Made by a program: the position numbers and the translations under genes
NCBI GenBank assembly: GCA_035545075.1
Contig: DASZZJ010000099.1
Span: 3,881-67,880 of the forward strand
Direction: 5' to 3'
Length of the DNA: 64,000 nucleotides
Origin: Candidatus Acidiferrales bacterium
Lineage (GTDB): Bacteria; Acidobacteriota; Terriglobia; Acidiferrales; UBA7541
Shown here: in pieces, positions 1 to 64,000 of the stretch
Layout of the letters: each line of letters starts with the position of its first letter
Position numbering within the stretch: position 1 is the first letter of the stretch
Notes under the pieces: model-generated
Databases searched by the model: none
Seen by the model: only the letters and a program-made list of their open reading frames with translations
Told to the model about the DNA's origin: nothing

Positions 1-2307
<2,307 letters not shown>

Positions 2308-2351
2308 CGTCAGCCGCTAGGCAGAGTGCGAATCCATCCTGTGCGGAGTCC

Positions 2352-3878
<1,527 letters not shown>

Positions 3879-3891
3879 GCCTGCCGAGCTC

Positions 3892-4428
3892 CTAATCCGC
3901 CGCGAGGCGCGCACGCAGAGTGTTCAGACGGCTGCGCAGAGAGCCGTCATAAATCGTGGACCCGATCCGGACGACCGCCCCGCCGAGCAGGGCCGGGTCG
4001 AGAGTGTAGCTGGCCTGCACCTTTTTCCCCGAGAGGCGCTCGAGGTTTGCGGCGAGCGCGGTCCTCTGCTGGGCGCTCAGCTCGACGGCGGAAGAGATTT
4101 CCGCCCGGGCAATTCCGCGGCGCTGCTCGATGACTTCCTGAAAGGCGGCGATTACTTCCGGGAGGGCCTGCGTGCGGCGGTGGTCGGCCAGAACGAAAAG
4201 AAAGTTTCGAACGATCTTGCTCGCACCGAGCCGCGCCGTGAATTTTTCGATGACGCCGTGCTTGGCCAGGCGCGGAACCGCAGGGCTGGCCAGGAAATTC
4301 CGCAGATCGGCTGATTCCGCGTAGAGCGCGCGGAAGGCTGCAAGCTGCTCGAGGAGCGGCTCGGCGGTGTCCTGCGCCTGCGCGATGTCCGCGATGGCGT
4401 TTGCGTATTGCAGCGCCGCAGACTTCAA
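3892..4428 (-). CDS. atpH: F1F0 ATP synthase subunit delta
   Basis: YANA N-terminus, C-terminal [22 protein letters not shown]; operon position. Confidence 0.95.
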
Positions 4429-5012
4429 TTCGGCCTCCCAGCAAGATCCTGCACGAATGCGTTGACCAGCGCTTCCTGCACCTGGGGAGTAAGCTGCTTT
4501 GTGAGGAGCGACGCGGCGCCGTCCACGGCAAGCCGTGCGGCCAGGGCCTTCAGCTCGAAGCGCGCACCGCGCTCGGCGGCATCGATTTCGGCCTTCGCCG
4601 CGAGGGCGATTTTCTCGACTTCCATCTGTGTCGCGGCGCGGATGCGGCCGCCCTCCGCCGCGGCTTCGCGCTCAGCCGCAACGCGCAGCCCGGCGATTTC
4701 CTGCTCCATGTTTCCCAGGCGGGTCTCCGCATCCTGGAGCTGGCGGTCGGCCTCCGCTTTCGCCGCAGCCGCCTGCGTGATGGCGGCACTGATGCGCTCC
4801 GCGCGTCCGCGGAAAAAGCCCGGGCCCTTCTTCACACACAGATAGCCGATGGTGCCGGCCACAATCGCGAAGTTGATCCACTTGAAAACTTCGCCGATAC
4901 CCTGCTCGGCGGGATTCGATTCGTTCCCTTCGGCAGCGCGCGCAGGGACGGCGGCGACGAACCAGAGAACAAAAAAGGCGGGAAGAAAGATCAAGCGCCG
5001 GCTGCGTTTCAT
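4425..5012 (-). CDS. atpF: F0 subunit b
   Basis: FKWINFAIVAG transmembrane segment followed by an Ala/Glu/Arg coiled coil; overlaps neighbours in the atp operon. Confidence 0.88.
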   Translation of the reverse strand: MKRSRRLIFLPAFFVLWFVAAVPARAAEGNESNPAEQGIGEVFKWINFAIVAGTIGYLCVKKGPGFFRGRAERISAAITQAAAAKAEADRQLQDAETRLGNMEQEIAGLRVAAEREAAAEGGRIRAATQMEVEKIALAAKAEIDAAERGARFELKALAARLAVDGAASLLTKQLTPQVQEALVNAFVQDLAGRPN

Positions 5013-5482
5013 CGGGCCTCTCTCGCGGGGCCGGCCGGAGGCCGGGATTCCAGCATGCGGCGGGCAATCTGGGCGGCAAGCTGGCCGCTGGAGGCCTCGA
5101 CGTCGCGGCGAGCGGCGGCCAACTCCCCGGCGATGCGCTCCTTGGCGGCGCGCACTTCCCCGGCGGCGCGGTCGCGCGCGTCCTTCAACTGGGCCGTGCG
5201 TTCCTCGAGGAGCTTGCGGCGGGCGGCGTCCTGTTCGGCATAGACCTGCGTGCGCGCCTGCTTCAGGGCGTCCTGATACTCCCGGGTCTTTCGGGCCGCG
5301 GCCGCCTGAGCGGCTTCGGCGGCCTTCTGCGCGCCGCTGGTGCGGTCGTCGCGCTCCTGCATGACGCGCAGGAGCGGGCCGAAAAACAGCGACTTCAGAA
5401 TGAAATAGAAAAGGAAAACGATCAGGACTGTGGGCGCAGCCTGCAGGAACAGTTCGCCTAATTGGTGAACGATTTGTTGCAT
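5009..5482 (-). CDS. F0 subunit b' (second b-type subunit)
   Basis: N-terminal TM, LFFGPLLRVMQERD, coiled coil; first gene of the operon. Confidence 0.88.
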   Translation of the reverse strand: MQQIVHQLGELFLQAAPTVLIVFLFYFILKSLFFGPLLRVMQERDDRTSGAQKAAEAAQAAAARKTREYQDALKQARTQVYAEQDAARRKLLEERTAQLKDARDRAAGEVRAAKERIAGELAAARRDVEASSGQLAAQIARRMLESRPPAGPAREAR

Positions 5483-5577
5483 CTAGAATGTCGCGCCAGA
5501 TCCCGGAGCGGCGGCCGCGCTTCGCCCCGCCCGGAAGGGGCTGACAGCGGGCCTAAAGTCACCCAAATGAACTGGAA

Positions 5578-5606
5578 TTTATAGCATTCAGAGAGATTTC
5601 CGTCAA
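5578..5606 (-). promoter_or_regulatory. sigma70-type promoter of the atp operon
   Basis: Minus strand TTGACG-17 bp-TATAAA with a TG extension, about 95 nt upstream of the first atp gene. Confidence 0.65.
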
Positions 5607-5698
5607 CGAGACGCGGCGCTTTTGGAAGAGCCTACTCCTATCGTATCCTGCCCCTGGGGAGTTGAAATGTGGGGGCGAACAGCGGATGCGGAGACGGC

Positions 5699-6415
5699 CT
5701 ACTGCTTGGGTGGCGGGACGAGGTCGTAGACGTAGCGAATGGTCATCGGGAAATCGGAGCGGTCATTGCCCATTTTTAGCGTCTCGTAGAGCTGGTCACC
5801 TTCGGGGGAAAGCTCGAAGGTGCGGACGAGCTTGCCGCCGTTGGGGCCTTTCTGCTCGGAGACGAGCCGGGTACCATCCCAGCGAGCCGACGCTTCCAGG
5901 CTCCACAAGTCCTTCGATTTCTCGATTTTTCTGCCGTCGGTGTAGAAGGCCTGCTTCTGACCCAGGTCGTCAGAGAAATCCAGTTCGTTTTCTTTCTGCG
6001 CAATCGTCAGAGAGTTGGCGGGAAGAAATAGTTGGCGCATGCGCTGGCGGTTCTCGTCGCTGTCGCCGCCCTGTCTGCCGCCGCCGCGTCCGCTGTGTCT
6101 TCCCAGGCCGCCGCCGGGATAGCCACCTCCCCTGCGGCCGCCGGAAGTGCCGCCGCGGTTGTCCCTCGCCTCCTGCAACTTCTTGCGAATGTCATCGCTC
6201 TCATCGGGGTTCAGCTTCCAGGAGCCAGCGAAGTCGTGGGCCTGCCGCGGCGGGCGCTCGGCGGGTGATTGCGCCTTGGGCTGAGTGGACGGCTGGGATG
6301 GCGCACCGGGAAGCGGCCCCGGAGGCGCCTGCGCGCGAAGAGCCGCCGGAGATGCAAAGCAGGCCGCGCACAGAAACCCGGAAAGAAGCAGCATCTCGAC
6401 GTTCTTGTTCTTCAT
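5699..6415 (-). CDS. Secreted hypothetical protein, probable lipocalin/FABP-like beta-barrel with a Gly/Arg-rich insert
   Basis: Signal-peptide-like N-terminus, DFAGSWKLN (GxW), alternating beta-strand pattern. Confidence 0.6.
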   Translation of the reverse strand: MKNKNVEMLLLSGFLCAACFASPAALRAQAPPGPLPGAPSQPSTQPKAQSPAERPPRQAHDFAGSWKLNPDESDDIRKKLQEARDNRGGTSGGRRGGGYPGGGLGRHSGRGGGRQGGDSDENRQRMRQLFLPANSLTIAQKENELDFSDDLGQKQAFYTDGRKIEKSKDLWSLEASARWDGTRLVSEQKGPNGGKLVRTFELSPEGDQLYETLKMGNDRSDFPMTIRYVYDLVPPPKQ

Positions 6416-6545
6416 GGCCGCAGGAACTCTCATAGAATCATTTCCAAAGCCCGGGAGAATAGTTCCCCAGGAAAATGCGCGCTGGCCCGCGGGGCGCCCG
6501 GATCAATTATACGACGCACAGCGGGCGCGCTGCGGTTCTCTCATC

Positions 6546-7520
6546 CTAAGGAATTGGCGTGGAGAATTCGGGACCGAGGGCGGCAAGCGCGGCGCGGGCG
6601 AGCTCCTGAATGCGGCGCTGGCATTCCGCGTCGCGGACGGGAAGAGCCGCCGCTTTGCGGAACCATTCGGCGGCTTGTTCCTTGCGGCCGAGCTTGGCGT
6701 AGAGATCGCCGCGAAGAAGAGCGAAAACAGGGTTCGCGGGATGCTGCTCGGTGAGCGGCGCCACGACGGTCAGGGCGCGCTCGTAATCCTGGTCGTAGTT
6801 GCGGAGATTTTTCGCGAGATAGAATCGCGCTTCGACGCGCGAGAGCGTTCCCTGGGTCATGGCGCGCTCGAGCTGCTTGAGGCCTTCTTTTTTGCTGCCG
6901 CCAGGTATGCCCATGAAGAAGCGCAGGATCCTGGCGACGGCCGAAAGCGTGTCCACGTAGTAGTTGTAAAGACCCAGGCCGAGATCGGGATCGGCGAAGT
7001 CCGGGTCGAGCGCGCGGGCGCGCAGGAGATGCTCGCGGGCGCGGACGCCGTAACGCGCGGCGGCGCGGTTTTCGACGCGCAGAGCGTAGAGCCGAGCAAA
7101 CATGCCATCGGCCAATCCCGCATAGTAGTGCATTTCGGCGGATTCTCCCTGGCGGAGCTGCGTTTCAGCGAGGGTGACGGCTTTCTGCGCCAGATCAAAA
7201 TAGCGCTGGTCCTCGGGCCGCTTGGGGCGGCGCCAGGCGTCGGTCATGCCGAACCTGAATTCGAGCGAGGAGCAATAGATCTTCCACCAGAGCGCTTCGG
7301 CTTCGAGAAAGAAGCCGAGGGGATGATCGGGCTGGGCTTGCTGGATCATTCGGAAGTATTCGATGGCCGCGCCGGGGTCTCCGGCGTAGAGCTTTTCGAG
7401 GCCGGCAGCGGCCTCGGGCGGCAAGTCGCGGCCCGCACTCGCGACGGCAGCGGCGCAAAGGAAAAAGCAGAAGGCAAGCAGTCGAGCAGCGAATCTTCGA
7501 GAGAGGATAGAACCGGGCAT
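6546..7520 (-). CDS. Secreted tetratricopeptide-repeat protein
   Basis: Signal peptide; TPR-like helices (AIEYFRMIQQAQPDHP, ALLRGDLYAKLGRKEQAAEWFRKA). Confidence 0.75.
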   Translation of the reverse strand: MPGSILSRRFAARLLAFCFFLCAAAVASAGRDLPPEAAAGLEKLYAGDPGAAIEYFRMIQQAQPDHPLGFFLEAEALWWKIYCSSLEFRFGMTDAWRRPKRPEDQRYFDLAQKAVTLAETQLRQGESAEMHYYAGLADGMFARLYALRVENRAAARYGVRAREHLLRARALDPDFADPDLGLGLYNYYVDTLSAVARILRFFMGIPGGSKKEGLKQLERAMTQGTLSRVEARFYLAKNLRNYDQDYERALTVVAPLTEQHPANPVFALLRGDLYAKLGRKEQAAEWFRKAAALPVRDAECQRRIQELARAALAALGPEFSTPIP

Positions 7521-7670
7521 AAGCCGCTCACCAGCCGGGGAGCCGTATGCCGCAATCCCCGGACTGCGCCAGTTTAAGCCGTCAGGGCGAGAATGAAAAC
7601 GGCAACGGTTCTGGGGGGCCATTTGTTATGCTCCCTGCTTCTGCGAACGCGGTGCGGAGCCCCGCAAGCG

Positions 7671-9074
7671 ATGGCGATAAAGCCCGAATCACAAAGCTCA
7701 GAGAGCCGGCCGCCAGACCGCGAGCAAGCCGGGCTGGAGCGCGGCCTGGGCCTGCGCGAAGCCGTCGCGCTGAACATGACCGACATGGTGGGGATCGGGC
7801 CGTTCGTGGTCAGCGCGCTGGTGATCCGCGAGATGGGCGGGCCACAAGCGCTGCTTGCGTGGGTGGCGGGGGCCGTGCTGGCGTTGCTGGACGGCTTTGT
7901 TTGGTCGGAGCTGGGGGCGGCGATGCCGCGCGCGGGCGGCAGTTACGTTTTTCTGCGCGAGGCGTATGGGCCGCAGCGCTGGGGCCGGCTGATGTCATTT
8001 CTGTTTGTGTGGCAGACGTTGATCCAGGCGCCGCTGGTGATTGCGAGCGGCGCAATCGGCTTCTCCCAGTATGCGACGTACCTGCATCCGCTCTCCGGGT
8101 GGGAACAGAAGGCTGTCTCCGGCGCGGTGGTGATTCTCCTTGTTGTGCTGCTCTACCGGCGGATTACGACGATTGGGAAGATCTCCGTGTTTCTTTGGGT
8201 CGGGGTGATCGGCACGATGCTCTGGCTGATCGTGGGCGGCGCAACGCATTTCGACGCGCGCCGCGCATTCACGTTTCCCCCGGGCGCCTTCCGGCTTTCG
8301 AGCGTGTTCTTCGCGGGTCTGGGCGCGGCAATGATCAATACGGTTTACACCTACTGGGGCTACTACAACATCTGTCATCTGGGCGGAGAACTGAAACAGC
8401 CGGAGCGGAACATCCCGCGGGGAATTTTCATTTCGATTGCGGGAATCGCAGTGCTCTACCTGGCGATGCAGACCAGTATTTTGGGCGTGGTGCCGTGGCA
8501 GAAGGCGCAAGAGTCGCCGTTTCTGGTGAGCACGTTTGTGGAAACGCTCTATGGAGGGCGGGCAGCAAGCGTGGCGACGATTCTGGTCCTGTGGATTGCG
8601 TTTGCGTCGGTGTTTTCGGCGTTGCTGGGCTATTCGCGCGTGCCCTATTCGGCGGCGCTCGACGGGAACTTTTTCCCGGTCTTCGCGCGCCTGCATCCGA
8701 AGAAACACTTTCCGCACCGCTCATTGCTGCTCCTGGGCGCGCTGGCATTCGGGTTCAGCCTGCTCTTCAAGCTGGAGACGACCATCAAGGCGATTCTGGC
8801 GATGCGGCTGCTCGTGCAATTCGTCGGGCAGGCCGTCGGAGTGATGCTCCTGCGGCGGCGAGGGGGCGCGCAGCGGCTGCCGTTTCGGATGTGGCTGTTT
8901 CCGCTGCCGGCGGTGCTGACGATGCTGGGCTGGGCATGGTTGTACTGGGAGACGGGACCGGCGCGGAAATGGAGCCTGGGAGTGATCGGGCTGGGCGTTG
9001 TGGTGTTTTTGCTGCGCGGCCGGGTGATGAGAGAATGGCCGTTTGCCGGGAAGAAGGGATTGGAGGCCGCGTGA
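7671..9074 (+). CDS. APC-family amino acid permease
   Basis: LERGLGL..MVGIGPF, ELGAAMPRAGGSYVFLREAYG, GGELKQPERNIPR; about 12 TM segments. Confidence 0.92.
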   Translation: MAIKPESQSSESRPPDREQAGLERGLGLREAVALNMTDMVGIGPFVVSALVIREMGGPQALLAWVAGAVLALLDGFVWSELGAAMPRAGGSYVFLREAYGPQRWGRLMSFLFVWQTLIQAPLVIASGAIGFSQYATYLHPLSGWEQKAVSGAVVILLVVLLYRRITTIGKISVFLWVGVIGTMLWLIVGGATHFDARRAFTFPPGAFRLSSVFFAGLGAAMINTVYTYWGYYNICHLGGELKQPERNIPRGIFISIAGIAVLYLAMQTSILGVVPWQKAQESPFLVSTFVETLYGGRAASVATILVLWIAFASVFSALLGYSRVPYSAALDGNFFPVFARLHPKKHFPHRSLLLLGALAFGFSLLFKLETTIKAILAMRLLVQFVGQAVGVMLLRRRGGAQRLPFRMWLFPLPAVLTMLGWAWLYWETGPARKWSLGVIGLGVVVFLLRGRVMREWPFAGKKGLEAA

Positions 9075-11653
9075 GCCGTCTGCACAGGGGGATCGCATGG
9101 CGAATCGTTGCGGGCGCCGCCTCGCTGCTTCTCTGGGGGCGGCCAGCAGCGGCGCAGTTCCCGCCGGCGCCGGGGACGGGCCCCGGATTGGCGGAGACGA
9201 TTGAAGCGATCGACAGCGCCCGGGTGACGACTCGAATCCTCTTCATTACGGCGCACCCCGACGACGAACCGGCGGCCGTGCTGACCTACCTGGCACGCGG
9301 GCTGCACGCGGAGGTCGCGCTGCTGACCATCACGCGCGGCGAAGGCGGTCAGAATGCGCTGGGGCCGGAGCAGGCGCCGCAGCTCGGATTGATCCGCACG
9401 GAGGAGTTGCTCGCGGCGACGCGCGGCTACGGCGTGAACCTTTACTTCACGCGCGCGCCGGATTTCGGCTATTCGAAAACGCCGGAAGAAACGATGAAGG
9501 TCTGGGGCGATCAGGTGCTCGAAGACATAGTGCGAGTGATTCGCACGTTCCGCCCGCACGTGGTGATCAACGGCTGGGGCGGGGTGCACGGCGGACACGG
9601 GCATCACCAGGCGTCGGGCTTGCTGACGTCAAAGGCGGTGCAGCTTGCCGCGGACCCTTCCTACAAGCTGACGGCCGGGCTTGTAACCGGCTCGGGCACG
9701 ATCGATGAGCGACCGGCGGGGAGTTTCGCGCCGAGTTTGACTCTGATCCTGGAGCGCGGCTCGGAGAAATCGAAGGGGTACATTCTGCCGCTCGATGAAA
9801 TTTCTCCGTTCTATGGCAAGAGCTGGCGGGAAATCGGCCTGGATGTATTTGTCAACCACCGCACGCAGGGCATCGCGGGTTTTCTCGGCTCGGCGTTTCT
9901 CCGGCGGCCCATTGCAGTGATTCCGGAAAAAGGCGGATCGTTCGACCCGGCTGTGCTTGCGAAGCCGCTCCTTGCAGAGGGGCAGATTTGCCGAGCCTTT
10001 TCCGACGCGGACGGAGCGCTCCTCGCCGGGCGCGAGGCCCTACTGCGCGGAGATTCCGTTTCCGCGGTGAGATTCCTGGCTGACGCGGCAAACAGCGCGG
10101 CGCAATGGCTGGACAAGTGCCCCACGCACCCTGCGGGGACTGCGTCGAACCCAGAGCTTCTTGCGGACATGCGCCGTATACGCCAGCGGATGGAGAAAGC
10201 GCTCGCTCTGGCCGCGGGGATACAAGTGACCGCCGAGGCGGATCGAAGCGAATTGGTCGCCGGCGAAATTTTCAGCGTCCGAGAGCAGGCTCGGTGCCGG
10301 CCGGAAGCGAAGTGCGCGTTCGGTACCTTGCGGCTGGAGTTTCGGGGGAACTTCCAGGAAGTGAAACGCCAAGGCGACCCGCAGAACGGGATGGACCTGG
10401 GCGTTGCCGTCGGCGGGAACTCTTCGTCCGCTCTGCCAGGTCAGGATTTGCGGCGGTCCGCCACCGCGCAGGAATCCGCGGGACTTGCGGCGTGGGATTC
10501 TTTACAGCCGGAACCCCCCGCCCTCATCCTGGCGGAGCAGACCGTGACCGTGGCCGACCACACGTTCACCGTTAGGCAGCCAGTGACGCACATCGCCGCG
10601 ACGTCCACGCGCATCGATCGCGTGCCGCTCCGGACCGTTCCGGCGTACACGCTTGCGGTGGAACCAAAGCAGACCGTCGAAGTGCTGGGGAATGCGCGCA
10701 AGCCGTTCAACGTGTTCGTGCGGGTGCACTCTTATGCGACGCAGGCGTCAAAAGCGAGCGTGGGCCTGGATGTGCCTGCCGGATGGATGGCGGGCGAGGC
10801 GCAGGGAGTCGAATTCAGCGGACAGGGTGACCAGTATCTGCGTTTCACGGTGACGCGGCCGCAGGGACTTGCGGCGGGCAGCTACACGCTTTCCGCGTAT
10901 GCGAAGCGCGGCGAGGAGAAATTCACGACGTCGCTCGAGCCGCTGGCGTCACTGCCGACACAGCTCTGGAGCGAACAGGCGGAGTGCCGCGTGCGGGCCT
11001 TCGACATCCAAGTGCCGGAAAACCTGCGGGTTGGGTACGTCACGGCGGAAGGCGAGCCCATTCCCGAAGCGCTGGGGCGGCTGGGAATCCACGTGGAGAT
11101 GCTCGACGCAGCGGCGCTGGCGTTCGGCGACCTCTCGAAATTCGATGCCATCGTGGTCGGCGTGCGCGCTTACGAATTGCGGCCGGACCTGGCGCCGGCG
11201 AACGCGCGGCTGCTGCACTACGCTGAACAGGGCGGCACGCTCGTCGTGCAGTACAACCGCGACTTCATCTGGGACCGGTTGCAGCCGGCGCCTTATCCGG
11301 CGAAAATCGGGAATCCGACGCCGCGGATCACCGACGAGAATTCCCCCGTGCGTTTCCTGAAGCCGGCCGATGCGCTGCTGAACGCGCCGAACAAGATCAC
11401 CCAGGAGGACTTCCAGGGCTGGGTGCAGGAGCGGGGGCTCTATTACTGGAGCCAGTTCGACGCGAAGTATACCGCGGTGCTGGCGATGAACGACCCGGGC
11501 GAGGCGGAGCTGACGGGCGGGCTCGTGTACACGCGATATGGGAAGGGCGTTTACATCTACACCGGGCTGGCCTTTTTCCGGCAGTTGCCCGAGGGCGTGC
11601 CCGGAGCGTATCGGCTCTTTGTGAACCTGCTGAGCGCATCCCGCGCGCACTGA
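9071..11653 (+). CDS. Secreted PIG-L family deacetylase with Ig-like (NEW3-like) and C-terminal class I glutamine-amidotransferase-like domains
   Basis: GTG start overlapping the permease stop; AHPDDE, TRGEGGQN, GHGHHQ; C-terminal GKGVYIYTGLAFFRQLPEGVPGAYRLFVNLL. Confidence 0.88.
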   Translation: MSRLHRGIAWRIVAGAASLLLWGRPAAAQFPPAPGTGPGLAETIEAIDSARVTTRILFITAHPDDEPAAVLTYLARGLHAEVALLTITRGEGGQNALGPEQAPQLGLIRTEELLAATRGYGVNLYFTRAPDFGYSKTPEETMKVWGDQVLEDIVRVIRTFRPHVVINGWGGVHGGHGHHQASGLLTSKAVQLAADPSYKLTAGLVTGSGTIDERPAGSFAPSLTLILERGSEKSKGYILPLDEISPFYGKSWREIGLDVFVNHRTQGIAGFLGSAFLRRPIAVIPEKGGSFDPAVLAKPLLAEGQICRAFSDADGALLAGREALLRGDSVSAVRFLADAANSAAQWLDKCPTHPAGTASNPELLADMRRIRQRMEKALALAAGIQVTAEADRSELVAGEIFSVREQARCRPEAKCAFGTLRLEFRGNFQEVKRQGDPQNGMDLGVAVGGNSSSALPGQDLRRSATAQESAGLAAWDSLQPEPPALILAEQTVTVADHTFTVRQPVTHIAATSTRIDRVPLRTVPAYTLAVEPKQTVEVLGNARKPFNVFVRVHSYATQASKASVGLDVPAGWMAGEAQGVEFSGQGDQYLRFTVTRPQGLAAGSYTLSAYAKRGEEKFTTSLEPLASLPTQLWSEQAECRVRAFDIQVPENLRVGYVTAEGEPIPEALGRLGIHVEMLDAAALAFGDLSKFDAIVVGVRAYELRPDLAPANARLLHYAEQGGTLVVQYNRDFIWDRLQPAPYPAKIGNPTPRITDENSPVRFLKPADALLNAPNKITQEDFQGWVQERGLYYWSQFDAKYTAVLAMNDPGEAELTGGLVYTRYGKGVYIYTGLAFFRQLPEGVPGAYRLFVNLLSASRAH

Positions 11654-11715
11654 CGTATCATTCTAGTGCCGCGCCCGAGCTCGACACCGGGGCAGCGGCC
11701 GGGGGGATATTTCCG

Positions 11716-12312
11716 ATGCGTGGAACCAATGGGATGCTGCGCCTGCGCACGCTCTTCTTGATTTTTCTCTGCGGTTGCATTTTGCTCGGGGGCGCCACGC
11801 CCGCCGCGGCGCAAAAAGACAAGAAAAAGAAAAAAGTCACGACCCCGGCAGAAACTACTCTCACCCCGCCCGCGCTTCCCGACGAACAGCAAATTGACAT
11901 TGCGATATCCGAGATGCTGGGAGCGTGGCAGCTCGGCGACGCGGAACGCCTGCATAAGGCGTATGCCGATGACGTGTCGGTGGTGAGCGGGGCGTGGCAG
12001 GCGCCGTTGATCGGCTGGGCGAACTTCTTCACGCAATACCAGAAACAGCGGGCGCGGGTGCAACAGGTTCGCATGGACCGCGAAAACACCTACGTGCGCG
12101 TGACCGGAAACTTCGCGTGGGCTTGCTACCAGTGGGAATTCTCGGGAGTGGTGGACGGGCAGCAGACCGGGGCGCGCGGGCAAACCTCACTGATCTTTGA
12201 AAAGCGCAACGGCATCTGGGTGATCGTGCACAACCACACTTCGCTGATCCAGTCGGTCTCTCAGCCCGTACAGGCTCCGCCCGCCGCTGTGACGCCGCCG
12301 CCAAAACCGTAG
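11716..12312 (+). CDS. Secreted NTF2/SnoaL-like domain protein
   Basis: Signal peptide; AWQLGDAERLHKAYADD..GW, FEKRNGIWVIVHNHTS typical of the NTF2-like fold. Confidence 0.8.
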   Translation: MRGTNGMLRLRTLFLIFLCGCILLGGATPAAAQKDKKKKKVTTPAETTLTPPALPDEQQIDIAISEMLGAWQLGDAERLHKAYADDVSVVSGAWQAPLIGWANFFTQYQKQRARVQQVRMDRENTYVRVTGNFAWACYQWEFSGVVDGQQTGARGQTSLIFEKRNGIWVIVHNHTSLIQSVSQPVQAPPAAVTPPPKP

Positions 12313-12359
12313 CTTCGGCCGGTGAGCCGGGTGCGGAGGGGACGCGGCGCGCTAGGGCA

Positions 12360-12644
12360 TCAGAAATTCTTCAGCCCCTCATACAACCACAATCCAGCAA
12401 TGACAAGGATCAACATGCCGGAAACGATCCCTGTGACCATGAGCGGCCGGGAAAGAGCGTTGATCTTGGCCACCAGCGCGCGCTGCTCGACAGCCATGTG
12501 CTCTTCCGCAGCGTCGAGAAAGATCTGGTCGTCTTCCCTGTTTGTCAGGAGGCTGCGCCAAATCAGGATGACAATGAAGACGGCGGTAATCAACCCCCAG
12601 GCAATCAACAGATAGATGAGATAAGGCGGATGAAGGGATTCCAT
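12360..12644 (-). CDS. Small two-TM membrane protein
   Basis: GGAGG RBS; two hydrophobic segments separated by EDDQIFLD. Confidence 0.75.
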   Translation of the reverse strand: MESLHPPYLIYLLIAWGLITAVFIVILIWRSLLTNREDDQIFLDAAEEHMAVEQRALVAKINALSRPLMVTGIVSGMLILVIAGLWLYEGLKNF

Positions 12645-12986
12645 AGCAACCTCCCTTGGTAACCGGTCCGAGGCAATTCAGCGAGAGGAGCGGGCGGGTT
12701 ACCCGCCCTCGGCCGGGAGTATAGCACTATCGGCTCCGGAGGGTATCTGCCCCTCGCTTGGGCCGGGTCTGCTCCAAACCCGGCAGTTGGTCCCTGGCGA
12801 AAGCGCACGAACTCTTCTCTCGGATGCCCACCAGTACCGTTCCAACTTGATGCGCCTATGTATTCGTCGAAACAAACCGCCATCGCCCTGATAGGACGGT
12901 TGGTGCGGTTAAGCTCCAAAAAGTTGGAACGGCACCAGCCCGGGAAGCCGCGAAGACAGTGGGTTTCTAGAAGCTGTTCCATCGCG

Positions 12987-13016
12987 TTGACAAAGCGAGG
13001 GAGCGGCGGGCAGAAT
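12987..13016 (+). promoter_or_regulatory. Probable promoter of tRNA-Leu
   Basis: TTGACA-18 bp-CAGAAT upstream of the tRNA. Confidence 0.5.
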
Positions 13017-13044
13017 GGAATCACTCTAGATTGACCGCACTTAT

Positions 13045-13131
13045 GCCCGAGTGGCGGAATTGGCAGACGCGCCAGCTTCAGGAGCTGGTTCTCGCAAGGG
13101 AGTGGAGGTTCGAGTCCTCTCTCGGGCACCA
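13045..13131 (+). tRNA. tRNA-Leu(CAG)
   Basis: Acceptor GCCCGAG/CTCGGGC + ACCA, D-loop GGAATTGGCAGAC, anticodon arm CCAGC-TTCAGGA-GCTGG, long variable arm, T-loop GGTTCGAGTCC. Confidence 0.97.
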
Positions 13132-13169
13132 TCGTTCCGGGTGGAGTAACCACAAAGGCGTGGAGTTTC

Positions 13170-13249
13170 CCTTCGGCAGGCTCACTTCGAAGCTCCCAGC
13201 GAAGCTCAGTGTGAACAGGGCAAGCCCTTCGGCAAGCCTTCGGGCGAGC
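13170..13249. repeat. REP-like palindromic cluster (CCTTCGGCA.. units)
   Basis: Three CCTTCGG units plus AAGCTC repeats between the tRNA and the convergent nucleotidase gene. Confidence 0.55.
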
Positions 13250-13280
13250 AAGTCCTCTCTCAAGGAAGAAGTGATTTGCC

Positions 13281-14807
13281 TCAGGGCGAAGAGACTGTTG
13301 AAGAGAAGGCCTGAGGGCCGATTCGGGCGACGCTCTTCCCCGGCGCCTTCATCTCATCGATCACGGCGAGGCGGATGTCGCGGAGTGTCGTGACGGCGCC
13401 CACTCCGCCCGCTTTTCGCGTCAGAAACTCGATGCCCTGCTCGCCGCCGGACATCAGGAAGTCCGCGATGGCGATGCGGTAGGTTTTCTTCGGATCGAGC
13501 GGCTTCCCGGCGAGGAGCCACCCGCTCCCACCCGCGCTCGCCTCGAGATTGGCGGTTTGAAGGAATCCGCCCCGGCCAAGGTTCTTGCGCCCCGCTTCCA
13601 GCACGCGGGCAAGCAAGTGGCCTTTCATTTCGACGCCCAGGATTTTCCCGCCGAACGGCAGGATTCGGATGACGTCGTACTGCGTGATGGGGCCCGGCGG
13701 AATCTCGTCGTCGATGCGGATCGAGCCCGCATTGAAGATGGCTGCGTCCGCAAGGGGCCATTCCCGGAGCATGGCCCGACCGATGAGATCGGTCAGAGCC
13801 GTGCTGCGGTTTCGAACGCTGCTTTCTCTTCCGTCGAGTGACACCGCAGATTGGGCCACGACCTGGGCGGGCTCGAACCCCGCTGCGCGGAATGCCTGAA
13901 ACGCCCGGTCGGTCCACTCCTTCACGATCTTCGCGGTCTCCGGTTCCTCCGCGATTTCGCCGGTGATCCGGCGCAGCGTGGAATCCAGATGCAATTTTCG
14001 GTTTGCGGTGTCGTAGACCAGGCGGTGGATGTACGCTGAGCGGGCATTGGCGTCGGCCTTGAAGATCGGCGTGAAATGCGTTCCCCGGTGAAGCTGCCAG
14101 TTTTCGTGTTCGTGACCGCCGAGGATCAGGTCGAGCTCGGGCACGGCGGCGGCGATTTGCTGGTCCTGTTCCAGCGAAAGATGTGTGACGGCGATCAGGA
14201 CGTCCACCTGGGGCCGTAGCTCCTTGGCCTGCTGCCGCGCGACAGCGAGAGGATCGAGGTAGGTCACCCAGGGTTGTTTCGTCGAATCAATCGTCAGACC
14301 GATCAAACCGATCCGCACGGCACCACCCTTCGGCCCGTGGGCGGAGAAGATGACGTAATCCTTGACGCGGTCAAAAAGTTTGCCATCCGCATCACGCACG
14401 TTTCCGGAAAACCACACCGCATGCGACTCCGCGAGCCGCCGACGAAACTGGTCTTCCTTGAGATCGAACTCATGATTGCCAAAAGTAGCGTAGTTCAGCC
14501 CGGCCGCGTTCAGCGCGGCGACCATCTGCGCTCCGGCGACCGGCTGGCCGTCCACGACGGCCGTTCCGAGAGCCGAAGGGCTGAAAACATCTCCCGCAAG
14601 AATGAGGAATGTGTTTGGATCCTCGCGCGCGAGTTCCTGCCGGAGCGTTGCCAGCCGGGCGATTCCGCCTTCCTTGCCGCCCTGAACGGGTGAAATCTCA
14701 TAGACGTCGTTAATCTGAAGGATTGTGACGGGAACGTTCTCGGCTGCCGGCCCACCGCAGCCGCAAAGGATTAAAAAGAGCAGACTCACCCAACTCCGTA
14801 ATTTCAC
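13281..14807 (-). CDS. 5'-nucleotidase / UDP-sugar hydrolase family lipoprotein
   Basis: Lipobox-like ILCGC; metallophosphoesterase motifs INDVY, AGD, GNHEFD, THL, GGHEH; C-terminal NAGSIR..LPFG. Confidence 0.9.
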   Translation of the reverse strand: MKLRSWVSLLFLILCGCGGPAAENVPVTILQINDVYEISPVQGGKEGGIARLATLRQELAREDPNTFLILAGDVFSPSALGTAVVDGQPVAGAQMVAALNAAGLNYATFGNHEFDLKEDQFRRRLAESHAVWFSGNVRDADGKLFDRVKDYVIFSAHGPKGGAVRIGLIGLTIDSTKQPWVTYLDPLAVARQQAKELRPQVDVLIAVTHLSLEQDQQIAAAVPELDLILGGHEHENWQLHRGTHFTPIFKADANARSAYIHRLVYDTANRKLHLDSTLRRITGEIAEEPETAKIVKEWTDRAFQAFRAAGFEPAQVVAQSAVSLDGRESSVRNRSTALTDLIGRAMLREWPLADAAIFNAGSIRIDDEIPPGPITQYDVIRILPFGGKILGVEMKGHLLARVLEAGRKNLGRGGFLQTANLEASAGGSGWLLAGKPLDPKKTYRIAIADFLMSGGEQGIEFLTRKAGGVGAVTTLRDIRLAVIDEMKAPGKSVARIGPQAFSSTVSSP

Positions 14808-15209
14808 TCTCGGTTCTCCTTCCTTTGATGGTCCGCCGTCTTCGGAAGTCCACGACATGAAATAATCCCCGTTCTGTCGCAGGGGTGGACGAGTGCGGAA
14901 CAAGTTCGCAACCGATGAGATTGTATGGACTGTTTGGGGACGCGTAAACAGGAGTTCGTGGATGTTCAGCCGGGCGGTGCGCCGAGGTGGCTACTCTTTG
15001 TGCAGAAAACGAGAGGAGGCGGGCCAGGTCTTCCCGCCTCCTCATATTCCCCTTGCGGGGAGTCCGGCTGGCCTGACGGAGGGTGGCCAGCCGGTCGTGT
15101 GTTGGCCTATTTCTATTAACCCGCAGGCTAAAAAAAGTTCCTTGCGGGAGAGAAAAAATGGCTAGAATCCACAGACGAAATAGCGGGCGGCGCCTCCGCC
15201 CAACCAAAA

Positions 15210-17780
15210 ATGAACGGCCCTAACTCCATTCAAGCGGACGATGTCTTGCATTTTCTGCAAGTTAGGGATGGGCCTGCGTCCACGAACGAAATCGCAGCCG
15301 GGTTGAAACTGGACCGTCAGAACCGCCGGACACTACACAAAATCCTCGCAAAACTGAAAAGACGCCGCGCCATTGAGGAGTTGCCGGGTGGCCGATACCG
15401 TCTGGCAGGGAGACGGGATGTTCGGCAAGCGGAATCGGGCGGCCATCCGAAAACAGCCGGGCGCGGTGCGGCCGTCCCGAAAGATCGGGACGCAGTTCGC
15501 GGGCGGCTGATCCTGCACGCGGACGGCTATGGCTTCGTGGTGCCCGATACGCCGATGCCGGAACTGGACGGCGACATCTACGTTGGACGCGACGCCATCG
15601 AGGACGCCATGCACGGCGACCGCGTCCTGGTGAAGATCACGCGCAGAAGAGGGGCAGCGGGAACGCAGCGCGGCATTCCTCTTTCCGGCGCTCTTCGCGC
15701 CGAGGGAAGAATCGTGCGCGTGGAGGGGCGTGCGCACGCATCGGTGGTCGGTCTTTTCCGTTATGGCGCGCGCGGAAACGTGGTCCTGCCCTACGACACA
15801 CGCATCCACCACGAGATCGCGATTCCCCCCGGCGAGGAATTGAGCCCGGCGCTGCGGGAAAAACTCGGGCTGACAAAGGGCCTGGACCGCGCGGCGCACG
15901 GCAGGCCGCCGGGGCGGTTGCCGCACTTGCCGGAGCTCGACGGCGCGGTGGTCAACGCCGAGATCCTGCGCTACCCGCGCGGAGGGGCGGGAGCGACAGG
16001 ACGCGTCGTCGAAATCGTCGGCCGGCCAGGCGAGATCGGCGTGGACACGGAGATTGTGATCCGCAAGCACCATTTGCCGCACGTCTTTCCCGCCGAGGTC
16101 GCCGCAGAGGCGCAACAGCGCGCTCAGCCGGTGAGCGGCGAAGAACACGCAGGCCGCGAAGATTTCCGGCATTTGCCGATCGTGACCATTGACGGCGAGA
16201 CAGCGCGTGATTTTGACGACGCGGTCTACGTCGAGCGGCGCGCGGACGGCGGATGGCGCCTGGCGGTGCACATTGCGGACGTGTCGCACTACGTGCGCGT
16301 GGGAAGCGTGCTCGATGGCGAAGCGCGGCTGCGCGGCACGAGCGTCTATTTTCCGGACCGCGCCGTGCCCATGCTGCCCGAAGAGCTTTCGAACGGGATG
16401 TGCTCGCTGAAGCCGCAGGAGGAACGGCTGGTGCTAAGCGCGCTGATGGAGTTCGACGCGGCGGGGCGAATGCAGAAATCGCGCTTCACGCCGGGCGTGA
16501 TCCGCTCCGCCGAACGCATGACCTACACCAACGTCAACAAAGTCCTCGAAGGCGACGCCGAAATGACCGCGCGTTACGCCGCCCTGGCGGAGCATTTCCG
16601 GAACATGCGCGAGCTGGCGCTGCTGCTGAACGCGCGGCGCGGCGAGCACGGCTCGATTGACTTCGACCTGCCGGAGCCGGTGATTGAATTCGACGAACAG
16701 CAGCGCATGACCGGCATTACGCGCAGCGAGCGAAACATCGCCCACCGGCTGATCGAAGAGTTCATGCTGGCGGCGAACCGCGCCGTGGCGGCGTATCTCG
16801 AACAGCGCGGCATCGCTTCCCTACATCGCGCGCACGAAAAGCCGGATGTGAAGAAGGTGCTGGAATTCGAGGAGCTGGCGAGGGCCTTCGGCTATTCGCT
16901 CGGCGTGGAAGGGCTGCACGAGCGCGTCATAGCGGTGCGGCACGGACGCACGCCCGCTCCCGGGCGGCCCGGCCAGCCGGACTCCTACGCTCACGGCCGA
17001 GAGCGGCCGATGCGCATCTCACTGCCCGGCACGGGGCCCGGCGCGGAAATCCGTATCACGCCGCGGCACTATCAACACCTCGTGGAGAAGCTCTCCGGGA
17101 AGCCGGAGGAGCGCATCCTGTCCTACCTGATGTTGCGCTCGCTGAAGCAAGCGCGCTACGCGGCGGAACCCCTGGGGCATTTCGCGCTGGGCTTCGACCA
17201 GTACACCCATTTCACGTCGCCCATCCGCAGGTATCCGGACCTGGTCGTCCATCGCATCCTGAAATGGGCGCTCGCTCATCCAGGGGCGGGCGGCGCGGCG
17301 AGCCAGCGGCCCGAAACCGCTTCCGGGGCGCCGCGCGGAGCGGAGGGGGTCCTCTACACGCGCACGCACCTGGAAGAGCTCGCCACGGAAACTTCGGAGG
17401 CGGAGCGTCGCGCGGTATCGGCCGAGCGAGAACTGCTGGACTGGAAGAGGGCGCAGTTCATGGAAGAACATCTCGGCGAGGAGTACGAAGCGCTGATTAT
17501 TTCAGTGCAGAAATACGGGTGCTTTGTCGAACTGTTCGAAGAGTTCGTCGAAGGGCTCCTGCCGATCGGGGCCCTCGAAGAGGCGGCGGGAGCGCGATGC
17601 GTGTACCGGGAGCAGGATCACGCCATCGTCGCGGTGAGCCCATTTTCGCGCACGCCTGCGGCGGCGCGGCGCAGCGCGAAGCCGGCGAGCGCGGCCTGGC
17701 GGCTGGGGGATCGCATCAGAGTCCGCGCGGAGAGAATCGATCCCATACGGCGGCGAGTGGAGTTTGCCCTTGCGGGGTGA
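15210..17780 (+). CDS. rnr: Ribonuclease R
   Basis: N-terminal HTH, cold-shock domains, RNB motif TIDGETARDFDDA, YTHFTSPIRRYPDL, C-terminal S1. Confidence 0.95.
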   Translation: MNGPNSIQADDVLHFLQVRDGPASTNEIAAGLKLDRQNRRTLHKILAKLKRRRAIEELPGGRYRLAGRRDVRQAESGGHPKTAGRGAAVPKDRDAVRGRLILHADGYGFVVPDTPMPELDGDIYVGRDAIEDAMHGDRVLVKITRRRGAAGTQRGIPLSGALRAEGRIVRVEGRAHASVVGLFRYGARGNVVLPYDTRIHHEIAIPPGEELSPALREKLGLTKGLDRAAHGRPPGRLPHLPELDGAVVNAEILRYPRGGAGATGRVVEIVGRPGEIGVDTEIVIRKHHLPHVFPAEVAAEAQQRAQPVSGEEHAGREDFRHLPIVTIDGETARDFDDAVYVERRADGGWRLAVHIADVSHYVRVGSVLDGEARLRGTSVYFPDRAVPMLPEELSNGMCSLKPQEERLVLSALMEFDAAGRMQKSRFTPGVIRSAERMTYTNVNKVLEGDAEMTARYAALAEHFRNMRELALLLNARRGEHGSIDFDLPEPVIEFDEQQRMTGITRSERNIAHRLIEEFMLAANRAVAAYLEQRGIASLHRAHEKPDVKKVLEFEELARAFGYSLGVEGLHERVIAVRHGRTPAPGRPGQPDSYAHGRERPMRISLPGTGPGAEIRITPRHYQHLVEKLSGKPEERILSYLMLRSLKQARYAAEPLGHFALGFDQYTHFTSPIRRYPDLVVHRILKWALAHPGAGGAASQRPETASGAPRGAEGVLYTRTHLEELATETSEAERRAVSAERELLDWKRAQFMEEHLGEEYEALIISVQKYGCFVELFEEFVEGLLPIGALEEAAGARCVYREQDHAIVAVSPFSRTPAAARRSAKPASAAWRLGDRIRVRAERIDPIRRRVEFALAG

Positions 17781-17804
17781 GGCGGCTGAAAAGACGGTCC
17801 GGCT

Positions 17805-18344
17805 TCAATGCACTGGAGCGCCGAAAGGACGAAGCACCGGCAAGAGGCGACGGAGCGGGTATGCAGCGCGGAACAGCATCCGCGCGCCAAGATCCCAAAT
17901 CCAGCTGTGCCGAGAGATGCCGGAAATGAGCCGTCCTAAGGCCAACTGGCGCGGTGAATCCAGATCAATGCGCTTTCCGCCCCGATAGATGCACGCGACG
18001 CGACCGAAGAGATCTTTTGCCGGCAAGAAGCCGTCGGCTTTCGGGTGAGCATCACCTTTGGCGACAAAACCGGGCGACCTTCCGCCGCGCTTCTCGATCA
18101 GGCGGTGGGCAAAGAGGCGCCCGCCCCGTTCAAAGAGGACAACGTCCCCGCAGCACGCTTCCTCCATGGCGGCAGAATGCACGAGGATCATGTCGCCGGG
18201 CCTGACCCACGGAAGCATGCTCGAGCCCTGGACGCGGATGCAGACGCAGCGGCGGCGACGAAGATCCTGGCGAATTCTCACCGTATCTCCTCGATGGCCC
18301 TCGCCAGTGAATTCCATTTCTTGCGTTTTTCGCTCCTCGTTCAC
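17805..18344 (-). CDS. S24/S26-family (signal-peptidase-like) peptidase without a membrane anchor
   Basis: VQGSSMLPWVRPGD (catalytic Ser), GDVVLF, AHRLI, AKGDA; start may be 18344 or 18317. Confidence 0.8.
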   Translation of the reverse strand: MNEERKTQEMEFTGEGHRGDTVRIRQDLRRRRCVCIRVQGSSMLPWVRPGDMILVHSAAMEEACCGDVVLFERGGRLFAHRLIEKRGGRSPGFVAKGDAHPKADGFLPAKDLFGRVACIYRGGKRIDLDSPRQLALGRLISGISRHSWIWDLGARMLFRAAYPLRRLLPVLRPFGAPVH

Positions 18345-18412
18345 AGCAGATTCGCCTCACGAACAGCCACTCGCCGAGCGGGTGAGTTCCTGACTGATTC
18401 AGGATGCAAACA

Positions 18413-18580
18413 CTAAGACTTCTTAACCCCGCCGCCGATACAGCGACCGCCTGCACCTGGGGTCTTGCCGCAGGCGAGCGCGAGGGTCTCGTAGATCGGC
18501 TCGGACTGGACGGCCGGCTTCGAGTAGGGCTTCTTCCCCGTGCCGGAATTGGGAGCCTTTGTTTCTTCGTCTGTAGGCAT
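18413..18580 (-). CDS. Putative RiPP precursor peptide, 55 aa: MPTDEETKAPNSGTGKKPYSKPAVQSEPIYETLALACGKTPGAGGRCIGGGVKKS
   Basis: Hand-translated; below the ORF-track length cutoff. GGAGG RBS 5 nt before ATG; 21 nt downstream of the rSAM stop; YxxP leader motif; Gly/Cys-rich C-terminus. Confidence 0.8.
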   Translation of the reverse strand: MPTDEETKAPNSGTGKKPYSKPAVQSEPIYETLALACGKTPGAGGRCIGGGVKKS

Positions 18581-18601
18581 TTCTTCCTCCCTGAAACTCA
18601 G

Positions 18602-19801
18602 TTAAATCGTGACCATAGCGTCTAACGGCATTTCTGCCGGAACCGGACGCCGCTCCGTACCCTGCTGGGCATGAAGCGCGCTCACAGGATTCGGCACACC
18701 GGCAATCCTTGCATTTTGTTCAGCCAGTTCGCATGCGCGTTCGTAGGCCCCGAGCAGGTCGCCCCCCTCCATAAAGGCCAAGCCGGGGCAGCGCTCGCAA
18801 TACTTGCGGATGGAGCAGGCGGAACACACCGGCAACTGGCTCTCGCGGATTGCCCGGACGCGCTCGAGGGCGGGCGCACCGGACCAAATTTCGGCGAAGC
18901 ATTCCCGGCGAAGATTCCCGGCAGATACGGGCAATTGCACGCAGGCATAGACGTCGCCGTAAGGCGAGACGTAGCAGCTATTGTGACCAGCGCTGCAGGG
19001 AAGATCGTCGTAGGCATCACTCTCGATGCCACTGGACACAGCGCTTCCCACCCCGGACGGCAGCGGAGGAGCATCCCCGGGCTGGGGCCGGCAGGAACGC
19101 AGGACGGGATCCCGGAGAATCGGCAGGAGTTGGGTCCCACTGGCGCGGTGCGCGAGGGTGCTTGCGTCGCCGTCAATCATTGGCGTGATGGTCATATCGA
19201 AAATGTAGGCGACGCCGAGCCGCTCCGCCAGAGCGAGGACCCCGCGGAAGGAAGAAAGATTTTCCGTCATCAGCGGGCAGGCGATCTTGACATGCAGGCC
19301 TTGCGCCTGCAGGAGCGGGATAGCCGCAAGCGATCGCTCGAGCGAGCCCCGGACCTTCGTGACGGCATCATGGATGGCCGGATCGTCCGAGTAGATGCTG
19401 ATTTGCACTCGGCGGACGCCGAGCTCGCGCAAGCGCGCGGCACGCTCCGCGGTGACGAGCAGGGCGTTCGTTTTCAGGCTGACATCGAAATGGAGCCGCC
19501 GCGCGGCACCGAGGATTTCAAAAAGGTCCGGGCGCAGAAAAATCTCTCCACCACTGAAGGTGAGAAAGAGCGTCCCCGCAGCGGCTAAATCTTCGAGCAC
19601 ACCGAGGATTTCCGGAGTGGTGAGCTCCCCGTAATCTCTGTGGTCGAGATAGCAATGCACGCAGCGCTCATTGCAGCGGTAGGTCAAATCGATATGGACG
19701 CTAAGCGGGCGCCGCTGCCGGACAGTGCGCGCGATCAGCCTGTCCATCATCGGCGTAGGACCCGAAGTCGAAGCGCGCGGTACTTGCGCCAAGGTGCTCA
19801 T
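18602..19801 (-). CDS. Radical SAM / SPASM-domain peptide maturase
   Basis: CNERCVHC (CxxxCxxC), FSGGEIF, SPASM cysteines CSAG..GDVYAC..CSACSIRKYCERCPG..AC; ATG overlaps the PqqD stop (ATGA). Confidence 0.92.
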   Translation of the reverse strand: MSTLAQVPRASTSGPTPMMDRLIARTVRQRRPLSVHIDLTYRCNERCVHCYLDHRDYGELTTPEILGVLEDLAAAGTLFLTFSGGEIFLRPDLFEILGAARRLHFDVSLKTNALLVTAERAARLRELGVRRVQISIYSDDPAIHDAVTKVRGSLERSLAAIPLLQAQGLHVKIACPLMTENLSSFRGVLALAERLGVAYIFDMTITPMIDGDASTLAHRASGTQLLPILRDPVLRSCRPQPGDAPPLPSGVGSAVSSGIESDAYDDLPCSAGHNSCYVSPYGDVYACVQLPVSAGNLRRECFAEIWSGAPALERVRAIRESQLPVCSACSIRKYCERCPGLAFMEGGDLLGAYERACELAEQNARIAGVPNPVSALHAQQGTERRPVPAEMPLDAMVTI

Positions 19802-20115
19802 CGATCTGCTGGTACTCCCGCCAGCCCCGCGTTCACGCCCGCCTGGAGGATCAACCGTAACGAGGCCAATTCCTGCAGAAGCGATTCCGTGTCCCGCAGC
19901 GCGGTCTCCGAAGAGACTTCGTACTCGGCAGAAAGAAGCGCGGCGATCTGAGCAGGGGTGTGCCGGCCGTCCAGAAGCTCCCAGACAAAACTTCCGGTGC
20001 CGTTCAACTCGTGCATGACGCTCTCGCCGGGCGAGATGATCACCGCCTCGCCGTCGATTTCTCGCCAGGCAAGCACGGGATTCCTCTGCCAGAGGGTGGG
20101 AGCGACGGCATTCAT
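19798..20115 (-). CDS. PqqD-family RiPP recognition element (RRE)
   Basis: REIDGEAVII..HELNGTGSFVWELLDG..IAALLSAEYEVS..DTESLLQEL; ATGA-coupled on both sides. Confidence 0.92.
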   Translation of the reverse strand: MNAVAPTLWQRNPVLAWREIDGEAVIISPGESVMHELNGTGSFVWELLDGRHTPAQIAALLSAEYEVSSETALRDTESLLQELASLRLILQAGVNAGLAGVPADR

Positions 20116-20906
20116 GCGGGTAGCGCCTCCCAGAGGCTGGCGTCGCGGCGGAATTCGAATCGGTAGCAAGGCACAGACTGCGCAAGCCTGGCAAGGAGGT
20201 CGAGGAGGCGCCGACTGGCCTCGGTGTCCTTGGAGAAAAAGAGTACGTTCGGCAGGAGCATGCGTACGGCATCGGCAGGACTCATGGGCAGGACGCGGTT
20301 GTGCGGGGCTTGCAAGAGCTGAAAAATGCCCGCGACCTTTGCGTGCACGCTCTTTCCATCGGCGTGAAATTCTCCCCAGAAAGGAGTGCCGAAAGCAGAC
20401 CACTCCGCGCTTTCCTGACGGAGGAGTGAGATTTCGTCGGTAAGAACAGTGCCTTCCGGAGCGAGGGATGCCAACGTACTCTTGCCAGCGCCCGAAGGCC
20501 CGGTAAAAACGAAGGCGCGGCCGCCGCGAACAATCGTGGCTGCATGCAGCAGGAAACCCTTTTGCGGGAGAAGGGTCCACGAGAGCAGGACGCGCAGAAG
20601 CGAATCCAGCGCGTACTCATTGCGCACACCGCTGAAGACCGCATCTTCGCGGCGGCAACGGAGTGTGGCGCCCTGCCATTTGAAGGAAAAGTCGGCCGAC
20701 GCGGACGCTGCCTCGCGGGCATCGAGAAGGCGAATGGGAAAAGCCGGGCCTTCCGCGGCCTCAAAGGCGCGATAGCGCTCCGCCGCGAGGCGGTGTAGGC
20801 CTTCGTCGGGAAAAAGGATCTGAAAACGCGTCGACCCGATGGACAAATCGAGCGACCACCCCAGTTCCCGCCCCAAAGTGGCATGCGCCGCCAAAGAATC
20901 CCTCAT
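20112..20906 (-). CDS. HPr-kinase-related P-loop protein
   Basis: GFLLHAA, Walker A GPSGAGKST, LTDE, GTPFWG; start at 20906 is inferred. Confidence 0.8.
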   Translation of the reverse strand: MRDSLAAHATLGRELGWSLDLSIGSTRFQILFPDEGLHRLAAERYRAFEAAEGPAFPIRLLDAREAASASADFSFKWQGATLRCRREDAVFSGVRNEYALDSLLRVLLSWTLLPQKGFLLHAATIVRGGRAFVFTGPSGAGKSTLASLAPEGTVLTDEISLLRQESAEWSAFGTPFWGEFHADGKSVHAKVAGIFQLLQAPHNRVLPMSPADAVRMLLPNVLFFSKDTEASRRLLDLLARLAQSVPCYRFEFRRDASLWEALPA

Positions 20907-21093
20907 TGGGCGCGAACGCTTGCAGGGACAGTGCCGCGCCGACGCCATCACGTTTCTTACAGAGAGAGAAGCTGCTCCATTTGAACTTGCCCAAGCGTCT
21001 CCCGTCAAGTCCAAAGAGGGAATGGTTCTCCAAAATGCAAAGCGCTGCGCAAGGAGGGATTTCCCCGCCGCGGCGGGCCTGTTCTTCCGCCGT

Positions 21094-21792
21094 TCAGGCG
21101 AGGTCGAAAAGGAGCACTTCGGCGTCCCGGACGCCGGTGAGCAGGATGGTTTTCTCCCCGGAGAGGGCAGCGCCGTCGCCGGCGGAAAGTTCCTGGCCGT
21201 TGAGCTTCACGCTGCCGCGCGCAACCTGGACCCAAGCGTGGCGCCCGGGCTTGCCTTCCTGCCGGACGGTTTCGCCGGCGGCAAGCAGAGTGGCGTAAAG
21301 TTCGGCGTCCTGGTGAATCGTAACCGAGCCTTCACGGCCATCGGGTGAAGCAACCAGCCGCAGCCGGCCGCGCTTCTCTGCGTCCGAAAAGGCCTTCTGC
21401 TCGTAGCCGGGAGCGAGGCCGTTGCGCTCGGGATAGATCCAGATCTGCAGCAGATGGACCGGCTCGCTCTTGGAGGCGTTGTGCTCGGAGTGCGTGACGC
21501 CCGTGCCGGCGCTCATGCGCTGCACGTCGCCCGGCCGAATCACGGAGCCGTTGCCCATGCTGTCGCGATGCCGGAGGGCTCCTTCGAGAACGTAGGTGAC
21601 GATCTCCATGTCGCGGTGCGGATGGGCCGGAAAGCCCTTGTCCGGCGAGACCACGTCCTCATTGAGGACGCGGAGCGCGCGGAACTCGACGTACTTCGGG
21701 TCGTGGTAATCGCCGAAAGAGAAAGTGTGATAGGTGTCGAGCCAGCCGTGGTCGAAATGGCCGCGCTCGCGGCTGCGGCGGATGTGCATCAT
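21094..21792 (-). CDS. Pirin-family protein (YhhW-like)
   Basis: RGHFDHGWLDTYHTFSFG, HPHRDMEIVTYVLEG, QRMSAGTGVTHSE; GGAGG RBS. Confidence 0.93.
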   Translation of the reverse strand: MMHIRRSRERGHFDHGWLDTYHTFSFGDYHDPKYVEFRALRVLNEDVVSPDKGFPAHPHRDMEIVTYVLEGALRHRDSMGNGSVIRPGDVQRMSAGTGVTHSEHNASKSEPVHLLQIWIYPERNGLAPGYEQKAFSDAEKRGRLRLVASPDGREGSVTIHQDAELYATLLAAGETVRQEGKPGRHAWVQVARGSVKLNGQELSAGDGAALSGEKTILLTGVRDAEVLLFDLA

Positions 21793-21816
21793 GGCCCACC
21801 TCCGTGGAGAAGGGGA

Positions 21817-21845
21817 ACTATACACGTTATAACGACTATTGTCAA
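21817..21845 (-). promoter_or_regulatory. Pirin promoter with a palindromic operator in the spacer
   Basis: TTGACA-17 bp-TATAGT; perfect palindrome CGTTATAACG at 21825-21834. Confidence 0.7.
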
Positions 21846-21990
21846 GAGGAATATTGGCCCGCCTCCCGACCCCGGTTTGTCCGCAGCCTGGTCTTCCCCC
21901 TCCTCGCCCCGGACACCTCCCATTTCCGCCGCGCTCCGAATGTTGTAGAGTGGAGGTGTCGGCAAGTCCCTCCGCCGCGCTGGAAGACCC

Positions 21991-23331
21991 ATGAACCCCG
22001 TTCAGTCCCCCTTGAAAGCGAAGAACGCAGAGGCGTCCAACACGCCGCGGGAAACACTCACGCTGACCGACAATCGCACCGGCAAGAGCTATGAAATCCC
22101 GATTACGCACGGGACGATCCACGCCACCGACCTGCGGCAGATCAAGGTGGACCCCGCCGAATTCGGGATGATCAGCTACGACCCTGCCTACAACAACACC
22201 GCCTCGTGCACCAGCCGGATCACTTTTATTGACGGAGACGCAGGCATCCTGCGCTACCGGGGCTACCCGATCGAGGAACTCGCGGAGAAGAGCACCTATC
22301 TCGAGACGGCCTATCTGCTGCTGCACGGCGAGTTGCCGACGCGGACGCAACTGGACGACTGGATCTGGCACATCACGCACCACACCTTCATCCACGAGAG
22401 CATCAAGAAGTTTCTCGACGGGTTCCACTACGATGCCCATCCCATGGGCATGATGATTTCGACGATTGCGGCGCTCTCCACTTTTTATCCCGAAGCGAAA
22501 CGGATTTTCGATCCCGAGTCCCGGAAAAAGCAGACCTGGCGCCTGATCGGCAAGATGCCGACGCTCGCCGCCTTCGCCTACCGCCACAGCCTGGGGATGC
22601 CGTTCGCCTATCCGGACAACGAGCTGAGCTATCCCGGAAATTTTCTGAACATGCTGTTCCGGACCACGGAGCTGAAGTACCTTCCGAACCCGACGCTCGA
22701 ACGGGCGCTGGACGTGCTGTTCATCCTGCACGCGGATCACGAACAGAACTGCTCGACGAGCATCATTCGCGGCGTGGGGAGCTCGCACGCGGATCCGTAT
22801 TCGGCGACGGCGGCGGCGACGGCGGCGCTGTACGGTCCGCTGCACGGCGGGGCGAACGAAGAAGTGCTGCGCATGCTGACGGAAATCGGTTCCGTCCAGA
22901 AAGTGCCCGAATACATCAAGCGCGTGAAGGCCGGGGAAGTTCGGCTGATGGGGTTCGGCCACCGCGTGTACAAGAACTATGATCCCCGGGCGCGCATCAT
23001 CAAGAACGTGGCCTACGAAGTTTTCGAACTGATGGGCAAGAACCCGCTGCTGGAGATCGCGCTGGAATGCGAGCGCATCGCTTTGGCCGACGATTACTTC
23101 GTGAAGCGGAAACTCTACCCGAACGTGGATTTCTACACGGGACTCATCTACCAGTCCATGGGTTTTCCGACGACGATGTTCCCGGTGCTGTTCGCCATTC
23201 CGCGGACGTCGGGCTGGATCGCGCAGTGGGAGGAGATGCTGCTCGACAGCGAGCAGAAGATCGCGCGCCCGCGGCAGATCTACCTGGGCCAGCCAACCCG
23301 CGCCTACCTGCCCATGGACGAGCGCGGTTGA
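21991..23331 (+). CDS. gltA: Citrate synthase
   Basis: GILRYRGYPIEELA, HADHEQNCST, GPLHGGANE, GFGHRVYKNYDPRA, YPNVDFY. Confidence 0.97.
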   Translation: MNPVQSPLKAKNAEASNTPRETLTLTDNRTGKSYEIPITHGTIHATDLRQIKVDPAEFGMISYDPAYNNTASCTSRITFIDGDAGILRYRGYPIEELAEKSTYLETAYLLLHGELPTRTQLDDWIWHITHHTFIHESIKKFLDGFHYDAHPMGMMISTIAALSTFYPEAKRIFDPESRKKQTWRLIGKMPTLAAFAYRHSLGMPFAYPDNELSYPGNFLNMLFRTTELKYLPNPTLERALDVLFILHADHEQNCSTSIIRGVGSSHADPYSATAAATAALYGPLHGGANEEVLRMLTEIGSVQKVPEYIKRVKAGEVRLMGFGHRVYKNYDPRARIIKNVAYEVFELMGKNPLLEIALECERIALADDYFVKRKLYPNVDFYTGLIYQSMGFPTTMFPVLFAIPRTSGWIAQWEEMLLDSEQKIARPRQIYLGQPTRAYLPMDERG

Positions 23332-23460
23332 GCGGCGCGATCACGAACCTCCGCACGGACAAGTAAATCCTCGGAATCAAGAATTTTCGTTTTTCAACCA
23401 GCGCGCGGAGAGCAGTGTCCGCATTGGAGATCCCGCTCTGGGCGCTCGATCCAGGTGCAG

Positions 23461-23497
23461 AAAAAAAGGAGGTGAAAGCCAAGAGACTTTCACCTCC
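23461..23497 (-). terminator. Intrinsic terminator
   Basis: 11-bp stem GGAGGTGAAAG/CTTTCACCTCC followed by T7 on the minus strand. Confidence 0.85.
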
Positions 23498-23633
23498 CGG
23501 GGTGGGGTGGGGTGTTGCTATCCAATTCCTTCGGTGGAGCAGAAACCTGCCCTGCCAGGCAGGAATACTTCCTCACTCGCGCGTTCCTTACCGCTGCAGA
23601 GTAACGAGGCTCACCACCAAAGGACTTCTATTG
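23461..23633 (-). ncRNA. Putative structured small RNA (~170 nt), family unassigned
   Basis: Bounded by a sigma70 promoter and a terminator; closing helix CCTTTGGTGG/CCACCGAAGG and internal hairpin CCTGCC/GGCAGG; no convincing ORF. Confidence 0.65.
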
Positions 23634-23639
23634 GGGCCG

Positions 23640-23668
23640 GGTATAGCATCCGCACTCGCGGCTGTCAA
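23640..23668 (-). promoter_or_regulatory. sigma70-type promoter of the putative sRNA
   Basis: TTGACA-17 bp-TATACC with a TG extension. Confidence 0.7.
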
Positions 23669-23702
23669 CGGCAAAAGCAGGGGAAGCGAAGAAGCCGGCG
23701 CG

Positions 23703-24683
23703 CTAAGGTTTCTCGGGCGGTTCTTCGACACGATGAAGAATGAGTGCAATGAGTCCGCCGACCAAGCCCCCGGAGATGATCACACCTTCCCAGACGAGGC
23801 CGGCGGCAAGAACCAGAGGGCCCGGGGCGCCGAACGGCGCGAGCAGAGCCACCAGGGCCGCTTCCCGCACGCCGATTCCACCCTGGGTAATCGGCAGCAA
23901 CGCAGCAAGTTTGGCCAGCGGCCAGGCCAGAAGCCACGCCCGGAGGGGCAAGATCAACCCGCAGGAAATGCCGAGAAGCGCGTTGAGCGTGAGAAAGCTT
24001 CCTTGTATGAGAAGGCCCAGCATCCAGCCGAACACGAGGACGTGCGGACGCCGCGATACGCTCCGAAGCCCGTAGCGAAATCGCCCCAGCCGGCGTCGAA
24101 ACCGCACCGAGCGCCCGCGCAGAATCGGCCGGCGCAGGATGAGGAGAAGCAAGGCGGCAGCCACTGCAATCGCTCCGACGATGAGCAATCGATGGCGCGC
24201 CGCGGCCTGCCAGCCGGCGGGAAGCGAACCGGGAAGCAGGAAGATGCCAGTAAGGGCGAGCGTCGCCAGCGCGGTCACGTCCAGAAAACGATCGGTGATA
24301 TTTCCCGCCAGAACCGAAGCGGGGCGCGGGCTGCGGCGCAGCCCGACCGCAAGGCGCACAGCATCCCCGCCGATGATCGAGGGGAGAAAGAGAGTGCCGA
24401 ACAGGCCGCCGGTATAGCACTGCGCGCTGGTGGAAAAATCCAGATCGGCTCCGGCTGCGTTCACCACCATCCGCCATTTGAAAACGCCGATGGTGTGCGC
24501 GAGCAAGTACCCGATCAGAGCGGCCAGGAAGCGCGTGCCCGGAACACGGGAGAGCGCGGCACGCAGGGGCGCAAAGGGAAGAAAATGGAAAAGCAAAGCG
24601 AGGACGGCGAGCGCCGCGATCCATCGCAAGAGAATGACGACGCGACCGCGCACTGCGGGGCGGGAATGGTGGGCGCCGATCAT
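23703..24683 (-). CDS. Lysylphosphatidylglycerol-synthase TM / UPF0104 flippase-like membrane protein
   Basis: KWRMVV, FLPSIIGGDAVR, DRFLD, LPITQGGIGVREA. Confidence 0.85.
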   Translation of the reverse strand: MIGAHHSRPAVRGRVVILLRWIAALAVLALLFHFLPFAPLRAALSRVPGTRFLAALIGYLLAHTIGVFKWRMVVNAAGADLDFSTSAQCYTGGLFGTLFLPSIIGGDAVRLAVGLRRSPRPASVLAGNITDRFLDVTALATLALTGIFLLPGSLPAGWQAAARHRLLIVGAIAVAAALLLLILRRPILRGRSVRFRRRLGRFRYGLRSVSRRPHVLVFGWMLGLLIQGSFLTLNALLGISCGLILPLRAWLLAWPLAKLAALLPITQGGIGVREAALVALLAPFGAPGPLVLAAGLVWEGVIISGGLVGGLIALILHRVEEPPEKP

Positions 24684-24705
24684 TCGTCAGAGTTCACGCG
24701 CGAGA

Positions 24706-24996
24706 TCAGGCACCGAAGATCTCATTGATTTTCGCGGCAAGTTCGAAATCGAGATTGCTGATTCCATTGACGCTGTGCGTGGCGAGGTCCACGACGACTT
24801 TGTTCCAAACGTTGAACCACTCGGGATGGTGGTTCATCGACTCCGCAACGAGCGCGACGCGGGTCATGTTGCCGAAGGCGGTCACGAAATCCTTGCATTC
24901 AAAGGCGCGGTGGAGTTTGCCGTTCTGCACCGCCCAGCCCTTTGCGCCGGCCAAGCGGGTTTGAATCTCTGCTTCCGTCAGTTTCTGCGCGCTCAT
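24706..24996 (-). CDS. phhB: Pterin-4-alpha-carbinolamine dehydratase
   Basis: AESMNHHPEWFNVWNKV..LATHSVNGISNLDFELA. Confidence 0.92.
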   Translation of the reverse strand: MSAQKLTEAEIQTRLAGAKGWAVQNGKLHRAFECKDFVTAFGNMTRVALVAESMNHHPEWFNVWNKVVVDLATHSVNGISNLDFELAAKINEIFGA

Positions 24997-25227
24997 GTCT
25001 GTGGCCTCCAGTCTGCCGAATCGAGAGTGTAACGCAGAGCGAAGCCCCGCGGTTGTTCTCTTTCTGGCCGGGCTGCGCCGCACGCGGTTCACGGAAAGAG
25101 ACCGTCGTTTTCGCGGGCGCAGGCTTTTGCGTTGCCTGGCCGGTCGATTTCCATTATCGTTAAGGTTTTCCCAGGTGCCTGGAGCTGCGGCAAGCGCCTG
25201 CGCCGCGGAGAATCCTCGGAGCGAATC

Positions 25228-26241
25228 GTGAAAAAGAGAATTCGCGCCATCCAGTATGGCGCCGGACCCATCGGTGCCTCCATCGCCCGCCTGCTGCGGG
25301 AAAAACAGGCGGTGGAGATTTGCGGAGCGATTGACACGGACCCGGCAAAGGAAGGACGGGACCTCGGTGAAATCGCCGGGGCAGCGGACGCCCCGTGGGG
25401 GGTGAAGATCTCCGCGGATGCCAAGGAAGTGCTGGCGCAGGCTGTGGACGTGGTGATCCACTCGACCTCGTCGTCCCTGCCGAAGGTGATGGACCAGTTG
25501 CTGGCCTGCCTGGAAGCGGAGTCGTGCGTCGTCTCGACGTGCGAAGAGCTTTCTTATCCTTACCGCACCTATCCTGAGCTGGCGGCAAAGCTCGACGCCG
25601 CGGCGAAAGAGTGGGGCGTAGCGCTGGTGGGGACGGGGATCAACCCGGGGTTTGTGATGGACAAGCTGGTGGTCACGCTGGGGGCAGTGGCACAGCGGAT
25701 CGAGCACGCGCGCGCGGTGCGAATCGTGGACGCAGCGAAGCGGCGGCTGCCGCTGCAGAAAAAAATCGGCGCGGGGATGAACGTGGATGAGTTCCGCGCG
25801 CAAGTGGCGGCGGGGGTCATCAAGCACGTGGGCCTGCCGGAGTCGGTGGCGATGGTCGCGGACAGCCTGGGGCTGCCGATAGACCAGATTACGGAGACGA
25901 TCGAGCCGGTGGTCGCACCGGAACGCGTGCAGACGGAATTTTTGACGGTGGAAGCCGGACAGGCCGCCGGTGTGCACCAGATTGCGCGGGGTACGGCGGG
26001 CGGAAAAGAACTCGTCCATCTCGAGTTGCTGATGTATGTGGGCGCAAAGGACCCAGGGGACACCATCGAGTTGACGGGCCATCCGAATATCCGCCTGGTG
26101 ATCCCCGGCGGGGCGCACGGAGACATCGCCACGGCAGCGGTGGTGGTCAACACGATACCCGCGATTCTGGACGCTCCGGCGGGGCTGCGGACGTCGCGGG
26201 ACCTGCCCATCGGGTTTTTCGCGCCAGGGGCAAGGCCGTAG
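25228..26241 (+). CDS. DapB-like NAD(P)-dependent oxidoreductase (2,4-diaminopentanoate / amine dehydrogenase family)
   Basis: YGAGPIG Rossmann motif, VSTCEEL, GTGINPGFVMD, GDIATAA..N..P..APAGL. Confidence 0.8.
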   Translation: MKKRIRAIQYGAGPIGASIARLLREKQAVEICGAIDTDPAKEGRDLGEIAGAADAPWGVKISADAKEVLAQAVDVVIHSTSSSLPKVMDQLLACLEAESCVVSTCEELSYPYRTYPELAAKLDAAAKEWGVALVGTGINPGFVMDKLVVTLGAVAQRIEHARAVRIVDAAKRRLPLQKKIGAGMNVDEFRAQVAAGVIKHVGLPESVAMVADSLGLPIDQITETIEPVVAPERVQTEFLTVEAGQAAGVHQIARGTAGGKELVHLELLMYVGAKDPGDTIELTGHPNIRLVIPGGAHGDIATAAVVVNTIPAILDAPAGLRTSRDLPIGFFAPGARP

Positions 26242-26350
26242 CCGCCTGCGGCGGGCAGGCCCGCCCTTCGCCAGAACTGTGGCGGGCAAGCCCTCGTCGC
26301 GTAGGCTGCGGCGCGGCTCCTCTCGGGCCGCAGGGGTAACAAGGAAGGTA

Positions 26351-26446
26351 CTCCCCCTCCCCCCTGTTTTTTGTAAGTGTTGATTGTAAAGGAGTTGAAA
26401 GCCTTTGTTTTGATACACTTTTACAAGTGTTGATTCTAAGGAACTT
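26351..26446. repeat. AT-rich element with two 25-bp direct repeats (IHF-site-like)
   Basis: TGTAAGTGTTGATTGTAAAGGAGTT (26372) and TACAAGTGTTGATTCTAAGGAACTT (26422), 50-bp period, preceded by a C-run. Confidence 0.7.
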
Positions 26447-26654
26447 AGGAGAGCGCAAAGTGGTGAAGCAGAAGAAGCCTGAGGTAACGAGCGGGAGGCC
26501 TACAGCGACCTGGGACGTCAAACTCACAAACTATGTTACCACAGGTGTACTATAATTGTCAAGGAATAATTGTAAGCGATTGGCGGGAAACGGCTTTCTA
26601 GATGTCAGAGATCGGAGGCTGAGTATATTCCCGCCCACTCAAAGGGGGTGAAGA

Positions 26655-26903
26655 ATGGAACCAAGAGTTACAATTGCCGCTACTGTAGTGATTTCTTTGA
26701 TATTCGGGGGCGCAACGCTCGGAGTGTTCTTGACCAAAATCGAAGGATTCGGAAAGTATACGACAAGCGTGCTGGTACTGATCCTAGCCCTGTTTGTAGG
26801 TAGTCTCGCTCTTGCCATCGGCAAGATTGAAGCTCAACCGTTCGTGAGCCTACTATTTGCCGTCGTTGGTTACGCTGGCGGTCTAATTAGTAAGAAAGAT
26901 TAG
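26655..26903 (+). CDS. Small three-TM membrane protein
   Basis: 82 aa, three hydrophobic segments, purine-rich RBS, atypical AT-richer codons. Confidence 0.65.
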   Translation: MEPRVTIAATVVISLIFGGATLGVFLTKIEGFGKYTTSVLVLILALFVGSLALAIGKIEAQPFVSLLFAVVGYAGGLISKKD

Positions 26904-27000
26904 GCTGCCGCTCTGGCAGATTGATAAGCTGGTTGCGAAACTGCTTTGATCCATCGCTGAGCACGGATTGCCTGAAGCCTCGAATTGACGTGGGTAAATT

Positions 27001-28164
27001 ATGAGCCGATCCGTACAGATTCGAGTCCACCCCCTGGTACTTAAGTGGGCGCGGGAAAGCTCAGGCGCAACGGTCGAGGATGCTGCCAAACGCGCCAAGG
27101 TGCCTTCGGGCATCTTCGCAAAGTGGGAGAACAAAGGAACCGCACTCAGCCTGACGCAGGCCAGGGGGCTGGCTGCTTACTTTAGGAGGCCACTGGCCGC
27201 GTTTCTTCTTTCCGAGCCGCCTCCCGAACCACCTATGCCGCGAGACTTTCGCACTCTTCCCCACGCTAAGGATCGCTTCGAGCGCGATACCCGCTTTGCC
27301 ATCCGGAAGGCGCGGCGGCTGCAAACGGTGGCTGGGGAGCTCATGCAGTCCTTGGAGCGCGACACCTCCCCTCCCTTTGAGGGGGCCAAAGTCTCGGACG
27401 ACCCCGCAGCTGTGGCGAGCCGAGAGAGGGATCGGCTGGGAGTAAGCCTTGACCAGCAGCAGGACTGGCAGAATGAGTGGGAAGCCTTCCGCGAATGGCG
27501 CGCCGCTATCGAGCGTCAAAACATCCTGACCCTCCAGTTACCCATCACGGTCGAGGATGTGCGCGGGTTTTCCTTAGGTGACCAGAAACCATATGTGATC
27601 ACGGTGAGCTCATCAGATGCGGTTCGCGCACGCATCTTCACGCTGTTCCATGAATACAGCCATCTTCTCCTTCACAATGCGGGGATCTGTGCCCCAAGGT
27701 TCGAGGCTAACGGTCAGAGACAAGAATTCGAGGTCGAGCAGTGGTGCAACCGCTTTGCCGGTGAGTTTCTTGTTCCGAGATCGGCACTTGAACTTGCGTT
27801 ACCAGGACGAGCCCAACTTGAAACCCAGGCACTTGCTGATGCATTAGCGGCGGGGGCCAAGACGTTCAAGGTCAGCGAAGCGGTCATGCTGTTTAGGTTG
27901 TTGCATGTGGGCCGCGTGTCGAAGACAACGTTTCGGCACACTCTTGCACAACTAGAGGTCGGAGCGCGTCGGGCCAAACATAAGGGCGGCCCCGTTCGCC
28001 CCGCAAGAAAGTGTCTCGCCGAAAACGGCGTCCTCTTTTCCTCTTTGGTTTTGGAGGCGAGAAACCGGGGCGCCATAACCCACGCCGACGTTAGCGACTT
28101 CTTGAGCGTGCGCCTGAAGCACTTACCCGAGATTGAATCGTCATTGATGGCACGCGCGGCATGA
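27001..28164 (+). CDS. XRE-HTH + ImmA/IrrE (peptidase M78) metalloprotease
   Basis: N-terminal HTH (LKWARESSG..KWE), DFR, FTLFHEYSH (HExxH), EQWCNRFAGEFLVP. Confidence 0.9.
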   Translation: MSRSVQIRVHPLVLKWARESSGATVEDAAKRAKVPSGIFAKWENKGTALSLTQARGLAAYFRRPLAAFLLSEPPPEPPMPRDFRTLPHAKDRFERDTRFAIRKARRLQTVAGELMQSLERDTSPPFEGAKVSDDPAAVASRERDRLGVSLDQQQDWQNEWEAFREWRAAIERQNILTLQLPITVEDVRGFSLGDQKPYVITVSSSDAVRARIFTLFHEYSHLLLHNAGICAPRFEANGQRQEFEVEQWCNRFAGEFLVPRSALELALPGRAQLETQALADALAAGAKTFKVSEAVMLFRLLHVGRVSKTTFRHTLAQLEVGARRAKHKGGPVRPARKCLAENGVLFSSLVLEARNRGAITHADVSDFLSVRLKHLPEIESSLMARAA

Positions 28165-28170
28165 GACTTC

Positions 28171-28659
28171 ATGGCCGATGACATATACTGCATCGACGCG
28201 AGCTCCCTGATCAAGTTGAAACAGGATTTTCGGCGGAACGTTTTCACATCGCTGTGGGACAAGCTAGAAAAGTTAATTCAAGAAGGCAGGTTGATTGCTG
28301 CAAATGAAGTGTTGGAGGAGATCAAGAAGGACGACATCCTTGGTCCATGGGCCAGGAAGAACAAGAAGGTTTTCAGAAAACTAGACCAGAAGCAAGTGGA
28401 GCTGGCGGCCGAGGTTGCAGGCAAATTCCCGGAGCTGGCGAAGCCAGGGCGGTTCGGCCCTGCAGCTGACACCTTTGTCGTCGCACTCGCGCGTGTACAA
28501 GACCAAGAGTTGGCCGGTTCGCTGCTCTCGCCGCAGTCTCGATGCGTGCTCGTGACTGAAGAGCGCGGCCCAAACAAGATACCTGGCGCTTGCAAACACT
28601 ACGCTGTGACCTGTGTGAACATCGTTGATCTATTTGAGCGCGAGGGTTGGAAATTCTAG
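28171..28659 (+). CDS. PIN-fold protein (DUF4411-like)
   Basis: YCIDASSLI, FTSLWDKL, EVLEEI, ADTFVVALA, LVTEE, KIPGACKHY. Confidence 0.85.
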   Translation: MADDIYCIDASSLIKLKQDFRRNVFTSLWDKLEKLIQEGRLIAANEVLEEIKKDDILGPWARKNKKVFRKLDQKQVELAAEVAGKFPELAKPGRFGPAADTFVVALARVQDQELAGSLLSPQSRCVLVTEERGPNKIPGACKHYAVTCVNIVDLFEREGWKF

Positions 28660-28723
28660 GATGCTGGTTGAGGCAGTGACCGGAACCGCTTGGGACATGG
28701 GCGGATCAGTGGGAAGGAACCTG

Positions 28724-29210
28724 AAGAGAGGTTCCTCGCTGCGCTCGGTCCCCGGTAGGCCCATCGGGGCGGGCCCTCAGAACCGTCCGGGATGCCCCGA
28801 ACGGTCGGGGTAGACGCCAGGCGCAAATGAAGTGTTTTCCTCGAGGCACGGAATCCATTATTGGCTCTGCTCATCACAAGAGACTCAAGTGCCGCACCTC
28901 CGGCGCTGGCGATTCTCCCCGCTATTATTCCCAGCCCTCATGGGCTGGGCTATCCTCTGGCGCGCCCTCCGGGGGCTACACAGAAACGAAGATGCCCTGT
29001 ACGATGCGGGGCGCTCGGGCTATAAGAGCAAAGCGGCGTCGAGCCGCCGCACTCCAAAATTATATCTTCCAGAATTACATGACGGCGGCGTGGGGCCCCG
29101 CAGATTCGTCCGGGACGCAAACGGCGCGCTCCGCTCAGGGCAAGCCGTTCGCCAGCAAAGAGGGTGGTACCCAGCAACGACCTTGCGCTGGGGGATTCGC
29201 CACCCTCCCG
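28724..29210. repeat. Cluster of REP-like palindromic elements
   Basis: GTTCCTCGCTGCGCTCGG..AATGA, CCCCGAACGGTCGGGG, CCCAGCCCTCATGGGCTGGG, GCGGCGTCGAGCCGCCGC; units shared with 30192-30343 and 50981-51062. Confidence 0.7.
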
Positions 29211-29260
29211 TATTAGGCGTACAATTGCTGCCGTTCTTGAAGTCAAAAAGGAGATTCCGG

Positions 29261-30157
29261 ATGAGACATCGAAGATTGGGCCTTTTCGGTCTCTTACTAC
29301 TCCTTGCCGGTCCCTGCGCCGCGCAAACGGCCAACCGCGTCACGATCCTGTACGACGCGTTTGGAAAAACGGAGACGCTGACCAAGGATTGGGGCTTTTC
29401 CGCTTTGATTGAATCTGGCGGAAAACGCATCCTTTTCGATACCGGAAATAGCGCGCAGATTTTCGAACACAACGTCAAAGCGCTAGGTGTGGACCTCGGA
29501 AACCTGGATTTCGTGGTGATCTCGCATCGCCACGCCGACCACACGAGCGGTCTCACCTACCTGCTGAGCGTCAACCCGACGGTGAAGATCTACACGCCAG
29601 ACGAACCGTTCGGGCTCTTCGGGAAGGGAGTTCCCAACACTTTTTATCGCAAGGACCAATCCTTAGCGGCGGGCATGCGCTATTTCGATGGGAACCCGCC
29701 ACAGGTGTTGTCGGCCGGGAGTCCCTGGCCAAAGGCGAACTTTGTGCCGGTGACCTCCGTGATGGAAGTCGCGCCGGGTTTTTTTCTGATCCCGACCATT
29801 TCACAGGTGACAGGGACAATCGAGCTGCGCGAGGTTTCCTTGGCGATTCGCAGCCCGGACGGGCTGATTCTGGTGGATGGCTGTTCCCATGCGGGGGTGG
29901 AAAAAATCCTCGAGGCAGTGACGAAAATAGACACGCACATTCATGTGCTGTTTGGAGGGCTGCATCTGGTACAAGCTCCTGACCCGGAAATCGAGCGTAT
30001 TTCCAGCGCTCTGCGAAACCAGTGGAAAATCGATTACATCGCAATCGGGCATTGCACGGGCGAGCCGACATTTGTAGCGCTTCAAAAAACGTTTGGTGAT
30101 CGCTACATTTACGCAGGCGTTGGGACCGTAGTGCAGATTCCTTCTAGCAGTCGTTAA
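29261..30157 (+). CDS. Secreted MBL-fold metallo-hydrolase
   Basis: AAGGAG RBS, signal peptide, ILFDTG, SHRHADHTSG (HxHxDH), GCSH, GGLHL, GHCTG. Confidence 0.88.
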   Translation: MRHRRLGLFGLLLLLAGPCAAQTANRVTILYDAFGKTETLTKDWGFSALIESGGKRILFDTGNSAQIFEHNVKALGVDLGNLDFVVISHRHADHTSGLTYLLSVNPTVKIYTPDEPFGLFGKGVPNTFYRKDQSLAAGMRYFDGNPPQVLSAGSPWPKANFVPVTSVMEVAPGFFLIPTISQVTGTIELREVSLAIRSPDGLILVDGCSHAGVEKILEAVTKIDTHIHVLFGGLHLVQAPDPEIERISSALRNQWKIDYIAIGHCTGEPTFVALQKTFGDRYIYAGVGTVVQIPSSSR

Positions 30158-30191
30158 TTTGAGCTGTTTGATGACGGAAAGAAAAAGACTT

Positions 30192-30343
30192 AAGAGAGAT
30201 TCATCGCGCGAAAGGCGCGCGATGGCGCAGAGTTCCTCGACTGCGCAGGCCGAACTTTCACCGGAGCGAAACGGGAGGACAAAACGTCGGCCTGCTCCGC
30301 TCGGTCCCGCAGAACCCTCCGGGATGCAAAAGGCGCAAATGAC
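30192..30343. repeat. Nested REP-like palindromic element
   Basis: CATCGCGCGAAAGGCGCGCGATG, GCAGGCCGA..TCGGCCTGC, CGCTCGGTCCCGCAGAACCCTCCGGGATGC..GGCGCAAATGAC similar to 28731-28830. Confidence 0.7.
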
Positions 30344-30392
30344 GGGGTCGGTGGCCGGATCGGACGTGACAGCGGATCGTGCTGCGCAATCG

Positions 30393-31277
30393 CTATCGTT
30401 TCCAGAATTGCATGACGGCGGAGTAGTCGAGGTCTTCCTTCGCCGCGCCCTTGACGGAGCTATAGATCTCGCGGGCGGCGGCCGTGGCGGGCAGGGCGAC
30501 CCCGATCTGATTCGCCAGGTCGAGCGCCAAGCCCAGGTCTTTGTGCATCAGCCGCAGCGGGAAGCTCGGCGGATATTCGCCTTTGAGGAGAAGCGGCGCT
30601 TTCATGTCCATCACGGTGGAGCGCGCCATGCTCGACTGCAGGACCTCGACGAGCTTCTCACCGGGGATGCCGGCGCCCGTGACCAGAGCCAGGGCTTCCG
30701 CGAGCGCGCCCACCTCCAGGGCGAGGATCATGTTCATGGCCAGCTTGATGGTTTGCCCGGCGCCGTTCGGCCCGAGATGAAACCACCGCTTGCCCAGGGC
30801 GCCTAGAACAGGCTCACACTCCTTCAGGGTTTCCGCCTGGCCGCCAACCATGAACACCAACTCGCCTTTTTCAGCGCCCCAGGTGCCGCCGGTGACCGGC
30901 GCATCCAGAAAGCGCACGCCATGCTCGGCGCAGGCCGCGGAGACTTTTCGAGCGAGGGCGGGAGAAATGGTGCTCGAATCGACGTACACGCTGCCGCGGC
31001 GGAGACCGCCGAGGGCGCCGTGCTGGCCCCAAAGAACCGATTCGAGGGCGGGCGGGTCGCTGACGATGGTGAAAAGGACATCGGCCGCTTCCGCCGCCGC
31101 GCGAGGAGACGATGCAAGCCGCGCACCCGCGGCAACCAGCGATTCCGCGCGCGAAGGCGTGCGGTTCCAGACCGTGAGCGGATATCCGGCCTTCAAGAGG
31201 TTCAATCCCATGGGCCGGCCCATGAGGCCCAGGCCGATCCATCCGATGCTGGGCTTTGAGCCCGAGGCGGGTATCAC
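30393..31277 (-). CDS. 3-hydroxyisobutyrate dehydrogenase / tartronate-semialdehyde reductase family oxidoreductase
   Basis: AAGGAGG RBS + GTG; IGLGLMGRPM, FLDAPVTGG, GAGQTIKLAMN, HKDLGLA. Confidence 0.92.
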   Translation of the reverse strand: MIPASGSKPSIGWIGLGLMGRPMGLNLLKAGYPLTVWNRTPSRAESLVAAGARLASSPRAAAEAADVLFTIVSDPPALESVLWGQHGALGGLRRGSVYVDSSTISPALARKVSAACAEHGVRFLDAPVTGGTWGAEKGELVFMVGGQAETLKECEPVLGALGKRWFHLGPNGAGQTIKLAMNMILALEVGALAEALALVTGAGIPGEKLVEVLQSSMARSTVMDMKAPLLLKGEYPPSFPLRLMHKDLGLALDLANQIGVALPATAAAREIYSSVKGAAKEDLDYSAVMQFWKR

Positions 31278-31491
31278 GAGGATCCTCCTTGTGCGCGCTC
31301 GAAAATAAGCGGCGGCCCGCCTGCGACGGGCAGGCTTGGCGGAAAGCTCTGATTGTAGCGGAAACTCGGCGCGCACCGCGCCCCGAATTATGCGCCGGGA
31401 AGGCAAGGCGAAGGGCGGTTCAGGTATTCCTGGGACGGCTCTGCAGAGGAATCTAGGGAGAGGTCATACGGGACGCCATCGCTGAGAGCAC

Positions 31492-31746
31492 CTAGGGAGA
31501 AGTCCGCGGCTGCGGCCCAGCCGGAATTGCCGGTCCATCGGGCTGTTTCTCCGCGATGCGAATGATGCAGTGGTAGGGAATCTCCCAGCGGAAATGTTTC
31601 CGGTGCCCGCGCTCTTCGAAATGCTCTTCGAGAAAGATCGAGCGGCCAGAATCCGCGGCTAGCACTCCGGAAGCAGGCAGGATGATATCGCCGGCGCGAT
31701 ATTGCACCTCTACCCTGCGGCCCAAAAAGGAGGAGTAACGGGCCAT
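31492..31746 (-). CDS. Small hypothetical protein, possible Sm/LSm-like fold
   Basis: LGRRVEVQY..SGVLAAD..IFLEE..EIPYHCIIRI beta pattern. Confidence 0.6.
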   Translation of the reverse strand: MARYSSFLGRRVEVQYRAGDIILPASGVLAADSGRSIFLEEHFEERGHRKHFRWEIPYHCIIRIAEKQPDGPAIPAGPQPRTSP

Positions 31747-31825
31747 AATGAAGTCAGCGTGGAATCCGTTGTAGGACCTGTCAATAGTACGAAAGAGTTT
31801 TTGCCCGCCACTGTGGAAAAAAGTT

Positions 31826-32191
31826 TCAGGGATGACCGCCGGAGGCGCGCTCCGGGACAGGCGCGACAAGAGGTTCCCCGGCCGCGTCCGGCTTCACGAC
31901 CAGGTCCGCGTTGAGCATCAGGAAAAGAGGCGTGACGATCCCGAAGGTGAGGATGGAGGCGACGACGGGCAGCAGCCATTCGCGCAAGTCCTGCGTTCCC
32001 GCCATGGCGCGGGCTGTCCACGAAAACACCAGCCACGCCCCCACGAACCCGATCAGGCTTGCAAGCAGGCGGCTGGGGCGCGAAAGCTCGAGCGCGCGGC
32101 CGCAATGGGGGCAGTCGAGACCGTGGGAGTGAGCAACCACCGGGGAACGGGACACCTTGCCGAAACAGATTGGACAGATGCGATTGGCCAT
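31826..32191 (-). CDS. Zinc-ribbon (CxxC..CxxC) two-TM membrane protein
   Basis: CPIC and CPHC followed by two hydrophobic helices; GAGG RBS. Confidence 0.7.
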   Translation of the reverse strand: MANRICPICFGKVSRSPVVAHSHGLDCPHCGRALELSRPSRLLASLIGFVGAWLVFSWTARAMAGTQDLREWLLPVVASILTFGIVTPLFLMLNADLVVKPDAAGEPLVAPVPERASGGHP

Positions 32192-32469
32192 GGCGTCACC
32201 TCGCAGGCAAGCCGAGGATAGCGCAGAGATGGAAGGAAGGCCAAGCGGCCCTCACGAAAAAGAGGGACCCCCGCGGGGCGAAAGCACTAGAATACGCGAT
32301 CTGATCCGTGGGAGTGACGGCGATGCGGCGGTCTCCGCTGGTTTCGGCGAATACGAGGGCGGGAATTCTCTGCTCCGTTGAGAGGGCGCCTGCGGCCAAC
32401 GCTTGACTTTCCTGCGAGGCGGGCTATCGTCTTCATCCCGGCTTGTGCTTCCCTATGAAGGAGAATTCC

Positions 32470-33807
32470 ATGCTGCGAAAAGTGGGCGGGCTCATCCTTT
32501 CCGGTTGTCTCATGGCCGTCTCGGCGTCCGGGCAGACGCAAAAGCCCGCCACGAAAACTGTCGTTCTCAAAGCGGCGCGTATGTTTGACGGAAAGAGCGA
32601 CGAGCTGGTGAAGCCGGGCATTGTTGTCGTGACGGACGGCAGAATCGTGGCCGCTGGTCCCAACGCCACGGTGCCCGCCGAGGCGGAGGTCATTGACCTG
32701 GGCGACGCCACGCTCCTCCCGGGATTCATCGACGCGCACACGCATTTGACGTTCGCCTACAGCGACGACTGGAATCAAAATGAGCTGGACCGATTGAAAA
32801 AACCGATCGCGGAGCTTGCGCTGGACGCCAGCGTGAACGCGCGGAAAACGCTGATGGCGGGGTTCACGACAGTGCGGGACGTCGGCTCGATGGAGCAGCT
32901 CGATGTGGGCCTGCGCAACGCCATTCGCAGCGGGAAAGTGCCGGGGCCGCGGATGCTTGTGACGGTCCACTCGCTGGGTTCAACCGGCGGACACTGCGAC
33001 GGCATGGCCGGTTTTCGGCCCGGGCTTTTCGGGCGGGAGAGCGGCCCCCTCGACGGGGTCATCAACGGAGCGGAGCAGGCGCGCTACGCAGTCCGGCTGG
33101 ACCATAAATACGGCGCGGACATGATCAAGGTGTGCGCGACGGGAGGCGTCCTTTCGTCGACGGACGACGTGGATACGCCGCAACTCACCCAGGAAGAGCT
33201 GAACGCCATTGTGGATGAGGCGCACGCCCTTCGCTTGAAGACAGCCGCGCACGCACACGGCGCCGAAGGAGCCAAACGCGCCATCCGCGCCGGGATCGAC
33301 TCGATTGAGCACGGCTCCTTCCTGGACGACGAGGCGCTGCGCATGATGAAACAGCGCGGCACCTATCTGGTCCCGACGCTGCTGGCGCCGCAGGGTCTGC
33401 AAGAAAAACTCGACAGGGGCATTTACATGCCGCCGGCGATTGCGGTGAAGGCCCGCAAGGCCATCGCAGCGATTCGCTTGACATTTCAACGGGCCCTGGC
33501 GAACGGCGTGAAGATCGGCCTCGGAACGGACGCGGCCGTCTATCCGCACGGGCGCAACGCAGAAGAATTTCACTTGATGACGGACCTCGGCATGAAGCCG
33601 GCGGAGGCGCTGAAAGCAGGCACTTCGCGCGATGCCGAGCTTCTCGGCTTGGCGGACAAGATCGGGACGCTCGAAGCCGGAAAGCTTGCCGACATCGTCG
33701 CCGTGCCCGGCGACCCGATCGAGAATATTCGCCAGACCGAGCACGTCTTCTTCGTCATGAAGGAAGGCGTGATTTACAAGAACGACCGCGCGGGCGCGTC
33801 ACACTGA
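32470..33807 (+). CDS. Secreted amidohydrolase (Xaa-Pro dipeptidase/prolidase-like)
   Basis: PGFIDAHTH, GFTTVRDVG, IKVCATGGV, AAHAHG, SIEHG, GTDA, GKLADIV. Confidence 0.92.
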   Translation: MLRKVGGLILSGCLMAVSASGQTQKPATKTVVLKAARMFDGKSDELVKPGIVVVTDGRIVAAGPNATVPAEAEVIDLGDATLLPGFIDAHTHLTFAYSDDWNQNELDRLKKPIAELALDASVNARKTLMAGFTTVRDVGSMEQLDVGLRNAIRSGKVPGPRMLVTVHSLGSTGGHCDGMAGFRPGLFGRESGPLDGVINGAEQARYAVRLDHKYGADMIKVCATGGVLSSTDDVDTPQLTQEELNAIVDEAHALRLKTAAHAHGAEGAKRAIRAGIDSIEHGSFLDDEALRMMKQRGTYLVPTLLAPQGLQEKLDRGIYMPPAIAVKARKAIAAIRLTFQRALANGVKIGLGTDAAVYPHGRNAEEFHLMTDLGMKPAEALKAGTSRDAELLGLADKIGTLEAGKLADIVAVPGDPIENIRQTEHVFFVMKEGVIYKNDRAGASH

Positions 33808-33852
33808 AAAACAGCAGAGGCTGGACAAGCGATCTTGGAAGGAGAACAGCAC

Positions 33853-34344
33853 ATGCCGGAGCTTGCCGTTGGAATCGGCTCGGAGCTGGCGGCGTATTAC
33901 GAGAAGACTGCCGCCGAGCTGCATAAGTGGGTGGACCCTCCTTCGACCGAGCAGTTCTGGCGCAATCCCTACGGCTACGGAAACAGCGCAGGCCACCTGG
34001 TTCTGCATTTGACGGGCAACCTGAATTACTACATCGGGGCGCGCATCGCCGGGACGGGCTACGTGCGAAACCGGGACCGCGAGTTCGCGGAAACGCAGCG
34101 GCCACGAAAGGATCAGGTCCTTGAAGGGTTTGACCGCGCAATCTCCATGGTAGTGGCGACGATCCACAATCAATCGGCGGGAGACTGGATGGCCGACTAT
34201 TCGGCCGAGCGCGAGCCCCATACGAAAAACCGCTTCGGTATTTTTCTGCGCTGCGCCGGGCACGCCTACCACCACGTCGGCCAAATCATTTTTCTCTCGA
34301 AAGAGCTAGCGCGGGAAGCCGGGCCGCGCAGCGTTCCGGCCTGA
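33853..34344 (+). CDS. DinB/DUF1572-like protein
   Basis: NSAGHLVLHLTGN, RNRDREF, HAYHHVGQI. Confidence 0.85.
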   Translation: MPELAVGIGSELAAYYEKTAAELHKWVDPPSTEQFWRNPYGYGNSAGHLVLHLTGNLNYYIGARIAGTGYVRNRDREFAETQRPRKDQVLEGFDRAISMVVATIHNQSAGDWMADYSAEREPHTKNRFGIFLRCAGHAYHHVGQIIFLSKELAREAGPRSVPA

Positions 34345-34428
34345 CTCGCGGCGGTTGCGCCCCCACAGAAAGCCCACGGGCAGAATGACCGTGATTTGCT
34401 CCGTCGTTTTCCAGAGCGAAGCAAGGAG

Positions 34429-36207
34429 TCAGGTTTCGAGCTTGAAGCGGGTGGATGCCAGGCGGTAGAGCCGCCGCCAGACCAAGCGATTGATCAGCAC
34501 GACGATCGTGGCCATGATGATCGTGGCCGCGAGCAGGAGCTCGATGCGACCGGAATCGCTCGCGCCGCTGATCGTGCTTCCCAGCCCGGGGGTCGAAAGA
34601 ATCCTGCCCTGAAAATGGAAGTACTCCGCGACGATGCTCGCGTTCCACGCACCGCCGGATGCCGTCACCAGCCCCGTGACGAGATATGGAAAGATCGCCG
34701 GCAGAATCAGGCGTCTCCAACGGTTCCACGCGCTGAAGCGGAAAATGCCGGCTGCTTCCTTCAAATCGGTCGGGATGGCCATCGCTCCGGCGATGACGTT
34801 GAACAAGATGTACCACTGCGTGCCGAGCAGCATGAGCAGGATCGCGGCCCATTCCAATCCTCCGCGATGCTGCACAAAAAAAAGCAGAATCACGGGAAAT
34901 AGCGCCGTCGCCGGAATCGAAGCGGCCATCTGCGCCAACGGCTGCGCGATTCGCGCCAGGCGCGGGCTCGAGCCGATCGCTACGCCGGCGGGGATCGTCC
35001 AGAGCGCGCCGAAAAACAAGGCGAGGTTGACGCGAAGGAAAGTGCGTCCGGCGCTTCGAAGCAGGTCAAAGTAATCTCCGCGGCGCAGATCGGAGAGTTC
35101 ACGGCCGGCGTGATAGATCGCCAGGCAGAGCCCCGCGAGGACGGCAGCCGCGAAGAGATAGCCGAGCCAGCGCCGGCGCCGTTCCTGGCCGGGCGAAGCC
35201 AGCTTGGTTGCAGCGCGGCGCGCACCGCTCGCGAACGCCTGCGTGAGCCCATTCAGGACCGGACGGACGAACTGCCGGTAAACTCGGATCACAAGAGATT
35301 CGCGGCCCAGCAGACGCAGGAGAGTCGGCTGCGCACCTTTCGCGCTCTCGACCTGTTCGAATTTGAATTTATCCGCCCAGGCGATCACCGGCCGCCACAC
35401 CACTTGATCGAGCACGACGATGACGCCGATCATCGCCGCCACGCCCCACAGAATCGCCCGCGTGTTCCCCGCACTTGCCGCGCTCTGCAGGTACGACCCG
35501 AGACCCGGCAGGCGAAAATCACGTTTGCCGAGAACGAACATTTCGCACGCCATGAGGAAGAACCAGCCGCCCGCGACCGACATCATCGAATTCCAGACCA
35601 AGCCGATGGTTGAAAACGGGAGGTCCAGCTCCACGAAGCGCTGCCACCGTGAGAAACGGTAGATGCGCGCCACTTCGTCCAGCTCGCGGGGGATCGTCTT
35701 CAGAGAGGAATAGAAGCTGAAGGCGATGTTCCACACCTGGCCGGTGAAAATCAGCAGGATCGAGCCGAGCTCGATGCCCAGCGCACGGCTCGGAAAAAGC
35801 GCCACCATGGCGAGCATCACGCCGGGGAGAAAGCTCAGCACGGGAATGGATTGAAGAATGTCCAGCAGCGGCACCAGAATCATTTCCGCGCGGGGCGAGC
35901 GCGCCGCGGCGTATCCATAGCCGAGCGCGAAGAGAAGGCTCAGCGCATAGGCCGCGGCGATGCGAACCAGGGAATAGAACGCGTACAGCGGCAGCGCGCG
36001 CGGGCTCAGCGAGATCCGTGCCGCCGGAGCGATCGGCCCCAGCCACGCCCGGCCGATCGCATAAATCCCGTAGACGGCTGCAAACACGGCGAGGAAGACC
36101 GCGACGTCAATCAGGAGATGCCAGGCCCGGAACCGCACAACAGGGCTTGCCGGTGTAGGAGGGAGAACCGGCGCGGATTTTTCGGCTGGGGCGGCGGGAG
36201 GAGGCAC
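34429..36207 (-). CDS. NitT/TauT-family ABC transporter permease (duplicated TM domains)
   Basis: LLDILQSIPVLSFLP, WNSMMSVAGGWFFL, GTQWYILFNVIAG, GGAWNASIVAE; start approximate. Confidence 0.9.
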   Translation of the reverse strand: MPPPAAPAEKSAPVLPPTPASPVVRFRAWHLLIDVAVFLAVFAAVYGIYAIGRAWLGPIAPAARISLSPRALPLYAFYSLVRIAAAYALSLLFALGYGYAAARSPRAEMILVPLLDILQSIPVLSFLPGVMLAMVALFPSRALGIELGSILLIFTGQVWNIAFSFYSSLKTIPRELDEVARIYRFSRWQRFVELDLPFSTIGLVWNSMMSVAGGWFFLMACEMFVLGKRDFRLPGLGSYLQSAASAGNTRAILWGVAAMIGVIVVLDQVVWRPVIAWADKFKFEQVESAKGAQPTLLRLLGRESLVIRVYRQFVRPVLNGLTQAFASGARRAATKLASPGQERRRRWLGYLFAAAVLAGLCLAIYHAGRELSDLRRGDYFDLLRSAGRTFLRVNLALFFGALWTIPAGVAIGSSPRLARIAQPLAQMAASIPATALFPVILLFFVQHRGGLEWAAILLMLLGTQWYILFNVIAGAMAIPTDLKEAAGIFRFSAWNRWRRLILPAIFPYLVTGLVTASGGAWNASIVAEYFHFQGRILSTPGLGSTISGASDSGRIELLLAATIIMATIVVLINRLVWRRLYRLASTRFKLET

Positions 36208-36214
36208 GGCGCGC

Positions 36215-37531
36215 TCAGGCCTCGGTGAGAGTGAGACGGCCGGTGGCCGCATCGTAGTCGAAAATTTCAGCGTAGCGGCCCCACTGGATGGCCGTCTCGA
36301 GTTGGCGTCGCGACTCATCTTCGCTGAAATGTTCGTCGAGTAGGTCGCGGAAGAACTCATCCTGCAGCGTCCGGTTGGACTTGGCGCGGAGAGCCTGTTC
36401 CATTTGGCGGAGAATAGGGACGTTGGCAAGCGCGCCCTTGCGGAAAAGCGCCTTGCGCTGCTGGATGTCCGCTTGGGCGAAGGTGCGCCCGTCGTCGGTG
36501 ATGATGGCGTCACCCTCTTCGACCTTCAGCATGCCAAGCAGAGCGGCGGTCTCCACCGCCGGGAGCAGGTCGTCCAACGCCAGGCTGAGCTCGTCTGCCA
36601 GGCGGTGCAGGTCCGCACGTCCATCATGGTCCGCAAGGATTTCAAGCAGACCCGCCATTCCACCGGGCCGCGTGTGCGGCAGGCGGATCGCGCGGGGTGG
36701 CTGCAGCCCCGCCCCGCCCGAGGCAGGACGGAGCGCTTTGTCCTCCAACTCCGGCCGCGTGAGCACGCGATAGATAAAATCCACGAGCTCGACAAACCGC
36801 GGCGATTGGCGGTCGCGCGGGTGGGGAATTTCCACTTTGAAATCGGCGCGGATGCGGGCGGGATTCGCGGCGAGCACGATGGCCCGGTCCGCGAGAACAA
36901 CCGCCTCCTCGATGTTGTGCGTGACGATGAAGATCGCCTGCGTCGGGATCTTCCGTCCGAGCCACAGCTCGAGCAGTTCGCCGCGCAGCGTCTCCGCCGT
37001 AAGCACATCCAGCGCGGAAAACGGCTCATCCATGAAGAGCACTTCGGGCTCGACCACCAGCGCGCGCGCCACACCGACGCGCTGCTTCATGCCGCCGGAG
37101 AGTTCTTTCGGATAGGCGGACTCGAAGCCATCCAGGCCGACCGCGTCGATGATGCGCAGCGCCCGCTTGTGCCGCTCGTCGGGGGGAATGCCGCGCGCCT
37201 CGAGCGGCGCTTCCACGTTTTCAAGCACCGTCAGCCAGGGAAAGAGGGCAAAGCTCTGAAAGACGATGGAGACGTTTGGATTCTCGCCGTGCGCCGGCTG
37301 GCCGTGCCACAAGACGCTCCCCGCGGAAGGGCTCGCGAGGCCCGTCAGCATGCGCAGCAGCGTGGACTTGCCGCAGCCGGACGGGCCGAGAAGCGCGATG
37401 ATCTGGCCGGGATAAATAGCGAGATCGGTCGGCGTGATGACCTCGATACGGCTCCCGTCCGCCTGCAAGTAGAATTTTTCAAGTGCGCGCGCTTCGATCA
37501 ACGGCGCTGAGGTTGTGACTGTGGCGCTCAT
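36215..37531 (-). CDS. NitT/TauT-family ABC ATPase with C-terminal AAA-associated domain
   Basis: GPSGCGKST, LSGGMKQR, DEPFSALD, C-terminal WGRYAEIFDY. Confidence 0.93.
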   Translation of the reverse strand: MSATVTTSAPLIEARALEKFYLQADGSRIEVITPTDLAIYPGQIIALLGPSGCGKSTLLRMLTGLASPSAGSVLWHGQPAHGENPNVSIVFQSFALFPWLTVLENVEAPLEARGIPPDERHKRALRIIDAVGLDGFESAYPKELSGGMKQRVGVARALVVEPEVLFMDEPFSALDVLTAETLRGELLELWLGRKIPTQAIFIVTHNIEEAVVLADRAIVLAANPARIRADFKVEIPHPRDRQSPRFVELVDFIYRVLTRPELEDKALRPASGGAGLQPPRAIRLPHTRPGGMAGLLEILADHDGRADLHRLADELSLALDDLLPAVETAALLGMLKVEEGDAIITDDGRTFAQADIQQRKALFRKGALANVPILRQMEQALRAKSNRTLQDEFFRDLLDEHFSEDESRRQLETAIQWGRYAEIFDYDAATGRLTLTEA

Positions 37532-37724
37532 GAGCCGGGGTATTATCGCTCAAGCTGCGAGCTGGCGCACGCCTCCCGGGAAGGATCGTGATTCGAGCGC
37601 GGTTGAAGCGGCCGTGTTGCAAGGTTTGGTGAAATCAAGCCACGCGGGCAGCACTCGCCGGCCAGGATGATTGACAGTAAAGAGCCCGCAGAGTAGCCTT
37701 CGTTCCATCTCGCGGAAGCTGCGT

Positions 37725-38417
37725 ATGCATCGAAAAACTTCACTTCTCTGCTGCTCGTGCCTCGTAGCCGTGTTTTTCCTGTGGTGCACGCGGGCGGGCG
37801 CCCATGATCCGAAGCCCACGCCGGAGAACACGATCCAAATCCATCTCGCGGAGCCGGTGAAACCCCAGCCGTTTCCGCGCCCTGTGAAATTTTTCATCGG
37901 CAACGTCATAGACCGTTCAGGAAACCCGCAACCCTTGCTGGTCCTCAAGGACCGGGGCGGCGTGTTCCTCGACCGCCAGCCGACGGAGATTGCCCGGGAG
38001 GCTTTGATGGTGTCGCTGCACAGCGCGGACGCGCTCGCAACGGACCAAGATTCCGCGGACCTCGTCGTGAATATTTATCTTTTCAAATTCGGTTTGGCAG
38101 CCGGCTCAGGAATAGACTTTTTCGGCAAAGTGGAGTTCACGGCCGTGATAAAGAATCCGAAAACCGGCGAATCTAAGGAAGTGAAGGCTACGGGAACTTC
38201 CATCGCCGGCAGGGCCGTATTCAAGAAAAACATTCAGAAAAACGTGCAGGAGGATATCGGAGCCGCGCTTTCCGATGCGCTGCGAAATTTCCTGCGGGGA
38301 ACCGCCCTGCGGGATGCTGTCGCCGCACTGACTCTGCCGGCGGCTCCATCGGCCGCGGCGGCAAGCCAGCCGCCCCCCGGTTTTTCGCCGGGCCTGATGC
38401 GGCCACGATTCAGATGA
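37725..38417 (+). CDS. Exported hypothetical protein
   Basis: Signal-peptide-like N-terminus; alpha/beta pattern; adjacent to and co-oriented with the next gene. Confidence 0.6.
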   Translation: MHRKTSLLCCSCLVAVFFLWCTRAGAHDPKPTPENTIQIHLAEPVKPQPFPRPVKFFIGNVIDRSGNPQPLLVLKDRGGVFLDRQPTEIAREALMVSLHSADALATDQDSADLVVNIYLFKFGLAAGSGIDFFGKVEFTAVIKNPKTGESKEVKATGTSIAGRAVFKKNIQKNVQEDIGAALSDALRNFLRGTALRDAVAALTLPAAPSAAAASQPPPGFSPGLMRPRFR

Positions 38418-38458
38418 TCCGTTCCGATGGGGCTGGATTTTTTAGAGGAGGCATTGTC

Positions 38459-38971
38459 ATGCGAAGGATTTTCGGCCTGTTCCTGGTTGCAGCCCTGGCG
38501 CTTTCCGCCCCGGCCCTTGCAAAGGACCCGGAAAAGAAGTTCAAGACCGCGGAGGCGAAACACTTTGCGCGCGCGGAAGGAGTGGAACTATCGCCGGAGT
38601 TTTCCGATTATCTTTACGCCGAGCTGCGAAACGAGTTGGGCAAGACCAAGCTCTTTGCTCTGGTCATTGGAGAAGGAGAGGTCGTGGAGGACGCCGACGC
38701 ACCAGCCTCCATCGTCATCGAGGGGACGATCACCGAATACAAGAAGGGCAGCGTTGTCAAAGACGTGCTAATCGGCTTTTCCGCCGGCTGGCGCAGCCTG
38801 CGCGTCGAGACCAAGATCACGCGCCGCAGCGACCATGCCACTCTGCAAACTCTGCAGAGCCATGTGCGCACCTCGCCTCGCTGGAACGAAAAAGTGATGG
38901 CACGGACAGTAGCCAAACAGATCGCCAAGGAAATCAAGAAGTCTTTGACGCAATCGCCGAACGGCTCCTAG
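38459..38971 (+). CDS. Exported protein, DUF4410-like
   Basis: GGAGG RBS, signal peptide, IEGTITEYKKGS..IGFSAG. Confidence 0.65.
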   Translation: MRRIFGLFLVAALALSAPALAKDPEKKFKTAEAKHFARAEGVELSPEFSDYLYAELRNELGKTKLFALVIGEGEVVEDADAPASIVIEGTITEYKKGSVVKDVLIGFSAGWRSLRVETKITRRSDHATLQTLQSHVRTSPRWNEKVMARTVAKQIAKEIKKSLTQSPNGS

Positions 38972-38979
38972 CCGGGAGA

Positions 38980-40443
38980 ATGACACCGCACCAACGGGAA
39001 ACCCAGATGTTCGAGACCCTCTTTCGATTGCGACGCCGGCTGCGTTTCATCCTTCCCGTTGTGCCGATTCTATTGATCGTCCTCTTCGTGGGCGCACGAG
39101 TCAGGGGCGGGCCCTCACCCGTGAAGATGAAGGTTCGCGGCTACATCACGGCACGCCCCGACGAACACACCGCGGCGATTCTCGACGACCAGATCCATTT
39201 TTCCGCCGCCACTCGCTTGTCTCAGCACACCCTGGGCGGTGAAACGACCGCGAGCGCCGGCGCGTTGGGGGTTGGATCGCTCATCGAAGCCGAAGGCACG
39301 TGGGTCGGCAAGCACCAGTTTTCCGCGGAGCGTATCACCATCGAGGTGGATGAAATCCAGAAGCAGATTCACAACACCGCCTACCTGCAGGAAGAGCCCT
39401 CCGACACGACAAGGATTGCCGGCGGAGAACCGGCGGTGTTGAAGGCCGATGGGGAACGCCTCGTGCTGCGCGAGGAAACCAAGCGCGAGTGGAATCGTGA
39501 AAAAGCGGCCGCGCTGGTTCCGGTTTCCGGAGACAGCGGCAGCTCCCCATTTGCGGGGAGTTCATCCCTTGCGGGCTTCCAGGTGCGTTATTCCGGAAAT
39601 CGCGGCCAGGACGGGCTGATCGCAGCGGAGAAGGTCGAATTGGGCCCGCCGGCCCCCCGGGATGCCTACAAGATGCCGCACGGTCTGGAGGTCGTGCGCG
39701 CGAAAGATCCGCAGACGGGAATCGACATCCTCGAGTTTCGCCGGGGCAAGAAAGTGGACGGGAGGCTGAAGCTCTTCCCCGTACGCGAAGTACAAGAATA
39801 CGTCACTCAACTTGGAGTCTCGCTGCTCCCTCAGGGAAGCCAGGGCACGACGAAATCGCTCGATTTCCGGTTTTTTGTCATCGAAGATCCCAGCATCAAC
39901 GCCCTAGCGCTTCCCGACGGGACTGTGTTCCTCAATACGGGGTTGCTCGGCGCGGTGGATAATGAGGCGGAGCTTGCCTTCGTCCTGAGCCACGAAATCG
40001 CGCACGTCCTTCAGGTGCATTCCTGGAGGGAGGTCCACGAAACGCGCCCGGCACGAATTGGATTGCTGGTTGCCGGGATCGCTGCGGGCGCGTTTATCGG
40101 GGACGTGGGACTTTTCCTTGCCGAGGTGGGCATGATCTCCGTCGTGAACGGCCATCAGCGCGCATTAGAGAACCAGGCGGACCGGCTCGGGCTGCAGAAC
40201 GTGATCGAGCACGGCTACGATGCGCGGCAGGCGCCCAACTTCATGCGCATTATCGTGGAGCGTTATGCGAACCGCTCCACGAGCAAGATCTGGTCGAACC
40301 ACGATTCCAGTCTCCTGCGCGGCAGTTTTCTTACCGTACAGTTGCTGCGCGAATATCCGCAGGCCCAGTTTGCGGGAAAAACGGTGGACACCAAGGCGTT
40401 TCGCGAAATGCGCGAGGCCATGGGCCCCGTCAAGATCGAATAG
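38980..40443 (+). CDS. M48-family metalloprotease with N-terminal OB-like (DUF5666-like) repeats
   Basis: INALALPDG, EAELAFVLSHEIAH (HExxH), ENQADRLG, GYD. Confidence 0.85.
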   Translation: MTPHQRETQMFETLFRLRRRLRFILPVVPILLIVLFVGARVRGGPSPVKMKVRGYITARPDEHTAAILDDQIHFSAATRLSQHTLGGETTASAGALGVGSLIEAEGTWVGKHQFSAERITIEVDEIQKQIHNTAYLQEEPSDTTRIAGGEPAVLKADGERLVLREETKREWNREKAAALVPVSGDSGSSPFAGSSSLAGFQVRYSGNRGQDGLIAAEKVELGPPAPRDAYKMPHGLEVVRAKDPQTGIDILEFRRGKKVDGRLKLFPVREVQEYVTQLGVSLLPQGSQGTTKSLDFRFFVIEDPSINALALPDGTVFLNTGLLGAVDNEAELAFVLSHEIAHVLQVHSWREVHETRPARIGLLVAGIAAGAFIGDVGLFLAEVGMISVVNGHQRALENQADRLGLQNVIEHGYDARQAPNFMRIIVERYANRSTSKIWSNHDSSLLRGSFLTVQLLREYPQAQFAGKTVDTKAFREMREAMGPVKIE

Positions 40444-40456
40444 GATTTAGCGGCGG

Positions 40457-42964
40457 TCAGGCGCCAACCTGCGTCGTGAAGGCGAGCTGCAGCAAGGTTT
40501 TCTGCTCCAGTGCGTGCGCCTTCGCCGAGCCCGTGGCCGGGCTGGCGCTCGCCGAACGCTTCACCGATCTCACCGGCAGCCCGTGCGCAAGGCGCTCCAA
40601 CCGCGGCAGAAGATAGAAGAGCGGACCCATGTTCGCCGGCTCCTCCTGCACCCAGACGATTTCACGCGCGTTCGGATGCTGCGCGATTGCTGCGCTGATC
40701 TCCTGCCGCGGAAGAGGGTAGAGCTGGTCGAGAAAGAAGATGGCACTCTGGGTGTCTTCGCGGCGGCGGCGCTCCGCGCGCAGTTCGTGGCCCACCTTGC
40801 CGCTGGCGATGAGGATTCGCTTTGCATCGTGCACATCGCGGTCGGGCACGAGCGGCAGAAAGCGCGGCTGCGTGAACTCTTCGATTGTCGAATTGGCGTC
40901 CGGGCGGCGCAGCATGCTCTTCGGCGTCATCACCACGAGCGGCTTGCGCCACCGGCGCAGCGCCTGCCGCCGCAATAAGTGAAAATACTGTGCTGCCGTG
41001 GAGGGCTGGCAGACCTGCAGGTTGTCTTCCGCCGCGAGCTGAAGGAAGCGCTCGATGCGCGCACTCGAATGTTCCGGCCCCTGCCCTTCATAGCCGTGGG
41101 GGAGCAGCAGAACCAGGCCTGACGGAAGGTTCCACTTATCCTCGCCGGCGCTGATGAACTGGTCGATGATCACCTGTCCGGCGTTGGCGAAATCGCCGAA
41201 CTGGGCCTCCCAAAGAACTAGGGCCTCTGGATAGTCGCGGCTGAAGCCGTACTCGAAGCCGAGGCAACCGGCTTCGGAAAGAGATGAGTTGTGGGCCTCG
41301 CAGAAGGCCTGGCCTTCCTTCAAGTGCGCCAGCGGAAGATACTCTTGCTCCGTCTTCGTATCCACCAGGACCGCGTGCCGCTGGTTGAAGGTGCCCCGCT
41401 GCGTATCCTGCCCCGTCAGGCGGATGGGCGTGCCTTCCTGAAGCAGCGATCCGAAGGCGAGCGTTTCGGCAAAGGCAAAATCCACAGCGCGCTTGCCGTG
41501 GCCCATCTCGGCGCGCTGTTGCAGCAGCTTTACGATTTTCGGATGGACGTGAAATCCGTCCGGCGTGCGCACCAATTTTTCCGTGATTTCCGCGAGGCGT
41601 TCCCGCGTCACGCCGGTGTCCACTTCGTAGGAAGGGTCGTAGCGCCCGCTTTGATACGGAGTCCAATAAGGCGGCAGCTTCCGCATTTCGGGGATCTTTG
41701 TGAGCGTGCCCGCCCGGAGTTGTTCCGCTTCGTACTCGCTGCGGATCGCCCCGGCCATCTGCGCGGCGTCAACCCCGATATGCCCGGCGTAGATTTTCCA
41801 GAGCGGGGCGTGCTTCTGGATGCGCTCATAGAGCAGCGGTTGCGTAATCGTCGGGTCGTCCACTTCGCTGTGGCCGTGGCGGCGATAGCCGATGATGTCC
41901 ACCACCACCTCGCCGCCGAACTTCGCACGGTACTCCGCGGCCAGCCGCCCCACGCGCACGACGGCGTCCGGATCCTCAGCGTTGACGTGGAACACGGGCA
42001 CGGATTGCCGCTTGGCGATGTCCGAGGCAAAGCGCGAGGAATGCTCCTGCGCGGGTGGTGTCGTGAATCCGATCAGATTGTTCACGATGATGTGGATCGT
42101 GCCGCCGACGTTGTAAGCCTTGAGTTCCGCCAGGTTGAGCGTCTCCGCCCAGATGCCCTGTCCGGCAAACGCCGCGTCGCCGTGCATCACGATGGGCACC
42201 ACTTTGTTCCGCACGACATCCAGACCGCTATCCACATTGCCACGCGCGTATCGCGTCAGCTTTGCGCGGGCGCGTCCCATCGCCACGGGGTCCACCGCTT
42301 CCAAGTGGCTGGGATTCGAAACCAGGTGAATCCCGACCTTCGCTCCGCTTGAAGTGACATATGTCCCGGTGGCGCCGACGTGGTATTTCACATCGCCCGC
42401 GCCCAGGACGCTGCGCGGGTCCACGTCTTCAAATCCAGCCACGACCTCGTGCGGCGTCTTGCCTGCGGCGTGCACCATCACGTTCAGCCGCCCGCGGTGG
42501 CTCATCGCCATGACTGATTCCACCGCGCCGTTCTCCACGGCCGTGTCCAGGATCGCGTCGAGCAGCGGGATCAACGCCGTCACGCCCTCGAGTGAATATC
42601 GCTTCGTGCCCAAATAGCGCGACTGGAGAACCTGCTCGAAAAGTTCGGCCCGAATCAGGCGCTCGAGGATCTTTTTCTGGTCCACGGCCGGGGCTTGGGT
42701 TTCAATCCTCTCGGCAATCCACCGCCGGCGCTCCGGGTCGTGGAGGTGCATGAACTCCGCGCCGATCGTTCCGCAATAGTAGCGGCGCGCCTCGTCGGCG
42801 TCTTCGCCGGCCAGTCCAAGATCGGGATGCTTCAGAGGTTCGAAAAACCCGAGAGGGTCGAGAGTCGCTTCGTAATAGCCCCAACGGCGAAAAGTGTCGA
42901 AGACGCGCTCGCGCTCTTGGCTCGTTGGCCCCTTCGTTCTCCGTGCCGTTGGACTTTGTGACAT
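40457..42964 (-). CDS. sucA: 2-oxoglutarate dehydrogenase E1 (short form)
   Basis: KRYSLEG, MSHRGRLN, GDVKYH, NPSHLEAV, HGDAAFAGQG, WEAQFGDFAN, HGYEGQGPEHSSAR. Confidence 0.96.
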   Translation of the reverse strand: MSQSPTARRTKGPTSQERERVFDTFRRWGYYEATLDPLGFFEPLKHPDLGLAGEDADEARRYYCGTIGAEFMHLHDPERRRWIAERIETQAPAVDQKKILERLIRAELFEQVLQSRYLGTKRYSLEGVTALIPLLDAILDTAVENGAVESVMAMSHRGRLNVMVHAAGKTPHEVVAGFEDVDPRSVLGAGDVKYHVGATGTYVTSSGAKVGIHLVSNPSHLEAVDPVAMGRARAKLTRYARGNVDSGLDVVRNKVVPIVMHGDAAFAGQGIWAETLNLAELKAYNVGGTIHIIVNNLIGFTTPPAQEHSSRFASDIAKRQSVPVFHVNAEDPDAVVRVGRLAAEYRAKFGGEVVVDIIGYRRHGHSEVDDPTITQPLLYERIQKHAPLWKIYAGHIGVDAAQMAGAIRSEYEAEQLRAGTLTKIPEMRKLPPYWTPYQSGRYDPSYEVDTGVTRERLAEITEKLVRTPDGFHVHPKIVKLLQQRAEMGHGKRAVDFAFAETLAFGSLLQEGTPIRLTGQDTQRGTFNQRHAVLVDTKTEQEYLPLAHLKEGQAFCEAHNSSLSEAGCLGFEYGFSRDYPEALVLWEAQFGDFANAGQVIIDQFISAGEDKWNLPSGLVLLLPHGYEGQGPEHSSARIERFLQLAAEDNLQVCQPSTAAQYFHLLRRQALRRWRKPLVVMTPKSMLRRPDANSTIEEFTQPRFLPLVPDRDVHDAKRILIASGKVGHELRAERRRREDTQSAIFFLDQLYPLPRQEISAAIAQHPNAREIVWVQEEPANMGPLFYLLPRLERLAHGLPVRSVKRSASASPATGSAKAHALEQKTLLQLAFTTQVGA

Positions 42965-43061
42965 AAGAAATTCATTCTCCCACACTACGCGAGGCCGTGC
43001 GCCGCACACGACCGCAGGATGGTTCGAAGAACCGTCGCACGTTAGAACACAATCTACGGCT

Positions 43062-45629
43062 TCAAAGGGAGCGCACGCGGGATTCGAGTTCGCGCGCGAC
43101 CTCATCAGGTGGCGTTCCCGGAGGAAAGAGAACCGGAGCGCCAATCCGCACGGTGACCTCTCCGAAGCGCGCCAGCCGCCGCCGCTCGCGCTTCATCCCC
43201 CAAACGCCATCCATGCGCATCGGGACGATGGGGATGCCCAGGTTCTCGGCCAACAGGCCGATGCCGCGCTGAAACGGCGCCATCGTGCCGTCGTTCGTCA
43301 CCTCGCCTTCGGGAAAGACCAGGACGCTGTAGCCGCGGTCCACCGTTTCTCCGGCAAAGCGGAAACTCTCCCGGAATCCTGAATATTGCGGCAGCGGAAA
43401 TACGTTGAAGAGCCCCGTGGCAAGCCAGTAGCCCAACTGATAGCTCCAGCGCTTCAGGAAAAACCACTCACGCGGCGGGCGCCGCATATTCAAAAGCCTC
43501 TCGCCCCCCATCGCCGTGGCCAGCCAATGGCGGAAGCGCAACGGCAGCCCCATCAGGATCAACCCGATGTCCGCGCGCCGTGTGATGTGGTTGCACACGA
43601 CCAGCACCGGCCCGCGGAGCCCACGCAGGTTTTCCCGGCCGACAATTCTCGGATGGGCAAGGATCTGCGTCGCCGGCCACGCCAGCGCGTAGTACACGGC
43701 AAGCCGCAGCCATCGCACCAGCCCGCGCTGCGTCCAGCGCGGGTAAACGTAGTGCATGCGTTGCGCGGCCGGTTGATGCAGCAGTTGTTCCACATCGGCC
43801 ACGGTTCTTGCGTCAGCGAACGTAGTTTCGTTCAACTCGACTTGGTAGCGCTCTTCGAGGGCGCTCATCAGCTCGACGCGGTCAAGCGAGCTCAGATTCA
43901 GTTCGCGCTCCAGATGCCCCGGCAGGGAGGCTGCAGCGCCCGAGGGACGCGCAAAACGTTGCAGCAGAGCCTCCAGCGCGTTTCGGTGGCCCGCAGGCCG
44001 CGCCGCACCGCCCAGCAGCTCCGCTGCACGCGCGGCGAGCTCACCGAGCCGGGGTTTTCCCGTCGCCGTGCGCGGAAAATCCGGCTCCGGCCAGATAACC
44101 CATTCCCGAATCCGTTGATAGTCGGCGAGAGAGGCATTCGCCTGGCGAACAGCGTTCCGCGCAGCCTCCTCGCTACTGTCGGCCAGCAGCAGCACTGCGC
44201 ACGGTTCGAAATTTTCGTGGCGTTCGAGAGGCACAACGGCGCAATCACGAATGGAAGGAAAACGCCGCAGCGCCGCTTCGAGGTCTTCGGGATAGACATT
44301 CAGGCCCGCCGGCGTGACGATGACGCCCTTCTTCCTCCCACGGAGCCGCAGATTGCCTTCGGCGTCGATCTCGCCAAGATCGCCCGTCTTCAGCCAACCT
44401 TCTTCCCCGGATGGACGCAACGACCCTTTTTCCCAGTATCCTGCCGCGACATTTTCCCCGCGCACGAGGATCTCACCATCTTCGCCGAGGCGGAATTCGC
44501 GCCCCGGCAGAATCTTCCCGACCGTCCCCTGCGCCGCGCGGAAGGGATGGTTGAGGCTTATGAGCGATGCCGTCTCCGTCATCCCGTAACCCTGCACGAC
44601 GGCATACCCTATGCGGCGGAAAAAGGCCTCGGTCTCTGCTCCCAGCGCGGCCCCGCCGGAGATGAAGGCCCAGAACTTCCAGCCGAACTTCCGGTGTAGC
44701 TTGCGAAAGCGCCACACGCGGCGGAGAAAAGGCTTCCCGTCGGCGGCGGCATACCTCCGCCCAAAAGACTCACGTTTTCCCCGCGCGTCGATTTCGCGCT
44801 CGAGTCCGTTGCGCAGCGCGTCCAGCATCCGCGGCACGGCAATCAGGGCCGTTGCGCGCTCCCGCTTCACCGTGCGAATGATCTCCGCCGGATTCGCGGA
44901 GTTTTCAAACACCACGGCGGCGCCCAGCAGGGGCGGCACAAGCAGCGCCATGAACTGCCCAAAGACATGGCTGAGCGGCACGAGCGTCACAAACCGCAGG
45001 GGGTGAAACCAGCGTTCATACTTGCGGTATGCCTCCATGCCGCGCTCGACCGGTTCAAGATTCGCCAGAAAGTTGCCGTGGGTCAGGACGACGCCGCGCG
45101 GCTCGCCTGTCGTTCCGCTGGTGAACAGGATTTGCGCGATGTGACTTCGCGTGAGGGGTTCATCGGCTAGTTTTTCCAGAAGATAATGCCCAGCTTCGCC
45201 GGGCGCCTCGGTCCCGGCCGCGGGGACAAGGCAAGGGGCTCTGCCGCCGACATCCTCCAATTTGAGAATGTTCACGGAAGGCGCAGTTGCCGAATTCCAC
45301 CGCGAAACGACGGTCAGCTTGACGGCAGCATCGGCCGCAACGCGCGCTGCAAATTCGGGCGTGGCGCCGGCGTCGATCGGCACGATCACCGCTCCGCGCA
45401 GGATGCAACCCCAAAAGGCTGTCACCCATTCCGCCGAATTCGGGCCCCAGAGGAGGACGCGATCGCCGGTGCAAAGCCCGCGCTTTCTCAACTCGATGGC
45501 GAAGCGCACCGCGCGGCGTGCCAGTTCGGCATAGGTCCACACCTCACGCCGGTAGCCCCAGCGCTGCACGATGGCGGGGCCCCCGCCAAATTGTTGAAAC
45601 CGGGCGAAAAAGTAAGCTAGCGAATCCAT
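43062..45629 (-). CDS. Acyl-CoA synthetase - acyl carrier domain - PlsC-type acyltransferase fusion
   Basis: FTSGTTGEPRG, QGYGMTE, TGDLG; carrier-like LSSLDRVEL; NH..D, VFPEG, IPIVP. Confidence 0.88.
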   Translation of the reverse strand: MDSLAYFFARFQQFGGGPAIVQRWGYRREVWTYAELARRAVRFAIELRKRGLCTGDRVLLWGPNSAEWVTAFWGCILRGAVIVPIDAGATPEFAARVAADAAVKLTVVSRWNSATAPSVNILKLEDVGGRAPCLVPAAGTEAPGEAGHYLLEKLADEPLTRSHIAQILFTSGTTGEPRGVVLTHGNFLANLEPVERGMEAYRKYERWFHPLRFVTLVPLSHVFGQFMALLVPPLLGAAVVFENSANPAEIIRTVKRERATALIAVPRMLDALRNGLEREIDARGKRESFGRRYAAADGKPFLRRVWRFRKLHRKFGWKFWAFISGGAALGAETEAFFRRIGYAVVQGYGMTETASLISLNHPFRAAQGTVGKILPGREFRLGEDGEILVRGENVAAGYWEKGSLRPSGEEGWLKTGDLGEIDAEGNLRLRGRKKGVIVTPAGLNVYPEDLEAALRRFPSIRDCAVVPLERHENFEPCAVLLLADSSEEAARNAVRQANASLADYQRIREWVIWPEPDFPRTATGKPRLGELAARAAELLGGAARPAGHRNALEALLQRFARPSGAAASLPGHLERELNLSSLDRVELMSALEERYQVELNETTFADARTVADVEQLLHQPAAQRMHYVYPRWTQRGLVRWLRLAVYYALAWPATQILAHPRIVGRENLRGLRGPVLVVCNHITRRADIGLILMGLPLRFRHWLATAMGGERLLNMRRPPREWFFLKRWSYQLGYWLATGLFNVFPLPQYSGFRESFRFAGETVDRGYSVLVFPEGEVTNDGTMAPFQRGIGLLAENLGIPIVPMRMDGVWGMKRERRRLARFGEVTVRIGAPVLFPPGTPPDEVARELESRVRSL

Positions 45630-45804
45630 TTAAGTCCCAAGTAGAGCAAACCGGGTTCCGATTCTACGCCCCCTGCCGGGCCACCGTGGAGGTGGGGAAG
45701 AGAGTATTCCGACCACTAATCTACTGCTGCGGCGCTACGGTATCTAACTCGCTTAAATTCTTATAGTTACATAAAGCGGCGGCGTTCTTCACCTCCTCCG
45801 GCTG

Positions 45805-45833
45805 TAGACAATTTGGCCAATTTGTTGTATGCT
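45805..45833 (+). promoter_or_regulatory. Probable cold-shock gene promoter
   Basis: TAGACA-17 bp-TATGCT, about 170 nt upstream of the csp start. Confidence 0.55.
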
Positions 45834-46003
45834 TTTTATGCGTTTGTTGCTCTTGTATTACCTTTTGACTCGTTCAAGGGGCCGCAAGAACAAATTTGCT
45901 GGCCCTTTTTTTGCGGTCTGGAGGCTGCCAAGCCGCCGGAGACTCCCGGCAGTGAGGCGCAAGAGAGACAAATAGATTCTAGAAAAGAATGAGGAAACAA
46001 GAA

Positions 46004-46207
46004 GTGAAGGAACAAGGAACAGTTAAGTGGTTCAATGCTTCGAAGGGCTACGGGTTCATCCAGCGCCAGAGCGGTGAAGATGTATTCGTCCATTTCTCGG
46101 CGATCCAGATGGACGGTTACAAGTCCTTGAACGAGGGTCAGACGGTGGAATTCGAAGTGACGACGGGCCCAAAGGGCCTGCAGGCGGAGAACGTCACCAG
46201 CGTTTAG
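46004..46207 (+). CDS. Cold-shock protein (CspA family)
   Basis: [34 protein letters not shown]. Confidence 0.97.
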
Positions 46208-46311
46208 TGTGGGTTTGGGTCATTCCGGTTGTGGCCGTGACGCCCACCACAGAAAGCGCTCCAGCCTCTGCGATGGTCCGGGATCGGCCGAGCAATTCTA
46301 AGGAGGATATC

Positions 46312-46557
46312 GTGCAGGTACTACAGGAAGGCCAGAACCTCAAGCACGGGGTGTACGGTTTAGGCGTGGTGACCTCGTCGGATCTCGAGCGCACCGCGAT
46401 TGATTTCGAAGACCACGGTCCCAAGCTCTTTGTGACCAGCATCATGACCGCTGAGCTCATCGGAGAGGCCCCGGCTAATCCGGTCAAGCCCAAGCGGCGC
46501 CGCAAGCCTTCCGCGTCCGCGAAATCTGCGAAAAAGGCCGCCGCAACAGCCCGCTAA
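46312..46557 (+). CDS. Small protein, Tudor/SH3-like domain with a basic Lys/Ala tail
   Basis: AAGGAGG RBS + GTG; KHGVYGLGVV..IDFEDHGPKLF; tail KPKRRRKPSASAKSAKKAAATAR. Confidence 0.7.
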   Translation: MQVLQEGQNLKHGVYGLGVVTSSDLERTAIDFEDHGPKLFVTSIMTAELIGEAPANPVKPKRRRKPSASAKSAKKAAATAR

Positions 46558-46786
46558 GGGCCGTTCCAACTCGATGCGTCAATGTGTACGTCAGACCAAA
46601 CCGCCATCGCTCTGGGCGGACGGATCGGTTTAGCTCCGATCATTTAAGACGCCACTAGGGTATTTCACCCGACAATCCAGGCACTTCCTGTGCCCACCCG
46701 CCGCGCCGTGCTGTTGGACAACTGGAGCAACGCCGCCCCAAATTAACTACGGCGTGCCGCGCCGCTCGAACGATGGCCGGAGGTTT

Positions 46787-47698
46787 CTATCGGTGGACGG
46801 ATGCGGTCTGTTCGAAGGCGTGATAGGAAGAGCGCACGAGCGGGCCCGATTCAACGTGCTGGAAGCCCAAGGCTTCGCCGAGCAGTTTGAACTCGGCGAA
46901 TTCGTCCGGATGCACATAGCGGAAGATCGGCAGGTGCTCGGGCGTCGGCTGAAGATACTGGCCCAGCGTCAGGAGGTCCGTGCCCTGTGCGGCAAGTTCC
47001 TGCATGGTGGCGAGCACTTCGCTCTTCTCCTCACCGAGACCCAGCATCAAGCCAGTCTTTGTCGGCACTTCCGGATGGGCTTCCTTCGCCCGCCGCAGCA
47101 GTTCGAGCGACCTCTCGTACACGGCTCCCTTGCGCACCTGCCGGTAAAGCCGCGGCACCGTCTCCGTATTGTGGTTGAGCACGTCCGGGCGGGCCGCCAG
47201 GACCACATTCAATGCCCCCCAATCCCCGCGAAAATCCGGGATCAGGACTTCGACTTTGCAGCCCGGCACGCGCCGGCGGATCTCATGGATGGTGCGCGCG
47301 AAGAGATGTGCGCCGCCGTCGGGCTGGTCGTCGCGGTTCACCGAAGTGACCACCGCATAGCGTAAACCCATTCGCTCGGCCGCTTCCGCTACCCGGTGGG
47401 GTTCGTCCTCATCGGGCGGGCCAACCGGCTTCCCCGAAGGCACGGCGCAGAACCCGCACGCCCGCGTGCAGATGTCGCCCAGAATCATGAACGTCGCTGT
47501 GCGGTGCTCCCAGCACTCGCCCATGTTCGGGCAGCGCGCGCTCTCGCATACTGTGTGCAGTCCGAGCGTGCGCATGATGCGCTTAAGATCCTGATAGTTC
47601 TGCCCGCCGAAAAACTTCACCCGCAGCCAATCCGGGCGCGGATGCGCCTGCGGCGGCGGCACGGGCTGATGCGGGAGTATATGGAAAGGAGACGCCAT
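46787..47698 (-). CDS. lipA: Lipoyl synthase
   Basis: [32 protein letters not shown]. Confidence 0.97.
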
Positions 47699-47783
47699 AA
47701 AGGGGGCTCAAGAGCCTTAGTCTACCGCGTCCCGGTAGCGCCCTCAACTCGCAGGTCTAGAAACTCCCTCCATGGAACTCTAA

Positions 47784-48713
47784 TTAGCTTTGTTTTGCAT
47801 ACTTGTCGGGAGCGGCGTCGAACTTTCCCTTGCAAACCTCCGCCATTTGACAGAAGTAGTAGGTCTTACCCTTGTAGATGGACGTTGCCTTCTTCGCTGA
47901 ATCGGACGGCATCCCACAAACCGGGCAGGTCAGCGCCTGGGCATAGATCGCGTTCGAGCTTGGGTCCTTCCACCCTTGGCCCTGATACTCCAGGTTGTAG
48001 GCGGTGTCTTCCGCTACTTTCCTCCCAAAATATCTTTCGACCACACGCAAGGCAAGATCGAGGCCTGAGGCCAGGCCCCCAGACGTAGCAAGGTTGCCTT
48101 CCTCGACAAACCGAACGCCGCGTACGAGATGGACCTTGGGAAACTCCTTGGCGAAGTCCTTGTATGCATCGTGGTGAGTGGTGGCCGACTTCCCGTTCAA
48201 CAGCCCAGTTCTCGCCAGCACGTATGCGCCCACGCAAACCGACATGGTTAGGTCGGCACCTACCGATGATTTGCGAATCCATTGCAGCCTTGCTTCAGAG
48301 GCATCCTGCGCTGGAATCACGATAATTTTAGGTTGTGGGGCAGTTTCATAGGTGTAATCAGGCACGACGGTCAAACCCGATTCTGTGACTAACGGAGCCT
48401 TGGTCTCCGCGACGGAATATTGATGAAACGGCGACGTCATATCAACGCCGGGAAGCATTACGGAGCCGAAAATACCCCAAGGTCCCGTAAAGTCAATGTC
48501 GATCACTCCGCGGGAAAGTGGATATGCGACCGTGATACTCCCGCTCTTGGGAGGTTTCAGAGGGTTCTGAGCGGCTGCTGATACGGACGATTCCGCGCCA
48601 CCGATCCATGCCGAGGCGCCGAGACCGGCGATCCTCTTAGCGGCCAGTGAAAATGGAACCGCAGCCATGAAGCCGGCAGCGGCAGATCTTTTGAGCAATT
48701 CTCTTCGATTCAT
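47784..48713 (-). CDS. Tat-exported DJ-1/PfpI-family protein with C-terminal YHS domain
   Basis: MNRRELLK Tat motif; SVCVGAYVLA, ATTH, TSGG; CPVCGM..YKGKTYYFC..C..KF. Confidence 0.85.
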   Translation of the reverse strand: MNRRELLKRSAAAGFMAAVPFSLAAKRIAGLGASAWIGGAESSVSAAAQNPLKPPKSGSITVAYPLSRGVIDIDFTGPWGIFGSVMLPGVDMTSPFHQYSVAETKAPLVTESGLTVVPDYTYETAPQPKIIVIPAQDASEARLQWIRKSSVGADLTMSVCVGAYVLARTGLLNGKSATTHHDAYKDFAKEFPKVHLVRGVRFVEEGNLATSGGLASGLDLALRVVERYFGRKVAEDTAYNLEYQGQGWKDPSSNAIYAQALTCPVCGMPSDSAKKATSIYKGKTYYFCQMAEVCKGKFDAAPDKYAKQS

Positions 48714-48840
48714 ATTAAGTGTCCTCAGTTCTTGGAGTTGCTTCTCGTGCCAATGCTGTGTTGGCGAACTACAACTGCTCGGCAACGTGCGCCGCCACAT
48801 CCCGCACCGGTCTACCGGTCACCGTCTTCATGCTGTGTTC

Positions 48841-48890
48841 TCATTCTTGCCGGAGCGCGGTGACCGGATCGATTGCCTCCCCCGTGCCGC
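48841..48890 (-). pseudogene. Remnant 3' end of a MacB/FtsX-type ABC permease gene
   Basis: Reads ..AIDPVTALRQE-stop, the typical C-terminus of these permeases, with no upstream gene body. Confidence 0.5.
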
Positions 48891-49481
48891 TTAAGAGCCT
48901 CCTACCCCATGGTGGCCGCCGTGGCGCAATTGCGCGTAGGTGGCGATTTGCTCCTTCGTCAGCAATTTGGCAGCCGCCAGGTGCCCGCGCAGGTGAACCC
49001 AGCGCAACTCCCCGCGCAGTGAGGCCACCCGAAGAACCTGCTCGCGCAATTCCGCCTCGGGCCGGTTATCGCGGAACCTCCGTTCGAGTTCGTCCTCGGC
49101 TTGTAGAACCTCTTGGCCGCGGGCCAGTGCTTGCTGTTTCATCTCGTCGAATAGCTTTTGTACGGCGGCAGTCTGATCGGGGGTGAGTTTGAGTTCGGTT
49201 TGCAGGTCCAGGATGTGCCTCGGACCTGGGTAACCGTTGTGGTCCGCCGCGAAAGCCATTCCGAAGCCCTCGCCGCGCCCGATCGCCCCACGCTCCTCAT
49301 CGAGGAGCGCGTGATGGCGCTGCTCCGCCGATTGGGCCAGCGCCCCGGCGGCCGTGTCCTGATTCTTCGCGGCGTGCTGATGCATATCTTGCATGGAGCA
49401 GGGAGACTGCATGTCTTGCTGTGCTTGCTGGGGGAAAAATGCGAGCCAGGCCAGCAACGTGATGCTGAAAACGTAGTTCAT
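48891..49481 (-). CDS. Periplasmic Spy/CpxP/ZraP-like protein, His-rich
   Basis: Signal peptide, NGYPGPRH, LKLTPDQ and LLTKEQ (LTxxQ) motifs, C-terminal HGGHHG. Confidence 0.8.
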   Translation of the reverse strand: MNYVFSITLLAWLAFFPQQAQQDMQSPCSMQDMHQHAAKNQDTAAGALAQSAEQRHHALLDEERGAIGRGEGFGMAFAADHNGYPGPRHILDLQTELKLTPDQTAAVQKLFDEMKQQALARGQEVLQAEDELERRFRDNRPEAELREQVLRVASLRGELRWVHLRGHLAAAKLLTKEQIATYAQLRHGGHHGVGGS

Positions 49482-49954
49482 GACTTTTTTCTCCTGTACT
49501 TTTGGAGGAGCCCCTTGGTTCTGGCCGGGTGTTCCTTTCCGGCCAGGGAGTCCAGCAAATAGGCTTTTTGCCCTGGAGGTGTCTTCCGCAAACGAGTGGC
49601 CCAATCCCGCGCGAGCTTTGCCAAGAAAGCTTTGAGCTCCTGCAGGCGCAGAATCTGTTGATCGAGTGAGCGAATCTTCTGCCGCGCCAGGGAATGGACC
49701 ATGCGGCAGGGCGCGCCACCGTGTTCCCGCAGGCCGAGGATGCGGGCCAGTTCGGCCAGCGAAAAACCGGCGCGGACCGCGCTTTGCAATACGAGCACTC
49801 GATTAAGAGAAACGGCGGAGTAGACCCGGTAACCGTTGCTTGCGCGCGGCGGACGTACTAGGACACCGATACGCTCGTAGTGGCGAAGCGTGTCCGTGCT
49901 AACCCCGGCCAGCCGGGCCAGTTCTCCGGAACGATAGACCTTCTCTCTCGTCAT
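49478..49954 (-). CDS. MerR-family transcriptional regulator
   Basis: GELARLAGVSTDTLRHYERIG..NGYRVY, GFSLAEL, APC; stop overlaps the next start (ATGA). Confidence 0.92.
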   Translation of the reverse strand: MTREKVYRSGELARLAGVSTDTLRHYERIGVLVRPPRASNGYRVYSAVSLNRVLVLQSAVRAGFSLAELARILGLREHGGAPCRMVHSLARQKIRSLDQQILRLQELKAFLAKLARDWATRLRKTPPGQKAYLLDSLAGKEHPARTKGLLQKYRRKKS

Positions 49955-49970
49955 GCGGTCACCTGATACC

Positions 49971-50002
49971 AGTGTGGACCCTGGAATGCGTTTCAGGGTC
50001 AA
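49971..50002 (-). promoter_or_regulatory. MerR-type long-spacer promoter with dyad operator
   Basis: TTGACC-20 bp-CACACT; dyad GACCCTGGAA-TGCG-TTTCAGGGTC at 49977-50000. Confidence 0.8.
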
Positions 50003-50051
50003 GCACTAATTTAGATGCACGGAGACGACAAGCAGCGCGCAAGAGAGATTC

Positions 50052-50882
50052 CTAGCGGATGCGGGCGATGCGGCCTTGCGCTTCGGCGGGGAACTTCTGG
50101 AATTGGAGCGGGTCGTGGCCAGGGACGACGCGGTCGGGCGAGCCGGCAAGCTGGATCATGCGCTCCTGCTGCTTGATGTTGGCGGGCTGGTCGGCGTCGG
50201 AAAACGTCGCGCTGGCCTTGTGCTCGGCGAGATTCCGGTAGAGGTAGCAATTGTCCGATGCCAGAACGAACGGCGGATTGCCGTCCACGCGAATATATTG
50301 TGACGCAAAAGTATGGCGCGAACCGGTGTAGGCGCGGATGCCCGGCAGAATTTCCACGTTGTCGCCATCCACCAGCCGCAGTCGTCCCTGCGTGTTAAGT
50401 TCGACAAGAAACTTGACGTCTTCCGGCTCGATGCCGCCGTGTTTGCCACCGGGTTGCCAGGCTTCGCCGGTGTAATAGGCAAATTCCTGCTTCTGAATCC
50501 AGACGATGGCCTTCGGGAAAAGATCGATACCGTCCATGTGATCCCAGTGCGCGTGGCTGATGATGATGTCGGTGACTTCCTCGGGCTTCACACCGGCGAG
50601 TTTTACGGCTTCGTCGGGGCGCAGATAGTCTTTTTCCTGGAAGGCCTTTAACCATTTCTCGCGGTGGAATCCGCTGTCGAAGAGAATTGTCCGCCCGCCG
50701 CCGCGGATGAGCCAGAGAACCATGGCGATGTCCAGCTTTTCGTCTTTCGGAGCGCCCCTCACAAGCTCCGAGACCGGAAACCCCGGAACCGTCGAATAGC
50801 GGATGGCGTGGATCGAATAGTCGGGCGTGGGGGCGGCTGGCAGCAGGAAGCTCAGCAGGGCCAATAACGCGATACGTTTCAT
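50052..50882 (-). CDS. Secreted MBL-fold hydrolase, N-acyl-homoserine-lactonase-like family
   Basis: GGAGG RBS, signal peptide, LFDSG, SHAHWDH, ASD, PGHD. Confidence 0.85.
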   Translation of the reverse strand: MKRIALLALLSFLLPAAPTPDYSIHAIRYSTVPGFPVSELVRGAPKDEKLDIAMVLWLIRGGGRTILFDSGFHREKWLKAFQEKDYLRPDEAVKLAGVKPEEVTDIIISHAHWDHMDGIDLFPKAIVWIQKQEFAYYTGEAWQPGGKHGGIEPEDVKFLVELNTQGRLRLVDGDNVEILPGIRAYTGSRHTFASQYIRVDGNPPFVLASDNCYLYRNLAEHKASATFSDADQPANIKQQERMIQLAGSPDRVVPGHDPLQFQKFPAEAQGRIARIR

Positions 50883-50955
50883 GGTTTCCTCCCCGGGCGG
50901 TCGTGGATGCGCATTCTAGCCGAGGAAGGAGAGATGCTCGGGGAAAAAAGCGAGG

Positions 50956-51062
50956 ATGCCGCCCTTCCCGGCACAAACCGCCGGGACGCGAACGGCGCGA
51001 AAGGGCGGCGCTACAAAGGCAAGTGCGGCTGATGAAGATGGCGGCATAAAGCCGCCGCTACA
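50956..51062. repeat. REP-like palindromes
   Basis: GCCGCCCTT..AAGGGCGGC enclosing CCGGGACGCGAACGGCGCG (18/19 identical to 29110-29128); GGCGGCATAAAGCCGCC. Confidence 0.6.
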
Positions 51063-51090
51063 GACAGAGAACAGAAGGGGAAGCCGCGCG

Positions 51091-51372
51091 TTAAGTGGGG
51101 CGGCGCGAAACGAGAGCAAAATCGCGCAGGGCGGACACGTTCGGCCCATACGCGCCAATGCGTCCGGCATCCACCGGCAGGCCTAGCCGTTCGGCCAAAT
51201 CCAGATTGATACCGGCGTCATCCAGTTCCGAGAGGCTGAAGCCGGCCGCCGGCAGTACGCGGTTAATCCCCGTGGGATATACGGGCCGCGGGGGCCGCAG
51301 CCTCTGCCCGGGACGGCGGGCGATTTCGAAGAATTGCCGCCAGTCGCGTTTGTGCCAGGTCGTCATACTCAT
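51091..51372 (-). CDS. Small protein resembling ribosomal protein eL13 (L13e) core
   Basis: GFSLSELDDAGI..AERLGLPVD..NVSAL matches the eL13 pattern GFSL.EL..AG....A..LG..VD.RR....NV..L. Confidence 0.65.
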   Translation of the reverse strand: MSMTTWHKRDWRQFFEIARRPGQRLRPPRPVYPTGINRVLPAAGFSLSELDDAGINLDLAERLGLPVDAGRIGAYGPNVSALRDFALVSRRPT

Positions 51373-51649
51373 TCTCACTGTGCCGCTACTGCCCGATTGG
51401 ATGCTTGAATCCCCTCCAAGGTTCCCTGCTTCTTCCTCTTCGGTCTGTGTACGCCCGGGCATGGCACATATCCATATACTCCTGAACTCGCTGCGCAAGT
51501 GATTTTCCTTGCCTATTGTTTCAAACACGTTACGTGCCTGGAAGTTTCGCGCCAACCCGGGTTCGGGCCAGTATCAGGCAGCCGGCATAGGGCGTATTCG
51601 CGGCACTGGTATACTGGGCGGGAAGCCCACTCCGGGGTGCGAAAAACGC

Positions 51650-52930
51650 ATGGCCACTGCGCACATCGTCGTCCATTACCACGAGCTCTGGCTCAAGGGG
51701 GGAAACCGCAAGTTTTTTCAAAGCAAGATGCGGATCGGCCTGAAGCGCGCCCTCGAAGGGCTTCGTGTCGCCCGGATCACGGAGCCGGGCAGCCGTTATG
51801 TGGTGGAACTCGCCGATGCCTCCCAACTGGCTGAAGCTCTAGCGCGGCTGGAACGCGTCTTTGGCATCGCCAATCTCGGCGTGGCGCGTGCCGTTCAGCG
51901 CGAGAAACAGGGCATGGCGAACACCGTGACTCCCGGCGAATTTTCGGACGACCCGCTCGGACCGCTGCGCGAAGCGGCCTGGGAGGAGGTCCGCGGCGAA
52001 CAATTCACTACTTTTGCCGTGCGCGCGAAACGCAGCGACAAGCGCTTTCCGGCCGATGCACTGACGATCGAGCGCCAAGTGGGCGGCTACCTGCACGACC
52101 AGTTGGTCGCCGCCGGGCGCCAGGTCCGCGTGGACCTGCGAAAGCCTGAGCTCACCTGCCGGATCGAGATCACGCCGGGCCCCATTTTCATCTATGCCCG
52201 GCGAATCCCGGGGGCGGGCGGTCTGCCCGCCAACACGGCCGGCCGGCTGACCTGTCTTCTCTCCGGTGGGTTCGATTCCGCGGTCGCCGCGTTCAAACTG
52301 ATGCGGCGAGGCGCGCATGTGGATTTCGTGCATTTCTGGGGAGGCGGGGCGCGGCCCGGTGAATCCTCCGTTCACGTGGCGCGTGAGCTGGTGAAGCGGC
52401 TCGTTCCCTGGCAGCACACGGCAAGACTCTATCTCGTTCCGTTCGAACCTATGCAGCGCGAGATCGTCCGCAGCGCCCCGGAGCGTTTTCGCATCCTGCT
52501 CTACCGCCGGCTGATGTTGCGCATCGCCACCCGCATTGGGCGCGCCGGACGCTCCAAAGGGCTGATCACCGGAGACAGCCTTGGCCAGGTCGCCTCGCAG
52601 ACGCTGCAGAACATGGCTGCCGTGGGGGCAGCGACCCGGCTTCCGATCTACCGGCCGCTCGCCGGCGACGACAAGCTGGAAATCCTCGCGCTCGCCCGGA
52701 AAATCGGCACGCACGACATCTCCGCCGAGCCATTCCACGACTGCTGCCCGGTTTTTCAACCGAAAGCGCCAGCCCTCTTCGCCACGCCGGAGGAGTTGGA
52801 CGCGGCGGAATCGCAACTGGATTTGGAGGAGATGGTGAGAAGCGCTCTGGCCACCACGACCGTGATGCGCTACCGCTACACGGGTGGGAGGGTCGAGGCC
52901 GCTGAGGTTTTGCGCAAGGCAACAGCCTAG
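51650..52930 (+). CDS. thiI: tRNA 4-thiouridine synthase (THUMP + PP-loop, no rhodanese domain)
   Basis: ELWLKGGNR, AVRAKRSDKRF, SGGFDS, TGDSLGQVASQT, DCC. Confidence 0.93.
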   Translation: MATAHIVVHYHELWLKGGNRKFFQSKMRIGLKRALEGLRVARITEPGSRYVVELADASQLAEALARLERVFGIANLGVARAVQREKQGMANTVTPGEFSDDPLGPLREAAWEEVRGEQFTTFAVRAKRSDKRFPADALTIERQVGGYLHDQLVAAGRQVRVDLRKPELTCRIEITPGPIFIYARRIPGAGGLPANTAGRLTCLLSGGFDSAVAAFKLMRRGAHVDFVHFWGGGARPGESSVHVARELVKRLVPWQHTARLYLVPFEPMQREIVRSAPERFRILLYRRLMLRIATRIGRAGRSKGLITGDSLGQVASQTLQNMAAVGAATRLPIYRPLAGDDKLEILALARKIGTHDISAEPFHDCCPVFQPKAPALFATPEELDAAESQLDLEEMVRSALATTTVMRYRYTGGRVEAAEVLRKATA

Positions 52931-53100
52931 TATTGTTTAGACTAGATGTGTCGCTGTGTTCGCCGAACCAAACTGCCATCGCCCTCGACGGACGATCAGC
53001 TCAGTTTAGCTGCAAAGAGTTGGAACAAGAATCGTCGCGGAATGCACACACCCGCAAAGGGGTCTGCTCCGTAGACGAGGAGAAGGAGGGAAGTTGCGGA

Positions 53101-53472
53101 TTACCAGCGGTTGCCGCGGTCGCCGCGATCCCCGCCGCCACGTCCGCGCCCACCTCCGCCGCCATGTCCGCGGCCGCCGCCTCCGCCGCCGAACCCGCGG
53201 CCGCCGCCTCCGCCGCCGCGCTCGGTCTGCGGCCGGGCTTCGTTGACGACGAGGTTTCGCCCACCGAAATTCTGGCCATTGAGCGAAGTAATCGCGCGCT
53301 CCGCTTCTTCATCGCTTGTGATCTCCACGAACGCGAAGCCGCGTGACTGGCCGGTGAAACGGTCTCGAACGAGGTTGATTGCCGAGGGATTACAGCCCGC
53401 CTGAGTGAACCATTCCTGAAGCTGTTCTTCCGTGGCTGAAAACGGAAGATTCCCAACGTATAGCTTCTTCAC
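53101..53472 (-). CDS. RRM RNA-binding protein with Gly/Arg-rich tail
   Basis: AAGGAG RBS + GTG; KLYVGNL (RNP2), RGFAFVE (RNP1), VNEARP, RGG repeats. Confidence 0.93.
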   Translation of the reverse strand: MKKLYVGNLPFSATEEQLQEWFTQAGCNPSAINLVRDRFTGQSRGFAFVEITSDEEAERAITSLNGQNFGGRNLVVNEARPQTERGGGGGGRGFGGGGGGRGHGGGGGRGRGGGDRGDRGNRW

Positions 53473-53771
53473 CTGCTGACTCCTTCTGCCATCTGCCCAG
53501 AACGCCTTTGCGAGCCGAGGCACACTGAAGAGATAGAGTTCGGTCGCGGGCAGTCCGGAAAGAGCCAGGCCACCGCGGGCGCGAGACTGTACTTCAGCGT
53601 TCCCTTGCATCCTCTCGAAAAATTGACGACTTGGCAACTGGAAAGAACCGGAAGCGGCCTCCGCCGCACGGGGCTTCCCCGGGCGGGCTCCCAAGCGGAT
53701 CCGCGGCCCGGCGAGCAGCCGGATTAAGTGATAGGATGCGAGGAAGTCTGGATTTTCCTCGTGAGGTCACG

Positions 53772-55388
53772 ATGCGCGGAACGATGATGCAGTTTCCGCT
53801 GACTCTGCCCACAATCCTCGAACGGGCTGGAAAGATATTCTCCAATGTGGAGATCGTTTCCCGCCGCCCGGACAGGACGGCCGTCCGCACCACGTTCGGC
53901 GCGTTCTACCGCCGCGCCCGCCGGCTGGCTTCGGCGCTGACCCTCCTCGGCCTGCGGCGCGGCGACCGCGTCGCCTCACTCATGTGGAACCACTCCGGCC
54001 ATCTGGAAGCGTTTTTCGGAGTGCCCTGCGCCGGTGGCATCCTCCACACGCTCAATCTCCGCCTTCATCCGCAGGAGATCGCCGCCATCGCCAAGCATGC
54101 CCGCGACCGGTTCCTCCTCATTGACGACGTCCTGCTTCCCCACTTCGAGAAGTTCCGCGGAGACTATTCCTTCGAACGCGTCATCGTCGTCCCCTACGGC
54201 GGCTGCGGCGTGCCGGAGGGCTTTCTGGACTATGAAGAATTACTCGCCACCGCCGGCGAGGATTTCCGTTACCCCGAACTCGACGAAAACGACGGCGCGG
54301 CGATGTGTTTTACGTCCGGCACGACGGGGGCCTCCAAGGGTGTGATCTACTCTCACCGCGCTCTCGTCCTGCATTCCTTCGCGCAGGGACTCGTGGACTC
54401 CTTCGGCATCGGACACCACGACACCGTTTTGAGCGTCGCACCGATGTTCCACGCGAATGCATGGGGCCTGCCCTACACCTGCGCGATGCTGGGGGCCCGG
54501 CTCATCCTTCCCGGCCCCAACGTGGACCCGGAGAGCGTGCTGGACCTGCTTGTTCAGGAGCGCGTGACGATCGCCTGCGGCGTCCCCACCGTTTGGATCG
54601 GAGTCCTCGACGCGCTCGAGAAAAAACCCGGCCGCTGGAGATTCCCCGCGCCCGTCCGCCTCTGCGTCGGCGGAACCGCCCCGCCGCTCGAGCTAATCCG
54701 GCGGCTCGACCAGTTCGGGCTCCGCATCATGCATCTCTGGGGCATGACGGAGACGACCCCGATCGCCACCACCAGCCGGCTGAAAGCGTCCATGCTCGAT
54801 TGGTCTGAAGAAAAACAGTATGAAGTCCGCGCGAAACAGGGCTGGCCCCTGCCGTTCGTCGAGCTCCGCGTCATGCGCCCGGAGGGCGAGGCGCCGTGGG
54901 ACGGCGAAACACCTGGAGAGCTCGAAGTGCGCGGGCCCTGGGTCGCCGGCTGCTACTACGACGCGCCGGACGAGGCCCACCGCTGGACCGCCGACGGCTG
55001 GTTCAAGACCGGCGACATCGCCACGATGGATTCCGAAGGCATTGTGAAGATCGTGGATCGCGCGAAAGACCTCGTGAAATCCGGCGGCGAATGGATCAGC
55101 TCGGTGGATCTGGAAAACACGCTGATGGGGCATCCCGCCGTGAAGGAGGCCGCCGTCATTGGCATCCCGCACCCCAAGTGGCAGGAGCGCCCGCTCGCAG
55201 CCGTCGTTCTGAAAGACGGGGCAAAAGTCACTGAGCAGGAGCTTCACGCATTCCTCGCGCAATCCTTCGCGAAGTGGCAGCTCCCCGACGCCTTTGTCTT
55301 CCTGGAAGCCCTTCCACGCACCTCGGTCGGCAAGTTCAAAAAGAACGCTCTTCGCGAGCAGTTCATCGATTGGAAGTGGGAGAGCTGA
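53772..55388 (+). CDS. Fatty-acid--CoA ligase (AlkK/DmdB-like)
   Basis: [47 protein letters not shown]. Confidence 0.92.
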
Positions 55389-55403
55389 ATTCCCCAGTCC
55401 TGG

Positions 55404-56618
55404 TCAGGTCCGGTAGCTCGCGTTGATGCGGACGTATTCAGCGGTGAAATCGCAAGTCCAGACGCGCGCCGTGGCACGCCCCTCGCGCAGGTCCACGCGG
55501 ATCGGCACTTTTTCCGCCAGCAATCTCCTGTGCGCGGCGGCTTCATTGAAGGGCAGCGCGCGGCCGCGGCGATACACGGGAATCCCAGCCATGGCAATGC
55601 TAGTCTCGTCGGGATTGAATTTGACGCCTGAACGTCCCGCTGCGGCGAGGATGCGTCCCCAGTTTGGATCGCCACCGGCGAAGGCTGTCTTGACTAGCGG
55701 CGAAGTCGCAATCGTTTCCGCAACGCGCCGCGCCGCGGCTTCCGTCCGCGCGCCGCGCACTTCGATCTCGATGATCCGTTGCGCGCCCTCGCCGTCCGCG
55801 ACGATCTGCAGCGCCAGCGATTTACAGAGTTTCTCGAGCGCATTTCGAAACGCGGCGTGCCCCGAAGTTCCGGCGGTGATCCGCTTCGCTCCCGAACTTC
55901 CGTTCGCGAGCACGAGCACGGTGTCGTTGGTCGAGCTGTCGCCGTCCACGGTGATCGAATTGAACGTCTGCGCGTTGGCCGCGACGAGCGTGCGCTGCAG
56001 CAGGCCCGGCGCGATGGCCGCGTCCGTCACGATGAACGCCAGCATCGTCGCCAGGCGCGGGTGAATCATCCCGGCGCCCTTCGCACATCCGGCGAACCGC
56101 ACCGTTTTCCCGCCGATGCGGCAGGAAGCCGCAGCCCACTTCGGCCGCGTGTCAGTGGTGAGAATCGCGTGCGCAAACTCGGTGAACGAGCGCGTTGAGT
56201 CCCGGCCGGCGCGCGTCACCCGCGGCATCGCCGCGAGGATTTTTCCGACCGGCAGCGCGACACCGATCACTCCCGTCGAGCAGACAAATACCTGCTCGGG
56301 CGCGCAGCGGAGCTCGGCCGCGGCTCGCACCGCAGTCGCCTGCGAAGCAGCAGCGGCGCTTGGTCCGACCGAGCAGTTGGCGTTCCCGGAATTGACGATC
56401 GCCGCGCGCATGCGTCCCTTCGACGCGCGTAGATGCTCGCGGCAAAGGAGCACGGGAGCGGCCTTCACAAGATTGGAAGTGAAGAGCGCCGCGGCCGACG
56501 CCGGCTCATCGCTCACGAGCAGGCCAAGGTCGAGAGCGCCTGTCTTTTTCAAGCCGCAGGCCGTGGCGGCAAAGCGGAATCCACGCGGTAGGACGGCGGG
56601 CGGCTGCGGCGGCCTCAT
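55404..56618 (-). CDS. argJ: Bifunctional ornithine acetyltransferase / N-acetylglutamate synthase
   Basis: NSGNANC, STGVIG, TTDT, KGAGMIHPRLATML, DGEGA, DPNWGRI, NASYRT. Confidence 0.96.
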   Translation of the reverse strand: MRPPQPPAVLPRGFRFAATACGLKKTGALDLGLLVSDEPASAAALFTSNLVKAAPVLLCREHLRASKGRMRAAIVNSGNANCSVGPSAAAASQATAVRAAAELRCAPEQVFVCSTGVIGVALPVGKILAAMPRVTRAGRDSTRSFTEFAHAILTTDTRPKWAAASCRIGGKTVRFAGCAKGAGMIHPRLATMLAFIVTDAAIAPGLLQRTLVAANAQTFNSITVDGDSSTNDTVLVLANGSSGAKRITAGTSGHAAFRNALEKLCKSLALQIVADGEGAQRIIEIEVRGARTEAAARRVAETIATSPLVKTAFAGGDPNWGRILAAAGRSGVKFNPDETSIAMAGIPVYRRGRALPFNEAAAHRRLLAEKVPIRVDLREGRATARVWTCDFTAEYVRINASYRT

Positions 56619-58030
56619 GCTGAAGCTCCGTGCCGGGAGAGCCGGTTCCGCAACTCCGCAATCTCGGCTCGCACCGCTTCCACCGACGTGCCGCCGGGCA
56701 CCACGCGGACCGCAATCGCCGCATCGACCGATGCGCCTCCTAAGAAATCCTTCTCAAAAGCGGGCGAGATTCTCCGGACCTCTTCCAGTGAGAGTTCCGT
56801 CCAGGGCTTGCCCTGGCGTTCGGCTTCGCGCAAAACCTTTCCCACTAGGTCATGTGCCTGGCGGAATGGCACCCCGCGATGCACCAGGTAATCGGCGGCT
56901 TCCGTAGCGAGCAGCGCTGGGTCGGACGCAGCCGCGCGCAGCCGCGCTTCGTTGAACTTCGTGCCGTACACAGCCCCCATCGCTACACAGAGCATCAAGT
57001 TCATTTGGTCGTGCGCGGCAAAGATTGGTTCCTTGTCCTCCTGCAGATCGCGCTGGTAGCCGGAGGGCAGGCCCTTGAGCGTGGTGAAAAGGCTGAAGAG
57101 CGCCCCGGTGATCCTTCCCGTCTTCCCGCGGATCAGCTCCCAAGCATCCGGATTCTTCTTCTGCGGCATGAGGCTGCTTCCGGTCGAAAACTCGTCGGGA
57201 AGGATGGCGTAGCCGAACTCCTGCGAGGCAAACAATACGAAATCCTCGGCGAGGCGCGAAAGGTGCGTGGCGATGTCCGCCAGGGCGTACAGGTAATCAA
57301 GCGCAAAGTCCCGGTCGCCGACCGCATCCAGGCTGTTCGCAGTGATCCGCGAAAAACCAAGTTCGCGCGCGATGGCCGAGCGGTCCACCGGGAAAGCGCA
57401 GCCCGCCAGCGCGCCCGAACCCATCGGGCAGGCATCGGCGCTCGCGGCGGCAGCCTCGAGGCGCGTCAAATCCCGCGTGAAAGCCTCGGCGTGTGCGAGA
57501 AGGAAATGAGAGAGCAAAATCGGCTGAGCGTGCTGCATGTGGGTCATGCCGGCCATGGGCACGCCGAGGTTTGTTTGCGCTTGGTCGAGCAGGGCCTTCG
57601 CCAAAGCGGCGACCGCACGCTGTGTCTCCGCCGCAGCATCCATCACAAAGAGGCGAAAATCCGTGGCGATTAGCTCGTTGCGGCTGCGGCCTGTGTGCAC
57701 TTTCCAGCCGAGCGCGCCGAGTTCTTCAACCAGCGCCTTTTCCGTGAAGTGGTGGAGATCTTCGGCTTCCGACTGCGCGACCCAAGCGGGGTCGCTCTGG
57801 ATGCGTTCGGCGATACGGTCCAGCGCGACGTGTACCTGTTTTACTTCCGTCGCCGAAAGGACGCCCACGTGTTCAAGCGCCTTTGCCCAGGCGCGGTTCA
57901 CCCTCAGTTCGTAGGGCAGGAGCCGGCGGTCAAACGAGAAGGATCGCTGGAAGGAATCGAACGTCTCGTTGGGTCCGCGGTCGAAGCGTCCGCCCCAGAG
58001 CTTGTCGTCTTTTCGCTCGGTCATCTGCAC
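56615..58030 (-). CDS. argH: Argininosuccinate lyase
   Basis: LWGGRF, HTGRSRN, STGSSLMPQKKNPD, YQRDLQEDKE. Confidence 0.97.
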   Translation of the reverse strand: MQMTERKDDKLWGGRFDRGPNETFDSFQRSFSFDRRLLPYELRVNRAWAKALEHVGVLSATEVKQVHVALDRIAERIQSDPAWVAQSEAEDLHHFTEKALVEELGALGWKVHTGRSRNELIATDFRLFVMDAAAETQRAVAALAKALLDQAQTNLGVPMAGMTHMQHAQPILLSHFLLAHAEAFTRDLTRLEAAAASADACPMGSGALAGCAFPVDRSAIARELGFSRITANSLDAVGDRDFALDYLYALADIATHLSRLAEDFVLFASQEFGYAILPDEFSTGSSLMPQKKNPDAWELIRGKTGRITGALFSLFTTLKGLPSGYQRDLQEDKEPIFAAHDQMNLMLCVAMGAVYGTKFNEARLRAAASDPALLATEAADYLVHRGVPFRQAHDLVGKVLREAERQGKPWTELSLEEVRRISPAFEKDFLGGASVDAAIAVRVVPGGTSVEAVRAEIAELRNRLSRHGASA

Positions 58031-58034
58031 GGAC

Positions 58035-59243
58035 TCACGAACCGCTCTCGGCCTTGGCCTTCGGACGCACGGTCACGGGCAGCGCGAAAAGGTTGATGAA
58101 GCCCTCGGCGTCCTTCGGGTTGTAGCGGCCCATCGTGAAGCTGGCGAGGTCGGTGCGGTAGAGAGAGAAGGGAGAGACGCGCCGCGTGACGCTCATCGTG
58201 CCCTTCCAGAGTTTCAGCCCGACGGCGCCGGTAACGCGCTGCTGCGATACGCTGTAAAAGCCGTCAAGGGCGGCGCGCAGCGGCGAAAACCACAGGCCGT
58301 AATAGACCAGCTCGGCGTAGCGCACCGCCAGACCCTGCTGGAAATGGAGCGTCTCGCGGTCGAGCGCCAATGCCTCCAGCTCGCGATGCGCTGTGACGAG
58401 CAGCGTCCCGCCCGGTGTTTCATACGCGCCGCGGGACTTCATCCCCACCAGCCGGTTCTCCACCAGGTCCGCGCGGCCAATGCCGTGCTTCGCCGCGACC
58501 TCGTTCAACGTGTTCAACAGCTCCACCGGCCCGAGATTGCTTCCGTTCACCGACACCGGCGCGCCCGCCTCAAAACCGATCTCCACCTCCTCGGCTTTGT
58601 CCGGCGCTTTCTCCGGTGAGACGACCCACTGCCACATCGCCTCGTTTGGCGCGTTGGCCGGGTCCTCCAGATCGCCTCCTTCATGGCTGAGGTGCCAGAT
58701 GTTGCGGTCGCGGCTGTAGATATTCCTTTTCGACTGTTCGATGGGAACGTGATGCGCCCGCGCGTAGGCGATGGCGTCTTCGCGCGAACGGATGCTCCAC
58801 TCCCGCCAGGGCGCGATGATGGTCAAGTTCGGAGCGATCGCCTTGTACGCCAGCTCGAAGCGCACCTGATCGTTGCCTTTGCCGGTGCAGCCGTGCGCCA
58901 AGCCGTCGGCGCCGAGCTGCAGCGCCAGTTCCGCCTGCCGTTTCGCCAGCACCGGCCGCGCCATCGAAGTGCCCAGCAGGTAGGTGTGCTCGTACACGGC
59001 GCCCGCGCGAAGCGTCGGCCAGATGTATCCACGGACGAACTCATCGCGAAGATCTTCGACATAAGCGGAGGAAGCGCCGGTCGCCAGCGCCTTCTGGCGT
59101 GCGGCCTCCAGGTCTTCCTGTTGGCCGACGTCGCCGATCATGGCGATCACTTCGCAGCCGTAGTTCTCCTTCAGCCAGGGAATGATGATGGAGGTATCGA
59201 GTCCCCCCGAATACGCAAGCACCACCTTTTTCGGCTTGTTCAC
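58035..59243 (-). CDS. argG: Argininosuccinate synthase
   Basis: [34 protein letters not shown]. Confidence 0.98.
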
Positions 59244-59260
59244 CGGCCCTCTTTCGTGGA

Positions 59261-60208
59261 TTAGCTGAGCAGCGTCAGCAGGATGGCCTTCTGCACGTGC
59301 AAGCGGTTCTCCGCCTGGTCGAAAACGATTGAGCGCGGGCCGTCCAGCACCTCTTCCGTTACCTCCGACCCGCGGTGCGCCGGCAGGCAGTGCATGAACA
59401 CCGCGTCCGGCGCGGCAAGGGCCATCAGCTTCTCGTTGACCTGGAATCCTTCGAATGCGGCCTCTCGCTGCGCAGTCTCTTCTTCAAATCCCATGCTCGT
59501 CCAGGTGTCCGTATAGACAGCCTGCGCGCCAGCCACGGCTTCCGCAGGATTTTCGAAGAGCTCGATCTTGCCTTTCGTTTCCCGCGCCGTGCGCCGAGCC
59601 TCCGCGACGATCTCCGCCGCGGGGGCGTACCCCGCCGGCGTGGCGATGCGCAGATGCGCCCCGAGCCGCGCTCCAGCGATGAGCAGCGAATGGCAGACGT
59701 TGTTGCCGTCGCCGACGTAGGCCAGTTTGAGGCCGCGCGTAGCGCCGAACTTTTCCTCCAGTGTGAAAAAATCCGTCAGCGACTGGCACGGGTGGTAGCG
59801 ATCCGAGAGCGCGTTGATGACGGGGATTTTGGCCTGAGAGGCGAGAAGCTCCAGCGCCGATTGCCGGAAGACGCGCGCGACGATTCCGTGCACCCAGCGC
59901 TCCAGGCTGCGCGCCACATCCGGGATCGATTCCCGCTCGCCGAGGTGCGATTGCGTGTGGTCCAGGAAGACGGCCGAGCCGCCCATGCTCTGGATGCCGA
60001 CTTCAAAGGTCACGCGCGTCCGCAGGGACGGCTTCTCGAAGATGAGCGCGAGCACGCGCCCGCCGAGCGCGCCCCTGTAGCGGTCGGGACGGGCCTTGAT
60101 GTCCGCGGCGAGCTGCATCAGAACGCGCGTCGCGGCGGCGTTCCATTCTGCTCCGGTCAGGAGGTCGCTCGACATTAGGAGTTGCGTAGCCAGAGTGGTC
60201 GCAGTCAT
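59261..60208 (-). CDS. argF: Ornithine carbamoyltransferase
   Basis: [39 protein letters not shown]. Confidence 0.95.
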
Positions 60209-60210
60209 GT

Positions 60211-61539
60211 TCACCTCGCCGCGGCCTTGGCCATGCAAACCCCGTCCGCCGCTGGGGCGGATTCGGGCTCGGTGACCACTCGCGGGGTTTTGGCAAGAAC
60301 CATCTCGAACAAGCGCAGGAACTCGCGCACCTGCGCCGACGTCACGGTGAAGGGCGGCAGCAGCCGCAGCGTGCGTTCGTGCGTGCAGTTGATCAGGAGT
60401 CCGCGGCGCAGCGCCTCGGCCACGAACGGCGCGCCCTCCACGTCCAGTTCGACGCCAATCATCAGGCCTTCGGCGCGCACCTCCCGGATAACTGGAAACT
60501 TCCCGGCAAGCTCTTCGATTCCCGCGCGAAGCTGCTCGCCGCGCGCGCGGACGTTTTTGAGCAGCCCTTCCTCTTCGACCGTACGCAGGAACTCCAGAGC
60601 GGCGGCGCAGACCAGCGGGCCCCCTCCGAACGTCGTGCCGTGCAACCCGGGCGAAACCGCCTCGGCGACCTCCTGCGTCGTCAGGATGGCGCCGAGCGGC
60701 AGGCCCGCGGCGAGCGGCTTCGCCACCAGGACCATGTCCGGCATCGAAGAAAATTTCTGGTAGGCGAAATAGCGCCCCGTCCGCCCCAGCCCGCACTGGA
60801 TTTCATCCGCAATCAGAAGCGCGCCGTACCGCGTCGTCAGTTGCCGCGCGAGGTTCCAGAACGCCTCGCTCACCGGGTGAATGCCACCCTCGCCCTGAAT
60901 CGTCTCCAGGATCAGGGCGCAGATAGACGAGTCCAATTTCGCTTCCAGGTCGGCAGTGTCGTTGAAGCGCACGAAATCCACGCCGGGAACGAGCGGCTCG
61001 AACGGGCGCCGGTATTTCTCCATGGCCGTGACGGAGAGCGCGCCAAACGTCCTCCCGTGAAATGCATTGTCCAGCGCGAGAATGCGAGAACGCGGCGTTT
61101 TTCGGAAATCCGCAAATAGCCGCGCCAGCTTCAGCGCGCCGTCCACCGCTTCCGTGCCGCTGTTTGCAAAAAACACCCGCTCCAGCCCCGACCACCGGGC
61201 CAGCTTGCGCGCCAACGGCCCCTGGTAAACATTGTGAAAAAGGTTCGAGAGGTGAATCGCGCGCCCCGCTTCGCGCCGGACGACCCGCACGATCCGCGGG
61301 TGCGCATGGCCCAGCGCGTTTACCGCGATGCCTCCCAGAAAATCCAAATAGGTCTTGCCCTTCGCGTCGAATACCAGCGAGCCACGCCCATGCGTGAACA
61401 CCACCCGCGGCCGCTTGTAGGTCGGGAGAAGATATTGCTCCGCCTCACGCAGTGCGGCCGCGGCGCTCCTGCCCATCGCTGTTTTCGCTTTTTTCGTTTG
61501 CGACATCTTCATTTTTCTTGCGCTGCCACGGCGCGTCAT
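60211..61539 (-). CDS. argD: Acetylornithine aminotransferase
   Basis: GGIAVNALGH, NSGTEA, FHGRT, IQGEGG, DEIQCGLGRTG, HGTTFGG; start may be 61506. Confidence 0.95.
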   Translation of the reverse strand: MTRRGSARKMKMSQTKKAKTAMGRSAAAALREAEQYLLPTYKRPRVVFTHGRGSLVFDAKGKTYLDFLGGIAVNALGHAHPRIVRVVRREAGRAIHLSNLFHNVYQGPLARKLARWSGLERVFFANSGTEAVDGALKLARLFADFRKTPRSRILALDNAFHGRTFGALSVTAMEKYRRPFEPLVPGVDFVRFNDTADLEAKLDSSICALILETIQGEGGIHPVSEAFWNLARQLTTRYGALLIADEIQCGLGRTGRYFAYQKFSSMPDMVLVAKPLAAGLPLGAILTTQEVAEAVSPGLHGTTFGGGPLVCAAALEFLRTVEEEGLLKNVRARGEQLRAGIEELAGKFPVIREVRAEGLMIGVELDVEGAPFVAEALRRGLLINCTHERTLRLLPPFTVTSAQVREFLRLFEMVLAKTPRVVTEPESAPAADGVCMAKAAAR

Positions 61540-62390
61540 GCAGCGCTCAACGCCGCCGCGGAAACGGTGGAGAGAGGCTCGCGCGTCACGAGCGTCCCGG
61601 GCACGTCCGGATTTTTTTCTCCAGTGCCGGCTCCCGCTGCGTGCGCCGCGCACAAAAGCGCTTCCGGCGCCGTGCCCCCCACGATGCGCACGCCGCCGAC
61701 TCCGCCTTCCAGGGCACGCTTCGCTGCCTCGAGCTTCAGAACCATGCCTCCCGACACGATGCGGCTTTCCACCAACGTTCCGATATCTCCGCAAGATACC
61801 GCGGGCAAAAGCCGCTCCCCGTGCAGCACCCCGGCGACGTCCGTCAGGTAGATGAGCGCGTCGGCGCGGAGATATTCCGCGCACGCCGCGGCCATGTGGT
61901 CGGCGTTGATGTTGTAGAGTTCGCCGTCCGCGCCCATCCCGAGGCACGGCGCGACGGGCACGAGCCCTTCGCGCCACAGCGACTCGAGGAACGGGGCGTT
62001 CACTCCCGTAAGGTAGCCGACAAAACCGAGCCCCCCGGGCACCTCGTTGTGGACCAATGGATCCGCCCGAAAGCACTGCGCGTCAGCCGCGGAAATCCCC
62101 ACCGCAGGCTGCCCGGCCGCAGAGATCGCCGCGGCCAACCGTTTGTTGAGCAGCCCGGCGAAGACCATCACCGCGGCATCCCGTGTTTCGCGGTCGGTCA
62201 CGCGCAGCCCCGCAACGAACCGGCTTTCCAAACCCAGGCGCTTCAGCGTTGCGGTGAACAGCCGCCCGCCGCCGTGCACGATGAGGATCTCGTGTCCCGC
62301 GCGAGCGAGCGCCGCCACCTGCTGCGTCAGCGAAGCCACCGCCTCCGCGTCTTCCAGCAATGCTCCGGCAAACTTGATGACCAGTCTCAT
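61536..62390 (-). CDS. argB: Acetylglutamate kinase
   Basis: VIKFAG, VHGGG, GLRVTD, NINAD, LTDVAG, GGMVLK. Confidence 0.95.
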   Translation of the reverse strand: MRLVIKFAGALLEDAEAVASLTQQVAALARAGHEILIVHGGGRLFTATLKRLGLESRFVAGLRVTDRETRDAAVMVFAGLLNKRLAAAISAAGQPAVGISAADAQCFRADPLVHNEVPGGLGFVGYLTGVNAPFLESLWREGLVPVAPCLGMGADGELYNINADHMAAACAEYLRADALIYLTDVAGVLHGERLLPAVSCGDIGTLVESRIVSGGMVLKLEAAKRALEGGVGGVRIVGGTAPEALLCAAHAAGAGTGEKNPDVPGTLVTREPLSTVSAAALSAA

Positions 62391-63418
62391 TGAAGTGCTG
62401 TCTGCTCCTCGATTCCCAGGATGTGATTGAAGTTCTGGACCGCCTGCCCCGCTGCGCCTTTGCCGAGGTTGTCCAGGCAGGAGACGACGATCAGCCGCTC
62501 GCCCGCCGCGTCCAGAGCGAACCCGATGTCGCAGAAATTCGTGTGCGCCACGTGCTGCAGCTCCGGCAGTTTCCCCGCCGGCCAGATGCGCACCATCGGA
62601 CGCCCCGCGTAGAACTTCCGGAAAAGGGCTTCCACCTCCGCGGCCTCGCGCGGCGCATCCAGCCAGACGTAAATCGTCGAAAGGATTCCGCGCGCCAGCG
62701 GCAGCAGGTGCGTCGAAAACATCACCTGCCCGCCCGTGAGGCCCGTGTGCTCGAGAATCTCCGGCGTATGCTGGTGCGTGAAGAGCCCGTAAGCACGGAA
62801 ATTTTCATCCACCTCGACGAACTGCAAATCGCGCCGCAGTTCCTTGCCGGCGCCGCTCGCGCCGGACTTGCAATCGCAGATCACGCCGCGCTCGGCCGCA
62901 ATCCAGCCGGCATCCGCCAGCGGGCGCAGCGCGAGGATCACCGACGTCGCATAGCAGCCGGGGTTCGCGACGAGTTGCGCGCGGGAGATCTCTTTCCCAT
63001 ACAGTTCGGGCAGGCCGTACACGGCTTTTTCGAGCCAGGCCGCAGGAGGCGCGGGCTGGTTGTACCAGGCGGAAAACGTCTCCCCCGACCGGAACCGGAA
63101 CGACCCGCTCAGGTCCACCACGCGGAGCCCGGCTTCGCTCAAGGCCGGCGCCAGCTCCCGCGACACTTCGTGCGGCGTAGCAAGAAACGCGACGCCGGCG
63201 CCGCTCCCGGCGATCACCCCGGTGGAGAGGGTCTTCACCGGCGCTTCCCCGGCACCGCGGAGCTGCGGAAACAGCTCCCCCAGGCATTGCGCGCCGCCCG
63301 TCTCGCGCAGGTAGAAAACCGGCTGGCGGACAGCGGGATGGCGCAACAGAATCCGCGCGAGTTCGAGCCCCGTGTATCCGGAGACACCTACGACGGCCAC
63401 TTGCTTCGGGTCTCTCAT
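62387..63418 (-). CDS. argC: N-acetyl-gamma-glutamyl-phosphate reductase
   Basis: GVSGYTG, ANPGCY, SGASGAG, DNLGKGAAGQAVQN. Confidence 0.96.
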   Translation of the reverse strand: MRDPKQVAVVGVSGYTGLELARILLRHPAVRQPVFYLRETGGAQCLGELFPQLRGAGEAPVKTLSTGVIAGSGAGVAFLATPHEVSRELAPALSEAGLRVVDLSGSFRFRSGETFSAWYNQPAPPAAWLEKAVYGLPELYGKEISRAQLVANPGCYATSVILALRPLADAGWIAAERGVICDCKSGASGAGKELRRDLQFVEVDENFRAYGLFTHQHTPEILEHTGLTGGQVMFSTHLLPLARGILSTIYVWLDAPREAAEVEALFRKFYAGRPMVRIWPAGKLPELQHVAHTNFCDIGFALDAAGERLIVVSCLDNLGKGAAGQAVQNFNHILGIEEQTALQ

Positions 63419-63864
63419 CTCAACTCTTCTTCAATCTTTTTTTGCAGGGACTCCCGGCTCTTCCGCTTGGGGGTGACGATCAGTACGGTGTCGTCGCCCG
63501 CGATCGTGCCGGCGACCTCCGGAAGCTTCGCGGCATCGAGCGCAGCGGCCAGAGGCTGCGCGCCTCCCGGGGGCGTCTTCAGGATGAGCAGATTCTCCGC
63601 CGGGCGGAGATCCAGCAGAAACTCGCGCAGGGCGCGCGCCAGCGAGGGCAGCGGAGCGCCTTCTTCGGCCAGCGCGGCGGCCGTCCTGTATCCTTTCGGC
63701 GTCTTGACCAGTTTCAGCTCCTGCAGATCGCGGGAGAGCGTCGCCTGCGTCACCCGCAGCTTGCGGTGCACCAGCAGGCGGCGAAGCTCATCCTGGCTCG
63801 TGACCGGCTCGGCGGTGATCAGGTTCAGGATCTGCCCGTGACGGAATTTCTTTCCGTTGCTCAT
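63415..63864 (-). CDS. argR: Arginine repressor
   Basis: SQDEL, TQATLSRDLQEL, KTPPGGA, GTIAGDDT. Confidence 0.96.
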   Translation of the reverse strand: MSNGKKFRHGQILNLITAEPVTSQDELRRLLVHRKLRVTQATLSRDLQELKLVKTPKGYRTAAALAEEGAPLPSLARALREFLLDLRPAENLLILKTPPGGAQPLAAALDAAKLPEVAGTIAGDDTVLIVTPKRKSRESLQKKIEEELR

Positions 63865-63870
63865 GGGAAC

Positions 63871-63924
63871 CGTGGAAATATGCATCTCACTGTATATTTA
63901 TACGGACACGCGCCGCGCTGTCAA
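63871..63924 (-). promoter_or_regulatory. arg operon promoter with tandem ARG boxes
   Basis: -35 TTGACA (63919-63924); palindromic TGTATATTTATACG (63891-63904) over the -10; weaker box CGTGGAAATATGCA (63871-63884). Confidence 0.75.
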
Positions 63925-64000
63925 ACCTTTTTTTACGCGGACGTGCACCGGAGCCGTTCCGCCCGCGCCGGCTGGCCCCTGCCCGTTTCGCGACATCCGC

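Follow-up and report, generated by a model that had tools for sequence, protein, structure and literature searches.

What does a compact block of genes for a modified peptide produce in an acidobacterium, and what does the product serve? In the window (the whole stretch of DNA that we analysed, 64,000 nucleotides), the original prediction had placed five co-oriented minus-strand genes at 17805..20936, between rnr and a pirin gene. ORF calls and profile searches bore out five minus-strand ORFs in the 17805..20894 block, though position 20936 is no start codon. The features are:

20112..20894, minus strand: HprK-like peptide kinase, likely TTG start, His-Lys-Asp-Glu catalytic set
19798..20115, minus strand: stand-alone RRE of the PqqD family, 105 aa (PF05402, E 3e-21)
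18602..19801, minus strand: radical SAM/SPASM maturase (rSAM), 399 aa, with CxxxCxxC and seven invariant SPASM Cys (Pfam Radical_SAM and SPASM)
18586..18590, minus strand: Shine-Dalgarno GGAGG of the precursor, read from the sequence
18413..18580, minus strand: precursor peptide, 55 aa, with a variable N-terminus, leader YxxPxV...YET and core xALxCxK...C...S
18509..18526, minus strand: putative RRE-binding motif Y19-x-x-P22-x-V24 (Y19 and P22 invariant in alignment A1)
18416..18484, minus strand: predicted core, residues 33-55, 23 aa, 2100.13 Da unmodified, with Cys37, Lys39, Cys47 and C-terminal Ser55
17805..18344, minus strand: SipW/LppS-like S26 leader peptidase, no transmembrane helix, triad S42/H80/D104
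21817..21845, minus strand: promoter-like site TTGACA-17-TATAGT upstream of pirin (1 found against 0.5 expected from shuffles)

For the kinase the most likely start is TTG 20894, which lies behind GAGG and in register with homologues (alternatives are ATG 20906 and ATG 20948), and for the peptidase it is GTG 18344. The ATGA overlaps that had been noted are present at 20115-20112 and 19801-19798, and the strong ribosome-binding site claimed for the 55-aa ORF is the GGAGG at 18590-18586 ahead of 18580-18413. A convergent rnr (TIGR02063, above cut-off) flanks the cassette on one side and pirin (by Pfam) on the other, as described. No terminator-like site was listed on the minus strand in the pirin-kinase interval, and the cassette may be read through from the promoter-like site. 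The end of the rSAM, the precursor and the peptidase also lie together on a contig of another study, at ~95% identity, so the precursor junction is no assembly artefact. The co-occurrence survey suggested with the original prediction, run on loci fetched by rSAM alone, found all five genes together in 66 of 80 loci, more than by chance and in several gene orders, and a precursor in 73, in line with the claim of a hidden precursor. The gene set is shared widely among Acidobacteria of soils. A plasmid search returned only rSAMs of ~30% identity.

The proposal of an RRE-guided RiPP pathway with a hidden precursor, kinase, rSAM and leader peptidase is borne out. On the reading that we prefer, and to which we give a little better than an even chance, these genes form the core of a pathway whose 55-residue precursor would yield a 23-residue peptide, thioether-cyclised and phosphorylated on Ser55; enzymes encoded elsewhere in the genome would decorate and export the peptide, and it would work with large secreted beta-propeller proteins.

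The precursor family comprises 6,228 sequence clusters at E<=1e-3, and among 1,153 precursor codons whose residue stays the same, 598 carry silent differences. The leader Tyr stands 14 residues ahead of [FY][EV][TV] in 73 of 74 precursors, and a sister family keeps the same E-[TA] register with Cys likewise at core position 5. Core position 3 is Leu in 57 of 58 cores and Ile in one, Lys occupies core position 7 in 91 of 94 precursors, and the Cys-Cys loop of distinct precursors varies from 6 to 57 residues. Of 94 distinct precursors, 90 end in Ser; of the other four, two are truncated at a contig end and two read through. This Ser is the sole Ser/Thr/Tyr in 14 of 58 cores. The window's own core lacks Asp, Glu and Tyr. 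We rejected a lipoprotein reading of 'LALAC' since the precursor has no hydrophobic signal stretch. In the precursor-peptidase gap a remnant of a propeller or lipoprotein gene was undetectable (best E 0.016-0.06), and PDB searches with the precursor, kinase and peptidase gave no useful match.

How the leader might be recognised and removed is indicated by the linear polyphosphorylated peptide (LPP) system (LppA/K/B/S/D/N; Popov et al. 2026, PMC13381572), the nearest characterised relative of the cassette. Its YxxP...FET leader motif binds LppB, and LppA is cleaved after FET by LppS (PMC13381572). LppB (9x8z) is the best PDB match of our RRE (E 7e-8), and RRE residues N38 (76/77) and D75 (74/77) correspond in the alignment to N33 and D70 of LppB. 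With motif and binding residues conserved, the RRE would bind Y19xxP22 as LppB does its leader. The peptidase matches Peptidase_S24 (E 1e-8) and, below the cut-off of 51.85, the archaeal-type signal peptidase TIGR02228 (44.6 bits, E 1e-11); S42 (71/71), H80 (71/71) and D104 (66/71, Glu in 4) were matched by eye to LppS S29/H68/D93. It has no 19-residue hydrophobic stretch (maximum Kyte-Doolittle 1.3), in agreement with its description as soluble. It probably cuts after Thr32 with the help of the RRE, as LppS does after FET. The core start A-L-A-C is also compatible with a signal-peptidase A-x-A cut ahead of Cys37, which counts against our preferred reading.

The best family match of the kinase is the HprK-related TIGR04352 (38 bits against a cut-off of 200, E 9e-10). 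H131 (79/79), K152 (78/79, one gap), D167 (79/79) and E168 (79/79; numbering on P0002) are kept, giving His-Lys-Asp-Glu in this subfamily, with Asp-Asp (SDD) retained in distant members. According to a review and the pseudomycoidin study, HprK-like kinases phosphorylate a C-terminal Ser via His-Lys-Asp-Asp. The invariant C-terminal Ser points to paeninodin-type phosphorylation, and the kinase would probably act on Ser55 of the uncut precursor, like PadeK, ThcoK and PsmK. Asp-Glu in place of Asp-Asp is an observation that counts against this reading.

The pathway had been called minimal and complete, and here the evidence goes the other way: contig C95 of the same genome encodes an NTP_transf_5 nucleotidyltransferase beside an ABC-2 exporter, in the divergent arrangement that in relatives lies next to the cassette. 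Lasso cyclase and PqqB/C are indeed absent from the cassette, as had been stated; a candidate exporter, also given as absent, is elsewhere in the genome. The nucleotidyltransferase occurs in 38 of 80 loci and, in a class-wide draw, in 27 of 27 precursor-bearing genomes. Against our reading, it also occurs in 31 of 153 genomes without this precursor, and LppN was inactive in the LPP study (PMC13381572). We propose that the C95 enzyme caps the phosphate with a nucleotide or sugar, like PsmN, and that the neighbouring ABC-2 pair may export the product.

The step that we hold least firmly is the chemistry of the rSAM. SPASM Cys 269, 287, 326, 329, 335, 338 and 357 are conserved in 77 of 77 sequences, at a spacing that fits the 3+4 scheme of the thioether enzymes CteB and PapB; the two core Cys and this seven-Cys domain suggest thioether rings in the product. 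Aromatic cross-links are unlikely, since 57 of 58 cores have neither Trp nor Tyr. NxxcB forms an x-x-x-C beta-thioether and tolerates Ala; by analogy, the rSAM could link Cys37, and perhaps Cys47, via sulfur to an unactivated carbon, with Ala34 in the invariant A-x-x-C as first-choice acceptor. An eighth Cys, C276, is present in 67 of 77 sequences and replaced in ten, distant members having exactly seven SPASM Cys; C276 could fill the open site, which counts against the thioether scheme. The six catalytic-site residues are Y-S-K-S-V-Q in 72 of 77 sequences, matching neither of two published profiles of thioether enzymes (CteB F-F-T-S-H-Q, StsB Y-T-I-S-K-L), so the chemistry may not be thioether formation, and new chemistry is possible. 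SkfB is the top PDB match; no NCBIfam model scores above its cut-off, the best being the decarboxylase AhbD (144 bits against 500).

The AhbD match favours an alternative in which the same pathway uses the rSAM at the C-terminus, to close a ring between Cys47 and Ser55 or to decarboxylate the terminal phosphoserine oxidatively, the Cys pair otherwise forming a disulfide after export. Among 90 complete precursors, 87 indeed have their last Cys 6-9 residues before the terminal Ser at any loop length, and so do two short one-Cys variants; by a published landmark rule the invariant Lys110 faces the active site. Yet the AhbD score is far under its cut-off, the SPASM Cys scheme suits thioether enzymes, and the short variants keep A-L-x-C at a constant distance from the leader; we regard C-terminal action as unlikely.

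What the peptide serves is suggested by its genomic company. A class-wide draw of 180 well-assembled genomes includes 27 with the cassette, of which 25 encode secreted eight-bladed beta-propeller proteins, against 1 of the 153 others; among relatives the figures are 15 of 15 with the cassette and 0 of 45 without. Fisher's test gives p 3e-27, which exaggerates the significance, since related genomes are not independent, and we place no weight on it. This pairing of cassette and propellers is new here. Much of it is linkage: of 45 adjacent copies, 35 are no more than 400 nt from the precursor. An adjacent propeller is lacking in 28 genomes, and 25 of these encode one elsewhere, its type matching the rSAM clade (in a quick version of the rSAM tree). 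The propellers are PQQ_2-type and highly variable and carry carbohydrate-binding modules; among the matches listed are BamB-like folds and no quinoprotein dehydrogenases. Genome G167 has tandem propeller-precursor arrays in which the core is identical and the propellers diverge, which led us to reject one-to-one specificity of peptide and propeller. Complex prediction for the propeller domain BP6 and the L012 precursor in its unmodified form gave no answer (score 0.03), and a poor AlphaFold model of propeller BP8 (pLDDT 53) was left unused. From the co-occurrence, often between unlinked genes, the peptide likely serves secreted surface proteins; one constant peptide might be the common ligand of many variable ones, help to assemble them or act as a signal.

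Alternatively, the product could be an ordinary diffusible signal or antimicrobial, with the propellers as co-transferred, co-regulated passengers. Most propellers are adjacent to the cassette; none was found in the 77%-complete source genome, nor, even at E 1e-4, in the 98%-complete relative G129, which has the cassette at the same chromosomal site. The same slot can hold other cargo (PEP-CTERM proteins, an S9 peptidase, B12 radical SAM genes), and HD-GYP genes flank 17 of 80 loci. We nevertheless consider passengers rather improbable, as unlinked propellers are common and almost never persist without the cassette, and the pattern is repeated with secreted proteins of unrelated kinds, for instance where the peptidase is fused to giant DUF11/C25 proteins. 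To a third possibility, that a C-x-K...C disulfide loop with its near-constant Lys, presumably resembling Bowman-Birk loops, is a protease-inhibitor loop controlling neighbouring secreted C25 (gingipain-like) proteases, we give hardly any credence: C25 proteins do directly follow distant cassettes, whereas propellers linked to the window's subfamily have no protease domain, and the rSAM, kinase and nucleotidyltransferase would go unexplained.

Returning to the thioether-cyclised phosphopeptide that we prefer, its pathway shares with LPP the YxxP...[FY]ET leader with a discrete RRE retaining the Asn and Asp of LppB, a SipW-like S26 leader peptidase with a Ser/His/Asp triad, an HprK-like kinase and a tie to surface or polysaccharide loci; NTP_transf_5 and an exporter may be further common elements. 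The leader is two residues shorter (spacing 14 against 16), the exporter ABC-2 type instead of MsbA-like, NTP_transf_5 is in trans, and the hosts are Acidobacteriota, not Bacillota. LPP is linear and lacks a ring-forming enzyme, and its phospho-acceptor is a Ser at core position 3, where the cassette has Leu; with an rSAM/SPASM of predicted activity added and coupled to the RRE, the cassette product is no LPP. The invariant Cys pair and C-terminal Ser are likewise features of the cassette and not of LPP. The main text of the LPP paper mentions neither radical SAM enzymes nor Acidobacteria, and its table lists acidobacterial peptidases with the precursor as 'ND' (PMC13381572).

Paeninodin and pseudomycoidin (PadeK, ThcoK, PsmK, PsmN) share a YxxP-type leader, RRE, HprK-like kinase, invariant C-terminal Ser and nucleotidyltransferase; the kinase of that type has His-Lys-Asp-Asp against His-Lys-Asp-Glu here. 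Lasso peptides require a macrolactam cyclase and B2 protease, in place of which the cassette has a serine peptidase and rSAM; the 77%-complete genome yielded no B2 protease (PF13471) and one full-length Asn_synthase match on another contig. The ranthipeptide and sactipeptide maturases CteB, PapB, NxxcB, SkfB and StsB are likewise RRE-dependent rSAM/SPASM enzymes with Cys-bearing cores, and their 3+4 Cys pattern may be that of the cassette rSAM; the latter falls below every curated cut-off and differs from the printed CteB and StsB profiles. An HprK-like kinase and an S26 peptidase are not known to belong to sacti- or ranthipeptide pathways.

SynChlorMet, GeoRSP and HprK-rel-A/B cassettes, partly invoked in the original prediction, do combine PqqD, an HprK-related protein and rSAM/SPASM; that comparison fails the curated cut-offs (bits/cut-off: ScmC 32.5/125, ScmD 33.9/100, ScmE 92/400, ScmF 69.5/400, GeoRSP 112/400, HprK-rel-A 38/200), SynChlorMet has two rSAM genes against one, and LPP is nearer. 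PQQ and mycofactocin also pair an RRE, rSAM/SPASM and peptidase with scattered client genes confined to producer genomes, the clients here being PQQ_2-type eight-bladed propellers. However, their core has two residues against 23 with a variable loop, the PqqE model gives the rSAM 97.8 bits (cut-off 381), the Glu-x-x-x-Tyr of PqqA has no counterpart in the window's core, and PqqB/C are missing from the cassette. A literature search found no paper on the family or its product, in line with the original prediction, which could not assign the peptide to a characterised class. The RRE/kinase/S26 pathway type is known already; the Acidobacteria version with an added rSAM is uncharacterised.

The RiPP family of the cassette is uncharacterised and very common in bacteria that dominate soils: its precursor forms >6,000 clusters and is present in 27 of the 180 well-assembled genomes drawn from the class. 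Predictions for its product reach single residues and could be tested by one E. coli co-expression. The authors of the LPP study left the biological role of LPPs open (PMC13381572), and the almost exclusive association of the cassette with secreted proteins offers a clue to what phosphorylated, RRE-guided peptides do. A wider proposal, which we advance with low confidence, is that RRE/kinase/S26/nucleotidyltransferase(/rSAM) systems form a cell-surface assembly pathway, in which a cross-linked peptide, its phosphoserine tail coupled to a nucleotide or sugar, would be the shared anchor, subunit or cofactor of interchangeable secreted proteins. The clients would be propellers here, and sister cassettes would serve giant C25/DUF11 proteins and PEP-CTERM proteins. 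If true, the proposal would give a structural function to LPPs and to peptides of the paeninodin type.

Re-reading of the sequence, together with domain assignments, bore out the five minus-strand ORFs of the original prediction (HprK-like kinase, PqqD-family RRE, rSAM/SPASM maturase, 55-aa precursor, and S26-type leader peptidase), along with both of its ATGA overlaps, the strong ribosome-binding site ahead of the 55-aa ORF, and the placement between rnr and pirin, each identified on its flank. The kinase start, put at 20936, is most likely TTG 20894 instead, and GTG 18344 is most likely the start codon of the peptidase. Judged by its relatives, the organism belongs to the soil Acidobacteriota; its assembly spans 1.63 Mb and is 77% complete. 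The end of the rSAM gene, the precursor, and the peptidase recur at ~95% identity on one contig from a different study, and a related strain in X5, a sequencing run from another study, lacks three bases near the precursor 3' end (window 18422-18432), a loss that would shorten the core to the 22 residues typical of the family. The GC content of the cassette itself is host-like; it is 0.60-0.66 around the cassette versus down to 0.55-0.59 at window 26000-30000, and a tRNA-Leu(CAG) gene at window 13045-13131, ~4.7 kb from the cassette, shows no sign of being an insertion site.

Using the rSAM alone as query, we obtained at least 532 confirmed stretches. Among the best 80 of these, the kinase and the RRE are each present in 78 loci and the peptidase in 71, and the conserved neighbouring short ORF expected of a precursor was found in 73. 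All five genes, predicted to form one system, occur together in 66 of these 80, in several arrangements. Many missing genes reflect contig ends or a position outside the 7-kb flank; four long loci (L030, L057, L067, and L080) have no detectable precursor. At L058 (6623-8062), and possibly at L059, one open frame holds RRE and rSAM, by fusion or overlap. Between the window's precursor and 63 others, the encoded residue stays the same at 1,153 codons, of which 598 differ silently, and the precursor ORF is therefore under selection as a protein. Grouped at 90% identity, the sequences matched by a precursor profile form 6,228 clusters; the top 120 are all unnamed or hypothetical.

Neither Tyr19 nor Pro22 of the precursor varies, and [FY][EV][TV] lies 14 residues past the leader Tyr in 73 of 74 precursors. 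Counting the predicted core from residue 33, Ala2, Cys5, and Lys7 are each present in 58/58 distinct cores, Leu occupies position 3 in 57, a second Cys follows Cys5/Lys7, and 56 end in Ser, the sole hydroxyl residue in 14 of the 58. When distant Acidobacteriota loci were added with a search pattern that forced Ala/Gly at core 2 and Cys at core 5, 90 of 94 distinct precursors ended in Ser, the other four being two contig-end truncations and two read-throughs. Across this widened set the Cys-Cys loop measures 6 to 57 residues, yet 87 of the 90 Ser-ending precursors have their last Cys at a distance of 6-9 residues from the C-terminus. A single Cys remains in two short variants, which also end in Ser.

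The nearest known system is the linear polyphosphorylated peptide (LPP) pathway (LppA/K/B/S/D/N). According to PMC13381572, LppB binds YxxP through N33 and D70, LppS (S29/H68/D93) cuts after FET with help from the RRE, LppK phosphorylates core Ser3, and LppN has no visible effect. LppB is the best PDB match of the window's RRE, which retains equivalents of N33 and D70, and the window's peptidase, compared visually with that of LppS, retains Ser42, His80, and Asp104. In the pathway we propose for the observed genes, motifs, conservation, and co-occurrence, the RRE probably binds the precursor leader and the peptidase probably cuts after Thr32. However, the window family has no core Ser3 and its cassette has an extra radical SAM enzyme; the cassette therefore works like LPP, yet is no LPP. 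Paeninodin-type lasso pathways account better than LPP for the target of the kinase: in PMC9266682 and PMC6993621, HprK-like kinases with His-Lys-Asp-Asp phosphorylate the precursor on its C-terminal Ser before it is cut, and hexose addition requires PsmN. The window's kinase probably phosphorylates Ser55 likewise, although it has His-Lys-Asp-Glu; Asp-Asp is found in distant members.

For the rSAM product, a Cys thioether in the core is our first choice, because its seven SPASM Cys (invariant, 77/77) share the spacing of CteB and PapB, which have an open site on the first auxiliary cluster (PMC10177961), and because 57 of the 58 cores have no Trp or Tyr. An eighth Cys, C276, gives way to another residue in 10 of 77 and is missing from several distant members. 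NxxcB tolerates Ala as acceptor (PMC9389541), and by this analogy Ala34 of A-x-x-C is the first-choice acceptor, at which the rSAM might place the thioether. A serious rival is that the rSAM acts at the peptide C-terminus instead. Counting against a thioether, the six active-site landmark residues, in the scheme of PMC10288494, are Y-S-K-S-V-Q in 72 of 77, unlike both CteB and StsB, and no NCBIfam model reached its cut-off for the window rSAM. The abstract of PMC13692751 concerns a different system.

The pathway had also been called complete, which did not hold, since nucleotidyltransferase and ABC-2 genes lie on another contig of the same genome, away from the cassette:

Contig C95 of the window's genome (G000), 8732-11792 (L138): NTP_transf_5 gene, with genes for an ABC-2 ATPase and permease in divergent orientation to it

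This stretch is likely a detached remainder of the cassette; the same layout adjoins the cassette in L054, L055, L060, and others. Among the best 80 of at least 532 loci, NTP_transf_5 is present in 38, while 13 have an ABC-2 membrane gene. We also drew 180 genomes from the class, each at least 90% complete: the transferase is found in 27/27 precursor genomes and also in 31 of the 153 without precursor. Capping and export may be further steps of the pathway.

Two families of secreted eight-bladed beta-propeller proteins, BP6 and BP8, only distantly related to each other, are encoded in 45 of the best 80 of at least 532 loci (BP6 in 25, BP8 in 20). BP6 combines DNRLRE/CBM96 with an eight-bladed BamB-like propeller (model pTM 0.73) and is accompanied by a small lipoprotein-like gene; BP8, a family without a name, has a predicted fold resembling PQQ_2 propellers. 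In a set of 60 relatives, BP6 or BP8 occurs in 15 genomes, which coincide with the 15 that have the cassette, and in the class draw either is found in 25 of 27 precursor genomes versus 1 of 153 others, counts that include kin and hence non-independent genomes. That single genome holds a contig-end fragment, and one more, with a DNRLRE domain match only, was left out of the count. Much of the co-occurrence is explained by linkage, because no more than 400 nt separate the precursor from 35 of the 45 adjacent copies. The other 35 loci have neither family next to them; 28 of their genomes were checked and 25 carry BP6 or BP8 elsewhere; the type of these unlinked copies agrees with the rSAM clade, and no precursor lies next to them. 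Genome G167 has tandem propeller-precursor units in which the core is identical and the propellers are divergent: a constant peptide with variable cargo. Resembling a cassette array with variable cargo, its locus L118 (G167:C9:1-20000) has eight divergent BP8 genes in tandem, interleaved with six copies of the precursor and with fragments of the peptidase. In a quick tree, the window's rSAM branches within a group of loci that carry BP6 and share its rnr site, and the window cassette is therefore likely a reduced form. Counting against a partnership with the peptide, neither BP6 nor BP8 was found in the window's genome (77% complete) or in the cassette-bearing G129 (98% complete).

The secreted-cargo theme recurs with proteins other than propellers, and six scanned proteins downstream of distant cassettes are gingipain-like C25 proteins. 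Distant cassettes with short precursors (L154, L157-L160, L162, L164, L165, L167, and L168) have a 1,200-1,500-aa secreted protein as the next gene. A sister cassette in the same genus (L112-L117, e.g. L115 1110-11999, and L136) comprises RRE, rSAM (~30% identical), precursor, kinase, and peptidase; its precursor has P-x-E-A-V-L-G-H-C-K and three Cys and ends in Ser (in Thr at L136), and its S26 peptidase is fused to a DUF11/C25 secreted protein of 2,300-2,800+ aa. PEP-CTERM proteins are encoded between the peptidase and a short precursor with one Cys at L132 6907-7635, which adjoins polysaccharide genes, and at L121 17747-18511. At L026 8501-10552, the precursor-peptidase slot is filled by a secreted S9 peptidase that resembles Dpp5/lasso isopeptidase with scores below the cut-offs. 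Some distant cassettes have B12 radical SAM genes in place of secreted cargo. Genomes G298 (L151-L153), G266, and G283 each carry 6-12 precursor copies with B12 radical SAM genes alongside; their Gly-rich cores of 68-71 residues, with the same leader and C-x7/8-Ser end, possibly form a hypermodified subfamily.

Comparisons for the cassette include Bowman-Birk loops, the gene content of SynChlorMet, and, as an analogy for its partners, the client proteins of PQQ and mycofactocin. We found no study of the cassette family in the open literature searched; the rSAM list in the PMC10288494 supplement may name family members. The peptide might act with the secreted proteins, and a role as surface anchor or cofactor is conceivable, if rather improbable.
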